Assembly (NCBI GenBank): GCA_965222075.1
Contig: OZ244937.1
Coordinates: 2,880,001-2,944,000, forward strand
Origin: Candidatus Latescibacterota bacterium
Lineage (GTDB): Bacteria; Latescibacterota; UBA2968; GCA-2709665
Reading direction: 5' to 3'
DNA length: 64,000 nt
In this document: piece after piece, positions 1 to 64,000 of the stretch
How positions within the stretch are numbered: the stretch's first letter is position 1
Layout: each line of letters starts with the position of its first letter
Position numbers and translations under genes: made by a program
Notes under the pieces: generated by a model
Databases searched by the model: none
What the model was told of the DNA's origin: nothing
What the model saw: the letters and a program-made list of their open reading frames with translations, nothing else

Positions 1-48
1 CCACTCCTTTAACAGGGCCAAGTTTCAAATTCCTTGAATCACTCTACA

Positions 49-3000
49 TTATCTCCCACAGCACTTCTTGTACTTCTTCCCACTACCGCATGGACAGGGG
101 TCGTTGCGCCCGACCTTCTGCACCCGCACGGGCCGCTGCTTGGGCCGTTCCCCCTCCGAGTCGGTCGTGTTGGCCACCGTCTCCGCCATCGGCGAGGCCT
201 CGGCCATCGGGGCAAATCCCATGCCCGTCGCGTCTTCATGTACCAGGGCCAGCCGCTCGGGCCGCCGGCTCCGGCGTTGGACCGGAACCTCTTCAACGGG
301 GATGCGGAAGAGGGTCTTGAGGGTCTCCCGGTTGATCTGGTCTAATAGATCCACGAACATCTGGAACCCCTCGCGCTTGTACTCCACCAGCGGATCCTTC
401 TGGCCGTAGCCTCTCAGGTTGATCCCCTCTTTGAGGTCGTCCATCTCTCGGAGGTGGTCCTTCCACTTCTCGTCGATAATGCCCAGGTAGACCATGCGTT
501 CGATCTCCCGGAGCCGTTCGGGTCCAATCAGCTGCTCGCGTCGGGCGTAAGTCTCCTGTACCCCCCGTAAGATTCGTTCGCGAAGCTCATCCCGCTTAAG
601 TCCGGGCAGATTGTCGGTCGGAACCTCCGGCACCTGCAGGAAGGTATTCCTCAGATCCACCGACAGCCCCTCTAAGTTCCAGTCTTCCGGGTGGGCCTCC
701 TTCGGTGCATGGGCCTCTAAAAAGGTATTGACCGTCTCTTCCATGACCTCCCTGATCTGACCGGAGATATTCCTCTGTTCCAGGGCGTACCGACGCCGGT
801 CATAGATCACGTCCCGCTGCTGGTTCATCACATCGTCGTACTCCAGCACGTGCTTGCGCATCTCGAAATTCCGGGCCTCCACGCGCCTCTGCGCCCGTTC
901 AATCGAACGGGTCACCATCCTGTGCTCGATCACCTCGCCCTCTTCGGCCCCCAGCTTATCCATAATCCGGGCGATCCGCTCCGATCCGAAGAGCCGCATC
1001 AGGTCGTCTTCTAAGGAAATAAAGAACCGGGAATTCCCCGGATCGCCCTGGCGGCCGGACCGCCCCCGAAGCTGTCGGTCGATCCGGCGGGACTCGTGGC
1101 GTTCGGTGCCCACAATGTGTAGCCCGCAGGGCACGTCTACCCGGCAGTCGTACTCCGCCAGGTGGGGGCAAAGTGGACGCGCATCCTCCGAATTGGCGAT
1201 CAGCGCACACTGGTGGCCCCCGGGCGCCTTGACAATCCCGGGGCCAAGTTTGATATCCGTTCCCCGTCCGGCCATATTCGTGGCGATGGTAACCGCACCC
1301 GGCTGCCCCGCCTGAGCGACAATCTGCGCCTCCTGCTCGTGATAACGGGCGTTGAGGACCGAGTGTTTGACGCTCCTCCGGTTGAGCATCCGGGAGAGGA
1401 GCTCCGACACCTCCACGGTAATCGTACCCACCAGCACCGGCAGGCCATTCTCGTGCAGTCGAACGATCTCGTCGATAATCGCGTTGTACTTTTCCCGCTT
1501 GGTCCGGTAGATCAGATCGTCGGAATCGGGCCGGCGCACCGGTTCGTTCGTGGGAATAACCACCACATCCAGCTTGTAGATCTCGTGGAGCTCTGCGCTC
1601 TCGGTCTCGGCCGTACCCGTCATCCCGGCCAGTTTGTGGTAGAGCCGGAAATAGTTCTGCAGCGTAATCGTCGCAACCGTCTGGGTATCCCGTTCGACCT
1701 TAACCTTCTCCTTGGCCTCTATGGCCTGGTGGAGCCCATCGGCATATCGCCGCCCAGGCTGCGGCCGACCCGTGTACTCATCTACAATAACGACCCGGCC
1801 CTCGTCCACCAGGTACTTCACATCCTTCTCGTAGAGCATGTAGGCAACAAGCAGCTGCTGCACACTGTGAATGGCCTCGCTCTTGCGGGCATAATCCTGG
1901 TAGGCCTCATCCTGCGCCTTGGCCTTCTCTCCGGGGGGAAGGGACACATCGGCCTCGATATCGTGCAAAACCTCATCTAAGTCGGGCAGCACAAAATCAT
2001 CGGGATGCTTGCTAATCTCCACCCGCCCTTTTTCGGTCAGGTCAATGACGTGGCTCTTTTCGTCAATACTAAAATAAAGGTCCTCGTCCAGTTCGCCCAG
2101 GCGCTTGTCGCGCATGTAATCCGCCTCGACCCGGCCGACCAGCTTCTTGATGCCTTCCTCCTGCAACAGCTTCATAAACCGCCTGTTCTTGGGCGCGCCC
2201 CGCTGGACCTGTAAAAGCCGGATGCCGGCCTCGTAATCGTCCTCGTCCAGTTGTTCCTCCGCCTCGCTCAAAATCCGGTTCACCACACGGGTCTGCTCCT
2301 TTACCAATCGCTCCACTAAGGGGCGCATCTCATCGTAGCGCTGGTTGTCCGCTTCAGACACTATCCCGGAAATAATCAGGGGCGTTCGGGCTTCGTCGAT
2401 CAAAATGCTGTCGGCCTCGTCAATAATCGCAAAATGGTGCTCCCGCTGCATCAGGTCTTCCGGACGTATTGCCATATTGTCGTAGAGGTAGTCGAACCCG
2501 AACTGGTCCTTGGTGCCGTAAACAATATCGGCCTGATACGCGTCTGCATGATCGCACTCCCGCAGCTGGTAGCCCCCCTGCTGGTCCTCTTCAACCAGGT
2601 AGGCCTCAACGCCCAGTGCCCGATCCTGAATAATCCCCACACTCAGTCCCAGGAAGAGGTAAATGGGGCCCAACCACATGGCATCCCGTTTGGCCAGGTA
2701 GGAATTCACCGTCACCAGGTGCACGCCCCTGCCGGCAAGCCCGTTGAGGTAGAGCGGCATGCCTGCCACCAGCGTCTTCCCTTCCCCGGTGGCCATTTCG
2801 GCGACCTTGCCCTGATGCAGCACAGTCGCGCCGATCAACTGCACATCGTAGGGGACCTCCACCCAGGCGATTTCATCCCCTGCCCGCTCCCAGCGCTTGC
2901 CCACCATGCGCCGGCAGGTCTCCTTAAAAACCGCATAGGCCTCCGGCAGAATCTCATCTAAGACCTCCGCCTCGATCTCCCGGGTCTCCGATTCCACCTC

Positions 3001-3261
3001 GCTGATCTCGTCCAACAGGTCCTGGCGGTCACCGTCATCCCCCGCCCCTTCCAGACCAGCGCGCAGGGCCTCCCGCGCCTCCTGCACTTCCCGGGTAGCC
3101 TCCGCAATCCGGCCCCGGAACTCGGCCGTTTTCCCCTTCAAGGCCTCGTCTGAAAGCTCCGCACAGGTGGCATAAGTGCGGTTGATCTCCTCCACGACCG
3201 GACGGATCTTCTTAATATCCCGCTCGTGCTTGGTCCCAACAATCTTGGTCAGTATTCCCAT
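49..3261 (-). CDS. secA: Preprotein translocase ATPase SecA
   Basis: Motifs MATGEGKT, DEADS, TNMAGRGTDI, GTERHESRRIDRQLRGRSGRQGDPG, and C-terminal SEC-C motif GRNDPCPCGSGKKYKKCCG. Start is 3261 or 3264. Confidence 0.99.
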   Translation of the reverse strand: MGILTKIVGTKHERDIKKIRPVVEEINRTYATCAELSDEALKGKTAEFRGRIAEATREVQEAREALRAGLEGAGDDGDRQDLLDEISEVESETREIEAEVLDEILPEAYAVFKETCRRMVGKRWERAGDEIAWVEVPYDVQLIGATVLHQGKVAEMATGEGKTLVAGMPLYLNGLAGRGVHLVTVNSYLAKRDAMWLGPIYLFLGLSVGIIQDRALGVEAYLVEEDQQGGYQLRECDHADAYQADIVYGTKDQFGFDYLYDNMAIRPEDLMQREHHFAIIDEADSILIDEARTPLIISGIVSEADNQRYDEMRPLVERLVKEQTRVVNRILSEAEEQLDEDDYEAGIRLLQVQRGAPKNRRFMKLLQEEGIKKLVGRVEADYMRDKRLGELDEDLYFSIDEKSHVIDLTEKGRVEISKHPDDFVLPDLDEVLHDIEADVSLPPGEKAKAQDEAYQDYARKSEAIHSVQQLLVAYMLYEKDVKYLVDEGRVVIVDEYTGRPQPGRRYADGLHQAIEAKEKVKVERDTQTVATITLQNYFRLYHKLAGMTGTAETESAELHEIYKLDVVVIPTNEPVRRPDSDDLIYRTKREKYNAIIDEIVRLHENGLPVLVGTITVEVSELLSRMLNRRSVKHSVLNARYHEQEAQIVAQAGQPGAVTIATNMAGRGTDIKLGPGIVKAPGGHQCALIANSEDARPLCPHLAEYDCRVDVPCGLHIVGTERHESRRIDRQLRGRSGRQGDPGNSRFFISLEDDLMRLFGSERIARIMDKLGAEEGEVIEHRMVTRSIERAQRRVEARNFEMRKHVLEYDDVMNQQRDVIYDRRRYALEQRNISGQIREVMEETVNTFLEAHAPKEAHPEDWNLEGLSVDLRNTFLQVPEVPTDNLPGLKRDELRERILRGVQETYARREQLIGPERLREIERMVYLGIIDEKWKDHLREMDDLKEGINLRGYGQKDPLVEYKREGFQMFVDLLDQINRETLKTLFRIPVEEVPVQRRSRRPERLALVHEDATGMGFAPMAEASPMAETVANTTDSEGERPKQRPVRVQKVGRNDPCPCGSGKKYKKCCGR

Positions 3262-3344
3262 CATGGCCGTTTACCTGCATTGAATAGTGCCAGAATTGTA
3301 TATGGAAAATTTTCCAACCGGCAACCTGCAATTCAATTCCCCCT

Positions 3345-3558
3345 TCACCTCCCCACCCCCAGCCGCTCCGCCAGCAGTTCGGGCAGACCGGCTTCTCGAA
3401 TCTTGGCCTGTGCCCCGGCCACATCATAGGGCACCCGGCAAAGCCGGAACGCTGCGGCCTCCTGATCCCAGATCACGAAGGCCGCCCGGGGGTCTCCATC
3501 GCGGGGCTGCCCCGTAGCCCACCAGGTCTCCCAGGCACTTGGAAAGCAAACCCCGCAT
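3345..3558 (-). pseudogene. Collapsed metallophosphoesterase (YfcE-like) remnant
   Basis: Minus strand reads MRGLLSKCLGDLVGYGA, then in another frame GQPRDGDPRAAFVIWD...RVPYDVAGAQAKIREAGLPELLAERLGVGR*. These are the N- and C-terminal family motifs with the middle missing. Confidence 0.8.
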
Positions 3559-3594
3559 TTCCGGGGAGGGCGGTAGGGACAAGCCCCTGGCCCC

Positions 3595-4014
3595 TCAGCC
3601 CCCTGCTATCCCTTCTCGCTTGACCAGGGCATCTAAGATGCCGTTGATAAAGGCCGGAGACTTCTCCACACTGTAGCGCTTGGCCAGCTCAATCGCCTCA
3701 TTGATGGAGACCTTTACTGGTATATCGCCAAACGCCAGAATCTCGGTGAGGGCCATCCGTAGCAGAATCCCATCGATCCGGGAAATCCGCTCTAAGGCCC
3801 AGTTCTCCGAAGCGCTTTTGATCAGCCCGTCCAGCTTCTCCCGACGCGCCGAGGTCGCTTTGCCAAGCGCCATGGCAAAGCGGGACGCATCCGATGACAG
3901 GCCAGTGCGCAAACACATGGTATGCAGCGTCTGCCGAACCGGGTCTTCCGAACTCTCGGCCCAGTAGAGGGCCTGCAGCACGACCTCTCGGGCCTTTCGG
4001 CGGGAGCCCCTCAT
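3595..4014 (-). CDS. nusB: Transcription antitermination factor NusB
   Basis: [48 protein letters not shown] overlaps the ribH stop. Confidence 0.97.
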
Positions 4015-4490
4015 GCCTGCCCACCACCCCATGCCTCCAGCAGGTTGACCATCTCAATCGCGCCCAACGCCGCCGCCCACCCCTTGTTCCCGGCCTTGGT
4101 GCCCGCCCGTTCAATCGCCTGCTCAACCGTATCGGTGGTCAGCACCCCAAACAGGGTCGGCACGCCCGATTCCAGTCCTACCTTTGCAATCCCCCTGGAG
4201 GCCTCACTGGCCACGTACTCGAAATGGGGGGTGCTCCCCCGAATCACGGCGCCCAGACAGATGATGGCGTCGTAGCGGCCGCTTTCCGCCATCTTCCGGG
4301 CCATTAAAGGGATCTCAAAGGACCCCGGCACCCACACCACATCTACCGCGTCTAAGTCGGCCCCGTGACGACCCAGGCAGTCTTGCGCCCCCTCCAGCAG
4401 CGACTTTCCGATATACGCGTTGAACCGGCCCACGACAATGCCAAATCGTTTCCCTTCCGCCGACAGTTCCCCTTCATATACCCTGGGCAT
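4011..4490 (-). CDS. ribH: 6,7-dimethyl-8-ribityllumazine synthase
   Basis: [40 protein letters not shown]. Confidence 0.98.
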
Positions 4491-5757
4491 GGGTCCCCTC
4501 CGACGTTGCGTCGTCCAGCTTCAAATCCTCTTCCGCAAAGATGTGGCCCATCTTCTCCTGCTTGGTGCGCAGATACCGGATGTTCCACGGGGTAAGCTTG
4601 ATCTCCACGGGAATCCGCTCTACAATCTCAATCCCGTAGGCCTCCAGACCCACCCGCTTGGCCGGATTGTTTGTGATCAGACGCGCCTTGCGAATCCCCA
4701 GGTCAAGCAAAATCTGGGCCCCGATCCCGTAGTCCCGGTCGTCCATCTTAAACCCGAGTTTCAAATTGGCCTCCACCGTATCGTACCCCTCCTCCTGCAG
4801 TTTGTAGGCCCGAATCTTCTCCCGCAATCCGATGCCGCGCCCCTCCTGTCGCATGTACACAACTGCCCCCTGCCCTTCCTTCTCGATCATCTCAATTGCC
4901 GAGTGGAGGTTCGTGTCGCAGTCGCACCGCAGTGAACCGAACACATCTCCCGTTAAGCACTCCGAATGCATCCTCAGGAGCACCGGTTGCCCGCTGGAAA
5001 CGTCGCCCTTGACCAGGGCCGTGTGAGGGCGTTCATCCACGTCACTCTCATAAAGGCTCAACGAAAACTCGCCAAACCGGGTGGGCAGGTGCACGGTCTC
5101 AATACAGTGCACCAGCTTTTCAGAACGATGGCGGTAGGCGATCAGATCCCGAATCGTAATCACCTTCAGGTCAAAATGGCCGGCCATCTCGATCAAATAC
5201 GGCAGCCTTGCCATCGTCCCGTCGGGGTTCAGGATCTCGCAGAGCACCCCGGCCGGGTAAAGCCCGGCAAGCCGCGCTAAGTCCACGGCCGCCTCCGTAT
5301 GCCCGGCCCTGCGCAGCACCCCTCCCGGCCGCGCCCGCAGGGGAAAGATATGCCCGGGACGGGCAAAGTCGAGCGGTTGGGCATCCGCATCCACAAACCG
5401 CTGCACAGTCACCGCCCGGTCGTGCGCCGAGATCCCGGTGGTGGTCCCCTCCACCGCATCGATACTGACGGTAAAGGGCGTGCCGTGCAGCGCAGTGTTG
5501 CGGTCCACCATCATATCCAGCTTGAGTTCCTCCAACCGCTCCGGTGTCGCCGGCAGGCAGATCAGGCCGCGTCCGTGGCCGGCCATAAAGTTGATCGCAT
5601 CCGGCGTCACCTTCTGGGCGGCCATAATCAGGTCGCCCTCATTCTCCCGGTCTTCGTCGTCCACTACAATCACCATCTTCCCGGACCGGATGTCTTCCAG
5701 GGCATCTTCGATAGGAGCAATGCGGACCGGAGCGTCTTCACTGTTGGGATTGGCCAT
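4474..5757 (-). CDS. ribBA: Bifunctional DHBP synthase / GTP cyclohydrolase II
   Basis: [44 protein letters not shown]. Start could be 5781. Confidence 0.98.
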
Positions 5758-5809
5758 ACGCTTCGCCTTTTCAAACACCAAAGAGGCTATTCCTCACGCT
5801 TGAAAGTTG

Positions 5810-6403
5810 TCAATTCCGGCTGGTAAACAGACGTTCGAGATACCGCGCCACCATATCCACCTCCAAATTGACCGGATCGCCCATCCGGCGCTCGGAAATC
5901 GTGGTCACCTCAAGCGTATGCGGAATCACCGCAACCGTAAAATCCCGGGAGGAAACCGAAACTACCGTCAGACTGATCCCGTCCACCGCAATCGATCCCT
6001 TCTCGGCCACGTGGGACGCCAGATCGGCACCCATGCCGATCTGGAACACAACATGATCCGATGACTCCCGCCGCTTCAACACCTTCCCCACCCCGGCCAC
6101 GTGCCCGGCCACGAAGTGCCCGCCCAGCCGGTCGCCGACCTTCAAGGATCGCTCCAAATTCATCCGGCTGCCCACCCGCAGCCGCGAGAGCGTGGTCCGC
6201 CGGAGCGTCTCTTCCACCGACTCCACCGTGAACCCGCGTCCGTCAAACCCCACCACCGTATGGCAGGCCCCGTCTAAGTTGATGCTGTCTCCAACCCGGA
6301 CATCCTCTAAAACCCGCTGCGCATCCACCGTAGTCTGCTGATACCCGGCCCGCTGCTGAACCGACCGCACCACCCCAATCTCTTCGACAATTCCCGTAAA
6401 CAT
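5810..6403 (-). CDS. ribE: Riboflavin synthase
   Basis: MFTGIVEE N-terminus, NLERS, GGHFVAGH, KGSIAVDGISLTV. Confidence 0.97.
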   Translation of the reverse strand: MFTGIVEEIGVVRSVQQRAGYQQTTVDAQRVLEDVRVGDSINLDGACHTVVGFDGRGFTVESVEETLRRTTLSRLRVGSRMNLERSLKVGDRLGGHFVAGHVAGVGKVLKRRESSDHVVFQIGMGADLASHVAEKGSIAVDGISLTVVSVSSRDFTVAVIPHTLEVTTISERRMGDPVNLEVDMVARYLERLFTSRN

Positions 6404-6434
6404 AACCCTCCCTACAACCCAGAATCAACTCGAC

Positions 6435-7526
6435 TCATTGCCTTCTCACCCGCGCCGTACAAAAAAGGTCCGCTCCAATCCGCTCCACCTCGACCTCCTC
6501 CAGCTCCACTGCCCCCACGACCCGGTCGATTCCCAGATCCCCCACCGCAGGGATCCCGCCGCCCAGGATCTTTGGGGCGATGAACACCGCCATCCGATCC
6601 ACCAGCCCCTCCCGCAGCGCCGAAGCCGCCACCTGTCCGCCTCCCTCAACCAGCACATGGATCAGATTCTCGGCCGCAGCCCGGGCCAGCACATCCCGTA
6701 TCCGGGGGCGGCCCTGCACTGCGGGCACCTGCCACACCCGTGCCCCCGCCGCCGCCACCTCTTTCTGCCTTTCCTGCAAAACCCCTTCAGCCGCTGCCAC
6801 AACCAGGGGCGCTCCTGCAAACACCTTCGCCCGTGTACAAATCCGCAGCCCGCTGTCCAGCACGATCTTCACCGGATCGCGCCCCTCTACGTGCCGCACC
6901 GAAAGCTCGGGATCGTCGGCCCGCACCGTCCCGGCGCCCACCAAGATCGCATCGACCCGTGCGCGCAATCGGTGGGCGTAAGCCCTCGAGGCCTTTGAGG
7001 TGATCCACCTCGAATCGCCCGACGCCGCCGCAATACGCCCGTCCAGCGTCTGCGCCAGCTTCAGCGTCACAAACGGAAGCCCGCACGTGCGGTGCTTGGT
7101 GTAGACCTCATTGAGCCGCCGGGCCTGCCCCTCTAACAGCCCCACTTCCACACAGATGCCCGCCTCCCCAAGCCGCGCAACACCCTGCCCCGACACGCGC
7201 GGGTCGGGATCTTCCATCGCGCACACCACGCGTGCGACCCGCTTCTGGATAATCAGCTCCGTACAGGCCGGTGTCCTGCCGGTAAAGCAACAGGGCTCCA
7301 GCGTCACATACAGGGTCACATCCTGCGCGCTCGCACCCACCGGCGAAAGCGCAAAGACCTCCGCATGCGGCTGCCCAGGCCCAGGGTGGTATCCCTGCCC
7401 CACAATCCGCCCCCCCTGCACCGCCACCGCACCCACCATCGGATTGGGCCGAACCGTCTCAAGCCCCCGCTCCGCCAGTTCTAAAGCCAGCCGCATATAA
7501 TCAGCATCCGTCATCGCCGATTCCAT
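6435..7526 (-). CDS. ribD: Bifunctional pyrimidine deaminase/reductase RibD
   Basis: PNPMVGA, HAE, TLEPCC..GRTPAC, KLAQTLDG, VEGGG. Confidence 0.97.
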   Translation of the reverse strand: MESAMTDADYMRLALELAERGLETVRPNPMVGAVAVQGGRIVGQGYHPGPGQPHAEVFALSPVGASAQDVTLYVTLEPCCFTGRTPACTELIIQKRVARVVCAMEDPDPRVSGQGVARLGEAGICVEVGLLEGQARRLNEVYTKHRTCGLPFVTLKLAQTLDGRIAAASGDSRWITSKASRAYAHRLRARVDAILVGAGTVRADDPELSVRHVEGRDPVKIVLDSGLRICTRAKVFAGAPLVVAAAEGVLQERQKEVAAAGARVWQVPAVQGRPRIRDVLARAAAENLIHVLVEGGGQVAASALREGLVDRMAVFIAPKILGGGIPAVGDLGIDRVVGAVELEEVEVERIGADLFCTARVRRQ

Positions 7527-7538
7527 CCCCGCACGTCC

Positions 7539-7597
7539 ATTGCGGATTTCGGATTGGGGCTTGCGGAATGAATGCTTTTAAATCCGCATTCCGCAAT
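7539..7597. repeat. Heptamer-based palindromic intergenic repeat
   Basis: ATTGCGGATTTCGGATT...AATCCGCATTCCGCAAT: 7-nt units with an inverted second arm. Confidence 0.7.
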
Positions 7598-7598
7598 T

Positions 7599-9749
7599 TT
7601 ATTCAACCTCAACCACCGCCTTCCCAACCCCCACATTCCCCAGTGCATCCACGGCCCGCACCACCACCGCATACTCACCCGGCATCAGCTTTTCAATGGC
7701 AAAGCTGAGAGACTCGGTTCGGGAATCGAAGATCTGGTCTGCTGGAAAAATCACCTTCCAGGGCCCGGAATTGACCGCATAGGACGCCTCCCGGATCGGG
7801 CTGATCGCATCCGAAACCGAGCCCTCCACCAAAACCGTGCCCGGCTCCGTCTGCCGAACCGCACTCAGGCGGACGAACGGCGGCGTGTGGTCCAGATCAA
7901 AGGGCTCGCTCACCTTTTCGGCCGAAAGGGCCGTCGGCTCGGGATTGCTCAACCGGTCGGAGGCCACCACCCGGACCTGCATGGTGCCCTCCGGCGCCGA
8001 TTCGATGTTCCAAACGTAGGAGGTGGACCGGATCTCCTCTTCCAAGAGCTTCCACGACTTCTCTTCTCGCCCCCGGAAATAGATGTCGTAGACCAGCCGG
8101 TCGTTGTTGACGTCTCCTCCAGACCAGGCGATCTTCCAGACCCCCTTCTGGGCGTCGGCGGAAGGATGGCGGCCTTTGCCCCCATCCTTCCCCGATCCAG
8201 AGTGTCCCCCACCCCCGGAGGCGCTGTTCTTTCTCTGCGGGGGAGAAACCGCTAAGGAAAGAACCTGTGGCCGCACGTTCTCCTGAAGGCCCGCCAGGGT
8301 CACCTCCCGCAACCGGGGCGTGGCCGTGTCCGTCTCCGATCCCAGGCGCACCCGGTACTGCAGGAACCGTCCCGGTGGACTGGGGACCTGCCCCGCCACC
8401 CTGATCGGACCGGACCAGGGGCTCCAGGTATCGTCGGGAACCTCGCTGTTGCCCGACCGCGTTTGAAAAGAAATCGACGTTCCCTCCGGCAGATCGGCCT
8501 TCCAGGCCGCCCTGCCCCACCTGGACACCACGGCAAAATCCCGGGGTTTGGAAGTCAAACTGCCCTCCGGGGCATAGCCCTTGCCCAGCCGGTAGACCTT
8601 TCCGGCCCCGCCGATCCAGAAGCCGCCCTTTTGGGAAGGGCAAAACGCCCAGGGCTGCACATCTGCCATTCGGGCCAGCAGCGTGGCCGCGCCGTCGCTC
8701 CTGACCCGGTACACGCTTCCCTTATCCCCGGTAACCACAGTCACCTCACCACCTGCATCGATGGCCAGGGCCAAAAGCATCGGCTCGGAGGCCTCCCAGA
8801 GCCGGAACGCCGCGCCCGAAGGCCGAATCGCGTAGAGCGCGGACGACTCCTGCTCTGGAGCAGGCCGGGGCTGCTGCGACGGCGGCGCTGCCCCCTTGCC
8901 CCCATCAACGCGCGAACTCCCCGACATTGCGCCGGCATACAGCACGCCGTCGGTTCCCAGGGCCAGCGCGTGGACCTCCTTCTCCGCAGCGTCGTAGAGC
9001 ACCTCCACCTTCCCCTTGGCGTCCACCCTGTAGACCAGCCCGTTCTCATCCGTCCCGGCATACAGCCGCCCGTCCGGACCCCGGATGAGGCAGACCACGT
9101 TGTGGTCGGAACTCTGGTAGACCGGCTCGGCCTCCCCTCCGGGAGAAATCCGGACGATCCGCCCCTGTTTTCTTCCGGTGGCCGCATACAGCCCCCCACC
9201 CACCCCTGGCACCAGCGCCCAGACGTGGTCATCGCCGGTGTGGCAGAACGTCACCGGATCTCTCCCCGGGGCAATACGGTAGATCAGCCCGTCCGGCGAG
9301 GACCCTGCGTAGAGTGCCCCGTCCGACCCCACAGTCAGGCTAAAAATGGCCACCTCCGGGGAGTCAAACAGGAGGTCGGGGGCTCCCCTTCCATCCAACA
9401 CAAAGACCTTACCGCTGTTGCCCGTCGCAATATAGAGCCGTCCCTTCCCGTCCTCTGCAAGCGCCCAGACAAACTGCTCACCCGTATCCGCCACCTCTTC
9501 CAGTACCGGCGAAAGTGTGACCACCCCATCCCGGGTCAGAGAGACCCCCTCCGGCTCTCCCTTCAAAAACGCCTTCTGCGTATCCTCCCGCCAGACAATA
9601 GGCGAAACAGCCCCCGCCACACCCGCCAGGCACACCAGCCACACCACACCAATGCAGATTGCAGATTGCAGATTGCGGATTTGGCGTCTTGCAATCTGAA
9701 ATCCGAAATCCGAATGCCTCCCCTGACCCCTGACTTTACTTTTTCCCAC
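7599..9749 (-). CDS. Secreted beta-propeller repeat protein with C-terminal Ig/FN3-like domains
   Basis: Signal-like VVWLVCLAGVAGA; repeated blades (DGxLYAG..GLIYRI / VWAL). Start uncertain: GTG 9749 chosen, ORF open to 9833. Confidence 0.8.
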   Translation of the reverse strand: MGKSKVRGQGRHSDFGFQIARRQIRNLQSAICIGVVWLVCLAGVAGAVSPIVWREDTQKAFLKGEPEGVSLTRDGVVTLSPVLEEVADTGEQFVWALAEDGKGRLYIATGNSGKVFVLDGRGAPDLLFDSPEVAIFSLTVGSDGALYAGSSPDGLIYRIAPGRDPVTFCHTGDDHVWALVPGVGGGLYAATGRKQGRIVRISPGGEAEPVYQSSDHNVVCLIRGPDGRLYAGTDENGLVYRVDAKGKVEVLYDAAEKEVHALALGTDGVLYAGAMSGSSRVDGGKGAAPPSQQPRPAPEQESSALYAIRPSGAAFRLWEASEPMLLALAIDAGGEVTVVTGDKGSVYRVRSDGAATLLARMADVQPWAFCPSQKGGFWIGGAGKVYRLGKGYAPEGSLTSKPRDFAVVSRWGRAAWKADLPEGTSISFQTRSGNSEVPDDTWSPWSGPIRVAGQVPSPPGRFLQYRVRLGSETDTATPRLREVTLAGLQENVRPQVLSLAVSPPQRKNSASGGGGHSGSGKDGGKGRHPSADAQKGVWKIAWSGGDVNNDRLVYDIYFRGREEKSWKLLEEEIRSTSYVWNIESAPEGTMQVRVVASDRLSNPEPTALSAEKVSEPFDLDHTPPFVRLSAVRQTEPGTVLVEGSVSDAISPIREASYAVNSGPWKVIFPADQIFDSRTESLSFAIEKLMPGEYAVVVRAVDALGNVGVGKAVVEVE
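9653..9735. repeat. Heptamer palindromic repeat inside the 5' coding region
   Basis: GCAGATT x3, GCGGATT, then AATCTGA AATCCGA AATCCGA; same family as 7539-7597. Confidence 0.7.
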
Positions 9750-11565
9750 TACCCCCTGCCTTTCCGTCGAAGACCACACCGTTCCTCTCCCGATCGGTAT
9801 AAATGAAAACCGTCTGGCTGCCGAAAAGTACATGGTCTGTCCGGATGCGCATCCGCTCCAAAACCGTTTGCCTCACCCGTCTGACGGTCCCCGATTCCCG
9901 GGACAACCGGAGCGCTGAGAGGACCGAAGGGGGAAGCGCAGACACCTCCCGTCCCTCCACCGTCACCCCCCCTTTGGGGGAGAGGAGTTCAAGAATAAGC
10001 CCGTCGTTGCGCTCCACCCGGCCCAGCAGGCGGATCAGGTGCGCTAAATCCCTGGGCGTGTACTCGCCGGGCACCCGCTTGGCCTCCAGTGCAGCGTGGG
10101 CGCGGGCGCTGGACACCCGCAGGGTCAGCCGCCCCCTCCGGGCCTGCGCAGGGATCACCAGCAGCGTATCCACCTTTTGGAGATCTCCCAGATAGGGCCG
10201 CAGGGTAACCGTCACCCGGGCGGTATCCCCCGGCTGAAAACGGACCTTCTGCAGACGAACCGCCTCAATCCGGGCAGCCCGGGCCCGCTCTTCCACCTCC
10301 AGATCGAACGCCACCTCCTCCACCCACACCGGTTCAAAAGGGTTCTGCATCAACCGGGACAGGGGGGTCGTTGCTCCCAAAACCGCCTCTCCCAGGCCCT
10401 GAGCCCCGGCGTAAATGTTCTCCACCTCCAGAGGGGGATGCCCTGCCACTACGATCTGGGTACGTGCCCGCACGGTGGTCTCGCCCATCAGCTTCTCGGA
10501 CGAAATCAGAGCGCTTGCTACCGCCATCCTCACCAGCAGCGGGCCGAAATCCCGGTTGCGCAGCACCTCCATCCGGAACCCCTCCCGGTTGCCCGGCGAA
10601 CGGATCTCGATCTGCGTCGGGATCATCTCCGCCTCGCGGCCCACAATCCCTGCAATCCCCGGCGCCCGGTCCTGCACGATCAGGCCCATTGGGTGGGACG
10701 CCGCACCCAGCTTAAAAGAGAGGTATTGGCTGGGAAACACCTGGTGGATGTAGGCCGCCGTCATCGGCATCGCCGTGCTGCCCCCAAAAAGCATCGGGTG
10801 CCCGAACCCGACCACCCGGTCCCCATCCCGATAGGTGAGGGTGCCAATGCCCGTCACGCTGAAATCGCCCCGGATAAGCTGCACCCCCAGCGGGGCACCG
10901 GGCTCAAACGGCCCGGACGGAAGGGACGCATCAACACCCCCGCCCCCCTGAACGGGCAGCAACCCGAGAGGCAGCAGTTCCTCCCTGAGTTCGGCCACCA
11001 CCCGGGGCGCAAACCCCGACATCACCAGAGGTATCGCCACCGGCCTCAACGCACCGGCCTCCAGTCCCGCCGGCTCGGCAACAGAAGGCGTCCCCCCCCT
11101 GCCCTGCCGCAGCCAGGACCCCAGGCTGGAAGCCGCGTCCGACGGTGCGGAGGGGCGCTTAAGCACGTCGATCATCTCGGCAATGGGCGTAATCCCGGCA
11201 ATCGGTTCTTTGGCAAAAATGCCGAAACTGTAAGCCACAGCCCCGACCAGCTTCCCCTGGATATAGACCGGGCTGCCGCTCATCCCGGCGATCACCCCCG
11301 TCTCTTCCAGCGGACTTCCCGAAAGCCGGGCCAGAATAATGTCGCTTCGGGGACCCAACACGTTGCGCAGAACCCCCAGGACCTCGACCTGAAACGTATC
11401 GATGCGCGTCCCCTGAAAGACCGTCCGGCCGATGCCCACCATGCCCCGTTGAATCTCATCGACGGACATCTGCGCAACCGCCCCGGCCGCGCCGCAATCC
11501 CTCGGGGAAACCGCCGGGATAAGGATCAGCGCAAGACAGAGAACAACAGAAGAGAACCGGGCCAT
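9736..11565 (-). CDS. Secreted SpoIVB-type (peptidase S55) serine protease
   Basis: Signal peptide MARFSSVVLCLALILIP; GVIAGMSGSPVYIQGKLVGAV and GIGTLTY..VVGFGHP motifs. Confidence 0.88.
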   Translation of the reverse strand: MARFSSVVLCLALILIPAVSPRDCGAAGAVAQMSVDEIQRGMVGIGRTVFQGTRIDTFQVEVLGVLRNVLGPRSDIILARLSGSPLEETGVIAGMSGSPVYIQGKLVGAVAYSFGIFAKEPIAGITPIAEMIDVLKRPSAPSDAASSLGSWLRQGRGGTPSVAEPAGLEAGALRPVAIPLVMSGFAPRVVAELREELLPLGLLPVQGGGGVDASLPSGPFEPGAPLGVQLIRGDFSVTGIGTLTYRDGDRVVGFGHPMLFGGSTAMPMTAAYIHQVFPSQYLSFKLGAASHPMGLIVQDRAPGIAGIVGREAEMIPTQIEIRSPGNREGFRMEVLRNRDFGPLLVRMAVASALISSEKLMGETTVRARTQIVVAGHPPLEVENIYAGAQGLGEAVLGATTPLSRLMQNPFEPVWVEEVAFDLEVEERARAARIEAVRLQKVRFQPGDTARVTVTLRPYLGDLQKVDTLLVIPAQARRGRLTLRVSSARAHAALEAKRVPGEYTPRDLAHLIRLLGRVERNDGLILELLSPKGGVTVEGREVSALPPSVLSALRLSRESGTVRRVRQTVLERMRIRTDHVLFGSQTVFIYTDRERNGVVFDGKAGGSGKK

Positions 11566-11646
11566 GCAAAACACCTCACAAAAAAGACCGTTGCCCTGGA
11601 AAAACCAGAATCTACCGTGCAGCAGAACAAAAGTCAAGCCTCCCTA

Positions 11647-11675
11647 ATTATACCGGTTTTGGTTTCAGCGAACAA
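11647..11675 (-). promoter_or_regulatory. Sigma70-like promoter for the S55 peptidase (possibly the whole rib/nusB run)
   Basis: TTGTTC-17 nt-TATAAT on the minus strand. Confidence 0.65.
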
Positions 11676-11680
11676 GCCCC

Positions 11681-11709
11681 TTGTGAAATCCCCTGAATCT
11701 CCGTATACT
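11681..11709 (+). promoter_or_regulatory. Divergent sigma70-like promoter with no convincing downstream gene
   Basis: TTGTGA-17 nt-TATACT. Confidence 0.45.
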
Positions 11710-11759
11710 GGGGGCATGCAGATCGCCCTGCTCCGCATTCCGCAATCGGTTTGCCTTTC

Positions 11760-12098
11760 TGCAAAAAGCCCGGGGAACAGAACCTCGAACAGCCGGGGAG
11801 AGTTGATTCCCTCGCCAGGAATCCGGCTGCCTCGAGCGCGCTCTGCCCCCGGGCTTTATGCAACTCACGGTGGCGGGTCGGCCCTCAGCCGACAACAGAG
11901 TAGTTATTCAGTAAATTTTAAACGGGGAAGAACAACCGATCGAAACGTCAAACAGCCGGATCGGCATCCAGAAGAGCAGGACCTAATGAAGGTGGGGAAA
12001 AGGGGAAATCGCCAGGGGTCTACACAGGGGCCAGCCGATGGGGCATCGCATCCCCTGCTGCTGGAGACGGGGGTGTCTCCTGGAAAATAGTGGGGGAC
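11760..12098 (-). ncRNA. Candidate structured non-coding RNA (~340 nt), family not recognised
   Basis: Upstream TTGACT-17-TATCTT promoter, at least four small hairpins, and a 3' ~100-nt stem ending in UUUUU. No credible CDS. Confidence 0.5.
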
Positions 12099-12104
12099 GC
12101 CACA

Positions 12105-12133
12105 AAGATAAGCCTTTGTTTTTCTTAAGTCAA
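12105..12133 (-). promoter_or_regulatory. Sigma70-like promoter for the candidate ncRNA
   Basis: TTGACT-17 nt-TATCTT. Confidence 0.6.
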
Positions 12134-12330
12134 GAGGAAGTTTTTCCCATCGCAATATATTGGGGCCACACTGGAAGAATATACCTTGAATTTGGAGACC
12201 GAACCCGTTTGAGACGGGTGCTTTCACCTGGAAAACCAGCACAATAACAGAAGCCGACCCTGTCTCCGGAGTCGGCTCATATCCAACGAATTGATGGGTG
12301 AATGGGTTACCGTGACAATTCACCATCTAC

Positions 12331-12513
12331 CTATGCCGCTCGCTTTTCAGCACACCGCAGCGCTTTCAGGGCCGCCATCCAGGCCGCTTCGTAGGCCGCC
12401 AGCGCCCGGCGCCACACCGCCGGGGCTGCTCCCTCCTGCTGAACCTGCCGGGCCGCCCGTTCGATCGCCCGTTCTGTGGCCGCAATCTCCGCATCGAACT
12501 CACCCCCTTTCAT
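12331..12513 (-). CDS. Small Ala-rich helical hypothetical protein (60 aa)
   Basis: Starts 8 nt after the ankyrin-like gene stop; plausible codon usage; weak RBS. Confidence 0.45.
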   Translation of the reverse strand: MKGGEFDAEIAATERAIERAARQVQQEGAAPAVWRRALAAYEAAWMAALKALRCAEKRAA

Positions 12514-12520
12514 TCACAGC

Positions 12521-12916
12521 CTACCCAGCACCTTGCGCTTCCAGCAGTTCAACAACCGCGTCCTGCCCGCCGATTCTGGCGTGAACCACCAGGGGGATAC
12601 CGTGCGGACCCTTCTGGTGCGCCACCTGAGGATCATCAGTGAGGAATGCCTTGACGATTTCAACCTTTCCCAGCATCGCTGCACAGAAAACATCCATCCT
12701 GGCTCCTCTGGACAGAAGATGCTCGGCAATCGCCTTGCCATTGGTATGCGCAGCGGCGCCAAGCGCAGTCTCCCAATCCCCTCCGCCCCAGTCCCAGCAC
12801 GCATTGACCAGCGCCGGTTGCTGCTCCAGCAGTTCTTTTACCCGATCAAAATCACCGTGAGCCACTCGCACAAATTCTTCTACCATCTCTTTACCCAGCG
12901 CAGGAGGGGCATCCAT
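12521..12916 (-). CDS. Small ankyrin-repeat-like protein
   Basis: AHGDFDRVKELL, DWETALGAAAH, LLSRGAR, AAMLG, GPHGIPL. Confidence 0.85.
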   Translation of the reverse strand: MDAPPALGKEMVEEFVRVAHGDFDRVKELLEQQPALVNACWDWGGGDWETALGAAAHTNGKAIAEHLLSRGARMDVFCAAMLGKVEIVKAFLTDDPQVAHQKGPHGIPLVVHARIGGQDAVVELLEAQGAG

Positions 12917-13201
12917 TGTAAACCCTTTCTGTTTTTTTGTTTTGATGGTGTCTATCTGCGGCTTATTTTGACGTGATTCTACAGCTTTTCCATACAACAC
13001 AATATAGTGAACATTCGTACAGTTTTCAAGGGCTTTTCAAAGGTCCTGTGACATTCCCTTAACCGGAGCGTAGAAGCCATCCCTTTGATCGCCCCCCTGC
13101 CACAGAGCCAACAGGGCTCAAACCCATCCTTCCCCAAAGCCTCGCGCCCCAATTCCCCGGCGATCTGTTTTTTCCCCCGATTTCCCCTCCTAACATATCT
13201 C

Positions 13202-13230
13202 TGGACAGGAACGCTATTGTATATTATCTT
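13202..13230 (+). promoter_or_regulatory. Putative promoter of the Gfo operon
   Basis: TGGACA-17 nt-TATCTT. Confidence 0.45.
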
Positions 13231-13348
13231 CCAGACCCCGGAAATCGGTCGCCCTGCTCCGGCCATGACCCAGACACAGACGCCGTCCACCCTGCCAAAC
13301 GCTGTGCTCGTTCGCGTTTCCCTACCCCTCTGCAAATAAGGGGTTCTC

Positions 13349-14407
13349 ATGGCAAACACCTTAAAAGTCGGCATCATCGGCGTTGGAGGCATCGCCTCCA
13401 GCCATATTCCCGGCTGGAACGCCTCGGAGCACGCCGAACTGGCCGCCGGCTGCGACATCGACAAACGTGTCCTCAACAGATGGGGGCAGAAGCACGAAGT
13501 CTCAAAGCTCACGACCGACTCTGCGGACCTCTTCAAAAACCCCGACATCGACATCATCGACATCTGCACCCCCAACGCCCATCACGCCCCCCTGGCCATC
13601 GCTGCGCTGGGCGCCGGCAAACACGTCATCTGCGAAAAGCCCTTAGCGCCCACCCCCGGCCTCGTCAAAAAGATGATTGCCGCACAGGAGGAATCGGGCA
13701 GGCTGCTGATGACGGCCCAGCATTTCCGCTTCTCGGGTTCGGCCAGGGCCATGAAAGCCGAAATCGACAGTGGCGTCTTAGGCGAGGTCTACCACGCCAG
13801 AAGCTGGATGCTGCGCCGGTCGGCGGCTCCCACCAGCCCCGGATTCATCCTCAAACAGCACAGCGGCGGGGGCCCCTGCATCGACATCGGCGTCCACATC
13901 TTAGATCTCACCCTGTGGTTTATGGGCAACCCGAAACCGGCGACCGTCAGTGGTGTCGCCCGCGCCGAACTGGCCCACCAGAGGGGCGCATTCAGCAACT
14001 GGGGCGGCCCGATCCCTGAGCAATTCGATGTCGAAGACTTCGGCGCCGCCTTCGTCCGATTCGAAAACGGGGCCACGCTCATCCTCGAAGTCAGCTGGCT
14101 GCTCCACCACGATACCATGGTAGAAGACATGCAGATGTGGCTCTACGGCACGAAGGGAGGCAGCCACTGGCCAAAGTGCGAAATCTATGAAACGAACAAC
14201 AAAACCAGGCAACACTACAACCGGACCTTGAAAAACACCAGAGACCGCCTGGAGCCCCACGCTCAGGAGTGCGTCGAATTTGCCCGTGCAGTTGTCGAAG
14301 GCGCCCCTTCGCCCGTGCCGCCCGAACAGTCGCTGCAGGTCATGACCATCTTAGACGGCATCTACCGCAGCCAGGCGTCCGGCCGCGAGGTCAAAGTGAA
14401 GGTGTGA
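13349..14407 (+). CDS. Gfo/Idh/MocA family oxidoreductase
   Basis: KVGIIGVGGIA, ICTPN..H, GKHVICEKP, GGGPCIDIGVH. Confidence 0.95.
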   Translation: MANTLKVGIIGVGGIASSHIPGWNASEHAELAAGCDIDKRVLNRWGQKHEVSKLTTDSADLFKNPDIDIIDICTPNAHHAPLAIAALGAGKHVICEKPLAPTPGLVKKMIAAQEESGRLLMTAQHFRFSGSARAMKAEIDSGVLGEVYHARSWMLRRSAAPTSPGFILKQHSGGGPCIDIGVHILDLTLWFMGNPKPATVSGVARAELAHQRGAFSNWGGPIPEQFDVEDFGAAFVRFENGATLILEVSWLLHHDTMVEDMQMWLYGTKGGSHWPKCEIYETNNKTRQHYNRTLKNTRDRLEPHAQECVEFARAVVEGAPSPVPPEQSLQVMTILDGIYRSQASGREVKVKV

Positions 14408-14433
14408 GTCGTGCGGGATGAAAGGAGCGGCGC

Positions 14434-15564
14434 GTGGCAGACACAGCGGACGTGATCATCATCGGCGGGGGTGTCATCGGATGCGCGATCGCCTACGACC
14501 TCGCCGGCGCGGGATTGAAAGTCACCCTCCTGGAGCAGGAGGCGGTCGGCAGCGGCGCCTCCTCGGCAGCGGCGGGGCTGATTGTGCCTCTGCATGCAGC
14601 CGAAGAAGGCGAGCGCTCTCCCCTCTTTGAACTCTACCTGGCCTCCGCCAGGCGCTTTCCGGACCTGGTCGCGGAACTGGAGGAGGCCACCGGCCTGCGC
14701 GTCGACTTCGACCGTTCCGGCCTCCTCCGGGTGGCTGCTACTGAAGATGAGGAGGAACTGCTCCGGGAATCCTTCGAAGCCTGGGAGCGCATCGAAGCGC
14801 TTACCGTAGAATGGGTGGACCGAAAGACCCTGCGCGGGATGGAACCGGAACTGGCCCCGGATGTCTGCTGCGGCGTCTTCTCAAAAGATGAGAGCAGGCT
14901 CCACCCCGGCCGGTTCACCCGCGCCCTGGCCTGGGGGGCAGCGCAGCGCGGCGCCCGGATCCGCACCGGATGCCCGGCCCTGGGCGTGCGTCAGCGGAAC
15001 GGCCGGTTCGAGGCCGTGCAGACCCTCGACGGGGAAATTTCCGCCCAAGAACTCGTCATCGCCGCAGGCGCCTGGAGCCGGGTGCCCTGCGCCTGGTTCG
15101 GCGTCCACGTCCCCATCGGCCCGGCCCGGGGGCAGATGGTCGCCCTGCGTCCTCCCACCCGCCTTCTGAGGCACTCCCTCCTCTCCTTCAACGGGGCGAT
15201 CCATCCCGCCTTAGACGGAACCGTGCACGTCGGCTCCACCGTCGAACTCGTCGGCTTCGACACCCGCACCACCGCCGAAGGCATCGCCACCATCTTAGCG
15301 ATTCTCCCCAGGCTGCTCCCCGCGCTCAACCCCGCTCCGGTCGAGCGTGTCTGGGCCGGGCTGCGGCCCTGGTGTGAAGACGGCCTCCCGGCTGTCGGGC
15401 GACTGCCGGGCTGCGAGGGGGTCATCCTGGCCGGTGGGCACTTCAAGCTGGGCATCGTCGGCAGCGCCATCACCGCACGCACGGTCAAAACCCTGATCGC
15501 AGACGGGCAGGTCGATCCGTTGATCGCCCCCTTCACCCCCCAACGGTTTGCAGAGGGTGCGTAA
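14434..15564 (+). CDS. FAD-dependent glycine oxidase ThiO-like / D-amino acid oxidase family
   Basis: IIGGGVIG, ASSAAAG, AAGAWS, RGQM, WAGLRP. No thiS or thiG adjacent. Confidence 0.88.
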   Translation: MADTADVIIIGGGVIGCAIAYDLAGAGLKVTLLEQEAVGSGASSAAAGLIVPLHAAEEGERSPLFELYLASARRFPDLVAELEEATGLRVDFDRSGLLRVAATEDEEELLRESFEAWERIEALTVEWVDRKTLRGMEPELAPDVCCGVFSKDESRLHPGRFTRALAWGAAQRGARIRTGCPALGVRQRNGRFEAVQTLDGEISAQELVIAAGAWSRVPCAWFGVHVPIGPARGQMVALRPPTRLLRHSLLSFNGAIHPALDGTVHVGSTVELVGFDTRTTAEGIATILAILPRLLPALNPAPVERVWAGLRPWCEDGLPAVGRLPGCEGVILAGGHFKLGIVGSAITARTVKTLIADGQVDPLIAPFTPQRFAEGA

Positions 15565-15624
15565 TGGTCACCCAGCCGGTGGTCGTAGAACGGACCTTTA
15601 CCGTGCTTCACGCTTCATTTCTCC

Positions 15625-16998
15625 ATGCCCAATACCTTCACAGTCACCCAAGCCGCTCAGCAGATCCAGACGGGCCGCCTCGCGCCCCTCGACCTGCTCA
15701 ACGCCTGTCTTTCCCGCATCAACGCCCTTGAAGACCGCGTACACGCCTGGGTCAGCCTTGATGTCGAAGGCGCAGAGGCCCAGGCCCGGGAACAGCAGGA
15801 GGAACTCGCCCGCGGCCGCCTGCGGGGTCCCCTCCACGGCATCCCCATCGCCATCAAAGACATCGTCTACACCCGGGGCCTTCGCACAACGGCCGGCTCC
15901 AAAATTCTCCACGACTTCGTACCAGAATACGATGCGACCGTCGTCTCCAAACTGCGGGAGGCCGGGGCCGTCATCCTGGGCAAAACCGTCACCACCGAAT
16001 TCGCCTGCTTCGACCCCCCAAAGACCCGCAATCCCTGGAACCTCGCCCACACCCCGGGCGGCTCCAGCAGCGGGTCGGCCGCGGCCGTGGCCTGTCGGAT
16101 GTGTCCGGCCGCCCTCGGCTCCCAGACCGGCGGCTCCATCAGCAGGCCTGCGGCCTACTGCGGAATCGTGGGCTGCAAACCCACCTGGGGCCGCGTCAGC
16201 GTATACGGCGTTCACCCCGTCAGCTTCAGCCTCGACCACGTCGGCCCCTTCACCCGCAGCGTTGCCGACGCCGCCCTGCTGCTCCGTATCATCGCCGGAG
16301 CAGACCCGCACGACCCCCTCTGCTCGGACGCCCCGGTCCCCGACTATCCCTCCGGCCTGGCCAAACCCGCAACCCGGACGCCCCGCATCGGACTCATCCG
16401 GTCCTACTTTCAGGAAACCGGCGACCATGCCGTGTGGTCCGCAGTTGAAGACGCAGCCGATATCTTCCGATCAAACGGCGCCGACGTGACCGAGATCGAC
16501 CTTCCCCGGAGCTTCTCCGACCTCCACCGGATGCACCGCACGATCATGCTCGCAGAGGCCGCCGCCTGCCACGCCGCCCAGTTTAAAACGCGGCGTTCAG
16601 ACTACAGCCCCGGCATCCGCTCCCTGCTTGAAGAGGGCCTGGCCCTCTCCGCTGTCGACTATGCCGATGCCCGGCGCCACCAGCTCACCTTCCGTTCGGA
16701 GATCCAGGCCGCCTCCACCGGCGTTGACCTGCTCCTCACCCCGGCCACGCTCACCCCGGCCCCCAGGGACCTGACCACCACCGGCGACCCGGCGTTCAAC
16801 TCCCCCTGGAGCTACACCGGCCTCCCCACCATCGTCCTGCCCGTGGAGTGCTCTCCGGATGGGCTGCCCATTGGCATCCAGCTTATCGGTCGCCCCTTTG
16901 CCGAACCCGACCTCCTCACCGCCGCCGCCTGGTGCGAGTCCCACCTTGGATGGGACAAAGTTCCGGAACGATGCACCAAACCGTCACACCCCAGGTAA
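15625..16998 (+). CDS. Amidase signature family enzyme
   Basis: GPLHGIPIAIKD, TPGGSSSGSAAAVA, GSQTGGSISRPAAYCG. Confidence 0.95.
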   Translation: MPNTFTVTQAAQQIQTGRLAPLDLLNACLSRINALEDRVHAWVSLDVEGAEAQAREQQEELARGRLRGPLHGIPIAIKDIVYTRGLRTTAGSKILHDFVPEYDATVVSKLREAGAVILGKTVTTEFACFDPPKTRNPWNLAHTPGGSSSGSAAAVACRMCPAALGSQTGGSISRPAAYCGIVGCKPTWGRVSVYGVHPVSFSLDHVGPFTRSVADAALLLRIIAGADPHDPLCSDAPVPDYPSGLAKPATRTPRIGLIRSYFQETGDHAVWSAVEDAADIFRSNGADVTEIDLPRSFSDLHRMHRTIMLAEAAACHAAQFKTRRSDYSPGIRSLLEEGLALSAVDYADARRHQLTFRSEIQAASTGVDLLLTPATLTPAPRDLTTTGDPAFNSPWSYTGLPTIVLPVECSPDGLPIGIQLIGRPFAEPDLLTAAAWCESHLGWDKVPERCTKPSHPR

Positions 16999-17005
16999 CC
17001 ATACC

Positions 17006-18199
17006 GTGCCCCGCACCTGCTACGCCTTCTGCCTGCTCCTCCTCGCCGCCTTACCCGCGCAGGGCAATCCCGGCATCGAGTCGACCGCCCAGGAAGGCCT
17101 CGATCGGATGTTGAACGAAGACTATGCCCGGGCGCACGCCCTCTTCGACTCCCTGATAACCGCCCATCCAAAGCGGCCCGAAGGCTACCTGGGCAGGGCG
17201 ATGGCCTACTGGGACGCCAGCCTTATCCTGGAGGACGAAACGCAGTACGATCGGGAGATCCACCGCCTGATCAAACAGGCCATCCGCGTCTCAGAGGACC
17301 ACATCAAGGCCCGCGGGGAATCGGCGGAGATGTTCTTCTGGCTTGGAAACGCCTACGGCCTCCGCGCCGGCCTGGCCATGGTGCGCGGCAGTATCTTTGA
17401 AGGCGTGGTGGACGGGCTGAAGAGCGAGGAATTCCTCTCCGCAACGCTGGCCCTCGACTCGACCCTGGTAGACGCCCACTTCGGACTGGGGCTGTCTGAC
17501 TACGTCATCGCCCGCAAACCGAGGCTCCTGCGGATGGTGAACCGGCTCTTCTCGCTCCCCCCCGGAGACCGCAAAGGGGGTCTGGCCCGGCTCGACCGGG
17601 TGGCTCGGAAAGGCACCTACTGCCGCAGGCATGCCCTGTCGAGCCGGGCCTTCATCGAACTCTACTACGAGAAGAATGCAGGTGAGGCGCGCCGGCGCTT
17701 TGGGGACCTGATCCGGCGCTATCCCAACAGCATCAACTACCGCGTGCGCTACCTGGACGCCCTGTTCGCCCTCACCGTAAAGGGCAAACAGGACGACCGC
17801 CAAACCCTCATCGACTCCGTCCAATCCATCCGCAACCTCGCACAACAGCGGGGCTGGAAGCTGGATTGGTGGACGCACACCAAACTCACCTTTATAGAAG
17901 GATTCGGGTGCTATCTCACAGGTCAAACCGACCGGGCAGGGGAACATATGGAGGCCTACATTCAGCAGGCCGAAAAAAAAAGCTGGCTGCTTGGCCCGGC
18001 GGAGTTGATCCTGGGAAAACTGGCCGACCTGCGCGGCAACCGGCAGCGCGCGATCGTCCACTACAAACGCGCCCTCAAGCAGGAAGATGTCTGGGGCACC
18101 CACGCCCGGGCCGGGCGCTACCTGAAGCGTCCTTTCTCGGCAGAGGAACCGATTCAGCGCCCCCCCGACCTGGTAAGGCGCTATCCCCAACGCCCGTGA
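17006..18199 (+). CDS. Secreted TPR-like protein
   Basis: Signal-like CYAFCLLLLAALPAQG and helical repeats (DAHFGLG). GTG start inferred. Confidence 0.75.
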   Translation: MPRTCYAFCLLLLAALPAQGNPGIESTAQEGLDRMLNEDYARAHALFDSLITAHPKRPEGYLGRAMAYWDASLILEDETQYDREIHRLIKQAIRVSEDHIKARGESAEMFFWLGNAYGLRAGLAMVRGSIFEGVVDGLKSEEFLSATLALDSTLVDAHFGLGLSDYVIARKPRLLRMVNRLFSLPPGDRKGGLARLDRVARKGTYCRRHALSSRAFIELYYEKNAGEARRRFGDLIRRYPNSINYRVRYLDALFALTVKGKQDDRQTLIDSVQSIRNLAQQRGWKLDWWTHTKLTFIEGFGCYLTGQTDRAGEHMEAYIQQAEKKSWLLGPAELILGKLADLRGNRQRAIVHYKRALKQEDVWGTHARAGRYLKRPFSAEEPIQRPPDLVRRYPQRP

Positions 18200-18224
18200 T
18201 CGAATTGCGGAATACTTTGCCCTC

Positions 18225-20210
18225 ATGAGCCAACCCGACGCAACGCTGCCCTCCTCCGCCCATCCCGCAGAGGAACGCCTTGAAACCAGGCTGCGGAAAA
18301 CAGCCCTGTTGTGGATTGCCCTGGCGCTGGTCTTTACCTGTATCGTCCCCACCTACTTAGAGTTCAAATCCCGGTCCGCGCACATGGCAATGTCCAACCT
18401 GCCGCTGGCCGTGCTGCTCCCCTTTGTCATCTGGCTGCTGGTCAACACCCTGCTCAAACGCCTCTTCCCCCGCTTCTCGCTCTCTACAGTCGAACTGCGC
18501 GTTATGCTCTGCGCGCTCTGGGTGGGCGCCTCTTTTGCCGGGTACAACTGGGTGACTCAGTGGGTAGGCTCTATGGCCGCGCCCCGCTACTTTGCCTCTC
18601 CCGAGAACCGGTGGAAGGAACTGATCTTCGACCACCTGCCCTGGTGGATGTACCCCTCGAACTTTCCCGGCGTGGTCGAGGGGTTCCACCTTGGCCTGGG
18701 CGAAGGAAAGGCCCTGCCCTGGGGCGCGTGGATCGGGCCGATCTTCTGGGCCGGATCTGCGGCGGTGGCCATGACGGCCATCGCCTTAGGGCTGACCGCC
18801 ATCTTCCAGAAACAGTGGGCCCAGCACGAGCGGCTCACCTTCCCCTTAGCGAAGGTCTCTTTAGAACTGACCGACGGGTTCGACCGTCGCCCGGGCTGGG
18901 CGCCCTTTGTGCGCAACCGGCTCTTCTGGGTTGGGTTCGCAATCGCGGCCATCCCCATCCTCTGGAACATCATCGAATACTGGGTGCCCGGGCTCCCCCG
19001 GCTGGCCATCTTCGACACCTTAGGCAGAAGGCGAACCCCACCGCCCCGCTACCTGCCCTGGGGCCTCTCCTACCGGCTGCTGCCCACGGTCATAGGGTTC
19101 ACCTTTCTGTGCGACCTGAACATCCTCTTCAGCCTCTGGTCCCTCCACTTAGCAGGGCAAATCGCCCTCTACTGGATGAACCGGGTCGGATTCTCGCTGG
19201 GGTTAACCGGGCAGGAGGCAAAACCGATGGAAATCGTGGGGATCTTCGGAGACGGGGTCATGATCGGGCTGGTGGTCTGGGCCGTCTGGGTGGCCAGGGG
19301 GCACCTGAAGCGGGTCGCCGAACAGATCCGCCGGCCCGTAGACCGCAGCGCCTCTGCAACCGCCATCCTGTCCGCTCGCGGGTCGGTCGCAGTGTTTCTT
19401 TCAGGCCTGCTCTACATGGTCTTCTGGCTGCACGCCTCTGGATATAGTCTGATCGTGGCAGCCGTCTGGCTGACGTTGTTCTGGGCCAGCCTCTTTGCAG
19501 CCATGAAATACTTAGCGGCCAGCGGATTCGCCTACCTGTGGCCGCACTGGTCCAGACAAATCCCGGAGATCTGGGCGGGGGCAAGCAGGATGTCGGACAC
19601 AACGCGGGTCGCAATCAGAGTCATTAGCTGGCGCGTGTTATCCGGCTGGCGCCTCCCCGTCGCACTCCCCCACGTGGTCAAACTGGTCGGACCCAAATCG
19701 CAGACCGGCTGGGTGATCCTGGGCAGCGTACTGGTCGGCGTGCTCTCGGCGACGCTCTACACCATCTGGCTCTGCTACATGGAAGGCGGAAGCTCCTTCC
19801 GGACCTGGTCCCTCGTTGGCGCACCCCGGGGTCTCTACAACGGTATGGCCACCGAAATCGCAAAAACAGACCTCTCCGTCACCGATTCCGCCAAGATCGC
19901 CGTCTGGATTCTGGGGGGACTCGCAGCCGCCCTCATCACCGCCCTGCAGGCCCGGTTTCCCTGGTGGCCCTTCCACCCCTTAGGTCTGTTGGTGATGTTC
20001 CAGTGGTACGTGAACATCTACTTCTTAGACATCTTCTTAGTCTGGCTCATTAAACTGGTCGTCCTCAAATTCGGCGGCATCGCTCTCTACCGCCGCGCCA
20101 GACCCGCCGCCTACGGCCTGATCGTCGGCTACGTCACTGCCGTGGGCTGCTCCTTCGTAGTCGACCTCATCTGGTTTCCCGGAGGGGGGCACTACGTCCA
20201 TGGGTATTAA
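18225..20210 (+). CDS. Polytopic membrane protein, DUF6785/DUF6784-like (putative transporter)
   Basis: Many hydrophobic segments; YFASPENRW, QWAQHERLTFPL, RFPWWPFHPLG, FGGIALYRR. Confidence 0.85.
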   Translation: MSQPDATLPSSAHPAEERLETRLRKTALLWIALALVFTCIVPTYLEFKSRSAHMAMSNLPLAVLLPFVIWLLVNTLLKRLFPRFSLSTVELRVMLCALWVGASFAGYNWVTQWVGSMAAPRYFASPENRWKELIFDHLPWWMYPSNFPGVVEGFHLGLGEGKALPWGAWIGPIFWAGSAAVAMTAIALGLTAIFQKQWAQHERLTFPLAKVSLELTDGFDRRPGWAPFVRNRLFWVGFAIAAIPILWNIIEYWVPGLPRLAIFDTLGRRRTPPPRYLPWGLSYRLLPTVIGFTFLCDLNILFSLWSLHLAGQIALYWMNRVGFSLGLTGQEAKPMEIVGIFGDGVMIGLVVWAVWVARGHLKRVAEQIRRPVDRSASATAILSARGSVAVFLSGLLYMVFWLHASGYSLIVAAVWLTLFWASLFAAMKYLAASGFAYLWPHWSRQIPEIWAGASRMSDTTRVAIRVISWRVLSGWRLPVALPHVVKLVGPKSQTGWVILGSVLVGVLSATLYTIWLCYMEGGSSFRTWSLVGAPRGLYNGMATEIAKTDLSVTDSAKIAVWILGGLAAALITALQARFPWWPFHPLGLLVMFQWYVNIYFLDIFLVWLIKLVVLKFGGIALYRRARPAAYGLIVGYVTAVGCSFVVDLIWFPGGGHYVHGY

Positions 20211-20213
20211 ACA

Positions 20214-20237
20214 GGGCGCACCGCAATGCGCCCCTAC
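20214..20237. repeat. GTAG-type REP-like palindrome
   Basis: GGGCGCA-ccgcaa-TGCGCCC-CTAC between convergent genes. Confidence 0.55.
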
Positions 20238-21256
20238 TGCCGCGTCCGGCCGATGCTTCCCCCCGTATAGACCACATCCACCAGGCGCCCTTCCCCATCC
20301 AGCTTTACCAGCAGCGAAAAATTCCGCCGCATCATAAATTCCGGGTTGTGGTCCACCGCTGCCTCCAGCGCCAGAGCGCCGAGCCAGCCCAGGCCGTCGG
20401 GCCGGATCATAAACCGCAGGTCCCGCACCAGCAATTCCTCCGCATCGCCTTCCGGAGCTTCAGTCACCACCGGAAACCGCGCAAACCACCGGTAGATTCG
20501 TCCGTCTCGCCGCGCCCACAGGTCCGACAGCCGGGGGTCTGAAAGCGCAGACGCATAGGTCTCCACCGCATCCCCGGCGCCTGCAAACAGGGAAACGGGC
20601 ACATCGTACCATTGTCCCTCGCTGAGCACGATCCCCCGCCTGTGCAGCGGCGAGAAGGGCAGCGGCACCGCTGCCGCCCTCTCCACCGCCAACCCTTTCT
20701 CCCCCGCCCACCGGTCCAGGTGCAGCAGAGACACACGGGTAACCGCTATGTTCAGCCCCATATACATCGCCAGTACGATTGCACCCAGGCGGTACCCCCT
20801 GGCGCGGTCGCGCAGCTTGCCCCACCCAAACAGCAGTCCCCCGATCAAAATCAAATCCAGATACGGATCGATAATAAACAGAACGTCGAAACAGGCCCGG
20901 TAATTCGAAAACGGCGTAAAAACCATAGTCCCGTAAGACGTCACCAGATCGAATAGAATATGCAGCAGCAGCCCGAAGAGGCTGACCGCATAAACCTTTT
21001 GGAAAGGCACGTTCCGAAGCCCCATCCGGCGCGCAACCCAGGCAACTGCGAACGCCCCCAGAGCTGCGCCCAGCAGGGAGTGCGTCACCCCCCGGTGTGT
21101 CTGGAGGCCCTCCAGCGCATCTGAAGACAGAAACACATCCACATCGGGCAGCATGCTGGTCACCGTAACCAGATTCACCAGCCCCCGTCCACCCGCATCG
21201 GGCCAGATCGACCGGGCCACCAGCCGCCCGATCAGACCGTGCGTCGGTGTATCCAA
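20234..21256 (-). CDS. Inner-membrane metal-dependent hydrolase (YdjM-like)
   Basis: MDTPTHGL, LPDVD, HRGVTHS, HILFDLVTSYGT, IIDP. Confidence 0.92.
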   Translation of the reverse strand: MDTPTHGLIGRLVARSIWPDAGGRGLVNLVTVTSMLPDVDVFLSSDALEGLQTHRGVTHSLLGAALGAFAVAWVARRMGLRNVPFQKVYAVSLFGLLLHILFDLVTSYGTMVFTPFSNYRACFDVLFIIDPYLDLILIGGLLFGWGKLRDRARGYRLGAIVLAMYMGLNIAVTRVSLLHLDRWAGEKGLAVERAAAVPLPFSPLHRRGIVLSEGQWYDVPVSLFAGAGDAVETYASALSDPRLSDLWARRDGRIYRWFARFPVVTEAPEGDAEELLVRDLRFMIRPDGLGWLGALALEAAVDHNPEFMMRRNFSLLVKLDGEGRLVDVVYTGGSIGRTRQ

Positions 21257-21290
21257 TGGATGCCTCCTGAATCAGCGAATCGAGGAATAT

Positions 21291-21320
21291 TCACCCCAGA
21301 GACCCGGAGAACGCGGAGAA
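21291..21320. repeat. 9-mer periodic intergenic repeat
   Basis: CACCCCAGAGACCCGGAGAACGCGGAGA; related copy at 58614-58650. Confidence 0.45.
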
Positions 21321-21379
21321 AAACCATTTGAATATACCCCGAAAAGTGCAACCGAATCAAGCCCCACCTGAAACACCGC

Positions 21380-21409
21380 TTGACAACCCGCGCTCCCCGG
21401 ATGTAACAT
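21380..21409 (+). promoter_or_regulatory. Putative promoter of MBL-Uma2-pepA
   Basis: TTGACA-18 nt-TAACAT. Confidence 0.5.
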
Positions 21410-21456
21410 ACCGGGGATACTGTGAAGGGCACGGCACGGTATTTTGGCAAATTAAA

Positions 21457-21491
21457 CTCAATTAATTACTTTTAAAAAGTAATTAATTGAG
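21457..21491. repeat. Perfect AT-rich 35-bp palindrome
   Basis: CTCAATTAATTACTTTT-A-AAAAGTAATTAATTGAG, 17-bp arms. Confidence 0.9.
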
Positions 21492-21610
21492 CCAAAACCA
21501 GAATTTTGGGTTTCTGATATCCGTGCCGGCGGCGTACAGAAATCGCCCGGTTGCGCTGGAAGCACAGGGCCTGATCGCGGTCGAAGCTCTCAATCAAAGG
21601 AGAATTTCCG

Positions 21611-22249
21611 TTGATCTTCAAATCTTTGGTCGTCGGCCAGTTCCAGGTCAACTGCTTCATCCTCGCATGCGAAAAAACCCGGCAGGGCATCGTCATCGAT
21701 CCCGGCGACGACGCCCTCGCCATCCTCGACCTCATCCGGGAAGATGACATTCGGGTCGTGGAGGTCGTGGCCACCCACGGGCACTTCGACCACATCGGCC
21801 GGGTCACCTCCATCGTCGAAAAGACCGGCGCCCCTTTTGCCGTCCACAAAGACGACCTCTCAAGGGTCGAATGCCTGTCCGACATCGCCGCCCTCTTCGG
21901 CCTGGAAGCCGATCCCCCACCCCGCGTCGACCGCTTCCTTGCCGAGGGCGACACCGTCCGATTTGGAGAGGAGACCCTTCGGGTGCTCCACGTCCCCGGC
22001 CACGCCCCCGGAAACATCGCCCTGGTCTGGCCCGGCCATGCGGTTGTGGGCGATTCCCTCTTTGCCGGCTCGATCGGGCGCACTGACTTAGAGGACGGAG
22101 ACCTGCGGCTCCTCTTGCAGTCCATCCGGGAAAAACTCCTCTCCCTGGACGACGAGACCCAGATCTACCCCGGACACGGCCCCTTCACGACCATCGGCGC
22201 AGAGCGGAGGGCGAATCCCTTTCTTGCGGGAGGAGCAACTCTATCGTAA
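21611..22249 (+). CDS. MBL-fold metallo-hydrolase (glyoxalase II-like)
   Basis: THGHFDH, PGHAPG, GDSLFAGSIGRTD, PGHG. Confidence 0.95.
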   Translation: MIFKSLVVGQFQVNCFILACEKTRQGIVIDPGDDALAILDLIREDDIRVVEVVATHGHFDHIGRVTSIVEKTGAPFAVHKDDLSRVECLSDIAALFGLEADPPPRVDRFLAEGDTVRFGEETLRVLHVPGHAPGNIALVWPGHAVVGDSLFAGSIGRTDLEDGDLRLLLQSIREKLLSLDDETQIYPGHGPFTTIGAERRANPFLAGGATLS

Positions 22250-22288
22250 ATTTTGGATACGCCCTAAAACTTAAGGAGGTGGATCAAT

Positions 22289-22876
22289 ATGGCCTCGCCC
22301 GCAACCCCCGCCGTCCGGAGGATGTCCCTGAGTGAGTTTCTGGCGCTTCCGGAGGACGGGCCCAAGTACGAACTCGAATACGGGGAACTGATCGAAGTGA
22401 CACGGCCGACGTTTGAACACAATGAGCTGCTGGGCATCCTGTTCAGCATCCTGCTGGCCCACATCCGGGCAAACCGCCTGGGTCGGATCAGTATGGACAT
22501 CGTCGTATTGCTGGACGAGGCGGCCGACCTGGCTTTTGCGCCGGACCTCATCTTCGTCTCGGCCGAACACCTCGATTGCATCCGGGGGGGACGCGTGTAC
22601 GGCCCGCCCGACCTGGTCGTGGAGATCCTTTCTCCCTCCACCGCCAGCCGAGACCACCTGACCAAGCTAAGCGCCTACTTTGAAGCCGGGGTGCCCTGGT
22701 ACTGGATCGTGGACCCGGATGTCCCCGGCATCGAAGAGTACCAGGCTACGCCCCACGGCTACCTCCGGACCACCACGGTGAAGGCCGGAGAGCCGTTTCA
22801 GCCCGGCATCTTCCCCAACTTAAAGATCGACCTGAAGGCCCTGACAGAAGGCCCGCAGGCGCAGCAATCTCAATGA
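22289..22876 (+). CDS. Uma2 family (PD-(D/E)XK) endonuclease-like protein
   Basis: YELEYGEL, APDL, PDLVVEILSPST, K...Y..AGVPWYWIVDP. Confidence 0.93.
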   Translation: MASPATPAVRRMSLSEFLALPEDGPKYELEYGELIEVTRPTFEHNELLGILFSILLAHIRANRLGRISMDIVVLLDEAADLAFAPDLIFVSAEHLDCIRGGRVYGPPDLVVEILSPSTASRDHLTKLSAYFEAGVPWYWIVDPDVPGIEEYQATPHGYLRTTTVKAGEPFQPGIFPNLKIDLKALTEGPQAQQSQ

Positions 22877-22892
22877 AGCAAGGAGGCCCGCC

Positions 22893-24395
22893 TTGGACAT
22901 CTCGGTCACCATCGGAAACATCCTGGAACAGCAGACGGACGGCATTGTCCTCAACCTCTTTGAGGGCGTCGATGCGCCGGGCGGCGCCACCGGCGCGGCC
23001 AACAAGGCCCTCAACGGCGGCATCGGGAGCCTCATTGCCGACGGAGATTTCACCGGAAAATTCAAACAGACCTCCGTCCTCTACCCCCAGAGGGGGATCG
23101 CCGCGAAACGGATCATCCTGGTTGGGTTGGGAAAACAGGAGGAATTCACACTCGACCACGTGCGGCAGGTCTCTGCCGTCGCCGCGCAGCAAGCGCGCAA
23201 ACTCGGCGCCAAAGGCCTGACTACCATCGTCCACGGAGGAGGCGCGGGCGGCCTGCACACCGCAGACGCGGCCCAGGCCGTCGTAGAAGGCACGGTTCTG
23301 GGCACCTACCGCTTCTCGCGCTACAAAACCGGCGACCCGGATGACGCTAACGAACTCGACCGATTGACCCTCGTCGAATTTGACGCCGCCAAACAGGCCG
23401 AGGTCGAACGCGGCGCCCTTATCGGCCGGATCGTCGCCGACGGCGCCTGCCTCGCCCGGGACCTGGTCAGCCACCCCGGAAACGAGATGCCCCCCACGGT
23501 ACTGGCCGAACGCGCCCGGGAAATGGCCGGTGGCGTGGGCCTTTCCTGTGAGGTCTTAGACGAAAACCGCATCGCCGAAGAGGGCATGCGAACCCTCCTG
23601 GCCGTGGCGCAGGGCAGCGCCCAGCCCCCCCGGTTCATCGTCTTAGAACACGACGGGGGCAAAACCGATGACCCGCCGGTCGTCCTCATCGGCAAAGGCA
23701 TCACCTTCGACACCGGCGGCATCTCCATCAAGGGTTCAGAAGGCATGTGGGACATGAAATTCGACATGGGCGGGGCCGCCGCGGTCATCGGCGCCATGCA
23801 GGCCACAGCACGGCTCAACCTGCCCGTGCGCACCGTGGGCCTGGTGGCCGCCTCGGAGAACATGCCCGGCAGTCGCGCCCTCAAACCCGGAGACATCATC
23901 CGCTCCATGCTCGGCAAAACAATCGAAATCCGCAGCACCGATGCCGAAGGCCGCCTGGTGCTCGCCGATGCGGTAACCTATGCGGCCCGCTACAAACCCG
24001 CCGCCGCAATCGACCTGGCCACCCTCACCGGCGCCTGCGTCATCGCCCTGGGGCACGAAGCCAGCGGGTTGATCTCCAACAACGACGGCCTGGCCGACGA
24101 GATCGCCAGGGCCGGAGGGCGCACCGGAGAAATCGCCTGGTGCCTTCCCATCCTCGAAGGCCACCGGGAACAGATCAAAAGCGACATCGCCGACATCAAA
24201 AACACCGGCGGAAGGCCCGCCGGCGCCATCACAGGGGCGGCCTTTATCGAGGCCTTCGTCCAGGACTTCCCCTGGGCCCACTTAGACATCGCCGGCACCG
24301 CCTGGACCGACAAAGACCGCCCCTACATCCCCAAAGGCGGAACCGGGTGGGGCGTCCGCCTCCTGGTCGACTTCCTGAGAAACCGGCCCGTGTAA
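22893..24395 (+). CDS. pepA: Leucyl aminopeptidase (M17)
   Basis: GKGITFDTGG, MKFDMGG, TDAEGRLVLAD, DLATLTGA, WAHLDIAG. Confidence 0.97.
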   Translation: MDISVTIGNILEQQTDGIVLNLFEGVDAPGGATGAANKALNGGIGSLIADGDFTGKFKQTSVLYPQRGIAAKRIILVGLGKQEEFTLDHVRQVSAVAAQQARKLGAKGLTTIVHGGGAGGLHTADAAQAVVEGTVLGTYRFSRYKTGDPDDANELDRLTLVEFDAAKQAEVERGALIGRIVADGACLARDLVSHPGNEMPPTVLAERAREMAGGVGLSCEVLDENRIAEEGMRTLLAVAQGSAQPPRFIVLEHDGGKTDDPPVVLIGKGITFDTGGISIKGSEGMWDMKFDMGGAAAVIGAMQATARLNLPVRTVGLVAASENMPGSRALKPGDIIRSMLGKTIEIRSTDAEGRLVLADAVTYAARYKPAAAIDLATLTGACVIALGHEASGLISNNDGLADEIARAGGRTGEIAWCLPILEGHREQIKSDIADIKNTGGRPAGAITGAAFIEAFVQDFPWAHLDIAGTAWTDKDRPYIPKGGTGWGVRLLVDFLRNRPV

Positions 24396-24438
24396 CCATC
24401 TGACCTGCTATCGCCTTAAAAGGGCGCTGCCGACCGGC

Positions 24439-24981
24439 TCACTCGCCAATTTGGAAATCCAGACCCACGATTACGGTGATCTCGTTTTTGGAACTGGCGG
24501 TGCCGAACTCGAGGTCGAACGGGTCTCTGGCTTCGTCGACCAACGACACGAACCACCGGGCCTGCGTAAAGATGCCGACCTGCTCGGTCACCCCAAAGGA
24601 GAACCCGCCTGCCGCCGTCATCATCAGGTCGTTGGACGAGTCCGACACATTCGGCTGGCCCAGCACCGACCCCCGGCGAAGCAGGAACCCTATCCCCGCC
24701 CCGAAGTAAATGTTCCCACCCTGCTCGCTTAAGGGGGCTTTGTACAACAGGGACACCCCGGTGGGCATCCCCTTTTCACCGTCCTTTTCATACAACTCGA
24801 AAAAGGGTGCCAGAGAAAGCGGATAGTCATCGCTGATCGGAATCTCAAACGAGACGTGGCCCCCCCACCGGCTCGGGTCCACGATCAGCCCCCCACCCGC
24901 TTTGATCCCCACCCCCCCAGCAAAAGCCGGAGCCGCTGCCAGAAACAAACATACAGGAACAACCCAGATGAGCTGTCTCAC
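24439..24981 (-). CDS. Small outer-membrane beta-barrel-like protein
   Basis: Signal LAAAPAFA; amphipathic strands (IYFGAGIG, IFTQARW, IVGLDFQI). GTG start inferred. Confidence 0.7.
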   Translation of the reverse strand: MRQLIWVVPVCLFLAAAPAFAGGVGIKAGGGLIVDPSRWGGHVSFEIPISDDYPLSLAPFFELYEKDGEKGMPTGVSLLYKAPLSEQGGNIYFGAGIGFLLRRGSVLGQPNVSDSSNDLMMTAAGGFSFGVTEQVGIFTQARWFVSLVDEARDPFDLEFGTASSKNEITVIVGLDFQIGE

Positions 24982-25100
24982 TTTACCCTCCTTACAGTTG
25001 TGAGGAAACGGCGTTCTTCCCATCCAGCAGACCCCGGCCCCCGCTGCCTATCCGAACTGCCCTATGATAACCAATTCCCATCCCTGTAACAACTGATTTG

Positions 25101-25129
25101 TTGATCGAAAGGGCCGGATACCTTATATT
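25101..25129 (+). promoter_or_regulatory. Putative promoter of epmA (near-leaderless)
   Basis: TTGATC-17 nt-TATATT, ending 10 nt before the ATG. Confidence 0.45.
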
Positions 25130-25139
25130 ATATACCGGT

Positions 25140-26429
25140 ATGCCCTCACCCCCCCCTTCCCCCCTCTACCCCGCCCGCTGCGCCCGCACCCACCGGATTG
25201 CAGACCTCCAGCCTGGAGCACGGGCCACGCTGGCAGGGCGGCTCATCCATCTTGTTGCGGGCAAACAGGGCCACCTCGCCGATGAGACCGGCGGTGTGGA
25301 CGTCTGTTTTGTTTCTCCCCCAAAGACGGCGCGCCCCGGAGACATCGTCGAACTCGACGGCGCCTGGACGCCCCCCATGTTCTCTGCCTCAGCCCTCCGG
25401 GTGCTGGCCCCCACCCTGCGCCACCCGCCCCCACCGCCTTCCCCCCAGGTCCGGGAAAACCTCCGGGTCCGAGCACGCGTCCTCTCCACCATCCGGCACA
25501 CCCTCAATGCCGCGGGCTTTTTAGAGGTCGAAACCCCCCTCCTCGTCCACTGCGCCAGCATGGAGCCCCACCTGACCGCCTTTGAAACGGCCTACACAGA
25601 GGGTGGAAAAACACGCCGGCTCTACCTGCCCACCTCCCCCGAATACGCCATGAAACGCCTCCTGGCCGCCGGATTCGAACGGATCTTCCAGATCAGCAAG
25701 GCCTTTCGGAACGGAGAGGTGGGCCCCATGCACAACCCCGAATTCACCATCCTGGAGTGGTACCGGGCCTACGCAGACTACGAGGCCATCATGGCCGATG
25801 CGGAAACCCTTATCCACCGGCTCGTCTGCGACATCACCGGAGGCCCCCTCCTCCACTACCAGAGTCGAACCGTCGACGTCACCCCTCCCTGGGAGCGCAT
25901 CGGCGTCCGGGAAGCCGTGTCCCGATATGCCGGTGTCGACCTCGACCCTCCAGAGGCGTTTATCCACAAAGCCCGTTCCCGGGGACACACCTCCATCCAT
26001 CCCGACGACCCCTACGACGTCGCCTTCTTCAAAGTCTTCCTGGATGCCGTAGAGGCCCACCTCGGCCGTACGCGGCCCACCTTCCTCGTCGACTACCCCG
26101 CGTCTATGGCGGCCCTGGCCAAGCGAAAACCCGACTGCCCCGACCTGGCCGAACGCTTTGAGATCTACATCGGAGGCGTGGAACTCGCCAACGCCTTCAC
26201 CGAACTCAACGACCCTCACGAACAGCGCGCCCGCCTGGAGGCCGAAGCCGCGGCCCGGCGTGCCGAACACAACCCGGTCTACCCCATAGACGAGCAATTT
26301 CTCGCCGCCTTAGAAGCGGGCATCCCCCCCGCCGGCGGCATCGCCCTGGGCGTAGACCGGCTCGTCATGCTCCTCACCGGCGCGGCAACCATACGCGAGG
26401 TCATCGCCTTTCCATTTCCGGAATTGTAG
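25140..26429 (+). CDS. epmA: EF-P lysine aminoacylase EpmA/GenX with N-terminal OB-fold-like extension
   Basis: FLEVETP, EPHL, YLPTSPEYAMKRLLAAG, FRNGE..HNPEFTILEWY, ELANAF.EL, GIALGVDRL. Confidence 0.9.
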   Translation: MPSPPPSPLYPARCARTHRIADLQPGARATLAGRLIHLVAGKQGHLADETGGVDVCFVSPPKTARPGDIVELDGAWTPPMFSASALRVLAPTLRHPPPPPSPQVRENLRVRARVLSTIRHTLNAAGFLEVETPLLVHCASMEPHLTAFETAYTEGGKTRRLYLPTSPEYAMKRLLAAGFERIFQISKAFRNGEVGPMHNPEFTILEWYRAYADYEAIMADAETLIHRLVCDITGGPLLHYQSRTVDVTPPWERIGVREAVSRYAGVDLDPPEAFIHKARSRGHTSIHPDDPYDVAFFKVFLDAVEAHLGRTRPTFLVDYPASMAALAKRKPDCPDLAERFEIYIGGVELANAFTELNDPHEQRARLEAEAAARRAEHNPVYPIDEQFLAALEAGIPPAGGIALGVDRLVMLLTGAATIREVIAFPFPEL

Positions 26430-26467
26430 GAGGCCGGACATTCAGACAGGCGTTTTTGTCATCCATC

Positions 26468-26495
26468 GTAGGGGCGAGGCATGCCGTGTCCCTAC
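26468..26495. repeat. GTAG-type REP-like palindrome
   Basis: GTAGGGGCGAGGCATGCCGTGTCCCTAC. Confidence 0.6.
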
Positions 26496-26520
26496 AGTCC
26501 TTTCACCAAAGGAGCACGCC

Positions 26521-27284
26521 ATGGGTTATCTCGACGGAAAAGTCGCCCTCATCACCGGCGGCGGCACAGGCATCGGTCGGGCAACCGCCCTCCTCTTCGC
26601 CGGGGAAGGCGCAGATGTCGCCGTCAACTACTCCCGTTCCCAAACCGAGGCCGAAACCACTGCCGATGCAATCCGCGCCCTCGGCCGCAGGGCCCTGGCC
26701 GTCTGTGCCGACGTATCCGACGACGCAGCCGTCCACCGCATGGTCGAACAGGTCGTCACGGAACTGGGCAGGCTCGACATCCTGGTCAACAACGCCGGCA
26801 CCACCCAATTCGTCCCCTTAGACGACCTCGAAGGCCTCAGCGACGAGGTCTGGGATGCCATCTTCGACGTCAACGTCAAAGGCACCTCGACGTCAACGTC
26901 AAAGGCACCTTCTGCTGCCGGGCGGCGGTTCCCAAAATAAAATCCACCGGAGGCGGGCACATCGTCAACATCGCATCCATCGCCGGCATCATCGGCCAGG
27001 GCAGTTCCATCGCCTACTGCGCCTCCAAATCCGTTGTCATCAACCTGACCCGCTCGCTGGCCGTCAGTCAGGCACCCGAGGTCTGCGTCAACGCCATCGC
27101 CCCCGGCGTGGTCGACACCCGCTGGGTCGCCGGGCAGGACGCATTCCTCCATACAAACCGCGAGGCAACCCCCCTCAAGCGGGTCGCCACGCCCGAGGAC
27201 ATAGCAAAAGCCGTCTTCGGCCTGGTCATCAACGACTTCATCACCGGACAGACCCTGGTGGTGGACGGCGGTAAGACCCTGTAA
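26521..27284 (+). pseudogene. SDR oxidoreductase frameshifted by a 23-bp tandem duplication
   Basis: TGGGTGIG and NNAG in one frame; YCASK and ITGQTLVVDGG in another. Exact duplication at 26864-26886 / 26887-26909. Confidence 0.88.
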
Positions 27285-27349
27285 TGGCGTCCTTCTCCGA
27301 AGCAGGCCCTGCCCGACCAGGTCTACGGTCGGTTCGATCCATACAACAC

Positions 27350-27380
27350 AAAGGCCGCCGCGTTATGCGTCGGCCTTTTA
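27350..27380. terminator. Bidirectional intrinsic terminator
   Basis: AAAGGCCGCCGC-gttat-GCGTCGGCCTTTT between convergent genes. Confidence 0.65.
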
Positions 27381-27426
27381 TATTCCCCTGCAAACCCGCG
27401 TCAGATCGTGGGGCTGAACAATCGCT

Positions 27427-28488
27427 TCACTCCACGTCCGGCCCAATCCGAATCGAATGCGTCTTCACCAGACAGACCACCCCCTCTCCTGCCCTCAGCG
27501 AAAGCTCCGCTACCGCCTCCGGGGTCACTTCCACTGCCAGCCGTTTCCCCACGTCCACGTAGACCACCTGCTTCCCCCCCGCCTCCGACACCTCCAGAAT
27601 CCGCCCCTCAAGCGCATTGCGGACACTTAAGCCTTCCGGACGCTCCCGGCAGAGGATAATGTCGTTGGCCCGGATGCCGATAAAGATCCGGCGCCCTTCG
27701 AGCCTGCCGCAGGGGGGCACCGTCAGCTCCTGGTCCCTATACCGCACCCGGGTGCCCGAAATCACCTCCACCGGCAGTACATTCTCAAACCCGTGGGCCT
27801 CCACCAGGGGCAGCACCTCCGGCTGGTGCGCCACTTCAAAAAAATCTCCGTGCGCGACCACCCTGCCCGCCTCCAGAACGATCACCTGCCCGGTCAACTC
27901 CAGGATCTCGGCCACCGAATGGCTCACATAAAGCATCGGAACGCCCAGATCGGATCGGAGGTGGCGCAGATAGGGCATAATCCGGTCCTTAAGCCCCCGA
28001 TCCAGCGAGGCCAGAGGTTCGTCCATTAAAAGGAGCCGGGGAGAAGCCAGAATCGCCCGGCCCAGCGCAACCCGCTGCTGCTCTCCCCCCGAAAGCCGGT
28101 CCGGATGCCGCTCCAGAAGCGGGCCCAGGCCCAGCAGATCCACAATCCGGTCCATCTTAAACCGGCGGTCTGTCGGAGGCAGCAGATCGTATCCATACCG
28201 GAGGTTCTCCCGCACGGTAAAGTGGGGAAAGAGGAGTTCATCTTGAAACACATAGCCCATGCGGCGGCACTCCGGCGGCAGATTGATCCCCCGCTCGGAA
28301 GAGAAAAGCACCTCACCGTCAATACGGATCTCCCCCCAATCCGGACGCTGCAGCCCGGCTACCAGGTTTAAAAGCGTGGTCTTGCCCGCTCCTGAAGGGC
28401 CGAAAATCGCTGTCACCGGATACGGACAGTCTACCGCCACATCCAGCGTAAAATCGGACAGGCGCCGGAAGAGCCGGATAGAAACCAC
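27427..28488 (-). CDS. modC: Molybdate ABC transporter ATPase
   Basis: GPSGAGKT, LSGGEQQR, LLLMDEPL, YVSHS, C-terminal TOBE region (LSVRNAL). Confidence 0.93.
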   Translation of the reverse strand: MVSIRLFRRLSDFTLDVAVDCPYPVTAIFGPSGAGKTTLLNLVAGLQRPDWGEIRIDGEVLFSSERGINLPPECRRMGYVFQDELLFPHFTVRENLRYGYDLLPPTDRRFKMDRIVDLLGLGPLLERHPDRLSGGEQQRVALGRAILASPRLLLMDEPLASLDRGLKDRIMPYLRHLRSDLGVPMLYVSHSVAEILELTGQVIVLEAGRVVAHGDFFEVAHQPEVLPLVEAHGFENVLPVEVISGTRVRYRDQELTVPPCGRLEGRRIFIGIRANDIILCRERPEGLSVRNALEGRILEVSEAGGKQVVYVDVGKRLAVEVTPEAVAELSLRAGEGVVCLVKTHSIRIGPDVE

Positions 28489-28489
28489 C

Positions 28490-29167
28490 TCAGGCCCTCC
28501 CCATGCGCCGGGCCAGGCCTTCGCTGGCCAGAAGCGCCGCAAACGAAAGAACCACCGAAATGGCCGCCAAACGCGCGGCAGCCGCCTCCCCCTCCGGCTG
28601 GTTCAGATAGGTAAAAATCGCTAAGGGCAGCGTCCGCGTCTCCCCTGCGATATTCGAAGCAAACGTAATTGTGGCCCCAAACTCCCCCAGGCTCCGGGCA
28701 AACGTCAGCAGCGACCCGGCCAGCAGGCCGGGGGAGGCCAGGCGGAGCGTCACCGTCCAGAACGCCCGCAAAGGCCCGGCCCCCAGCGTCCGGGCGGCCC
28801 CCTCCAGACGCGGGTCCACCCCCTCGATCGCCAGACGCACCGCACGCAGCATCAGCGGGAACCCAACGACCGCAGAGGCCAGCACCGCCCCCTTCCACGT
28901 AAACGCCAGCCGGAGGCCCAGCATCCCTTCCAGCCACCCACCCAGCATCCCCCGCCGGCCGAACAACACCAGCAGCAGGTAGCCCGTCACCACAGGGGGC
29001 AGAACCAGGGGCAAATGGCAGAGCCCGTCTAAGATCACCTTGCCTCGAAATACGCGCCGGGCCAGCACCCAGCCCACCAGCACCGCAGGGGGCAGGCTGA
29101 TCAGCACGCAGAAAATCCCTACCCTCATGGAAATCCCCAGAACCTCCCACTCTTCTAAAGTCAGCAC
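28490..29167 (-). CDS. modB: Molybdate ABC transporter permease
   Basis: HLPLVLPPVVTGY, AARTLGA, FARSLGEFGATITF. Confidence 0.95.
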   Translation of the reverse strand: MLTLEEWEVLGISMRVGIFCVLISLPPAVLVGWVLARRVFRGKVILDGLCHLPLVLPPVVTGYLLLVLFGRRGMLGGWLEGMLGLRLAFTWKGAVLASAVVGFPLMLRAVRLAIEGVDPRLEGAARTLGAGPLRAFWTVTLRLASPGLLAGSLLTFARSLGEFGATITFASNIAGETRTLPLAIFTYLNQPEGEAAAARLAAISVVLSFAALLASEGLARRMGRA

Positions 29168-29214
29168 AACGGGTATTCTCCTCTCGATGGAATCGCTGAA
29201 TGACCAGACTCAGA

Positions 29215-29243
29215 AAGATAGCAAATATATGAGGTCTGCCCAA
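29215..29243 (-). promoter_or_regulatory. Putative modB promoter
   Basis: TTGGGC-17 nt-TATCTT. Confidence 0.4.
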
Positions 29244-29251
29244 TGAAGAAA

Positions 29252-29280
29252 TTGACCCTATTCATCGTTTTCCTTATCTT
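29252..29280 (+). promoter_or_regulatory. Putative gltB promoter
   Basis: TTGACC-17 nt-TATCTT. Confidence 0.55.
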
Positions 29281-29419
29281 TCTATGCACTGATCCGCTCT
29301 CTGCGTGGACGGAGAGTATGCAGCTTCTGGTCGACGGGTTGGTCGAGGTGGGCATCTTTGTATGGGTTGACCATCATATTCTTCCGTGCCATTTCGTGAT
29401 CCGCAGAAGGGAATCACCT

Positions 29420-32400
29420 ATGCAGCAGCAAACGGCCCCCGCCGGGGGGCTCTACCGTCCTGAGTTCGAGCACGACGCCTGTGGGGTCGGGTTTGTCGCC
29501 GACATCTCCGGTCAGAGAAGCCACGAGATCGTCCGCAAGGCCGTCCTGGCCCTGGCCAACCTGACCCACCGGGGGGCAATGGACGCCGATGCGAAGACCG
29601 GCGACGGCGCGGGTGTACTCACCCAGATCCCCACCAAACTCTTCGCCCAGGAGGCGGAACGCCTGGTACACCGGCTGCCCGACGGGAAAGACCTCGCCGT
29701 GGGCATGATCTTCCTGCCCCGGCAAGACGTCATGGTCAACGACCGGTGCCGCATCATCATCGAAGAGGCCATCGACCACTACGACCTGGACTTCATCGGG
29801 TGGCGCCCCGTCCCGGTGGACGAATCCGTCCTGGGCGACACGGCCGCAGAACTGCGGCCCGACATCCAGCAGGTGCTCATCGGCCGGGTGGGGTCGATGT
29901 CCGATGCCGGATTTGAACGCGCCCTCTACCTGGTTCGCAAACAGATCGAACGCTCCCTGCGTCGACACAAGATCGAAGGCTGCTACATCTGCTCCTTTTC
30001 CAACCGGACGGTCGTCTACAAGGGCATGATGGTGGCCCCCCAGCTCTTCCGGTTCTACAAAGACCTCCAGGACCCCGACTTTGAAACGGCCCTGGCCGTC
30101 TTCCACCAGCGCTACAGCACCAATACCATGCCCACCTGGTTCCTGGCCCAGCCCTTCCACTGCCTGGCCCACAACGGCGAAATCAATACCCTGGGGGGAA
30201 ACACCACCTGGATGCAGGCGCGCGAAGGAGAGCTTGACTCAAAGGCCTGGGGCCGGCACGTCAACCGAATCAAACCGATCGCAGACCCCATCGGCAGCGA
30301 CTCGGCGCAACTCGACAACGTCTTTGAGTCCCTCATCCTCGCCGGTCGCAACCCGATGCACGCCATGATGATGTTGATCCCGGAGGCCCATCAGAATATC
30401 CCGGACATACCGTCCGACCTCCGGGGCTTCTACGAATACCACGACTGCCTCATCGAACCCTGGGACGGCCCGGCGGCAGTCGCCTTCTCCGACGGGGAGA
30501 TCGTAGGCGCCACACTCGACCGGAACGGCCTGAGGCCCGCCCGCTACAAGATCACCGACGACGATCTGATCATCATGGGCTCCGAAGTGGGCATGATCGA
30601 GATCGACGACCGCCGGGTGGTGGAGAAAGGCCGCCTCGGCCCGGGGCAGATGATCGCGGTCGACACCCGCAGGGGCGTCCTCCTCAAAAACGACGAAACC
30701 AAGGCGCACATCGCCCGGAGCAGGCCCTACGGCGAGTGGGTCAGGGAAAACCTGATCCACCTGGACCGGGCCGACAGCGCCGCCGAACCCCTCCCCTCCC
30801 CCGTCCAGGACGATCCGCCCCTGCGCCAGCGGCAGCTTGCGTTTGGCTACACCTCCGACGAGATCGAGTATGTGCTCATCCCTATGGCCAACGACGGAAA
30901 AGAACCGGTCGGCTCCATGGGGGACGATACCCCCCTGGCCGTGCTCTCGGAGCGCCCCCAGCTCCTGTATAACTACCTTACGCAGCGTTTTGCCCAGGTG
31001 ACCAATCCCCCCATCGATCCCCTCCGGGAAGAGCTGGTCATGTCGCTTGACATGACCCTCGGCTACCGCCGCAACCTCTTTAAAGAGAAGAGGAAGCACG
31101 CGCGGCTCATCCGGTTAAAATCCCCCATCCTGCTCAACTCGGAACTGACCCGGCTCCGTGAGATGGTAATCCCCGAATTTGAGGCTGAGACCCTGCCCGC
31201 CCTCTTTACCCCCCAGGATGGACCGGACGGCCTCCGGCGGGCCCTCGCCCGGCTGTGCATGCGGGCCGTTCAGGCGGTGGAAGAAGGCAAGACCCTGCTC
31301 ATCCTCAGCGATCGGGGGGTGGATGCTTCGCAGGCGCCCATCCCGATGCTGCTGGCCGTGGGCGCTGTACATCACCACCTCATTCGGGAAGGCAAGCGGA
31401 TGCGGGCCAGCCTCATCGTCGAGTCGGGCGAACCCAGAGAGGTGCACCACCTCGCCGCCCTCATCGGCTACGGTGCAAGCGCCGTCAACCCGTACCTGGC
31501 CTACGAGATCCTCCACTGGCTGGTGGAAGAGGGGAAAGTTGAAGAAAGCATCACCTTCCAGAAAGCCCTGAGAAACTACCGGAAGGCCCAGGAAATCGGC
31601 ATCCTCAAGACCATGTCCAAAATGGGCATCTCAACCCTCAGCAGCTATCACGGCGCCCAGGTCTTCGAAGCCGTCGGCCTGCACCAGAACCTGATCGACC
31701 GCTTTTTCACCGGAACGGTCTCCCAGATAGGCGGCATCGGCCTGGAGGAGATCACAGAGAATGTACTGGAAGGGCATGCCCGGGCATTTGCGCCTGAAAC
31801 CGAGCCGGTCCTGAAGGACAACGGCACCTACCGCTTCCGCCGCGACGGCGAGTACCACGCGTTCAACCCCCTGGTGTTCAAAGCCATCCATAAACTCGCC
31901 AAGAGTGGAGAATATGGTGACTTCCAGATCTACTCCAGGCTGGTCGAGAACCGTCCTCCCGCGGCCCTCAGAGATCTCATGGCCTTCCGCGAAAGCGCCC
32001 CTGTTCCCCTGGATGAAGTAGAATCCGTCGAGGCCATCTGCCGCCGGTTTACCACGGCTGCCATGTCCCACGGCGCGCTCTCCCGGGAAGCGCACGAGAC
32101 CCTTGCGATTGCCATGAACCGGATCGGCGGCAAGAGCAACAGCGGGGAGGGGGGGGAAGATCCGGAACGCTATCACCGCAGACCCGACGGCTCCTGGCCC
32201 AACAGCGCGGTCAAACAGGTCGCCTCCGGCCGGTTCGGCGTGACCCCCGAATACCTGGCCTCCGCTCTGGAACTCGAAATCAAGATGGCCCAGGGGTCCA
32301 AGCCGGGAGAGGGCGGCCAGCTCCCGGGGCACAAGGTCTCGGCGGAAATCGCCCGCATCCGCCACGCCATACCCGGCGTCACCCTCATCTCTCCGCCGCC

Positions 32401-33991
32401 GCACCACGACATCTACAGCATCGAAGACATCGCCCAGCTCATCTACGACCTCAAACACATCAACCCCCGGGCCAGGGTCGCGGTGAAGCTCGTGGGCGTG
32501 GCCGGCGTGGGCACCATCGCCGCGGGCGTGGCCAAGGGGTATGCGGACGTCATCCACCTCAGCGGGCACGACGGAGGCACCGGCGCGTCTCCCTTGAGCT
32601 CCATCAAACACTCGGGAAGCCCCTGGGAACTGGGCCTGTCGGAAATCCAGCAGACCCTGATCCACAACGACCTGCGGGGCCGGGTGACGCTGCGCGTGGA
32701 CGGCGGGTTCAAAACCGGTCGGGATGTGGTCATCGCCGCCCTCCTGGGCGCAGAAGAATATGGGTTTGGCACCTCGGCCCTGGTGGCCGAAGGCTGTGTG
32801 ATGGCCAGGCAGTGCCACCTCAACACCTGCCCGGTGGGCGTGGCCACCCAGAAACCGGAACTGCGGAAAAAATTTCCGGGCACCCCGGAAATGATCATCA
32901 ACTTCTTCACCAACCTGGCCCGGGAGGTCCGGGAAATCCTCGCCGGCCTGGGCTACTGGGAACTGGACGACATCATCGGACGCACCGACCTCCTGGAGCC
33001 CCGGATCGATCCCGACCGGCTCAAGTGGCGGGGAATCGACCTGAGCCGCATCCTGGCCGATCCCGATCCGAAAGGCACCCGGCCCCGGTTGCACACCAAG
33101 GAGCGGAACGACCGTCTCGACGCGCCCTTAGACGACCGGATGCTCCACGACGCCAAAGATGCGATTGCCACCAATACCTCCGTCAGCATCCGCTACGAAA
33201 TCAAGAACACCCACCGGGCCGTGGGGGCCAAACTGGCCGGGGAAATTGCCTACCACTACGGCGACAAGGGCCTGGACGGAACGGTCGAATGCTCGTTCCG
33301 GGGCAGCGCCGGGCAGAGTTTCGGCGCCTTCTGCATCCGGGGCCTGAGGCTGATCCTCACCGGCGAGGCCAACGACTACGTGGGCAAGAGCATGAACGGC
33401 GGAGAGATCGCTCTGACGCCGCCCGGCAATGCCCGGTTCCACAGTCACAAAAACACCATTATGGGCAACACCGTGATGTACGGAGCCACAGGGGGTACCC
33501 TCTACGCGGCCGGCTGTGCCGGAGAGCGGTTCTGCGTGCGAAACAGTGGGGGACACGCCGTGGTGGAAGGCGTGGGCGACCACGGATGTGAGTACATGAC
33601 CGGTGGCGTGGTGGTGGTCCTGGGAAAAACAGGGCGGAATTTCGGCGCGGGCATGACCGGCGGCAACGCCTATGTGTTAGACGAAGAGGATGCTTTTGAA
33701 AAACGCTTCAATCCGCAGCTCGTCGGCATCAGTCGGGTTACCGACCCCGATGACGTCGAACAGCTCCAGAGCATGATCGGCCGGCACCTCGAACTGACCA
33801 ACAGCCGCCGGTCCAGCCGCATCATCAACCGCTGGGAACACTACCTCTCCATGTTCTGGAAGGTCGCGCCCCATCCCCCCGAAACCGGAGACGAACTCGT
33901 CATCCCCGAACGCTATCGGGAAACCCACCGTGAGGCTCACAAGCAGAGAGTCCAGAGGCAGCGGTCCACACACCCCAGAGAAAAGGTGTAA
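29420..33991 (+). CDS. gltB: Glutamate synthase large subunit
   Basis: EHDA/CGVGF Ntn start, HQRYSTNT, HNGEINT, KMAQGSKPGEGGQLPG, CVMARQCHLNTCPVG, GXGXG domain. Confidence 0.98.
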   Translation: MQQQTAPAGGLYRPEFEHDACGVGFVADISGQRSHEIVRKAVLALANLTHRGAMDADAKTGDGAGVLTQIPTKLFAQEAERLVHRLPDGKDLAVGMIFLPRQDVMVNDRCRIIIEEAIDHYDLDFIGWRPVPVDESVLGDTAAELRPDIQQVLIGRVGSMSDAGFERALYLVRKQIERSLRRHKIEGCYICSFSNRTVVYKGMMVAPQLFRFYKDLQDPDFETALAVFHQRYSTNTMPTWFLAQPFHCLAHNGEINTLGGNTTWMQAREGELDSKAWGRHVNRIKPIADPIGSDSAQLDNVFESLILAGRNPMHAMMMLIPEAHQNIPDIPSDLRGFYEYHDCLIEPWDGPAAVAFSDGEIVGATLDRNGLRPARYKITDDDLIIMGSEVGMIEIDDRRVVEKGRLGPGQMIAVDTRRGVLLKNDETKAHIARSRPYGEWVRENLIHLDRADSAAEPLPSPVQDDPPLRQRQLAFGYTSDEIEYVLIPMANDGKEPVGSMGDDTPLAVLSERPQLLYNYLTQRFAQVTNPPIDPLREELVMSLDMTLGYRRNLFKEKRKHARLIRLKSPILLNSELTRLREMVIPEFEAETLPALFTPQDGPDGLRRALARLCMRAVQAVEEGKTLLILSDRGVDASQAPIPMLLAVGAVHHHLIREGKRMRASLIVESGEPREVHHLAALIGYGASAVNPYLAYEILHWLVEEGKVEESITFQKALRNYRKAQEIGILKTMSKMGISTLSSYHGAQVFEAVGLHQNLIDRFFTGTVSQIGGIGLEEITENVLEGHARAFAPETEPVLKDNGTYRFRRDGEYHAFNPLVFKAIHKLAKSGEYGDFQIYSRLVENRPPAALRDLMAFRESAPVPLDEVESVEAICRRFTTAAMSHGALSREAHETLAIAMNRIGGKSNSGEGGEDPERYHRRPDGSWPNSAVKQVASGRFGVTPEYLASALELEIKMAQGSKPGEGGQLPGHKVSAEIARIRHAIPGVTLISPPPHHDIYSIEDIAQLIYDLKHINPRARVAVKLVGVAGVGTIAAGVAKGYADVIHLSGHDGGTGASPLSSIKHSGSPWELGLSEIQQTLIHNDLRGRVTLRVDGGFKTGRDVVIAALLGAEEYGFGTSALVAEGCVMARQCHLNTCPVGVATQKPELRKKFPGTPEMIINFFTNLAREVREILAGLGYWELDDIIGRTDLLEPRIDPDRLKWRGIDLSRILADPDPKGTRPRLHTKERNDRLDAPLDDRMLHDAKDAIATNTSVSIRYEIKNTHRAVGAKLAGEIAYHYGDKGLDGTVECSFRGSAGQSFGAFCIRGLRLILTGEANDYVGKSMNGGEIALTPPGNARFHSHKNTIMGNTVMYGATGGTLYAAGCAGERFCVRNSGGHAVVEGVGDHGCEYMTGGVVVVLGKTGRNFGAGMTGGNAYVLDEEDAFEKRFNPQLVGISRVTDPDDVEQLQSMIGRHLELTNSRRSSRIINRWEHYLSMFWKVAPHPPETGDELVIPERYRETHREAHKQRVQRQRSTHPREKV

Positions 33992-34059
33992 TCATCCTGT
34001 CTAACACCGCCCACAGACGCATACGTTCATTCCAACACCACACGCAAAAGAGGACACCT

Positions 34060-34815
34060 ATGGTAGACCTGACGGGCAAAGCCGCCCTCATCACCGGCTC
34101 TTCCAGAGGCATAGGCCACGGATGCGCAATCGAAATGGCGCGCTGTGGCGCCAACATCACGGTCAACTACCACTCCCATCCGGAAGATGCAGAGAGGGTA
34201 GCCGAAGGGATTCGCGCTCTGGACCGGCAAGCCCTCACCGTCGGCGCGGACGTCTCCGACCGATCTGCCGTCGAGCGGATGGTGGCGGAAACCGTCGAGC
34301 GCTTCGGACGCCTCGACATCGCCGTCTGCAATGCCTACTACAGCAAACGGGAGCCCTTCTTAGATCTCTCAGTCGAGGCCATGCAGCGCACCCTCGATGT
34401 GTGCCTCTGGGGGAGTTTTCACACCGCCCAGGCCGCCGCCCGGCAGATGGTCGCTCAGGGAGAGGGCGGTAACATCCTCTTCATCAGCTCCGTCCTCGCT
34501 CACATCCCCTATCCCACCTCCCTCCCTTACAATACCGCCAAGGCCGGCATCAACCACATGTCGGCCACCATCGCCGCAGAACTCACCCCCCACCGCATCC
34601 GGTCCAACGTTATCGAACCCGGCTACACCGATACACCAGGCGAACGGCAGTTTGCCACCGAGGAGCAGATCCGGGAAGCCGCAAAGCAACTCCCCTGGGG
34701 CCGGCTGGGCACCATCGAAGACATCGGGAGGGCCGCAGCCTTCCTCTGCTCCGACGCGGCCGACTACATCACCGGCACCATTCTCAAAGTCGACGGCGGC
34801 TACTGTCTGAAATGA
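34060..34815 (+). CDS. SDR family oxidoreductase
   Basis: TGSSRGIG, YNTAK, PWGRLG, ITGTILKVDGG. Confidence 0.95.
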   Translation: MVDLTGKAALITGSSRGIGHGCAIEMARCGANITVNYHSHPEDAERVAEGIRALDRQALTVGADVSDRSAVERMVAETVERFGRLDIAVCNAYYSKREPFLDLSVEAMQRTLDVCLWGSFHTAQAAARQMVAQGEGGNILFISSVLAHIPYPTSLPYNTAKAGINHMSATIAAELTPHRIRSNVIEPGYTDTPGERQFATEEQIREAAKQLPWGRLGTIEDIGRAAAFLCSDAADYITGTILKVDGGYCLK

Positions 34816-34844
34816 GCCGGATTTAGACGCAAAAGGAGCCCTCT

Positions 34845-35420
34845 ATGTCGAAAACCTCCACAGATCTCGCCCACCACATCCGGCAAACCCCGCTCTGCGA
34901 CACCCACGAACACCTTAAAAAAGAATCCGAATGGGTGGAAAAGGGCCCCGACGTTTTGCAGGACCTCTTTGGAAACTACGTGCTGGCCGACCTGAAAACC
35001 GCCGGCGCCTCCCCCGACGCCCTCAAACGGTTGATGGACGCCTCGGGCCCCGATTTCTTCCTCTACGACCTCTCCTGGGCCGGCTTTTGCGGCGGCAATA
35101 TCGACACCAAATCGATTGGGGAAGACACCGATATCGAGGTAACCGACCTCTTTTCCCTCCGCCGGGCGATGGAGCGGCTCTTTGAGAAACACGCCCCCTG
35201 CGCGATTGCCGTCAAAGCCCAGCACGCCTACAACCGCACGCTGCTCTGGGAGGAACGCAGCGACGAGGACGCGGCCCGGGCGCTCGAAGCGGAAATCGCC
35301 GATGGCGACCTCACCGAACCTCAGGCCATGCAGGTGGCCACCCGGTTGATGTCCACCAACCAGCGGGAATGTTTCGACCTGGACGGAACACGGGAGGCCA
35401 TTCAAAAAAAGGTGGAATAG
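34845..35420 (+). pseudogene. Internally deleted amidohydrolase-superfamily gene (191 aa, still in frame)
   Basis: N-terminal DTHEH, middle K.QHAY.R, and C-terminal DGDLT...A..LM..N are present; later catalytic His/Asp motifs are absent and the ORF is too short for the TIM barrel. Confidence 0.65.
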
Positions 35421-35423
35421 GGG

Positions 35424-35540
35424 ATGAAGCGCCTGGAGGAAGTGGTCGATGGCGTGGCCGTCACCGAACGTGATCCCAACGTCAAAACGTCGGCTACGGG
35501 GGCTACCCCAACGCCGAGAGCATTGTGGAACTCGACCGCC
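35424..35540 (+). pseudogene. Ntn-asparaginase / glycosylasparaginase fragment
   Basis: VDGVAVTERDPNVK, frameshift, then VGYGGYPNAESIVELD. Confidence 0.65.
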
Positions 35541-35662
35541 GTTGCAAACACGCAGGAGAACCGATTACACTCTGGGAGATATTTTATAGCAAAGGATGGG
35601 CCCTAAGGTTTTTGCACGATAACGTGGGAACAAGGAAAACGACGACACCTGGGAGGTGAATT

Positions 35663-36733
35663 ATGAAGGTCGGTAAGTTCATGATGCCGTTGCATCCGCC
35701 GGAAAAGGATCGGACGCAGACGTTCGAAGAGGACATAGAGTGCATCCTGCTGGCAGATGAACTGGGCTTCAGTGAAGCCTGGATCGGTCAACACCATACG
35801 GCGGGGTGGGAACCGATCCCCTCCAACGACGTCTTCATCGCCAACCTGCTGCCGCAGACGAAACACATCCGCCTGGGCACGGGCGTGACGATCATCACCC
35901 AGCACCACCCGGCCAATGTCGCCGTCAGACTGGCCTATCTGGACCACCTGGCGAAGGGTCGACTCAACGTCGGCTTTGGGCAGGGCGGCGTGCCAACCGA
36001 CTGGGGGCTCTTCGACCTGCCGGACCCCAGGACGCAGGGGCTGATGGCCCTGGAGGCGATGGACATCGTTCTCAAGCTCTGGCAAGAGGAGGCGCCGTTC
36101 GAATTTAAGGGGGAGTACTGGAACGTCAAGATCGATCAGAAGGTTCCGGAACTCGGCCTGGGACAGCTGCTGAAGCCGTACCAGCAGCCGCACCCTCCAA
36201 TCGCAATGAGCATCGTCAAGGAGGAATCGATGGCTGCCACGACGGGCGGCCGGAGGGGGTTCATTCCGATCAGCATCAACATGGCGCCGCCCCACAAGGT
36301 GAACCGGCATTGGGAGCTCTACTGCGAAGGCGCTGCCGAAGGGGGGCAGCCCGAACCGGACCGTTCGATCTGGCGCATCTCCCGCAGCATATTCGTGGGC
36401 GAATCGGATGAGGAGGCCAGGAGGCATGCCTTAAACAGCCCGTTCATTGGGTCCCTCCTGTATCTACGCGGCATGCTGGAGCTCGCCGGCATGCTCGACC
36501 TGCCGAAACAGGACCCGGAGATGCCGGACGAAGCGGTCGACGCCGACTACATCATCGACAATATCGCCATCGTCGGTAGCGTCGATACGGTAACGCGGAA
36601 ACTTCAGGATCTCTACGATGTCACCGGAGGTTTTGGCACAGTTTTGATGATCGCCCACGACTGGGACGACAAGGCCAAGATGCGCAGGTCGATGGAGCTA
36701 ATGGCCAGGGAGGTCATTCCTCATCTGCCCTGA
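35663..36733 (+). CDS. LLM-class (luciferase-like) flavin-dependent monooxygenase
   Basis: FMMPLHPP, ADELGFSEAWIGQHH, IRLGTGV, YLDHLAKGR, KPYQQPHPP; RBS GGAGG. Confidence 0.93.
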   Translation: MKVGKFMMPLHPPEKDRTQTFEEDIECILLADELGFSEAWIGQHHTAGWEPIPSNDVFIANLLPQTKHIRLGTGVTIITQHHPANVAVRLAYLDHLAKGRLNVGFGQGGVPTDWGLFDLPDPRTQGLMALEAMDIVLKLWQEEAPFEFKGEYWNVKIDQKVPELGLGQLLKPYQQPHPPIAMSIVKEESMAATTGGRRGFIPISINMAPPHKVNRHWELYCEGAAEGGQPEPDRSIWRISRSIFVGESDEEARRHALNSPFIGSLLYLRGMLELAGMLDLPKQDPEMPDEAVDADYIIDNIAIVGSVDTVTRKLQDLYDVTGGFGTVLMIAHDWDDKAKMRRSMELMAREVIPHLP

Positions 36734-36945
36734 GCAGAGTGCCGATGATTTATCCTACAGACGACAGACGACGGAAGTAGCGATATGCTGTTAAGCTTTC
36801 GTCCGTGGTCTGATGCATCACCTATATAGGTATGCCGTTTCAATACTGGCTTAGATCCATATCGGGAGAGGATCGCTCAAGGGCCTCCCGCGCCTTCGGA
36901 AAGCGCTTCCGCACCAGAAGGCCCGGCGATACCCCTGGGTTTTAT

Positions 36946-37701
36946 ATGTGGCGCAAATATCGGGTGCTGTTTGGACTTCTGCTTGGATCGGTGGTATACG
37001 CAGCCGATCCACCTGAGGGCCTACACACCCCGTCCAAAGATTCCATTTTTGTTCTGGAAAGGTTCGATTATCCCGACCATATCGGCAAACTTCCCGATAC
37101 CTGGGAAGGCCGCACGGGCTGGGGACGACGCGTCGGTAAAAAAGACCTCTACTACACCGTCCAGACCGAAGACGACGACTTCTTTCTGCGCGCGTCAACC
37201 ACTGGAAAAGCGATCAACGTCGGCAGAAAAGCCAACATCAACCTCCGTATCTTCAACCGCCTTCGGTGGCGCTGGCGGGTGTTCAAACTTCCGCAGGACG
37301 GCAACGAACAAATAAAAGACAAAAACGACAGCGCCGCAGCCGTCCGCCTTGTTTTCCACGGAGGCATTATCCCCAAAACGCTTAAATACGTCTGGAGCGC
37401 CACGCTTCCCGTCGGCGCTGAAACCGAAAGTCCCGTTAACAGCAGGACCAAGGTTATCGTCCTGGAAAGCGGCTCGTCCAAATTGGGAGAGTGGGTCTGG
37501 GAAGAGAGAGACGCCTATGAAGACTACAAGCGTCTCTTTGGTGGCGAACCCCGCCCCGTCAAGTTTCTGGCCGTTATTACCGATTCCGACAACACCAGAT
37601 CCCCTGTCATAGCCGACTACGACGACTTCACCTTCCTCATCGGACCGCCCGACACAATAAAAACGGCTCCCCCGGACAGTGTGGAGACGCAGGCACAATG
37701 A
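36946..37701 (+). CDS. Secreted DUF3047-like protein
   Basis: LRWRWRV, NDSAA, LKYVWS, VLESG, W..EERD..EDYKRLFG, TDSDNT. Confidence 0.85.
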   Translation: MWRKYRVLFGLLLGSVVYAADPPEGLHTPSKDSIFVLERFDYPDHIGKLPDTWEGRTGWGRRVGKKDLYYTVQTEDDDFFLRASTTGKAINVGRKANINLRIFNRLRWRWRVFKLPQDGNEQIKDKNDSAAAVRLVFHGGIIPKTLKYVWSATLPVGAETESPVNSRTKVIVLESGSSKLGEWVWEERDAYEDYKRLFGGEPRPVKFLAVITDSDNTRSPVIADYDDFTFLIGPPDTIKTAPPDSVETQAQ

Positions 37702-37815
37702 GACACCCAACCCCGTACAAAAGACGCTCCCTTTAGATATCCCGAGGAGCAGGCAACCGACTCGACAATCGGCCCAGAGCGGAGGTATGCGATGAGAAAA
37801 ACGCCTCGCTTCAGA

Positions 37816-39045
37816 ATGAAATCCCCATCACCCCCCATCTCCCCGATTCAACAGGGAGAAAAATTCACCCCCTGGCACCCTATCCCCTACCTCCGAAAAA
37901 TGGGGGCTCTCGCTCTACTGGCCGCTTTGGCGCTGTTGGCCTCACCGGCGGCCGGCCAGAACGTATCGGTAACCGACTACAGCATCCCGGTCAGCCGGGC
38001 GGACAACCTCCGGGTCGACGTCCTCAGCCTCAACTACGTCACCCAGGGAGATGAGGCGGTTGTACAGTCGGGCAACCTCGGCGTCATCTACAAAAAATTC
38101 TACGATTCCCTCCCCTTCGCCTACTCCCTCGACCTGGTCGGAGCCACCTCATTCAACAAGGACCCTATTCAGAACGAACTGGTCGGCAACCTGGCGATCA
38201 ATCTGGTCACCCGCGTCAAAAAGTATACCCAGGCCGAGGGCAACCTGTTTATCTTCGGGGATACGGATTTCGACTACGACGATAGCTTCGGCACGGCCGT
38301 GGGCATGACCTTGGGCATTGGTCTGGGCCGCTTCATCAACGCCACGGCGCTGCGCAAGGCGGTGCGGATCGAGGAGTTCTTCATGAGGGAGGGCATCATC
38401 TCCGATCACCTGCCCAAAGAGACGATGATCAAACTGGGACACATCATCGAAAGGGAACAGGAGTTTAAAGACCTCTACGGCGACCGCTACCGGAACTACT
38501 GGTTTGAGGACATGACCAACGAGATTAAAAAATCCGGCCTGGTCCTCGGTGAAATAGGCTTCGGCGTCCTCCGAATGCAGGAGGTCCTCTTTCAGGAGCG
38601 GATCAACAACCGGTTCTACGGCTGGGAGGGCACCGCCGGGATCCAGTTCGAGATGCTGACCCCGCAGGAAGGCCAGAAACGCCGCGGCCCCTCCATGTCG
38701 GTCGGATTCCGCTACTCCCGACCCCTCAACTGGAGCACGCAGGTCAACGCGCGCTTCAACGTCAGCACCCCCTTCTCCGGGAATTTTGGCCGAATCTACA
38801 ATCTGAGCCAGACCACCGACTTCATCTACGAGTTGACAAACAAGATCAGCTTCACCGCCGTCCAGCGGTTTCGGGTGATCAAACAACAGGACACAGACTC
38901 CAAACTCAGCACCATCATCTCCGTCTCCCTCACCTACTATATCGAAAACAAGGTCAACCTGAACGTTTCTGAGCAACTCACCACCGTCGAAGGAGAACCC
39001 TTCCGGCAGAGCCTCAACATCGGACTGGCGTTCAAGTTCTTCTAA
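37816..39045 (+). CDS. Putative outer-membrane beta-barrel protein
   Basis: Signal ALALLASPAAG, amphipathic strands, C-terminal Phe (LAFKFF). Start uncertain (37792, 37816 or 37900). Confidence 0.7.
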   Translation: MKSPSPPISPIQQGEKFTPWHPIPYLRKMGALALLAALALLASPAAGQNVSVTDYSIPVSRADNLRVDVLSLNYVTQGDEAVVQSGNLGVIYKKFYDSLPFAYSLDLVGATSFNKDPIQNELVGNLAINLVTRVKKYTQAEGNLFIFGDTDFDYDDSFGTAVGMTLGIGLGRFINATALRKAVRIEEFFMREGIISDHLPKETMIKLGHIIEREQEFKDLYGDRYRNYWFEDMTNEIKKSGLVLGEIGFGVLRMQEVLFQERINNRFYGWEGTAGIQFEMLTPQEGQKRRGPSMSVGFRYSRPLNWSTQVNARFNVSTPFSGNFGRIYNLSQTTDFIYELTNKISFTAVQRFRVIKQQDTDSKLSTIISVSLTYYIENKVNLNVSEQLTTVEGEPFRQSLNIGLAFKFF

Positions 39046-39096
39046 CGAATGCCACCGCTTTTGCGCGACCCACGACTCGCGATCCGTGACGATCTC

Positions 39097-40935
39097 TTAT
39101 CCCACCACCTCCCGCACCGCCGAGGCGATGTGGTCCGCATCAATGCCAAACCGGGCCATAAGCTCCTCGGGCTTCCCTGACCTTGGAAGTTCATAAACCG
39201 CAAGCTTCCGCACCTCGGCGCCCGTCCCTGCAAGCGCACTCTGCACCGCCTCTCCGATCCCCCCTTCCGGATAGTGGTCCTCCACCGTAATCACCTTCCC
39301 ACCCGTCTCTGCCGCAGCCTGCTGAAGCCCCTCCGAATCGGCCGGCTTGACCGAAAAGAGGTCCACCACGCGGATGGAAATGCCCTCTTTGGCCAGAAGG
39401 TCGTGCGCCTTTAAAACCTCAACCAGCGTCACCCCGGCGCCCACAACCGTCACCCGATCCTCCCGGCGCGAGCGAACAACCTTTGCCTTTCCCACTTCAA
39501 AGGCCTCGTCGTTGGGATAGATCACCGGCGTATCGGGCCGCGTGGTCCGGATGAAAAACATCCCGTAGGTCTCCGCCGCCAGCTTCACGCAGGCCTCGGC
39601 CGACACCGCATCCGAAGGGTAGAGCACCCTGCACCCCGGAACCGCCCGCATCATCGCCAAGTCTTCCAATCCCATCTGTGAGGGCCCGTCCGCTCCAATC
39701 GAAACCCCTGCGTGGGACCCCGACATCTTCAAATTGGCCCGGGAGATCGCCGCCATCCGGATCTGGTCGTAGGCCCGGGCGAAAAATGCTGCAAAGGTCG
39801 AAACAAACGGAATCTTCCCCCGCGTTCCCAGTCCCACGCCTGCGCCCACAATGTTCTGCTCGGCAATAAACCCTTCAAAGAACCGGTCCGGATGCGCTTC
39901 CATAAACGTCTCCGAAAACGTCGAATTCTTCGTATCTCCGTCTAAGGCCACAACCCTCGGGTCCACGTCGCCCAGCCGGGCCAGCGCATTCCCATACGCC
40001 CTCCGCGTGGCCACCTCCTGGCCGATCTCGTAGCCCGGCGGCCCCAGTGTGCCCACCTCCGGGGCCGGGACCGTCCGGGCCGCAACCGCCCTTACCGGAA
40101 GGGTAACGCTGGAATCGATATCCAGTTCCGCAAGCGCCTTCTCAACCTCTTCGGCGCTGCCCAGCGCCTTCCCGTGCTGCCCATCCTGGTCCTCCAAAAA
40201 AGAGACCCCCTTGCCCTTAAACGTCCGGGCCACAATCGCCGTGGGCCTCTCCTTTGTCGATGCGGCCTCGTCATAAGCCTTTAAAATCTCGGAAAAATTG
40301 TGTCCATCAATCCCAATCGCGTGCCAGCCAAAAGCCTCAAACCGCCTGATCAACACGTCGATATCGTGCCCGTACATCGTGGCCTGGCTCTGTCCCAGCC
40401 GGTTCACATCCACAATCGCGCAAAGGTTGTCTAACTTGTAGTAGCTCGCAAACTGCGCCGCCTCCCACACCGCCCCCTCGGCGCTTTCTCCATCGCCCAA
40501 GAGCACATACACCCTGTAATCCAGCTTGTCCAGATACTTTCCGCCAATCGCCATCCCCGCGCCCGCCGACAGCCCCTGGCCCAGCGACCCGGTCGCCACA
40601 TCCACAAACGAGAGCCGCGGCGTGGGATGCCCCTCCAAGTCGCTCGAAATCTCTCGAAGGCTCAACAGGTCTTCCACCGGAAACGCCCCGGCTTCTGCCC
40701 ATGCCGCGTACAAAAGCGGCGCAGCATGCCCCTTCGACAGAACAAACCGGTCGCTCAGCGGATGGCGCGGCGCGTTGGGATCGAAGCGCATCACCCCAAA
40801 AAAAAGCCCCGCCACCAGATCGGCCGCCGACATACACGACGTTGGATGTCCGGATTTGGTTGGAAATGTGGATCGGATGCTGTGGGCGCGAAGGCGGTTC
40901 GCCACCGCTTGCAGCTTCTCAAGATCGACAGTCAC
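39097..40935 (-). CDS. tkt: Transketolase (short ~610-aa type)
   Basis: SGHPTSCMS, LSKGHAAP, GDGESAEG, IAEQN, SHAGVSIGADGPSQM. GTG start with GGAGG RBS. Confidence 0.95.
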   Translation of the reverse strand: MTVDLEKLQAVANRLRAHSIRSTFPTKSGHPTSCMSAADLVAGLFFGVMRFDPNAPRHPLSDRFVLSKGHAAPLLYAAWAEAGAFPVEDLLSLREISSDLEGHPTPRLSFVDVATGSLGQGLSAGAGMAIGGKYLDKLDYRVYVLLGDGESAEGAVWEAAQFASYYKLDNLCAIVDVNRLGQSQATMYGHDIDVLIRRFEAFGWHAIGIDGHNFSEILKAYDEAASTKERPTAIVARTFKGKGVSFLEDQDGQHGKALGSAEEVEKALAELDIDSSVTLPVRAVAARTVPAPEVGTLGPPGYEIGQEVATRRAYGNALARLGDVDPRVVALDGDTKNSTFSETFMEAHPDRFFEGFIAEQNIVGAGVGLGTRGKIPFVSTFAAFFARAYDQIRMAAISRANLKMSGSHAGVSIGADGPSQMGLEDLAMMRAVPGCRVLYPSDAVSAEACVKLAAETYGMFFIRTTRPDTPVIYPNDEAFEVGKAKVVRSRREDRVTVVGAGVTLVEVLKAHDLLAKEGISIRVVDLFSVKPADSEGLQQAAAETGGKVITVEDHYPEGGIGEAVQSALAGTGAEVRKLAVYELPRSGKPEELMARFGIDADHIASAVREVVG

Positions 40936-40999
40936 AGGCCGTCCCTCCCAGGTCTGAATTTTGAAAAATCTGCGGTCTCGGTCTTCCACGTTCGTTGTT

Positions 41000-43351
41000 T
41001 TACCATCTCCCTTCCCCCCCTGCCCGGGGAGCGTCGGGAAACAGCTTCGCATAGCGTCTTGCACACCGCGCGGCCTTTGCCATGCGCCCCATTTCCACAT
41101 AAAGGGCACAGAGATTGTAAAGCGCCATCCGGTGTTCCGGATCGATCTCCAACACCCGCTTGCATGCCCCCAGACTCTCCTCTAAGTTCCCCGTCTCATA
41201 GGCCACCGACGCTAAGTTGAGCAGCGTCTGTACATCGTTCGGATCTGCCTCCAACGCCTCCCGGAACAGGCGCAGGGCCGCCTCTGCCTCTCCCCGTCTT
41301 TGATAAAAGACACCCAGCCCGCTCTTGGCCGTCGGGTTGTCCGGCTGCAACACCAGCGCCCGCCGAAACGCCCCTTCGCTCTCCTTCAAACGTCCGGTCT
41401 TATAGTAAGCAACCCCCAGATTCGTCCACGCACCGGCAAACTCCGGATCCAGACGCAGCGCCCGCCGAAACGCGACAACCCCCTCCTCCACCCGTCCGAT
41501 CTTCCCGTAAACAACGCCGAGCATATCGTGCGCCCGGGCATCTTTCCGATCCAGCGCCACGGCCCGTTCCAATGCCGCTGCCGCCTCCAGGTCCCGCCCC
41601 TGGCCGTGGAGGATCGTGCCCATCTCTGCGTGAGCCGCCCCCGACTTCGGATCCAGCGCCAGCGCCTTCCCGCAGGCCGCGATAGCCCCCTCTAAGCGGC
41701 CCTTCCCCCGGTAGAACCGCGCCAGCATCAGATGCGCCCGGGCAAAATCGGGAGTCGCCTCCACAACCCCCATCAGCACCGCCTCGACCCTATCGGACCG
41801 CCCGGTCTCTCGAAGCAGACGTACCACGTTGCCCAGGTAACGAGCGTGCCTCGGACTGGCATCGAAGGCCTCCTGCGCCGCCCCCAGCGCCCGGACCGGA
41901 TCTCCCTGACGTTCGTAATAGCTCCGCAGTTCATCGTAAGAAGACCCGAGGGCATGCACCGACAGCCGCTCCTCCGCCTCCAGAATCCCTCTAAACCGGT
42001 CCAGCGCCCGGTCCCTGTCGGCATTCACCCCCACCCAGGGAATCAGATGGAACAGGGCCACAACCACAACCGTCCACGCAGCCACGCGCTGTGCCTCCGG
42101 TCCCACGCCCCGCGTCAACAGATATGCCCCCAGCAGCGCAAACGGCACGCTCGAAACGCTGAACAGGTCCCAATCCCGAAACGCCCCGATCTCCGGGTTA
42201 AACACGAGCGTAAAGGCCAGACAACCGATCGCGGCCAGGCCCAGGAAGCCCAGGCGGGCGTCCCCCCAGGCGATCCCCTGCCGGGCCGCAGTAGCCACAC
42301 AGAGGCACAGCAGCAGTCCCATAGGGGCAGACAGGAGGTGGAGATTGACCACATCCCCGATATGAACCGCGGAAAACAGGGCATGGGGCCGCAGAAAAGG
42401 CTCTCCCCCCCACAGCGGAACCGTATGGGATTCCCTACCCAGGCGCGCCACTCCTGGAAAATCAAAGCCGATAGCCAGAAGCAGCCACACAGAGACCAGA
42501 GGGAAAACCGCCGCCTGAAGGACCGTTCCCACGCGCCGCCCGCCCCCGCGCCAGGACCGCAGCACAAGAAGGCCGAACGAGGGCGCCAGCACGAAGCCCA
42601 CAAAATGGAACGCGCAGGTTATCCCCAGGGCCCCTGCCGCCACAGCCAGTGGAAGCCGCCCTTCTAAGCAGCGCAGCCCCAGAAAGAGGTAGACCAGCCC
42701 CCCCACCGTAACCGGCGCATAGTGCTCTGCGTACCCGAAAAAGAGCTGCAGTGTCCCCAGCGAGAGCAAAAACAGGGCAGCAATCACCCGCTCACGCCGA
42801 CACCGGCCCACGGCCTCGGCGGCCAGTAGCGCCGCAAACACAAACAGCGCCCCGCACACCCAGCTCAGAACTTGATAGGCCCTCTCCGCCTCCCCGCTCC
42901 CCCCTATGACGCCGTATAAAAAACGGACCAGAACAATGCTCAGCGGCTCATTCTCCAGCCGCCCCAGAGGGCCGGTCAACTCTCGGATCCAGAGCGCGCT
43001 GTCGCCCAGCAGGTGCACCCGCACCCGGAACGCCCAGAAGGGCACCAGCGCCGCGCCCGCGCCCAGGCCGTAGAGAGCATACCTGAAAACAGAACCGATA
43101 TGGGGGAGTGGAAAGCGGGAAAACAGCCGGGATGCCGCCCCGGCAATGGGGGGGAGAACCAGAATCAGGCCCAGCACGGGCAGGCCGATGCGCATCCAGA
43201 GGGGAAAAAAGGCCAGATGGTGCACGCCCCACCCCCAGGCCAGCCATCGGTAGGCAAAGACCAGGTGCAGAACCAGCACAGAGCCTCCGGCGCCCGCCAC
43301 AACCCGGATAAACAGCCTCTCGCGTTTCATACGATCCAGACAAAGGTCCAT
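41000..43351 (-). CDS. Multi-pass membrane protein with C-terminal TPR array
   Basis: About 11 hydrophobic segments, then about 8 TPRs (ALRLDPEFAGAWTNLG). Confidence 0.85.
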   Translation of the reverse strand: MDLCLDRMKRERLFIRVVAGAGGSVLVLHLVFAYRWLAWGWGVHHLAFFPLWMRIGLPVLGLILVLPPIAGAASRLFSRFPLPHIGSVFRYALYGLGAGAALVPFWAFRVRVHLLGDSALWIRELTGPLGRLENEPLSIVLVRFLYGVIGGSGEAERAYQVLSWVCGALFVFAALLAAEAVGRCRRERVIAALFLLSLGTLQLFFGYAEHYAPVTVGGLVYLFLGLRCLEGRLPLAVAAGALGITCAFHFVGFVLAPSFGLLVLRSWRGGGRRVGTVLQAAVFPLVSVWLLLAIGFDFPGVARLGRESHTVPLWGGEPFLRPHALFSAVHIGDVVNLHLLSAPMGLLLCLCVATAARQGIAWGDARLGFLGLAAIGCLAFTLVFNPEIGAFRDWDLFSVSSVPFALLGAYLLTRGVGPEAQRVAAWTVVVVALFHLIPWVGVNADRDRALDRFRGILEAEERLSVHALGSSYDELRSYYERQGDPVRALGAAQEAFDASPRHARYLGNVVRLLRETGRSDRVEAVLMGVVEATPDFARAHLMLARFYRGKGRLEGAIAACGKALALDPKSGAAHAEMGTILHGQGRDLEAAAALERAVALDRKDARAHDMLGVVYGKIGRVEEGVVAFRRALRLDPEFAGAWTNLGVAYYKTGRLKESEGAFRRALVLQPDNPTAKSGLGVFYQRRGEAEAALRLFREALEADPNDVQTLLNLASVAYETGNLEESLGACKRVLEIDPEHRMALYNLCALYVEMGRMAKAARCARRYAKLFPDAPRAGGEGRW

Positions 43352-43537
43352 TGCCCAACTCCAGAACGCTTACATGAACTCATTAAAATAACCTGCTTCG
43401 ACCAAAAAGGCCAGTCCAAAAATATCCAGGTCGACCAGCTCCCGCAACCGGATGCCGGTTTCCGGGAGCTCCTTGCACAGCCGTCGCTTCTGGGCCCCGG
43501 TAATGGCATGGTGGGGCACAGCGTGTTGCGCCCTTGT

Positions 43538-43620
43538 AAACTGGTGATCCAGGACAGCTGCCTGGTCATCTCCGACCGCCCCGGCCTGGGGATCGAATTC
43601 AACGAGGAGGCGAGGATTAA
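43538..43620 (+). pseudogene. Mandelate racemase / enolase-superfamily C-terminal fragment
   Basis: LVIQDSCLVISDRPGLGIEFNEEA resembles the family's terminal PGLGIE.NEE motif. Confidence 0.45.
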
Positions 43621-43704
43621 AGCCCCACCTGGTAGAATAACTATGCAGCCATCCGGCGAGCGCTTCACGGGCGAATCGATCGATAAACAAGGCCCTGCAA
43701 GTCA

Positions 43705-43746
43705 CAAAAAAAAGGTCGTGAGCAAATTCCCCCACGGCCTTTTTTG
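43705..43746. terminator. Intrinsic terminator (bidirectional)
   Basis: A-run + GGTCGTG...CACGGCC + T-run. Confidence 0.6.
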
Positions 43747-43850
43747 TTTCGGATTTTGGTCAGCTGGATTTCAGGATCGGCAGAACGTCGAAAGCAGTCC
43801 TTCTGGCTGGCCGGAACCATTGTATTTCCACCCCCCCGGCACGAGATACT

Positions 43851-44801
43851 TTACATCTCCGTCAGCGCCGCTTTCACCACCTCCGCGATCTCCGGGTACT
43901 GCTTCGGCGTCTCTAAGTTGCACAGCACCACGTGCCCATCTCCGTAGTGCGCAGCGATCTCCAACTCCTTCACTACCCGCTCCGGCGGCCGCACCAGGTA
44001 CGGGTCCCCATACAGCCCGATAAACGGCACGAACATATTCGCGCGCCCATCCTCCAGCCGCTTGTGCTCTGCCGCCTCGAACGCGACCTGTTCCAGGCTC
44101 CAGTTCGGCTTATAAAACCACGAAATCGTCTGCGTACAGTAATCCAGCCGCAGCCGGCGCCCGTAGTACCAGTTCGGCCGAAACGGCGGCCAGACGTGGT
44201 TCGTCACAAGCGCGTCCGGCTTCACATCCTTTGCATGCGCGTAGAGAATCCGGGAAAGCGCCACCAGGCTCTCCTCGGACATCCGTCCCAACACCTCCGC
44301 CTCGTGCGCCCCATTCGACGCCTGCTCCTCCCGCATCTTCTGGCACCGATCGCAGAAACAGGCGTAGTGGTTCAGAAACCCGAACCCGTCAAAAGACACC
44401 CCGTCCGCCATCTCCAGCGCCCGGCTCACCCGCCCTTTGAGTTCCTCCCTCGATTCCGGATGCTCAAAGCAGAGCAGGTCCCCGTCCTGCACCATCTGAA
44501 ACCACCGGTGGGAAAGGTGCTGGTAGCCCTCCGGCGCTCGACTCAGCGCAGCCGCGATCTCCTCCTCCACCGGCAGCATGCGCTGCAGGCACCCCGGATG
44601 GTCTTTAGCGAACCCCTCCGTCGGATGCGCATAAACAATCGCAACCACCTGTATGCCCAGCGCTTCCCCACGCCGCGCCATCGCCTCGGTCGGATCGCGG
44701 ACAATCAGCGTATCGAACCCCAACTCGTGCGCGAACTCGACCACTGCCCGCTGTTCCGCCTCCGTCTCCATCGGCAGATGCCAGTCCCATGCCGCTTTCA
44801 T
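43851..44801 (-). CDS. Hypothetical glycoside-hydrolase-like TIM-barrel protein
   Basis: ELGFDTL, LCFEHP, DGVSFD, CFCDRC Zn-like motif; RBS AAGGAGG. Confidence 0.7.
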   Translation of the reverse strand: MKAAWDWHLPMETEAEQRAVVEFAHELGFDTLIVRDPTEAMARRGEALGIQVVAIVYAHPTEGFAKDHPGCLQRMLPVEEEIAAALSRAPEGYQHLSHRWFQMVQDGDLLCFEHPESREELKGRVSRALEMADGVSFDGFGFLNHYACFCDRCQKMREEQASNGAHEAEVLGRMSEESLVALSRILYAHAKDVKPDALVTNHVWPPFRPNWYYGRRLRLDYCTQTISWFYKPNWSLEQVAFEAAEHKRLEDGRANMFVPFIGLYGDPYLVRPPERVVKELEIAAHYGDGHVVLCNLETPKQYPEIAEVVKAALTEM

Positions 44802-44835
44802 CCAAACCTCCTTCTTTAGACCCCATGGCAGGACC

Positions 44836-45483
44836 TCACCACTTCGCCCCCTTCTTCCCCGCCCCCCCGGCCGCAGCCTCTTTCTCCTGAATCCATTCCG
44901 CCGTTTGCACCAGAACCTCTTTAGAAACGCCCGCTGCAGGTGTCCCCTGGCGTTCCCACACCCATTTTTTGGTCGCCTCAAGCAGTTTGGCCGCGTGCTC
45001 CGGATTCAGTTTCACAAGCCGGTTGTAAGCCGCTTTAGCCTCTTCAATCCGGTCCAGCCCCAGATAGGCCTCCCCGCGGTACTCGATCGCCTCAGTATAG
45101 TCTGGCTTCAACGCCAGCGCCCGGTCGTATGCCTCAAGCGCCGCCTGATAATCCCCCGTTTTCCGGTAAGCATACCCCAGGCTCCCGAAGGCCTCGTGGA
45201 ACCTGGGGTTCACCTCTGTTGCCCTGGTGAACGCTTTGATCGCCTTCCTGTACTCTTTCTGCGCGGCCTGCTCATGTTTTTTCCGATTCTCCGAATGCTT
45301 CGCTTCCGCCGCCGCCTTCTCGTAATCCCAGGCCTTATCCCGATGGTTTAATCCTTTGTTATAGTGCTTCACCGCCTCGGCCTGAACCTGTTCCTCCGGT
45401 GGCGGCTCCGATGTGCTGCCTGCAGCATAAAGATCGGCCTGCCAGAATCCAACCAGCCCCAGCACCGCCAAAATCCTGACCAT
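44836..45483 (-). CDS. Secreted TPR protein
   Basis: Signal peptide; EAFGSLGYAYRKTG, ALALKPDYTEAIEYRGEAY. Confidence 0.88.
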   Translation of the reverse strand: MVRILAVLGLVGFWQADLYAAGSTSEPPPEEQVQAEAVKHYNKGLNHRDKAWDYEKAAAEAKHSENRKKHEQAAQKEYRKAIKAFTRATEVNPRFHEAFGSLGYAYRKTGDYQAALEAYDRALALKPDYTEAIEYRGEAYLGLDRIEEAKAAYNRLVKLNPEHAAKLLEATKKWVWERQGTPAAGVSKEVLVQTAEWIQEKEAAAGGAGKKGAKW

Positions 45484-45509
45484 CGCTATCCTCCTTTCTC
45501 TTGCCCCTC

Positions 45510-47306
45510 TCAGTCGGAAAGCAGAGCGCTTATCGATCTCAATCCACCAGTTCCAGCCTCACCCATCCACCCCGCACATCCCCGCACCGAATTGATCGTA
45601 AAAAGCGCCTCTGCCCGCTGCAGATCCTTCACCCGCAGCACCCCCTCGCAAATCTCCCCGGCCGCTAACAGCTCTGCCCGGAACGTCCCGGGCAAGAGTC
45701 CGCATCCCACCGGCGGCGTCACCTTTTCGCCGTCCAGAACCGCCACCAGATTCCCGATACAGCACTCCGTCACCTCGCCCCGTTCGTTCACCAGAATGAC
45801 CTCATCGCAGTCCGGCCGTCGGCAGCGCCGCGCTTCATAAATCTGCCGGCAGGTCGTTTTGTGGAACAGCATCGGATCCCGTTCATCCACCGGCAGATCG
45901 CAAATCCCCACCCGCATCGCGGCCTCATCCTCACCTGGGGACAGCGCCTGGGGGCAGATGTGAACGCCCCCATCCCGGGCCAGTATCAGCCGTACCCTGT
46001 GCGCCCCGTCCTGCAAACCGGCGGCTGTCTCCAGCAGCGCCTTCTTCACCGCATCCACATCGCATGGGAATCCAAAATACCGCGCCGAATCCCGAAGGCG
46101 GCCCAGGTGCCGGTCCAGCAGCCAGAACCCCTCTCCAGCCTCGAACCTCAGCGTCTCTAAAAGCTCGAACTCGGGCCTCCGAACCGTCAGAACCTGCGCC
46201 TTTACCAGGCACTCCTCGTACTCTCCCTCAGGGGAAGAATCGTGCGTCACCCCCCCGCCCACCCCGAACTCTCCCCGTCCCGTCTCCAGATCGATCCAGA
46301 CCGTCCGGATGGCCACGTTGAAACGGGCTTCGGGCCCCGGGGAAAAGAACCCGATGCTCCCCGTGTAGACCCCGCGCGGGGAATCCTCCACCTCCGAAAT
46401 AATCTCCATCGTCCGCACCTTGGGCGCCCCCGTCACCGACCCGCACGGGAACAGCGCGGTCAAAAGGTCCACCAGCGCGGTACCGGGACGCAGCCGGGAC
46501 GTCACCGTCGAAGTCATCTGCAGCACCGTCTCGTACCGCTCCACCTCCCAAAGGCGCGGCACCGTCACATTTCCCAACTCCGCAACCCGTCCCAGGTCGT
46601 TTCGCAGCAGGTCTACAATCATCACATTCTCTGCCCGGTCTTTGGACGACCCCTGCAGCGCAGACGCAAGCGCATCGTCCTCCTCCACCCACCGGCCCCG
46701 CCGCCCGGTCCCCTTCATCGGGCGAGCGGTCAGGCGTCCGTTCTCCAGGGCAAAAAACAGCTCCGGCGAAGCCGACAAAATCCGGAACCTGCCGGTGTTT
46801 AAGTACGCGGTATAAGACGCCCGCTGAGACCGGCACAGATCCCGGTAAAGCGCCCGGTCATCCCCTTCAAAATCGGCCTGCATCCGGAACGTAAAATTCA
46901 CCTGATACGTATCGCCCGCTTCAATATAGGCCCCAATACGCCCAATCGCCGCATCGTACGCCGCCTGGGAAACCGACGGCTGCCATGCCGACAGCGAATA
47001 CCCTCCGCAACTGTCCAGCCCCCCCGGCGCCACCCCGGTCCGCTCCTTGAAAAGCCCGAACCAGACCAGGGGCAACGGCCCCCCCTGTCGGGTCTTCAGA
47101 ACCGAATCCAGCCCGGGTGCGGCCTCATAGGAAAGAAACCCGGCCGCATGCCGCCCTCCGGCAACCGCCCGTTCAATCTCCTCCAGCGCCGGCCGCACCT
47201 CCTCCGGAACGCAGGCCGCCACCTCTCCGCAAAAGCCTGAAAACGCGAACGATGCCCGGTCCCGTTCGGTCGAATAGGACTCCAGCAAAACCACCGGTTC
47301 ACGCAT
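45510..47306 (-). CDS. pabB: Aminodeoxychorismate synthase component I fused to a class IV aminotransferase/lyase domain
   Basis: GDTYQVN, SPELFF, KDRAENVMIVDLLRND, PCGSVTGAPK; C-terminal LLET, HKTT, GLLPGTFR. Confidence 0.93.
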   Translation of the reverse strand: MREPVVLLESYSTERDRASFAFSGFCGEVAACVPEEVRPALEEIERAVAGGRHAAGFLSYEAAPGLDSVLKTRQGGPLPLVWFGLFKERTGVAPGGLDSCGGYSLSAWQPSVSQAAYDAAIGRIGAYIEAGDTYQVNFTFRMQADFEGDDRALYRDLCRSQRASYTAYLNTGRFRILSASPELFFALENGRLTARPMKGTGRRGRWVEEDDALASALQGSSKDRAENVMIVDLLRNDLGRVAELGNVTVPRLWEVERYETVLQMTSTVTSRLRPGTALVDLLTALFPCGSVTGAPKVRTMEIISEVEDSPRGVYTGSIGFFSPGPEARFNVAIRTVWIDLETGRGEFGVGGGVTHDSSPEGEYEECLVKAQVLTVRRPEFELLETLRFEAGEGFWLLDRHLGRLRDSARYFGFPCDVDAVKKALLETAAGLQDGAHRVRLILARDGGVHICPQALSPGEDEAAMRVGICDLPVDERDPMLFHKTTCRQIYEARRCRRPDCDEVILVNERGEVTECCIGNLVAVLDGEKVTPPVGCGLLPGTFRAELLAAGEICEGVLRVKDLQRAEALFTINSVRGCAGWMGEAGTGGLRSISALLSD

Positions 47307-47382
47307 CTTCCCTTACCCCCCTCTTCCCGGCGCCACTCGCTATGGTGAGCGACGAGGTACGGGTGCCCCGGTCCCACACACC

Positions 47383-48198
47383 TCACACCTTCGCAGCCGC
47401 CGGCCTCCAGTTCCCGTACACGTCTACCTCTGTGTCCTCCACCTTCGGCCGCACCCCCTTCACGATCAACCCCGGCCGTCCCATCGCCTGCCCGCCCTCC
47501 TGCCGGTTTTGCGGATCCCGGAACCCCAGGCGCACCAGCCGCCGCCACCGGCCGCTCAGGTTCATCGCCGAGCCGTGCACCGTCCAGAGGTAGAACACCA
47601 CCACATCTCCCGCCTTTGCCGGGACAAAAACAGCATCCTCTAAGCGGTATGCATCGGTCGGCAGGTGAGGCGCGGTATCCGGTCCCATAATATGCTGCAG
47701 CTTACCCAGTTTGTGGCTTCCCGACAGAAACTTGATACACCCGCTCGACTCGTCCGCGTCGTCTAAGTGGACCAGCGCATCAACGTAGCGGCCATCCTGG
47801 TGAGGATAAAACGGGAGGTCCTGATGCATCGGGAACGGCGTTCCCTTATCGGGCGGCTTGGCGTGCAGCGTCACGTGGTGCAACTCCACCGTCTCGGAAT
47901 CCAGCAGCGCCCCCACCGCCCTGCCCAGCGCCGGACTCGTCACCGCGCGTGTCCAGGCAGCGGAATAGTGCTGCAGCTCGTGGATGGCCACCAGCGTAGC
48001 CACCTCATTCTGATCCTCGTCCATATACTCCTTCCGCCACGGCCCGCGCCACGCCGCGTTCCAGTTGGCGAAAGTTTCCATCACATAATCCAGCTCCTCG
48101 CTCATCTCCCGGACCTCCTCGCCCGGGTAGACCTGCTCCAGGCGAAGGTAGCCGTTCTCACGAAAAAACGCGATCTGCTCCCGGGTCAGCTCTTTCAT
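47383..48198 (-). CDS. Phytanoyl-CoA dioxygenase (PhyH) family Fe/2OG enzyme
   Basis: FFRENGY, MHQD, GSHK, VHGS..N...RR. Confidence 0.92.
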   Translation of the reverse strand: MKELTREQIAFFRENGYLRLEQVYPGEEVREMSEELDYVMETFANWNAAWRGPWRKEYMDEDQNEVATLVAIHELQHYSAAWTRAVTSPALGRAVGALLDSETVELHHVTLHAKPPDKGTPFPMHQDLPFYPHQDGRYVDALVHLDDADESSGCIKFLSGSHKLGKLQHIMGPDTAPHLPTDAYRLEDAVFVPAKAGDVVVFYLWTVHGSAMNLSGRWRRLVRLGFRDPQNRQEGGQAMGRPGLIVKGVRPKVEDTEVDVYGNWRPAAAKV

Positions 48199-48226
48199 AA
48201 TAAATAATCCTCCCTCTGGTAAGCAC

Positions 48227-49741
48227 TTAATTCACTTCCTCGCTCAGGCCGCCCAAATCGCGAAACCAGTCCTTCATGCTCGGATAAAGCCTGCTGTAGT
48301 GTCGGAAGCACGCCTCGTAACGCCGCACCCGCTCCGCATCGCACCGGACCGTCTCGCCCAGACCGACCGCCCGGCCGCACCCCGACTCGAAATCCGTATA
48401 CATCTCCACCCCAATGGCTGCGATAATCGCCGCGCCCAGCGCAGAGGCGTCCTCTACTTCCAGCACCCGTACGTCCTGTCCGAACACATCGGCCTGGATC
48501 TGCCGCCACAGCGCCGACCTTGCGCCCCCCTCGCCGATGCGAAGCTCCTCGGCCGGCAGCCCCAGGCCCTTGAAGCATTCCAGCGACTGTCTCAGATCGA
48601 ACGCCACGCCCTCCATCAGCGCCCGAATCAGGTGCCCCCTGGCATGGCGCAGCGTCAGCCCCACCCAGCCGCCCCGCGCGTGGGCGTCGGGATTGGGTGT
48701 TGCCGCCCCCTCCAGCCAGGGCATGAAAAAGAGCCCCTCGCTGCCTGGAGGCGCCCCTTCGGCCTGCGCCGTCAGCGTCTCGAAATCCTCGTCCAGCTGT
48801 TCGTTCAGCCATGACATGCTCGCCCCGCACGTATACGAGCACCCCAGCCAGAGATACTCCCCCGGCACCGCGTGACACATGGGCCAGAGCCGGTTGAACG
48901 CCGCATCGCTGACCCCTTCGGCAAAGGCCAGCGCGTGCCCGGCTGTGCCGATCCCCACATTGAGCACACCCGGCTTGATCACTCCGCCCCCCACCGCCAG
49001 GCACGCCACGTCGCCCCCCCCGGCGCACACCGGCGTCCCCTCCGCCAGTCCCGTCTCTTCCGCCGCCGCCCGGGTCAGCGCTCCCACCACCGTCGTCGAC
49101 TCGACCACGTCTGGAAACAGCTCCCGACGCACCTCCAGCACGTCCAGAATCTCGCCACTCCAATCCCTCTCATAAAGGTCCATCGCCGCCGTCACCGAAG
49201 CGTCCGAGACATCCGCCGCAAACGTACCTGTCAGCCGGAACCGGATCCAGTCTTTTGGAATCAGCACATACCGGGCCCGGGTATAAACCTCCGGTTCGTG
49301 CTCGCGCACCCACAGGACCTTTGCCAGCGTATTGATCGGACTGAGCACCTGAAGCGCCTTGCTCCGGAGCAGATCCCCCGCCTGTGCTTTTGCCGCATCG
49401 CATTCCCGCTGCGAGCGGTGATCCAGCCAGATGGGTGGGGGGCGCAGCGGCTCCCCCGAAGCGTCCACGAACACCGCGCCGTTCATCTGTCCCGAAAGCG
49501 ACACCCCCCGGACATCCCGAACCGAGCGAGAAGGGTGACACGCTGCAAGCGCCTGCACAACGCGCCGTATGGTCTTACAGACCGCCCGCCACCAGTCATC
49601 CGCATCTTGCTCCACGCATCCTGGACCGGGCTTCTGCAACGGATAACTCGCACTCGCACTTGCCACCACCCGCCCCTCATCGTCCAGCACAATGGTCTTG
49701 GTGCTCGACGTTCCCAGATCGATGCCGACAACCAGGGCCAT
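48227..49741 (-). CDS. FGGY sugar kinase (xylulokinase-like)
   Basis: GIDLGTSSTK, SGQM, PKDWIR, GGGD, RALMEGV, GGARS..W.QI.AD. Confidence 0.93.
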   Translation of the reverse strand: MALVVGIDLGTSSTKTIVLDDEGRVVASASASYPLQKPGPGCVEQDADDWWRAVCKTIRRVVQALAACHPSRSVRDVRGVSLSGQMNGAVFVDASGEPLRPPPIWLDHRSQRECDAAKAQAGDLLRSKALQVLSPINTLAKVLWVREHEPEVYTRARYVLIPKDWIRFRLTGTFAADVSDASVTAAMDLYERDWSGEILDVLEVRRELFPDVVESTTVVGALTRAAAEETGLAEGTPVCAGGGDVACLAVGGGVIKPGVLNVGIGTAGHALAFAEGVSDAAFNRLWPMCHAVPGEYLWLGCSYTCGASMSWLNEQLDEDFETLTAQAEGAPPGSEGLFFMPWLEGAATPNPDAHARGGWVGLTLRHARGHLIRALMEGVAFDLRQSLECFKGLGLPAEELRIGEGGARSALWRQIQADVFGQDVRVLEVEDASALGAAIIAAIGVEMYTDFESGCGRAVGLGETVRCDAERVRRYEACFRHYSRLYPSMKDWFRDLGGLSEEVN

Positions 49742-49755
49742 CCTTCTCCCCCTGC

Positions 49756-50679
49756 CTACTCGCCCGTCAGAAATCGGCGTGGATTGTTCACCAGCAAATC
49801 CTCAATGACCTCCTCCCCGAATCCCTCTTCCCGCAGGCGGGGCACAAACCGGGTGAGCACAAAATCCAACCCCGGCCCCCCTCCATAGCTGCGCCAGTAG
49901 CTGGGCCTGCCCAGATCGTTGCCCAGCAGAACCTGCCCGCCCAGCCCGGCGTCAAACAGCCGTTTCAGCACGCCAATCCGCGTCTCATCGGGACCGTACT
50001 TCACCTTGCCCGGACAGTCGTAGCCTAAGTACGCGCCCCGCTCCGCGATCCGCCGGTGCTCCCGGAAATCCGGGTTGCGGTCCATGTGGCTCAGGCAGAT
50101 CCGGTGGGGCGTCACGCCGTGCGACTCAAGAAAGCTCACCTGTTCAAACCCCATCGTCCCCGCCTCGGTATGCGTAATCACCGGCGCCTCCGTCTCAACA
50201 TGGACCGCCGCTGCAATACGCAGCAGCTTCTGATCGTACTCCTGAAACGTGTTGTACCCACTGCCCCCCTTCACAATCCCCGCCTTCACATCCGTACCGT
50301 CGATCCCCTCCACGATATCCCGGATGCACCCCGCCACCAGGTGATGCTCATCGGCCTCCAGGATCGACCGATCGCAGAAATAGGGCTTGTTGTACCCCGT
50401 AATAACCACAATGTGGACCTCCGGCGCCAGCTCGGCAACCCGCGCCACCTTCCGGATGTTCCGACCGAAGTCGATCGCCGACATCTCGATCATCGTCCTG
50501 CCGCCCGCCAGCGCCCACGCGCGCAGCTCCTCGGCCGAGCGCTCGACATCGTTCAGCCGAAAGTCGGCATCCTCCCTCAGCAGCCAGTCGGGCGCATCGA
50601 AACAGAGGTGCTCGTGGTAATCCACAACCCCCAGGTCCTCGCCCGCCACCTCCCCCCGTACGGTCGTCACAGTACCCAT
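49756..50679 (-). CDS. Phosphotriesterase-like lactonase (Php family)
   Basis: HEH, Lys in GIVK, THT, SHMDR, LLGNDLGR. Confidence 0.93.
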   Translation of the reverse strand: MGTVTTVRGEVAGEDLGVVDYHEHLCFDAPDWLLREDADFRLNDVERSAEELRAWALAGGRTMIEMSAIDFGRNIRKVARVAELAPEVHIVVITGYNKPYFCDRSILEADEHHLVAGCIRDIVEGIDGTDVKAGIVKGGSGYNTFQEYDQKLLRIAAAVHVETEAPVITHTEAGTMGFEQVSFLESHGVTPHRICLSHMDRNPDFREHRRIAERGAYLGYDCPGKVKYGPDETRIGVLKRLFDAGLGGQVLLGNDLGRPSYWRSYGGGPGLDFVLTRFVPRLREEGFGEEVIEDLLVNNPRRFLTGE

Positions 50680-50698
50680 TCTCCCCCTCCCCGACAGG

Positions 50699-51472
50699 TC
50701 AACCGTCGACCTTCAGATTCAAATGCCGCTCCAGGAATTCTCGCCACACCTCGGCCATGCGATCCACGCACGCCCCGAACCACCGCTCGCCCTTCTCCGC
50801 CGTCGCTACCGTCGCATCGCCGAACACCCCCGACTCGCTCAGCGCCCCCATCGGCAGCGTCGACATCTCGTAGTCCGCCGAACGCGGCGGGTACTCCACC
50901 ACCGCCCGGTCCATCCGCACCAGCTCCGGGCGCAGGTACAGCATCAGCGACGTCTCGAACTCCTCGGCGTGAAAATTTGACGACAACCACACCGACGAGT
51001 CCGCATCGGCCATAATCTCGCCCAGGTCCGGATAGAAGATCCGGAGAATCACCATCTCGATCTCGTCCACAAGCTCCCGCACCGTGTACTTGAGCGGCTG
51101 CGGATTGGCCCCGTGCGCCGTGAGGACCATCAGCGCCTTACAGCCGTTGCGGTCTAAGCTGCGCGCCACGTCCTTGATCACCCCACGGAAGGTATCGAAC
51201 GAAAAGGTCAGACACCCTGCGCAGTCACGCCAGACCCAGGAATAGCCGATCGGCACGGGCGGCAGCACCAGCCCGACACTCTCCCGGGCGACCCCCATCG
51301 CCAGGGCCTCGGCAATCACCGTATCCGTATTCTGCGGCAGGTGCGGCCCGTGCTGTTCGGTTGCGCCCAGCGGCAGAATCGCACAGGGCGTACGCGCCAG
51401 GAAATCCCGGCATTCCGGCCAGGTCGCCGCCGCCGCGTCGAGCCAGTTGCTTTGAGAAGCCATCTTGCTCAT
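50699..51472 (-). CDS. Creatininase family amidohydrolase
   Basis: LPLGATEQHGPHLP..TD, AHGAN, HA.EFETS, GVFGDAT.AT.EKG. Confidence 0.93.
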   Translation of the reverse strand: MSKMASQSNWLDAAAATWPECRDFLARTPCAILPLGATEQHGPHLPQNTDTVIAEALAMGVARESVGLVLPPVPIGYSWVWRDCAGCLTFSFDTFRGVIKDVARSLDRNGCKALMVLTAHGANPQPLKYTVRELVDEIEMVILRIFYPDLGEIMADADSSVWLSSNFHAEEFETSLMLYLRPELVRMDRAVVEYPPRSADYEMSTLPMGALSESGVFGDATVATAEKGERWFGACVDRMAEVWREFLERHLNLKVDG

Positions 51473-51633
51473 ACCATCGACTCCGGATATCGCTGAGAAA
51501 CGGACCAGGCGTATGCGGGCCGGTACCCGACTTCTGCCCACGCGCAGCTCAGTAGCGACGCATAATCCGCCAGATCGCCCCGCACCCCATACCGCCCAAT
51601 CCGTCCGCTGCTGCCCGTAACCGGAATATTCAT
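51469..51633 (-). pseudogene. Collapsed NAD-dependent epimerase/dehydrogenase minigene (54 aa)
   Basis: MNIPVTGSSGRIGRYGV | RGDLADYASLL | ...AEVGYRPAYAW; GGAGG RBS; stop overlaps the creatininase ATG. Confidence 0.7.
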
Positions 51634-51698
51634 CCTCCACCCCTTCCAGGTTTGATGCCTCCTAATGTAAAAAATAAACGCGATCAGAACAACACCTT

Positions 51699-51720
51699 GT
51701 AGGGGCGAGGCGCTCGCCCC
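51699..51720. repeat. GTAG-type REP-like palindrome
   Basis: GTAGGGGCGAG-GCG-CTCGCCCC. Confidence 0.55.
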
Positions 51721-51825
51721 GAAAAAAAAGAACCCCATGCCAGACAAGGGATTCTTTCGGTTATGTTTGGGTGAATGACAATCCCGATTACGATGAGGTC
51801 GTACCCAAATATCATATCCTGAGCC

Positions 51826-52116
51826 TCACTTCCACACATTTTGAATCCACGGAATCGCCGCCCGCAGAGGACCGATAAACCGGGACGTCTCGAAGTGGGT
51901 AATCCCCTCAACCACCACCAGCTCAACCGAAACACCCCTGGCCTTAAGCTGGCCTACAACGGTTTCAACCGGTTCTAAAGGGACGACCTCGTCCTGCCGG
52001 CTATGGATGATATAAAGGGGAATCCGCCACTCGATCTCCCCCGAATCGGATTCCGGCCGGGCAGCGATCGGTATTGCCGCTGCGAACCGGTTCTGGTGCC
52101 GCGCGGCCATATACCA
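51826..52116 (-). pseudogene. C-terminal half of an alpha/beta hydrolase
   Basis: W.MAARH.NRFAAAIPIA, PLYIIHSRQDEVVP, GITH. The nucleophile elbow and N-terminus are missing. Confidence 0.7.
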
Positions 52117-52238
52117 CTTTGGTTGTTTCTTCGGAGTGGGATCCGGGTGGAACACGATGTTGGGTTGGATGCTGCCACTGGACGAAAACGCAATAGAACC
52201 GCTGCCGTTCGTCAAGAAATTTGATGTCCACAAGCAAG

Positions 52239-52615
52239 GTACACGACAAAATAGAAAAGACCTGCGCTTTTAGATGAAATGAGTTAGGTTTGGGTTGGCC
52301 ACAATCCAACCACTCATAAGAAAGGCACAGGTCCATGTCTCCCCAAGCTAACCAATTGCAAGAGGTAATGCAATGGCATTTTCCCTGGCATAAAGCCCGA
52401 GTGAAATTCACCTGTCGGCACAGGCAGGCGCGCTGCGCGCAGGCAAGCGTGCGGTAACGCACAGGCAGGTCAGCGCGTTCATCCTATCCCTCATCAAACT
52501 CACAACAGTGAACTTCAGCAAACTGGCCAACGTTCTCAACGGCAAAGCCAAGCAGAAGTCCAACTATCACAGGATTCAACGTTTCTTCAGTGGGTTTCAT
52601 CTGCCCTATGACCGG
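52239..52615 (+). mobile_element. IS4-family element remnant (left end plus 5' transposase fragment)
   Basis: GTACACGACAAAA end-like sequence; ATG 52335 MSPQANQLQEVMQWHFPWHKARVKF, 59-bp insert, then VSAFILSLIKLTTVNFSKLA...SNYHRIQRFF. Confidence 0.75.
52410..52468. repeat. Palindromic repeat cluster inserted in the transposase
   Basis: Three (GCA/G)CAGGCA(G/A)G-ending units, including GCGTGCGGTAACGCACAGGCAGG. Confidence 0.6.
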
Positions 52616-52740
52616 GGATCAAAAAAGTTACTTTATCCTCTAAGCGTGTTGAACCATGCCTATTTTTTAATGAACCCGAATCGAGAAATCGGCGTCTTTA
52701 CTCTATGAAGGGTTTTGTAGGGGAAAAAAGGAAATGACCC

Positions 52741-54825
52741 ATGTCGAGAGTCGTTGGTTTGGCCTGCATACTGCTGATGTTTCTGCATGCGTCTGCTGAG
52801 GCCGGAAAAGCCGACCCGGCAGTTGTGGATTCGCTGCTGGCGGTGGCGTCGGATACGATGCTTGCCCACAAAGCACGTATGAAAATTGTTAGAGAAGCCA
52901 TCGGTTGCGACCGATCGGGCCGGAGCAGGTATGCCCTGGCACGGCTCCATATGTCCGAGTGGAAGAAGACGTCACCTGAGGAAGCACAGCGCTGGCTGCT
53001 GCGGGCCATCCAGCGAGAGCCCGAGAATGCGGACTACCGGGCTACGTACGCGGAATTGTTCTGGATGTGGGACCATCGGGGTCGTTCCTACGAGCAGGCT
53101 ATGCGAGCACTCGAACTGGACCCGGACAACGTGCGTGCACTTTACTGGGCCGGCCGCAATGCGATGTGGCACATGACACGCTTTCTGGAAGCAGAGTGGG
53201 CAGGAACCCCTTTTAGTCTGAAAGAGCTGGGCGAGGAAAAAAGAGATATCGCCATTCATTATTTGACCCGGGCGTTGGCGGTCAATCCGGAACACTGGCC
53301 GTCGCGAAAGATCCTGGGCCTGGTCTACTACGAAGCCAGCATGCCCGGGGAGCTGGTGGCGCTTTTTGAAGCGTATGTGGAGCGACAGCCGGAAAATCCC
53401 AACGGCCATTTTTTCGTTGGCCTGGGCTATCAGGCGCTGGGGCACCCGGACAGGGCTTATAGTGCATACGTGAATGGGTTGGCCCGGATGTCTGAGCCGG
53501 AGCGGCAGTTTATGCAGTCGATCTTTTTGATGGTGGACAAAGAGGATGTTGGAACGCTGCCGGATGAGGAGGCAATCCGGCGGTTCTGGAGGGGCCGGGA
53601 TCCCTTTTTTCTGACGCCTGTGAACGAGCGGCTGATGGAGCACTGCCAGAGGGTGGCCTATGCCAACCTCCGGTATGGAGATTCTGTGAAGGGTATTGAG
53701 GGCTGGACGACGGAAAGGGGACAGGCCTACATCCGGTACGGGCACCCTTTATCTCGAGTTGCGCATCCGGCGGAGATTGATATGGGCAACGATCTGCCGT
53801 CTGCTGAACGGAACCGCCTGGCCGAGCGGGTCATGCAAGGGGAAAGGTCTTTGGGCAAGTTCACACCCCGTAAGGAGATCTGGACGTACGATGGCTTCAG
53901 GCTGGTGTTTGAGAACACGGACACCCGGGATGCCTGGAAATTCGGGATTGCATGGATGGGAGCGTATCCGTTGTACGAATTCTCGGATCTGACCGCCTGG
54001 ATACCGGAGTTTTACAAAGACCCCTACTGGTGGGAGCGCTACGACGCGCCTTACCAGATTGCACAGTTCCGGGCGGATGAGGGGAAGACACGGGTGGAGG
54101 TCTACTACGCGCTGCAGGGCGAGCAGGTGAGGCACCAGGAGGCCGGTCCTGGTCTGCAGGAGGTGGATGTGCAACAGGGGCTTTTCCTGTTCGATGCGGC
54201 GTGGAATACGGTGCGCAAGGAGGTCGGGCGGGTCAGGCGGATGCCCTGGGTGGTGTACGATGCAGATGGGGAGGGCTACCTGTTTGCAGGCGAGCAATTG
54301 ATGCTGGACCCGGGCGCTTACCATCTGGGGGTAGAGGTCGAGGATCAGGCGACGAAGGCGGTGGGGACCTTCCGGGATTCCCTGCGCGTGCGGCGTTTTG
54401 GATACGATTCTCTGGAGGCGAGCAGTCTGCTGCTGGCCAGGCGGATCGTGGAGCGGCAGGACAGGCCGTTTGGGCGAGAGCAGTTTATGATTTTGCCCGA
54501 CCCTTTGATGCAGTGTGCTCAGGGTGGGCAGGTGTCATGCTACTTCGAGGTATACAACCTGGCACAGGACGCGTTTGGAGCGACCCACTATCGGGTGGCT
54601 TACCAGATGCGGGTGCTGGTGGAGGGAAGAACGGGGGAGGTCGAACCGGAGTGGACCACGGTAGTGTCCCACACGCTTCGGGGCTCGCGGGCGTGGGAGT
54701 CGATTCGGGTGACATTGGATATGGAAGATTCGGCGCCGGGGCTCCGGGCGTTGCGGGTGGTGGTGGACGATTTGGCGGATCTGGAGCAGGCAGTAGCGAC
54801 GACGACGTTCCGCGTGATGTGGTGA
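52741..54825 (+). CDS. Secreted TPR + GWxTD-domain protein
   Basis: Signal peptide, TPRs, FWRGRDP..TPVNE..EH..RVAYAN, GWTTERGQAYIRYG. Confidence 0.88.
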   Translation: MSRVVGLACILLMFLHASAEAGKADPAVVDSLLAVASDTMLAHKARMKIVREAIGCDRSGRSRYALARLHMSEWKKTSPEEAQRWLLRAIQREPENADYRATYAELFWMWDHRGRSYEQAMRALELDPDNVRALYWAGRNAMWHMTRFLEAEWAGTPFSLKELGEEKRDIAIHYLTRALAVNPEHWPSRKILGLVYYEASMPGELVALFEAYVERQPENPNGHFFVGLGYQALGHPDRAYSAYVNGLARMSEPERQFMQSIFLMVDKEDVGTLPDEEAIRRFWRGRDPFFLTPVNERLMEHCQRVAYANLRYGDSVKGIEGWTTERGQAYIRYGHPLSRVAHPAEIDMGNDLPSAERNRLAERVMQGERSLGKFTPRKEIWTYDGFRLVFENTDTRDAWKFGIAWMGAYPLYEFSDLTAWIPEFYKDPYWWERYDAPYQIAQFRADEGKTRVEVYYALQGEQVRHQEAGPGLQEVDVQQGLFLFDAAWNTVRKEVGRVRRMPWVVYDADGEGYLFAGEQLMLDPGAYHLGVEVEDQATKAVGTFRDSLRVRRFGYDSLEASSLLLARRIVERQDRPFGREQFMILPDPLMQCAQGGQVSCYFEVYNLAQDAFGATHYRVAYQMRVLVEGRTGEVEPEWTTVVSHTLRGSRAWESIRVTLDMEDSAPGLRALRVVVDDLADLEQAVATTTFRVMW

Positions 54826-54981
54826 TGAAGTGCCAGGATAAAGTGATGAAATGGTTTCGGGTTGCCCGACACATTTTCAGAACGAATGAACGTATTCATC
54901 CGGAATGGCGAACCTGAGTTCACTAAAGGGACCGGGAGAGTAGCCCGACCCCTTTCTTGCCTCGACGGTTTAACCGATGTA

Positions 54982-56287
54982 TCACCGCCCCGGCAACTCC
55001 GGCCCGTCCATCCTGACGAACCGAACCCTTCGCTTGTTCTCAATCCGTAGAACCTCCTGCCGTCCATCCCCATCCACATCCATCGTCTGAAACGGCGAAG
55101 CTAAGAACAACGGCAAGGAAGCGTAATCTTTGAACTGATGAAACGCATCGAAACGAAGCGTCTCACGCTCCTGCGTCAACTGCTGTTTCTCCAGCCTGAA
55201 CCCCTGATACTGAGTCTCTCTCAAGGTGATCTCGTCCGTTTCATAGACCGGAATCGGAACCACGAGACGACGCTTCCCCCCCGGTAAAGCCTGCCCCCAC
55301 AAACGAACTAAATTGTCCCTGTAAGCGATGGACAACGCTTCCTCGGCCACAAACGCCAGCCGTGAGCTTCCCGTATACGCATAAACGGACAGTTGCGGGG
55401 GCCTTGGCTGCGGCGGGTCTCCGCGATATCCCGACCTTAACACCGCGATCTCATCCCTCCCATCTCCGTTCAAATCGTCCACATGAATAATCATGTACGT
55501 TTCCAGAAAGGACACACTTGATACCAGATCGAAATCCCGTCCATTCCAGGACAGAACCTGAACGTCCACGGGGCCGATTCCGCCCGGATTGGTATATCCT
55601 TTCGGCAAATGACACAGGATAATTTCGTCACTGCCATCGCCATCCACGTCACCGACACACCCTTCTTGCCCGTAGAAATAGGAGTTTTTTTCCCTGCTTT
55701 ATACATATCATAATTCTTCTTTGAATTGATAGAATCGTTAGCTCCAGCATCAAAATCGAATGCCTTCCCATAGATATGCTGCGATTCTGATCCGTGCCCA
55801 TTCTCTTTGGGACAAGCATACCCAGCTGTAACAATGCTGAGTGGTCTTTCAAATAAGTTTATTTCCAGACAAACGACAGATGTCATTCCCGCGAAGGCGG
55901 GAATCCAGTCTATCAGATATGGATTGCCAATACAATCACTCGGGAAGGACAAAAAAACGTTAGCTAATTTTTTTGAAAGACCACTAAGTCACCTGTGTCA
56001 AAATCCTTTGCAATAAAGAAGGTCTCAGCATCCTCCCAGACTTTCTCAAGCCTGTTATTCGCAATCTCGAATAAGGTTAAGCCTGTTGTGATCTGAAGAT
56101 CATGTGATGATCGTCCCCATAGACACGTTAGCCTTTCTGTCTCATGATCCCGGATTTCCAGGACAGCTTTACGGGTTCCTCTGAGTTCCGGAGAAGTGAA
56201 GTGGCGGACTTCGTCAGAAAATGTCTGTCCTGATGGATACAAACTCACCAGGACCGTTAGCATCCAGATTCTCGCTCGAGCCGTCAT
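54982..56287 (-). pseudogene. Disrupted secreted FG-GAP/VCBS-repeat protein
   Basis: 5' part (RBS AAGGAG, signal, ...FDTGDL) is cut by the MITE; 3' part has GDVDGDGSDEII, DDLNGDGRDEI, DVDGDGRQE. Confidence 0.65.
55840..55985. mobile_element. 146-bp MITE-like element
   Basis: 14-bp terminal inverted repeats AGTGGTCTTTCAAA / TTTGAAAGACCACT; internal hairpin GTCATTCCCGCGAAGGCGGGAATCCAG. Confidence 0.75.
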
Positions 56288-56705
56288 TGTAATGACTCCT
56301 TTTTCTTTGTTTCTACGGTAAAAGCAACGTAATGCCGCCTTGGTAGGATTTCGCGGAAATGTGTACGGCATTACTTCCAATCTGATTTTACTTGCTTTTC
56401 CGGGGGCTCGATGCTACTTTTTTCATCACGGGCTCCTGGTCAAATGGGTCGGATTTTCTGGCAAGAATCTTAGCCCAATTTAACTTGAACTTGGAGCCTT
56501 CTCTTTTTCAGAAGTGGAAGCAGGCGCTCCTGTCTGCCCTGCGGACCTTTCGGGCGTTCCTGGACGATGGTGATGGACGGAACCGCGCGGAAAAGCCCCT
56601 TCCCTCCGCCCCGAAGGCGCGGGAGGCGAAATGCGTGAGCGGGCGCATAACAACTGATATTCAATTCTGGCAATCTTCAATCTTCAATCACAGAAAGGAC
56701 AGGAC

Positions 56706-58064
56706 ATGCAAACAGGCGAAACCCGCGGAATTTGCAAGCCCCCGAAAGGCCTGGGAGGGCTGCTGCGCAACATCGGGCCGGGCGTTGTGGTCTCCGGCTC
56801 GGTCGTAGGCTCCGGCGAGCTTCTGGTCACCACGCGCATGGGCGCCGACGTCGGGTTTGTGTTCCTCTGGGGCGTCCTTGTGGCCTGCCTGGTGAAATTC
56901 TTCATCCAGCTCGAACTGGGCCGCCAGTGCATCCTCCGCAACAACACGACCATTCAGGCCCTGGACCGGGTGCCCGGTCTCCGGCTGCAAAACGCCTCCT
57001 GGGTGGCCTGGCTGTGCGTACTGGGCTATTTCTCGGTCATGATCGCCCTCATCGGCATCCTCGGCTCGGTCGCCGGCCTTATGGTCACCGCATTCCCGGT
57101 AATACCCTACAGCATCTGGGCAGTCATCATCTTCCTGTTCATGTCCGCCCTGCTCTACCGCGGGCTCTATGCCGACCTGGAAAAGATGATCTCCTTTCTG
57201 GTGGCCAGCTTCAGCCTCATCGTCATCAGCCTCATCGTCATCGGCTCCGTACTCGTCCTGCAGGGCACGCCCTATGCCTTCAGCGGCTCGGATCTGCTGT
57301 CCGGTTTCCGCTTCGCCATGCCCCCGGAAGGCGCTTTTGTGGCCCTCGCCGTCATGGGCTCGGTCGGAGCAACAGCCGTGGAGCTGTTCATGTACCCCTA
57401 CTGGGTCCGGGAGAAGGGATACCCGGATTTCGTAGGCCCGCAGGAAGACACCCCGGAATGGCAGGCGCGCTACCGGGGCTGGATGCGGGTACTCGTTACC
57501 GATGCGCTCGTATGCACCCTCATCGCCCTGGTCATCACCTGCGCCTACTACCTGCTGGGCGCCTCGATCCTCAAAAGAATGAACGTGGTGCCCCAGGGCA
57601 TGAAGGTCGTCGAGCACGTCTCCCTGATCTTCACCGAGAGCATCGGCGCCTGGGCCAAAGGCCTCTTCATGTTCGGCGGTTTCTGCACCCTCTTCTCCAC
57701 CCTGCTCGTCTTCACCGCCAGCTCCGGGCGCATCGGCGCGGACTTTCTCCACCAGATCGGCCTGTCTTCCCTCAACCGGGAGGAGGCTCGCCTGCGTCTG
57801 ATACGCATCCTGCAAATCGCCTTCCCCTTCCTCTGGCTCTGCGTCACCCTGATAAAATCCGACACCCCCCTCGCCCTGGTGCTCCTGGGGGCCAACGCCA
57901 ACAACCTCCTGCTCATTCCCCTGGCCTACGCCGTCGTCCACCTGGCCATGCGCGCGGAAGGCAGGGTGCGCATGCCCCTCTGGAGCGAACTGGGACTGCT
58001 CTTCACCACCTGGGTCATCATCAATTTCACGGCCGTCAACCTCTACCTGAAGTGGACCCAGTAA
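56706..58064 (+). CDS. Nramp-related (APC-fold) transporter lacking the DPGN motif
   Basis: GPGVVVSGSVVGSGEL, YPYWVREKG, about 11 TM segments. Confidence 0.85.
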   Translation: MQTGETRGICKPPKGLGGLLRNIGPGVVVSGSVVGSGELLVTTRMGADVGFVFLWGVLVACLVKFFIQLELGRQCILRNNTTIQALDRVPGLRLQNASWVAWLCVLGYFSVMIALIGILGSVAGLMVTAFPVIPYSIWAVIIFLFMSALLYRGLYADLEKMISFLVASFSLIVISLIVIGSVLVLQGTPYAFSGSDLLSGFRFAMPPEGAFVALAVMGSVGATAVELFMYPYWVREKGYPDFVGPQEDTPEWQARYRGWMRVLVTDALVCTLIALVITCAYYLLGASILKRMNVVPQGMKVVEHVSLIFTESIGAWAKGLFMFGGFCTLFSTLLVFTASSGRIGADFLHQIGLSSLNREEARLRLIRILQIAFPFLWLCVTLIKSDTPLALVLLGANANNLLLIPLAYAVVHLAMRAEGRVRMPLWSELGLLFTTWVIINFTAVNLYLKWTQ

Positions 58065-58119
58065 AGGCGGGACACAGGGATCAGGGTTCGAACCGTACAG
58101 TCAATTTCCGGTCCCGGTC

Positions 58120-58554
58120 TTATTCCCGGGATCCTGCATCTTTCCCCCGCAGCGCGTCCAGTTCAGGTAAGAGTACAACGCTCTCCTGTTCATTGGGGTC
58201 GGTTCGGGCAATCACGGCGGTGCAGACTTCGGTCTTACTGGGATTGTACGGCAGGTGCGGCATACCGGCAGGGATATACAGGAGATCCCCGGCCCTGACG
58301 GTCAGGTGATCCTCCAGCTTCTCGCCATACCACATCCCGGCCTCGCCACGGATGGTGTAAACAGCCGTTTCGTGCGCTTCGTGAAGGTGGGCTTTGGCCC
58401 GTTCACCGGGGGGAATGGTCACCACCTGCATACAGATTCCCCGGGCTCCGGTATTGTCGGCCGAGATGCCCGCAAAATAGGTGAACGCCTGCTTGCCCCT
58501 GTACGTCTCCTCCGGGTGAATCACCCTGCAGGTCGGTTCAGGTTGCGTTGTCAT
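58120..58554 (-). CDS. Cupin domain protein
   Basis: HLHEAHETAVY, GDLLYIPAGMPH, ARTDPNEQESV. Confidence 0.92.
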   Translation of the reverse strand: MTTQPEPTCRVIHPEETYRGKQAFTYFAGISADNTGARGICMQVVTIPPGERAKAHLHEAHETAVYTIRGEAGMWYGEKLEDHLTVRAGDLLYIPAGMPHLPYNPSKTEVCTAVIARTDPNEQESVVLLPELDALRGKDAGSRE

Positions 58555-58613
58555 TTGAAACCTTCCTTTCACGTGTTCGGGCGCCCATCCCCCTCCAACT
58601 CCTGCGGGTCCCT

Positions 58614-58650
58614 CCGCAGAGACGCAGAGAACGCCGAGAAAGACGGAGAA
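58614..58650. repeat. 9-mer periodic intergenic repeat
   Basis: CGCAGAGACGCAGAGAACGCCGAGAAAGACGGAGA. Confidence 0.5.
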
Positions 58651-58657
58651 CCTCTTC

Positions 58658-61600
58658 TTACTCGACCTCCCACGGAAGCGCCGGCACAGGCTCTCCCCCA
58701 TACGCTTTTACAAATGTCCGAAACCCTTCCAGCCCGATCCGGCGCGTATTGTAGCGTTCCCGGTAAACCCGGTGCGCCTCATCGTCCGGATACGTCTCCG
58801 ACGCGGGATACGGATAGGCCGACATCGCGTGGAACGGCAGCGGCCCCACCCGGTCTCCCGTCACCGTATTCTTATCCGCGTCCTTGTCCCACCCGTCGCT
58901 CAAAAACAGAAAATCCCGCTCCCATCCCGGACGCAGCGGCGGCAGTGCCCCTGCATCGAACCGCACCGTCACCTCGTCTCCGGCCGTCATAATCACGTAC
59001 CGGTCGTCTGCAGCGGTGAGCAGCTCCGTCACATCCCCGTACCGGGTGGCCATCCCTTCCATATCCGGCCACAGTGGCAGGGAGACCCGCTGTGTGTAGT
59101 CGAAAAGGTGCGGCCCGTCTTCGGACGGCCGGTACATCCGGGAGAACCCCCCGTAGTGGAGGTCTGCCGACCGGGGCCCCAGCCGGGTGATCCGGTGCGG
59201 GGCTTCCGGCGCGGCATCGGTCAAGAACGCCTGGTCCCAGTAGATCTGATAATTTGTCCGGATCCGGACCCGCGCATCCGGCGCATACAGCGCATCGCCC
59301 AGATCCAGCATCACCCACTTATCCTTCCCCGTGGGCATCCCGAACGGCGCATCCAGTGTTTGCCAGCCCGATGCCGGGCGCCAGACCTCCACCACCGGCA
59401 GGCTCGGCACCACCGCCCTTCCCTGAGACATTGACACATTGATGCTCGTATCCGTCCAGAAAATCCAGCAGCCAATCGCCAGCAGCGGGTGGTCCAGCCC
59501 GCTCACCTCTCCGAAATAGAGCGTCAGCGCGTGCGGCGTCACAATCCCCTGGTAGCGCGACGGCCGCAGCCTTTCTGGATACCGGTGGTCGAACCCCAGC
59601 AACCGCTCCGTCACCTCCCGGCCTCTCGAATCCTCTGCCCGCACCGGAGATACCCGCCCCCGGGTCAGAATCGGACGCGGAGGCGCGTACGGGGGCGGCA
59701 GGAACCGCTGGTCTGTAAATACCTCGACTCCGGGCGGATGGTCCACAACCCACAGCCCCACCTCATCCAGGTAAACCGTCTCCCACAACTCCTCGGTAAA
59801 CTGGAAAACGTAGTCCCCGTCCCGCACGGCGATCCGATCGCTTGGAACCGTCATCAGCTCCCGGGGGTTGTGGGGCGCAACCACGCCCTCGGCCACCTGG
59901 AGGCCCAGCGGCGACGCCCCCAGCAGATCGGTCACAAAGGCGAACCGTTCTCCGTCCCAGCAGTAGAGATAGGGGCAGGATCCCTTCAAAGTCTGGACCT
60001 CTGTGATCGTCTGGTCCGCCGATGGGCGCAGCACGTTTTGCGGCACCCCGTTGCTCCAGGTCACCCGCATCAGATCCGCCTGCGCCTGTTTCCCCAGCCC
60101 GAAATGCGTCACCGGAGAGCGCACGACCTGCATCTGGTAGTGCAGCCCTGCCTTGATCTCCACCTTGCTCCCGACCCCGTGCAGGTTGTTCTTGGTCCCA
60201 CCCGTGCGCAGTCCCTTCAACCGCACGCGCAAAAAGTGGTGGGCGTTCCCCCCTTCGTTGCGCCAGCCCCGCAGCTGCCCCGCACCGTCTAAGGCCAGCA
60301 GGTCCAGGTCGCCGTCCCCGTCCAGGTCCACCCCCAAAAGCGCCACACACCCCCGCAGCGGCAGCGGCAGCGACCGGACCTCCCAGCCACCGTCCCCCCG
60401 GTTGCGCAACACCGCCAGCGCCGGGCCTCCATTCCGGGTGCCGGCCACGGTCAGGTCCGTCCACCCGTCGTTATCGAAGTCGAACGCCGTCAGCGCCCGG
60501 ACCGAGACCCCATCCACCGCGACCTTCACACCCGGAGCGAACCCCTTTCCCGTATTGTACTGTATCCACACCGAACCTGCCCGGCCCACCAGCACAAGGT
60601 CCAGCCGTCCGTTGTTGTCCAGGTCGGCGGCCAGCACGGACCGACACGCCGTGGTATCCAGCCCCCGCGCCGCCTCGACAAACCGCCCCTGGCGCAGGTT
60701 ATCGAACAGGCGGAGTCCTCCGGCGTCTTCCACCCCCAGCAAGTCCACATCCCCATCGTCGTCGTGGTCGAACGCCGCGACCTGTGCGATCCCCCCATCC
60801 AGTCCCGACAGCCCTGCCTGCTCGCTCACCTCCCGGAACGTCCCGTCCAGACGGTTCTGCCAGAGCCGCACCCCCTCCTTCGACCCCGTGCAAAAATCCA
60901 GATCCCCTTCGTTGTCCGCATCCACCAGCTCCACCGTCCCACCCGGCTCCGGAGACAGCCCTGCAGGCGCCGTGACATCCTGCCACACCCCCGTCGAGTC
61001 CCCCCGCAGCAGGCGCAGCCCACCCCGTCCCACCGCAACCACGTCGAACACCCCGTCGTTGTCAAAATCCACAAACCGCGTCCCCGCAGCCGGCCCTGCG
61101 ATCTCATCCGGCAAAACCGAGACCCACCCCCTGCCCTCTCTGCGCCAGAGCCGCAGCCCACCCCGCTCCCCATCGGAAAACCCCACCAGCAGATCCTCAT
61201 CCCCGTCCCCGTCCACATCGGCGGCATCTATGCTCCCAACGGCCTCTGCCCCCCGCACCGCCACCGGCCCGGGCGCCGGAAGCGCATCCCTGTCGAACGG
61301 AACAAAGCGAACCCGAACCTCCGGCGGACGCTCTCGCTTCAGACCCTCGTCAAAGGATCGGCTGAACCGGACCAGGGGCAGTCCCACCACCGGCTGCTGC
61401 ACCTCCCCTAAGGCCTGTTTGTAGCGGGGCGTGGGGCGCAGCACGTTCTCCAACACCGTAAGCCCCCGCCGTATCCCCTGCGCATCTCCGGCCGCCAGCG
61501 CCTTCTCGACCCCATCCAGCACCCTGCGGGGCATCGCCATATCCAGCACCGCCGGCCGCAGCACCTCCAGCCCCCGCGCCGCCCCCTCCGGATTCCCCTG

Positions 61601-62128
61601 CTCGGCCTGAAACCGGGCGTACTTCACTGCAACGGCCAGATTCTGAGGCGCCAGCTCAAACAGACGGTCCATCTCCCGGGCGGCAATCGCCAGCGCCCCG
61701 GGATCTCCTTTCTGCGCAACCGCCGCGCGGTAGAGCGCGTAGCACGCCACCTGGTCTTGCGGCCGAACCCGCAGCGCCTGCCCAAGCGTCGCCATCGCCA
61801 TCGTCCGGTCTCCCTCCCACTGCTGCACCTCGGCCACCAGCAGCAGCACCCCCACGTTCTCCGCCTCCCGCTGCCGTGCCCGCTCCAGCCAGAACGCCGC
61901 CGAATCGGCCTGCCCCATCCGCAGGTAAGCCAGCCCCAGGTTCGCGTACCCCAGCGCCTCTCCCGGCGCTGAAGCGATCACCTGCGCAAACGCCGCGGCC
62001 GCCTCCTTCGGCTGCTCCTGCTCTAAGTAGGCCACCCCGAAATTCTTCTGCCGCTCCGCCTCCAGGCGCGAAAGCTGCGCCCACGCCGGGCCACTCCCCC
62101 CCCAAAAAGCCAGCATGGACAGGATCAA
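58658..62128 (-). CDS. Secreted TPR + FG-GAP + ASPIC/UnbV protein with C-terminal extension
   Basis: N-terminal TPRs, many DxDxDG loops, HFGLG...W, KGSCPYLY, GWDKDAD. Start uncertain; ORF open to 62302. Confidence 0.88.
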   Translation of the reverse strand: MILSMLAFWGGSGPAWAQLSRLEAERQKNFGVAYLEQEQPKEAAAAFAQVIASAPGEALGYANLGLAYLRMGQADSAAFWLERARQREAENVGVLLLVAEVQQWEGDRTMAMATLGQALRVRPQDQVACYALYRAAVAQKGDPGALAIAAREMDRLFELAPQNLAVAVKYARFQAEQGNPEGAARGLEVLRPAVLDMAMPRRVLDGVEKALAAGDAQGIRRGLTVLENVLRPTPRYKQALGEVQQPVVGLPLVRFSRSFDEGLKRERPPEVRVRFVPFDRDALPAPGPVAVRGAEAVGSIDAADVDGDGDEDLLVGFSDGERGGLRLWRREGRGWVSVLPDEIAGPAAGTRFVDFDNDGVFDVVAVGRGGLRLLRGDSTGVWQDVTAPAGLSPEPGGTVELVDADNEGDLDFCTGSKEGVRLWQNRLDGTFREVSEQAGLSGLDGGIAQVAAFDHDDDGDVDLLGVEDAGGLRLFDNLRQGRFVEAARGLDTTACRSVLAADLDNNGRLDLVLVGRAGSVWIQYNTGKGFAPGVKVAVDGVSVRALTAFDFDNDGWTDLTVAGTRNGGPALAVLRNRGDGGWEVRSLPLPLRGCVALLGVDLDGDGDLDLLALDGAGQLRGWRNEGGNAHHFLRVRLKGLRTGGTKNNLHGVGSKVEIKAGLHYQMQVVRSPVTHFGLGKQAQADLMRVTWSNGVPQNVLRPSADQTITEVQTLKGSCPYLYCWDGERFAFVTDLLGASPLGLQVAEGVVAPHNPRELMTVPSDRIAVRDGDYVFQFTEELWETVYLDEVGLWVVDHPPGVEVFTDQRFLPPPYAPPRPILTRGRVSPVRAEDSRGREVTERLLGFDHRYPERLRPSRYQGIVTPHALTLYFGEVSGLDHPLLAIGCWIFWTDTSINVSMSQGRAVVPSLPVVEVWRPASGWQTLDAPFGMPTGKDKWVMLDLGDALYAPDARVRIRTNYQIYWDQAFLTDAAPEAPHRITRLGPRSADLHYGGFSRMYRPSEDGPHLFDYTQRVSLPLWPDMEGMATRYGDVTELLTAADDRYVIMTAGDEVTVRFDAGALPPLRPGWERDFLFLSDGWDKDADKNTVTGDRVGPLPFHAMSAYPYPASETYPDDEAHRVYRERYNTRRIGLEGFRTFVKAYGGEPVPALPWEVE

Positions 62129-62156
62129 TACCCTACCCCCCAATTTCGGAATCCTT

Positions 62157-63953
62157 TTACCGTCCTGAAAAGGGAATCCTCTCAACAATTCCTTTCCCCT
62201 CCTCAACCACATAGGTCGCCCCCGCCTCAAGCCCTTCTGAGGTCTCAACACGCCCCTCCGGCCACCGGACGGACAGCCGGTCCACCCGGGTGCGCGCTCC
62301 AAGACCGAACGTTAGCGTCGTCTCACTCTGGCTCAGGTACGATGAACCGGTACGCACCATCGCCCGCTGTTCCAGGTCTCCGGCCACAGCGGTCACCACC
62401 GCCCCCAGCGCCTGCCGGTTTGGAGCCGCCCCGCGCAGATGCACCCGCACGGCCCCCCCGGCGGGGCCCTCGTTGCGCATCAGCACGGCCGGACCGCCGT
62501 TCGCCGCCAGCACCAGATCCAGATCTCCGTCTCCATCCACATCCCCATATGCCAGCCCCCGCCCCACAACCCGCAGGGCAAACGCATTGCCGCTTTGATC
62601 GGTCACGTCCTGGAAGCGTCCTCCTCCATCGTTCCAGAACAGCTGCGTCTGCTGCGCATACGTAATCTCCTTCTGGACGCGGTTGATCTCCGGTTCCAGG
62701 TGCCCGTTGGCCAGAACGAGATCGAGGTAACCATCTAAATCGTAATCAAAAAAAAGTAGCCCGAACGTCAGCGGCAGCAGGGTCGACCGGGCGATCTGCC
62801 GCCTCCCCGCCTCGTCGATAAAGAAATCCTCCCACGACTGGCGATAGAAAGAGACCGGCTCCCGGCTGAAATTCCCGATGGCGATCGCCAGTTTCCCATC
62901 ATTGTCCAGCGACCCCACATCCACCCCCATCCCGGCCCGCGCCCGCCCCGCTTCATCGTAGGCGATCCCGGACGCCAGCCCGACCTCTTCGAAGGTCCCA
63001 TCTCCCCGGTTGCGATAGAGGAAGTTCGGCTGCGTATCGTTGGTCACCACCAGATCCGGGTGGCCATCGCCGTTGAAGTCCGCCACCGCCACCCCCAGCG
63101 ACTTCCCCTTCGGATTGTAAACGCCCGCCCGCTTTGTGACTTCCTCAAACGACCCGTCCCCCCGGTTGCGATACAGCCGGCAGGTCGAGCCCTCGTACGG
63201 CTGGGGCGTCGCGTACGATTTGTTCACCCCATCGATTGTGGTAAACAGATCGGTCTCCGGCGACCACCGGACATAGTTGCAGACAAACAGATCGATCCAG
63301 CCGTCCCCGTCCACATCCACCCAGGCCGTCCCCGTAGACCACTCCGGGGATTCCTTTCCCCCCTCGGACCGCCAGCGCCCCCCTGCCACGCCCGCCCGTG
63401 CCGTCGCATCCTCGAACCGCCCGCCCTCGTTTTGCAGCAGCCGGTTTTCCCCCACGGCCGTCAAATAGAGATCCAGGTCCCCATCCCCGTCATAGTCTCC
63501 GGCGGCGCAGCCCATCCCATACAAAGAGAAAGAAAGCCCTGCGCTCCTGGTCACATCCTCAAAGCGCCCATCCCCCCAGTTGCGGTAGAGCCTGGACGTC
63601 GGAACCGATCCTGCCGCGCCGGACCAGGGCGTCCCGTTGATCAGCAGGAGATCCAGGTCCCCGTCCCCGTCGTAGTCGAACAGGGCGCACCCGCTCCCCA
63701 TCGACTCGGGCATCCACTTCTGGCCAGAGGCCCCGGTCTCGTGTCGGAAATCGATCCCGGCCTCTTCTGTAAAATCGGAAAACGTAATCGGAGGAGGGCT
63801 TGGCCGCTCAGAAACGCGGACCGAATCGGAAGGAAGTTGGATATACGCGGAAGTATCGACTTCGGTCACCGGCGGCTCCCGCTCGCAGGCGAACAGCATG
63901 CAACAGGCGGACAGGAAAAAGATGGCGAAGCGAAGGCAACCCGGCGCAATCAT
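62157..63953 (-). CDS. CRTAC1-like FG-GAP + ASPIC/UnbV (lipo)protein
   Basis: Lipobox-like LFAC, ESMGSG, DYDGDGDLD repeats, SSYLSQS, FGLG, VRWP. Confidence 0.92.
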   Translation of the reverse strand: MIAPGCLRFAIFFLSACCMLFACEREPPVTEVDTSAYIQLPSDSVRVSERPSPPPITFSDFTEEAGIDFRHETGASGQKWMPESMGSGCALFDYDGDGDLDLLLINGTPWSGAAGSVPTSRLYRNWGDGRFEDVTRSAGLSFSLYGMGCAAGDYDGDGDLDLYLTAVGENRLLQNEGGRFEDATARAGVAGGRWRSEGGKESPEWSTGTAWVDVDGDGWIDLFVCNYVRWSPETDLFTTIDGVNKSYATPQPYEGSTCRLYRNRGDGSFEEVTKRAGVYNPKGKSLGVAVADFNGDGHPDLVVTNDTQPNFLYRNRGDGTFEEVGLASGIAYDEAGRARAGMGVDVGSLDNDGKLAIAIGNFSREPVSFYRQSWEDFFIDEAGRRQIARSTLLPLTFGLLFFDYDLDGYLDLVLANGHLEPEINRVQKEITYAQQTQLFWNDGGGRFQDVTDQSGNAFALRVVGRGLAYGDVDGDGDLDLVLAANGGPAVLMRNEGPAGGAVRVHLRGAAPNRQALGAVVTAVAGDLEQRAMVRTGSSYLSQSETTLTFGLGARTRVDRLSVRWPEGRVETSEGLEAGATYVVEEGKGIVERIPFSGR

Positions 63954-64000
63954 CCACCCCCTCCCGCCCCCGGCCGCCTTCTCTTCGGGACCTGGAGGCC

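Follow-up and report, generated by a model that had tools for sequence, protein, structure and literature searches.

Within the window, by which we mean the whole stretch of 64,000 nucleotides of Candidatus Latescibacterota DNA that was analysed, a gap of 770 nt extends from the terminator of an upstream gene (12278-12251) to the next start codon (ATG at 11565; the ATG at 12565 plays no part in the gap that holds the element). Inside this gap, on the minus strand, lies what is very probably (probability of about 0.9) a stand-alone gene for a structured non-coding RNA of approximately 336 nt, with a strong, unusually conserved promoter and an end of its own made of a hairpin and a U-run. The features of the gene are listed below in window coordinates and in the order of transcription, with the basis for each call in brackets.

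12151..12165, minus strand: upstream palindromic box CCCCAATATATTGCG, general form CCmCA-N6-TGyGr (by eye, upstream listing)
12105..12133, minus strand: promoter with -35 TTGACT (12133-12128), 17-nt A-rich spacer and -10 TATCTT (12110-12105) (promoter scan, conservation)
11763..12098, minus strand: predicted transcript, ~336 nt (deduced from promoter and U-run)
12063..12080, minus strand: hairpin H1, GGAGAC/GUCUCC with loop ACCCCC (sequence and fold)
12025..12057, minus strand: hairpin H2, outer stem CAGGGG/CCCCUG and inner stem CGAU/AUCG (12048-12036) with loop GCCCC (sequence and hairpin finder)
11991..12008, minus strand: single-stranded tract UUUCCCCUUUUCCCCACC (sequence, C4 run predicted unpaired)
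11877..11964, minus strand: variable middle with H3 CCGAUC/GAUCGG (11964-11936), a CCCC run (11927-11924) and H4 GUCGGC/GCCGAC (11893-11877) (sequence and fold)
11768..11854, minus strand: 3' hairpin with a covarying basal helix, an irregular middle and the invariant helices CAGCCGG/CCGGCUG and GAUUCC/GGAAUC (covariance model R1, pair counts)
11823-11805, minus strand: apical stem-loop of the 3' hairpin (covariance model R1, pair counts)
11796..11804, minus strand: 9-nt bulge AACUCUCCC, family consensus AUCUCUCCm, anti-Shine-Dalgarno-like (alignments, consensus structure)
11763..11767, minus strand: U-run after the hairpin, putative intrinsic terminator tail (sequence)

Transcript, strand and RNA libraries

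The promoter scan gave 9 of 12 matches at the sigma-70-type site 12133-12105, and over 1.3 kb it found three sites vs 0.4 expected. The transcript start (12098) was placed 7 nt past the -10 and the transcript end was set at the U-run, resulting in a predicted RNA of ~336 nt (12098 to 11763), in agreement with the ~340-nt RNA with its own promoter and terminator that the initial annotation had proposed. The promoter TTGACT-17-TATCTT and all of the hairpins described there are present at their places on the minus strand, and the long terminal stem followed by UUUUU is an irregular hairpin of ~87 nt (11854-11768) with a U-run to 11763. The minus strand is supported as the RNA strand by the G-U pairs of the stems, which on the opposite strand would become C-A mismatches; this argument, raised when only one sequence was considered, is borne out by the family alignment, where 49 of 53 distinct sequences have G-U at one pair, and G-U or U-G also occurs at times in several further hairpin pairs. 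The orientation of the promoter and the predicted folds also support this strand, with a minimum free energy of -132.9 kcal/mol and z = -3.29 for the minus strand (0 of 100 shuffles as stable) vs z = -1.15 for the plus strand (14 of 100 shuffles as stable).

The element, for which detection of a transcript had been the suggested experimental check, is covered in RNA libraries by contigs that give neither the strand nor the exact ends. Four sponge metatranscriptome runs from one study yielded contigs 100% identical to the window, covering 11729-12093 (365 nt), 11691-12053, 11733-12013 and 11716-12071, and the longest of them (11729-12093) ends 5 nt from the predicted start. Word depth is low (3.5-5.4), and these depths cannot rank expression. 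The contigs extend ~30-70 nt beyond the U-run, and separate contigs lie on the downstream gene, with a gap before them; 12094-13000 is without a contig in the four runs, and such missing cover proves nothing. In run X4 one contig connects 11857 back to 11716, a join that the assembly may have created artificially where the hairpin forms an inverted repeat.

Conservation and structure of the RNA family

The RNA is lineage-specific, single-copy and near-universal in one Candidatus Latescibacterota order. It occurs once in its own 5.36-Mb genome and is therefore not a MITE with many dispersed copies, an explanation that the initial annotation had kept in view. In BLAST searches against 40 relatives, conservation was confined to two blocks separated by 210-350 nt, one being the promoter and the other the 3' hairpin. 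A covariance model (R1) that was built for this hairpin from 37 sequences (alignment A1) matches 50 of the 53 genomes of the order with scores of 41.8-108.4 bits and one locus each, and these genomes span two families and 11 genera. The only second places matched by R1 are a weaker echo on the opposite strand and one 29-bit match in genome G001. The three genomes missed are fragmented (80, 88 and 91% complete), and one of them retains the promoter and the 5' part where a contig ends. In the two remaining families of the class, R1 matches 0 of 79 genomes. The exact hairpin-core pattern occurs at 46 loci in 185,579 species genomes (one genome per species), 38 of which are titled Candidatus Latescibacterota/Latescibacteria and five Gemmatimonadetes/ota, and on 17 metagenome contigs.

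The columns of the promoter are mostly 90-100% identical among 56 distinct upstream sequences, and the same is true of its spacer. A degenerate promoter word is found in 52 of the 53 genomes of the order vs none of 115 genomes from the remainder of the phylum, and the reversed word, which served as a control, has two matches in 168 genomes. The palindromic box was judged by eye in positions -95..-1 of the 56 distinct upstream regions, with no formal count; it lies ~20-45 nt upstream of the -35 in genera g1, g4, g5, g6, g7 and g10, is degenerate in g2, and takes the form CCACA-N6-TGTGG in other genera. The site upstream of the RNA gene was the sole occurrence in a genome-wide search for a regulon with the box core pattern. 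By its form and place the box may be the site of a regulator.

Pairs of the 3' hairpin were counted in a model-guided alignment (A3) of 68 hairpins, 53 of them distinct, with the irregular middle left out because it has no common register. Standard pairs fill 96.6% of 1160 cells, vs 33-55% after a shift of the 3' partners by 1-3 columns. Both sides have changed in 11 of the 22 pairs, and the observed covariation score was reached by 0 of 500 shuffles; homologues and covariation, which had been proposed as tests of the element, were thus both found. Variation is unevenly spread along the hairpin. Seven of the eight pairs in the basal helix covary (e.g. GGG/CCC in most genera vs AAA/UUU in genus g2), seven of the 14 pairs in the upper helices AGCC/GGCU and GAUUC/GAAUC never vary, and none of the five pairs in the apical stem has changed on both sides. 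The 9-nt bulge, on the 3' side of the upper hairpin, is unpaired in the consensus structure, and its CTCTCC is invariant in 37 of 37 sequences of A1 and, by eye, in 53 of 53 distinct rows of A3.

The only terminator reported by a simple scan was that of the upstream gene at 12278-12251; the 3' hairpin was not among its results. Many members of family f2 have weak tails such as GAUUUUAA or GUUUAGCG. The hairpin is preceded by an A-tract and followed by a U-tract in genera g2 and g6, a layout that fits a bidirectional terminator common to the RNA and to the convergent gene rlmH. Bidirectional intrinsic terminators likewise have a G+C-rich basal stem between an A-tract and a U-tract and stand between convergent genes; the RNA differs from them in its stem of ~87-115 nt, its invariant apical half and its conserved bulge. 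A conserved insertion of ~20 nt in the apical loop, UGAGGUGCnACCACACACGC, was seen in L056-L060, L122 and L132 (genera g8 and g9), and in these two genera the stop codon of rlmH abuts the 3' hairpin.

The 58 distinct full-length variants measure ~245-385 nt across genera, and the middle region differs between genera in both length and sequence. RNAalifold gave an empty consensus for a global alignment of the 5' 150 nt of these variants, the 5' part being too diverged, and the 5' structure was therefore taken from subgroup consensus folds and a hairpin finder. The subgroup folds consist of separate hairpins with no pairing between the 5' and 3' ends. An H2-type inner hairpin with a CCC(C/U) loop is present at ~+43..+62 in 55 of the 58 RNAs (at +20 in one shorter variant), and the three variants without it all come from one genus. 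Its loop-proximal stems are of 15 different kinds among the 58 variants; since the hairpin finder selects pairing by construction, the evidence lies solely in the occurrence of such different stems at a constant position. Several genera have a hairpin with a C4-C6 loop at a place similar to that of H1. The composition of the 5' domain is 29% C and 20% G, with a mean of 3.1 C4+ runs vs 0.34 G4+ runs, and 56 of the 58 variants have 2-8 C4 motifs per RNA. The mean predicted unpaired probability of the C4 runs is 0.72 (179 runs, 58 RNAs), and the predicted structure exposes C runs in loops and linkers, as in C-rich-loop sRNAs.

Neighbouring genes, the second locus and known RNA families

The downstream neighbour in the family is a SPOUT methyltransferase gene of the RlmH type (PF02590), which at 77 of the 83 loci (a set in which some genomes appear twice) is convergent and lies 0-140 nt downstream of the hairpin. 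The six loci without rlmH come from four genomes (G000, G001, G003 and G034), including the own genome G000 and a congener. PF02590 was found nowhere in G000 or in the congener G001, and in G013 only a 45-residue remnant matches it. The own genus has lost rlmH and kept the RNA, and the RNA gene has thus outlived rlmH. Because the downstream gene is convergent in most relatives, the RNA is not a leader, and the view of the initial annotation that it stands alone is upheld. A cis leader or riboswitch was rejected on the same grounds, as the element has no constant place ahead of a co-oriented gene. Upstream neighbours vary by genus (oxidoreductase, MFS transporter, amidase). The next gene in the own genome is on the same strand and encodes an S55-peptidase-like protein; the promoter that had been claimed for this gene is predicted by the scan at 11637-11609.

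No conserved open reading frame was found in the 16 of 58 variants that were examined, whose peptides are unrelated and one of which has no reading frame of at least 15 aa, and the 140-aa reading frame at 11904-12326 has no Pfam match. The upstream reading frame 12524-13036 (minus strand) has weak matches to ankyrin repeats (best E 7e-5; one family just above the cut-off and two below), and the reading frames 12514-12804 and 12979-13575 have no Pfam match. The upstream flank of L056-L060 (genera g8 and g9) contains a conserved same-strand reading frame that ends in ...RRLDRRRRFRLQSLN just upstream of the RNA; read by eye, it encodes a small protein or else the C-terminal end of a larger protein.

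The same promoter (TTGACwnAAAAAAAACAAAGGCTTAT), followed by a C-rich leader, is found at a second locus ~170-250 nt ahead of a gene. This second site is present in seven genomes (genera g3, g4, g7, g10 and g11), with a mismatched one in G034 and none in the own genome. The second loci L147-L153 (~700 nt each) and L154-L156 (9 kb each) were examined, and the G034 site was left out. By eye, several of the seven leaders have H1/H2-like hairpins with CCCC loops, and all three of the proteins that were scanned (of seven reading frames behind the second locus) have NHL and/or CARDB domains. A tblastn comparison of the genes downstream of the RNA here with the genes behind the second locus of relatives gave no match.

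No known family accounts for the RNA, and the lack of an Rfam match that had been predicted for a novel RNA held in the window, in the loci of relatives and at second loci. No Rfam 15 family reached its gathering score anywhere in the 64-kb window, and at E <= 10 on 11500-12400 there were two chance matches, both on the plus strand, and none on the strand of the RNA. The RNA loci of 18 relatives and two second-locus loci, searched at E <= 0.1, yielded nothing at gathering score; two sub-threshold matches among them were suhB (25.9 vs 41 bits) and CsrC (20 vs 61 bits). The initial annotation had seen no hallmarks of tmRNA, RNase P or SRP RNA, and these identities are rejected, as the family models match elsewhere in the genome: the SRP RNA is at C1:2391133-2391233, the RNase P RNA at C1:4781675-4782053 and the tmRNA at C1:3425700-3426064. 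The 6S model RF00013 matches none of 21 genomes of the order (the own genome and 20 relatives), and it matches only five of 14 control genomes, so that its silence says little. Either this model is too weak for the order or the 6S RNA of the order is very divergent. Membership of the 6S family was rejected for the element, which has no closing stem between its 5' and 3' ends, no two-sided central bubble and no RF00013 match.

Several described regulators share the C-rich loops. The 6C RNA is an RNA of ~100 nt from Actinobacteria with two hairpins whose loops hold at least 6 C, and is Rfam family RF01066. A study of Mycobacterium tuberculosis 6C reports chaperone-independent binding to several mRNAs via its C-rich loops (PMC6486639). 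Both 6C and the RNA described here are highly conserved, lineage-wide small RNAs with a strong housekeeping-type promoter and C runs in hairpin loops, whereas the latter has an additional invariant 3' hairpin with a CUCUCC bulge, is longer and belongs to another phylum. Membership of 6C was rejected, as there is no model match and the element has loops of 4-6 C and a length of 245-385 nt in the phylum Latescibacterota. The Xanthomonas RNA sX13 (~115 nt) is Hfq-independent and pairs with G-rich motifs in the 5' regions of mRNAs. C-rich loops are named in a paper on sX13 (PMC3771888). It resembles the present RNA in having several stem-loops with CCCC loops and differs in that it has no sequence or Rfam relation to it, no counterpart of the 3' domain and no linkage to rlmH. 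RsaE/RoxS of Firmicutes pairs with Shine-Dalgarno regions through unpaired C-rich motifs; such motifs are shared with the element, but there is no Rfam match and size and architecture are different. Decoys of the CsrB/RsmZ type are similar in that several copies of a short motif are displayed in hairpin loops and the motif or module is also found in mRNA leaders, and different in that the motif here is CCCC instead of GGA and the genome has no CsrA. Literature pairing the name of the phylum with sRNA or ncRNA included no regulatory-RNA paper, subscription journals and supplements being outside the scope of the search. The RNA family is undescribed relative to Rfam 15 and that literature.

Possible mode of action

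The RNA probably controls other genes by way of its exposed C-rich runs. By analogy with the C-rich-loop RNAs above, we favor, at somewhat less than even odds, a trans-acting riboregulator that would pair through its C-rich motifs and need no Hfq-type chaperone. The exposed C runs (the H1 and H2 loops and the UCCCC tracts) and the CUCUCC bulge would nucleate G-C-rich pairing with G-rich sites in the 5' parts of mRNAs (GGGG, or GGAG of Shine-Dalgarno regions), and this pairing would block ribosome binding or alter mRNA stability, as for 6C, sX13 and RsaE/RoxS. The base of the 3' hairpin would double as the intrinsic terminator, in most relatives common to the convergent rlmH. Hfq, CsrA and ProQ have no family match in the own genome (97.6% complete, single contig), which fits chaperone-free G-C seeds. 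The Shine-Dalgarno consensus of this genome is AGGAGG, with AGGA, GGAG and GAGG enriched 2.8-4.3-fold upstream of long reading frames; this enrichment and the canonical CCUCC tail of its 16S rRNA (end GGAUCACCUCCUUUCU) make the CUCUCC bulge anti-Shine-Dalgarno-like. GGGG is enriched only 1.25-fold upstream of starts, and the CCCC loops are therefore rejected as generic anti-Shine-Dalgarno elements; they would pair with rarer GGGG sites. The speculation in the initial annotation that C-rich loops could pair with Shine-Dalgarno sequences has to be narrowed accordingly, with the CUCUCC bulge as the candidate for such pairing.

Several observations sit uneasily with this riboregulator model. A C seed of 4-6 nt is too short to predict a target, the RNA is two to four times the length of 6C, sX13 and RsaE (245-385 nt), and the RNA contigs are shallow (3.5-5.4) and strandless. 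Its best-conserved part is the upper 3' hairpin, the paired bases of which never covary, as is more typical of a protein-recognition site, and the promoter and H1/H2 module also head mRNAs for secreted NHL/CARDB proteins, which pure antisense action does not predict. These last points lead to the main rival, which we regard as possible but doubtful: the RNA would be a decoy or scaffold for an RNA-binding protein that recognizes the CCCC loops and/or the upper 3' hairpin and is titrated off mRNA leaders with the H1/H2 module, by the logic of CsrB/RsmZ with another motif. It would explain why the upper 3' hairpin shows no variation, not even in its paired bases, next to a freely covarying basal helix, and it agrees with the 2-8 C4 motifs in 56 of 58 variants, with the shared promoter of the seven second loci and the H1/H2-like hairpins seen by eye in several of their leaders, and with the NHL and/or CARDB domains of the three scanned second-locus proteins. 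The sole gene consistently linked to the RNA, however, is that of an rRNA methyltransferase, rlmH, which is missing in the own genus; CsrA, Hfq and ProQ were not found in the own genome, and the second locus could simply have arisen by duplication of a strong promoter together with a stabilising 5' end. A more specific version, which we rate as unlikely, would have an undiscovered RNA-binding regulator recognize the CCCC-loop module, with the stand-alone RNA as its multi-site decoy, the NHL/CARDB mRNAs as its direct targets and the upper 3' hairpin as a second protein handle. If true, this would be a titration circuit like Csr/Rsm on a different motif, in a sponge-associated member of a phylum without CsrA, Hfq and ProQ.

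The other explanations carry little weight beside the riboregulator model. An improbable one is a mimic of the 16S 3' end or an RNA linked to ribosome biogenesis, in which helix 45 and the anti-Shine-Dalgarno tail would be imitated by the apical hairpin and the AUCUCUCC that follows it, and the RNA would bind Shine-Dalgarno-bearing mRNAs globally or factors that handle the 16S 3' end. CUCUCC can pair with GGAG(AG), and with GGAGG via one G-U pair, the 16S end GGAUCACCUCCUUUCU is loosely like GGAAUCAUCUCUCC, and rlmH lies right beside the hairpin at 77 of the 83 loci; the likeness nevertheless needs two or three indels, the exact CACCUCC is missing, the helix-45 comparison is a loose idea, and the own genus keeps the RNA without rlmH. 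The retention of the RNA where rlmH has been lost also speaks against the quite improbable reading that the element has no RNA function of its own and is a bidirectional terminator of rlmH with a leftover promoter and leader or, here, a cis leader of the S55-peptidase gene. Such a reading would suit the A-tract, hairpin and U-tract beside the convergent rlmH, the same-strand orientation of the next gene in the own genome and the RNA contigs that run ~30-70 nt past the U-run, but the preservation of ~45 invariant apical bases plus a 9-nt bulge throughout an order is not a property of terminators, every genus conserves the promoter and H2, and the gene downstream changes from genus to genus and in the own genome has a predicted promoter to itself. 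A functional analogue of 6S/Ms1 that binds RNA polymerase is very improbable: it could be argued from the silence of RF00013 in 21 genomes of the order and from a single-copy, near-universal RNA with a strong promoter, yet RF00013 matches just five of 14 controls, and the RNA has ends that do not pair and a self-contained 3' hairpin with only a one-sided 9-nt bulge.

To our knowledge, the Latescibacterota (formerly WS3) have no cultured member. The RNA is a clean candidate for a new family, being single-copy, near-universal in its order, backed by covariation, present in RNA libraries and findable by its invariant core. Unusual features are its sequence-invariant helices, its close association with rlmH and the recurrence of its promoter and 5' module before surface-protein genes, and as a putative riboregulator it would offer an initial way into the post-transcriptional control of a lineage without the usual chaperones.
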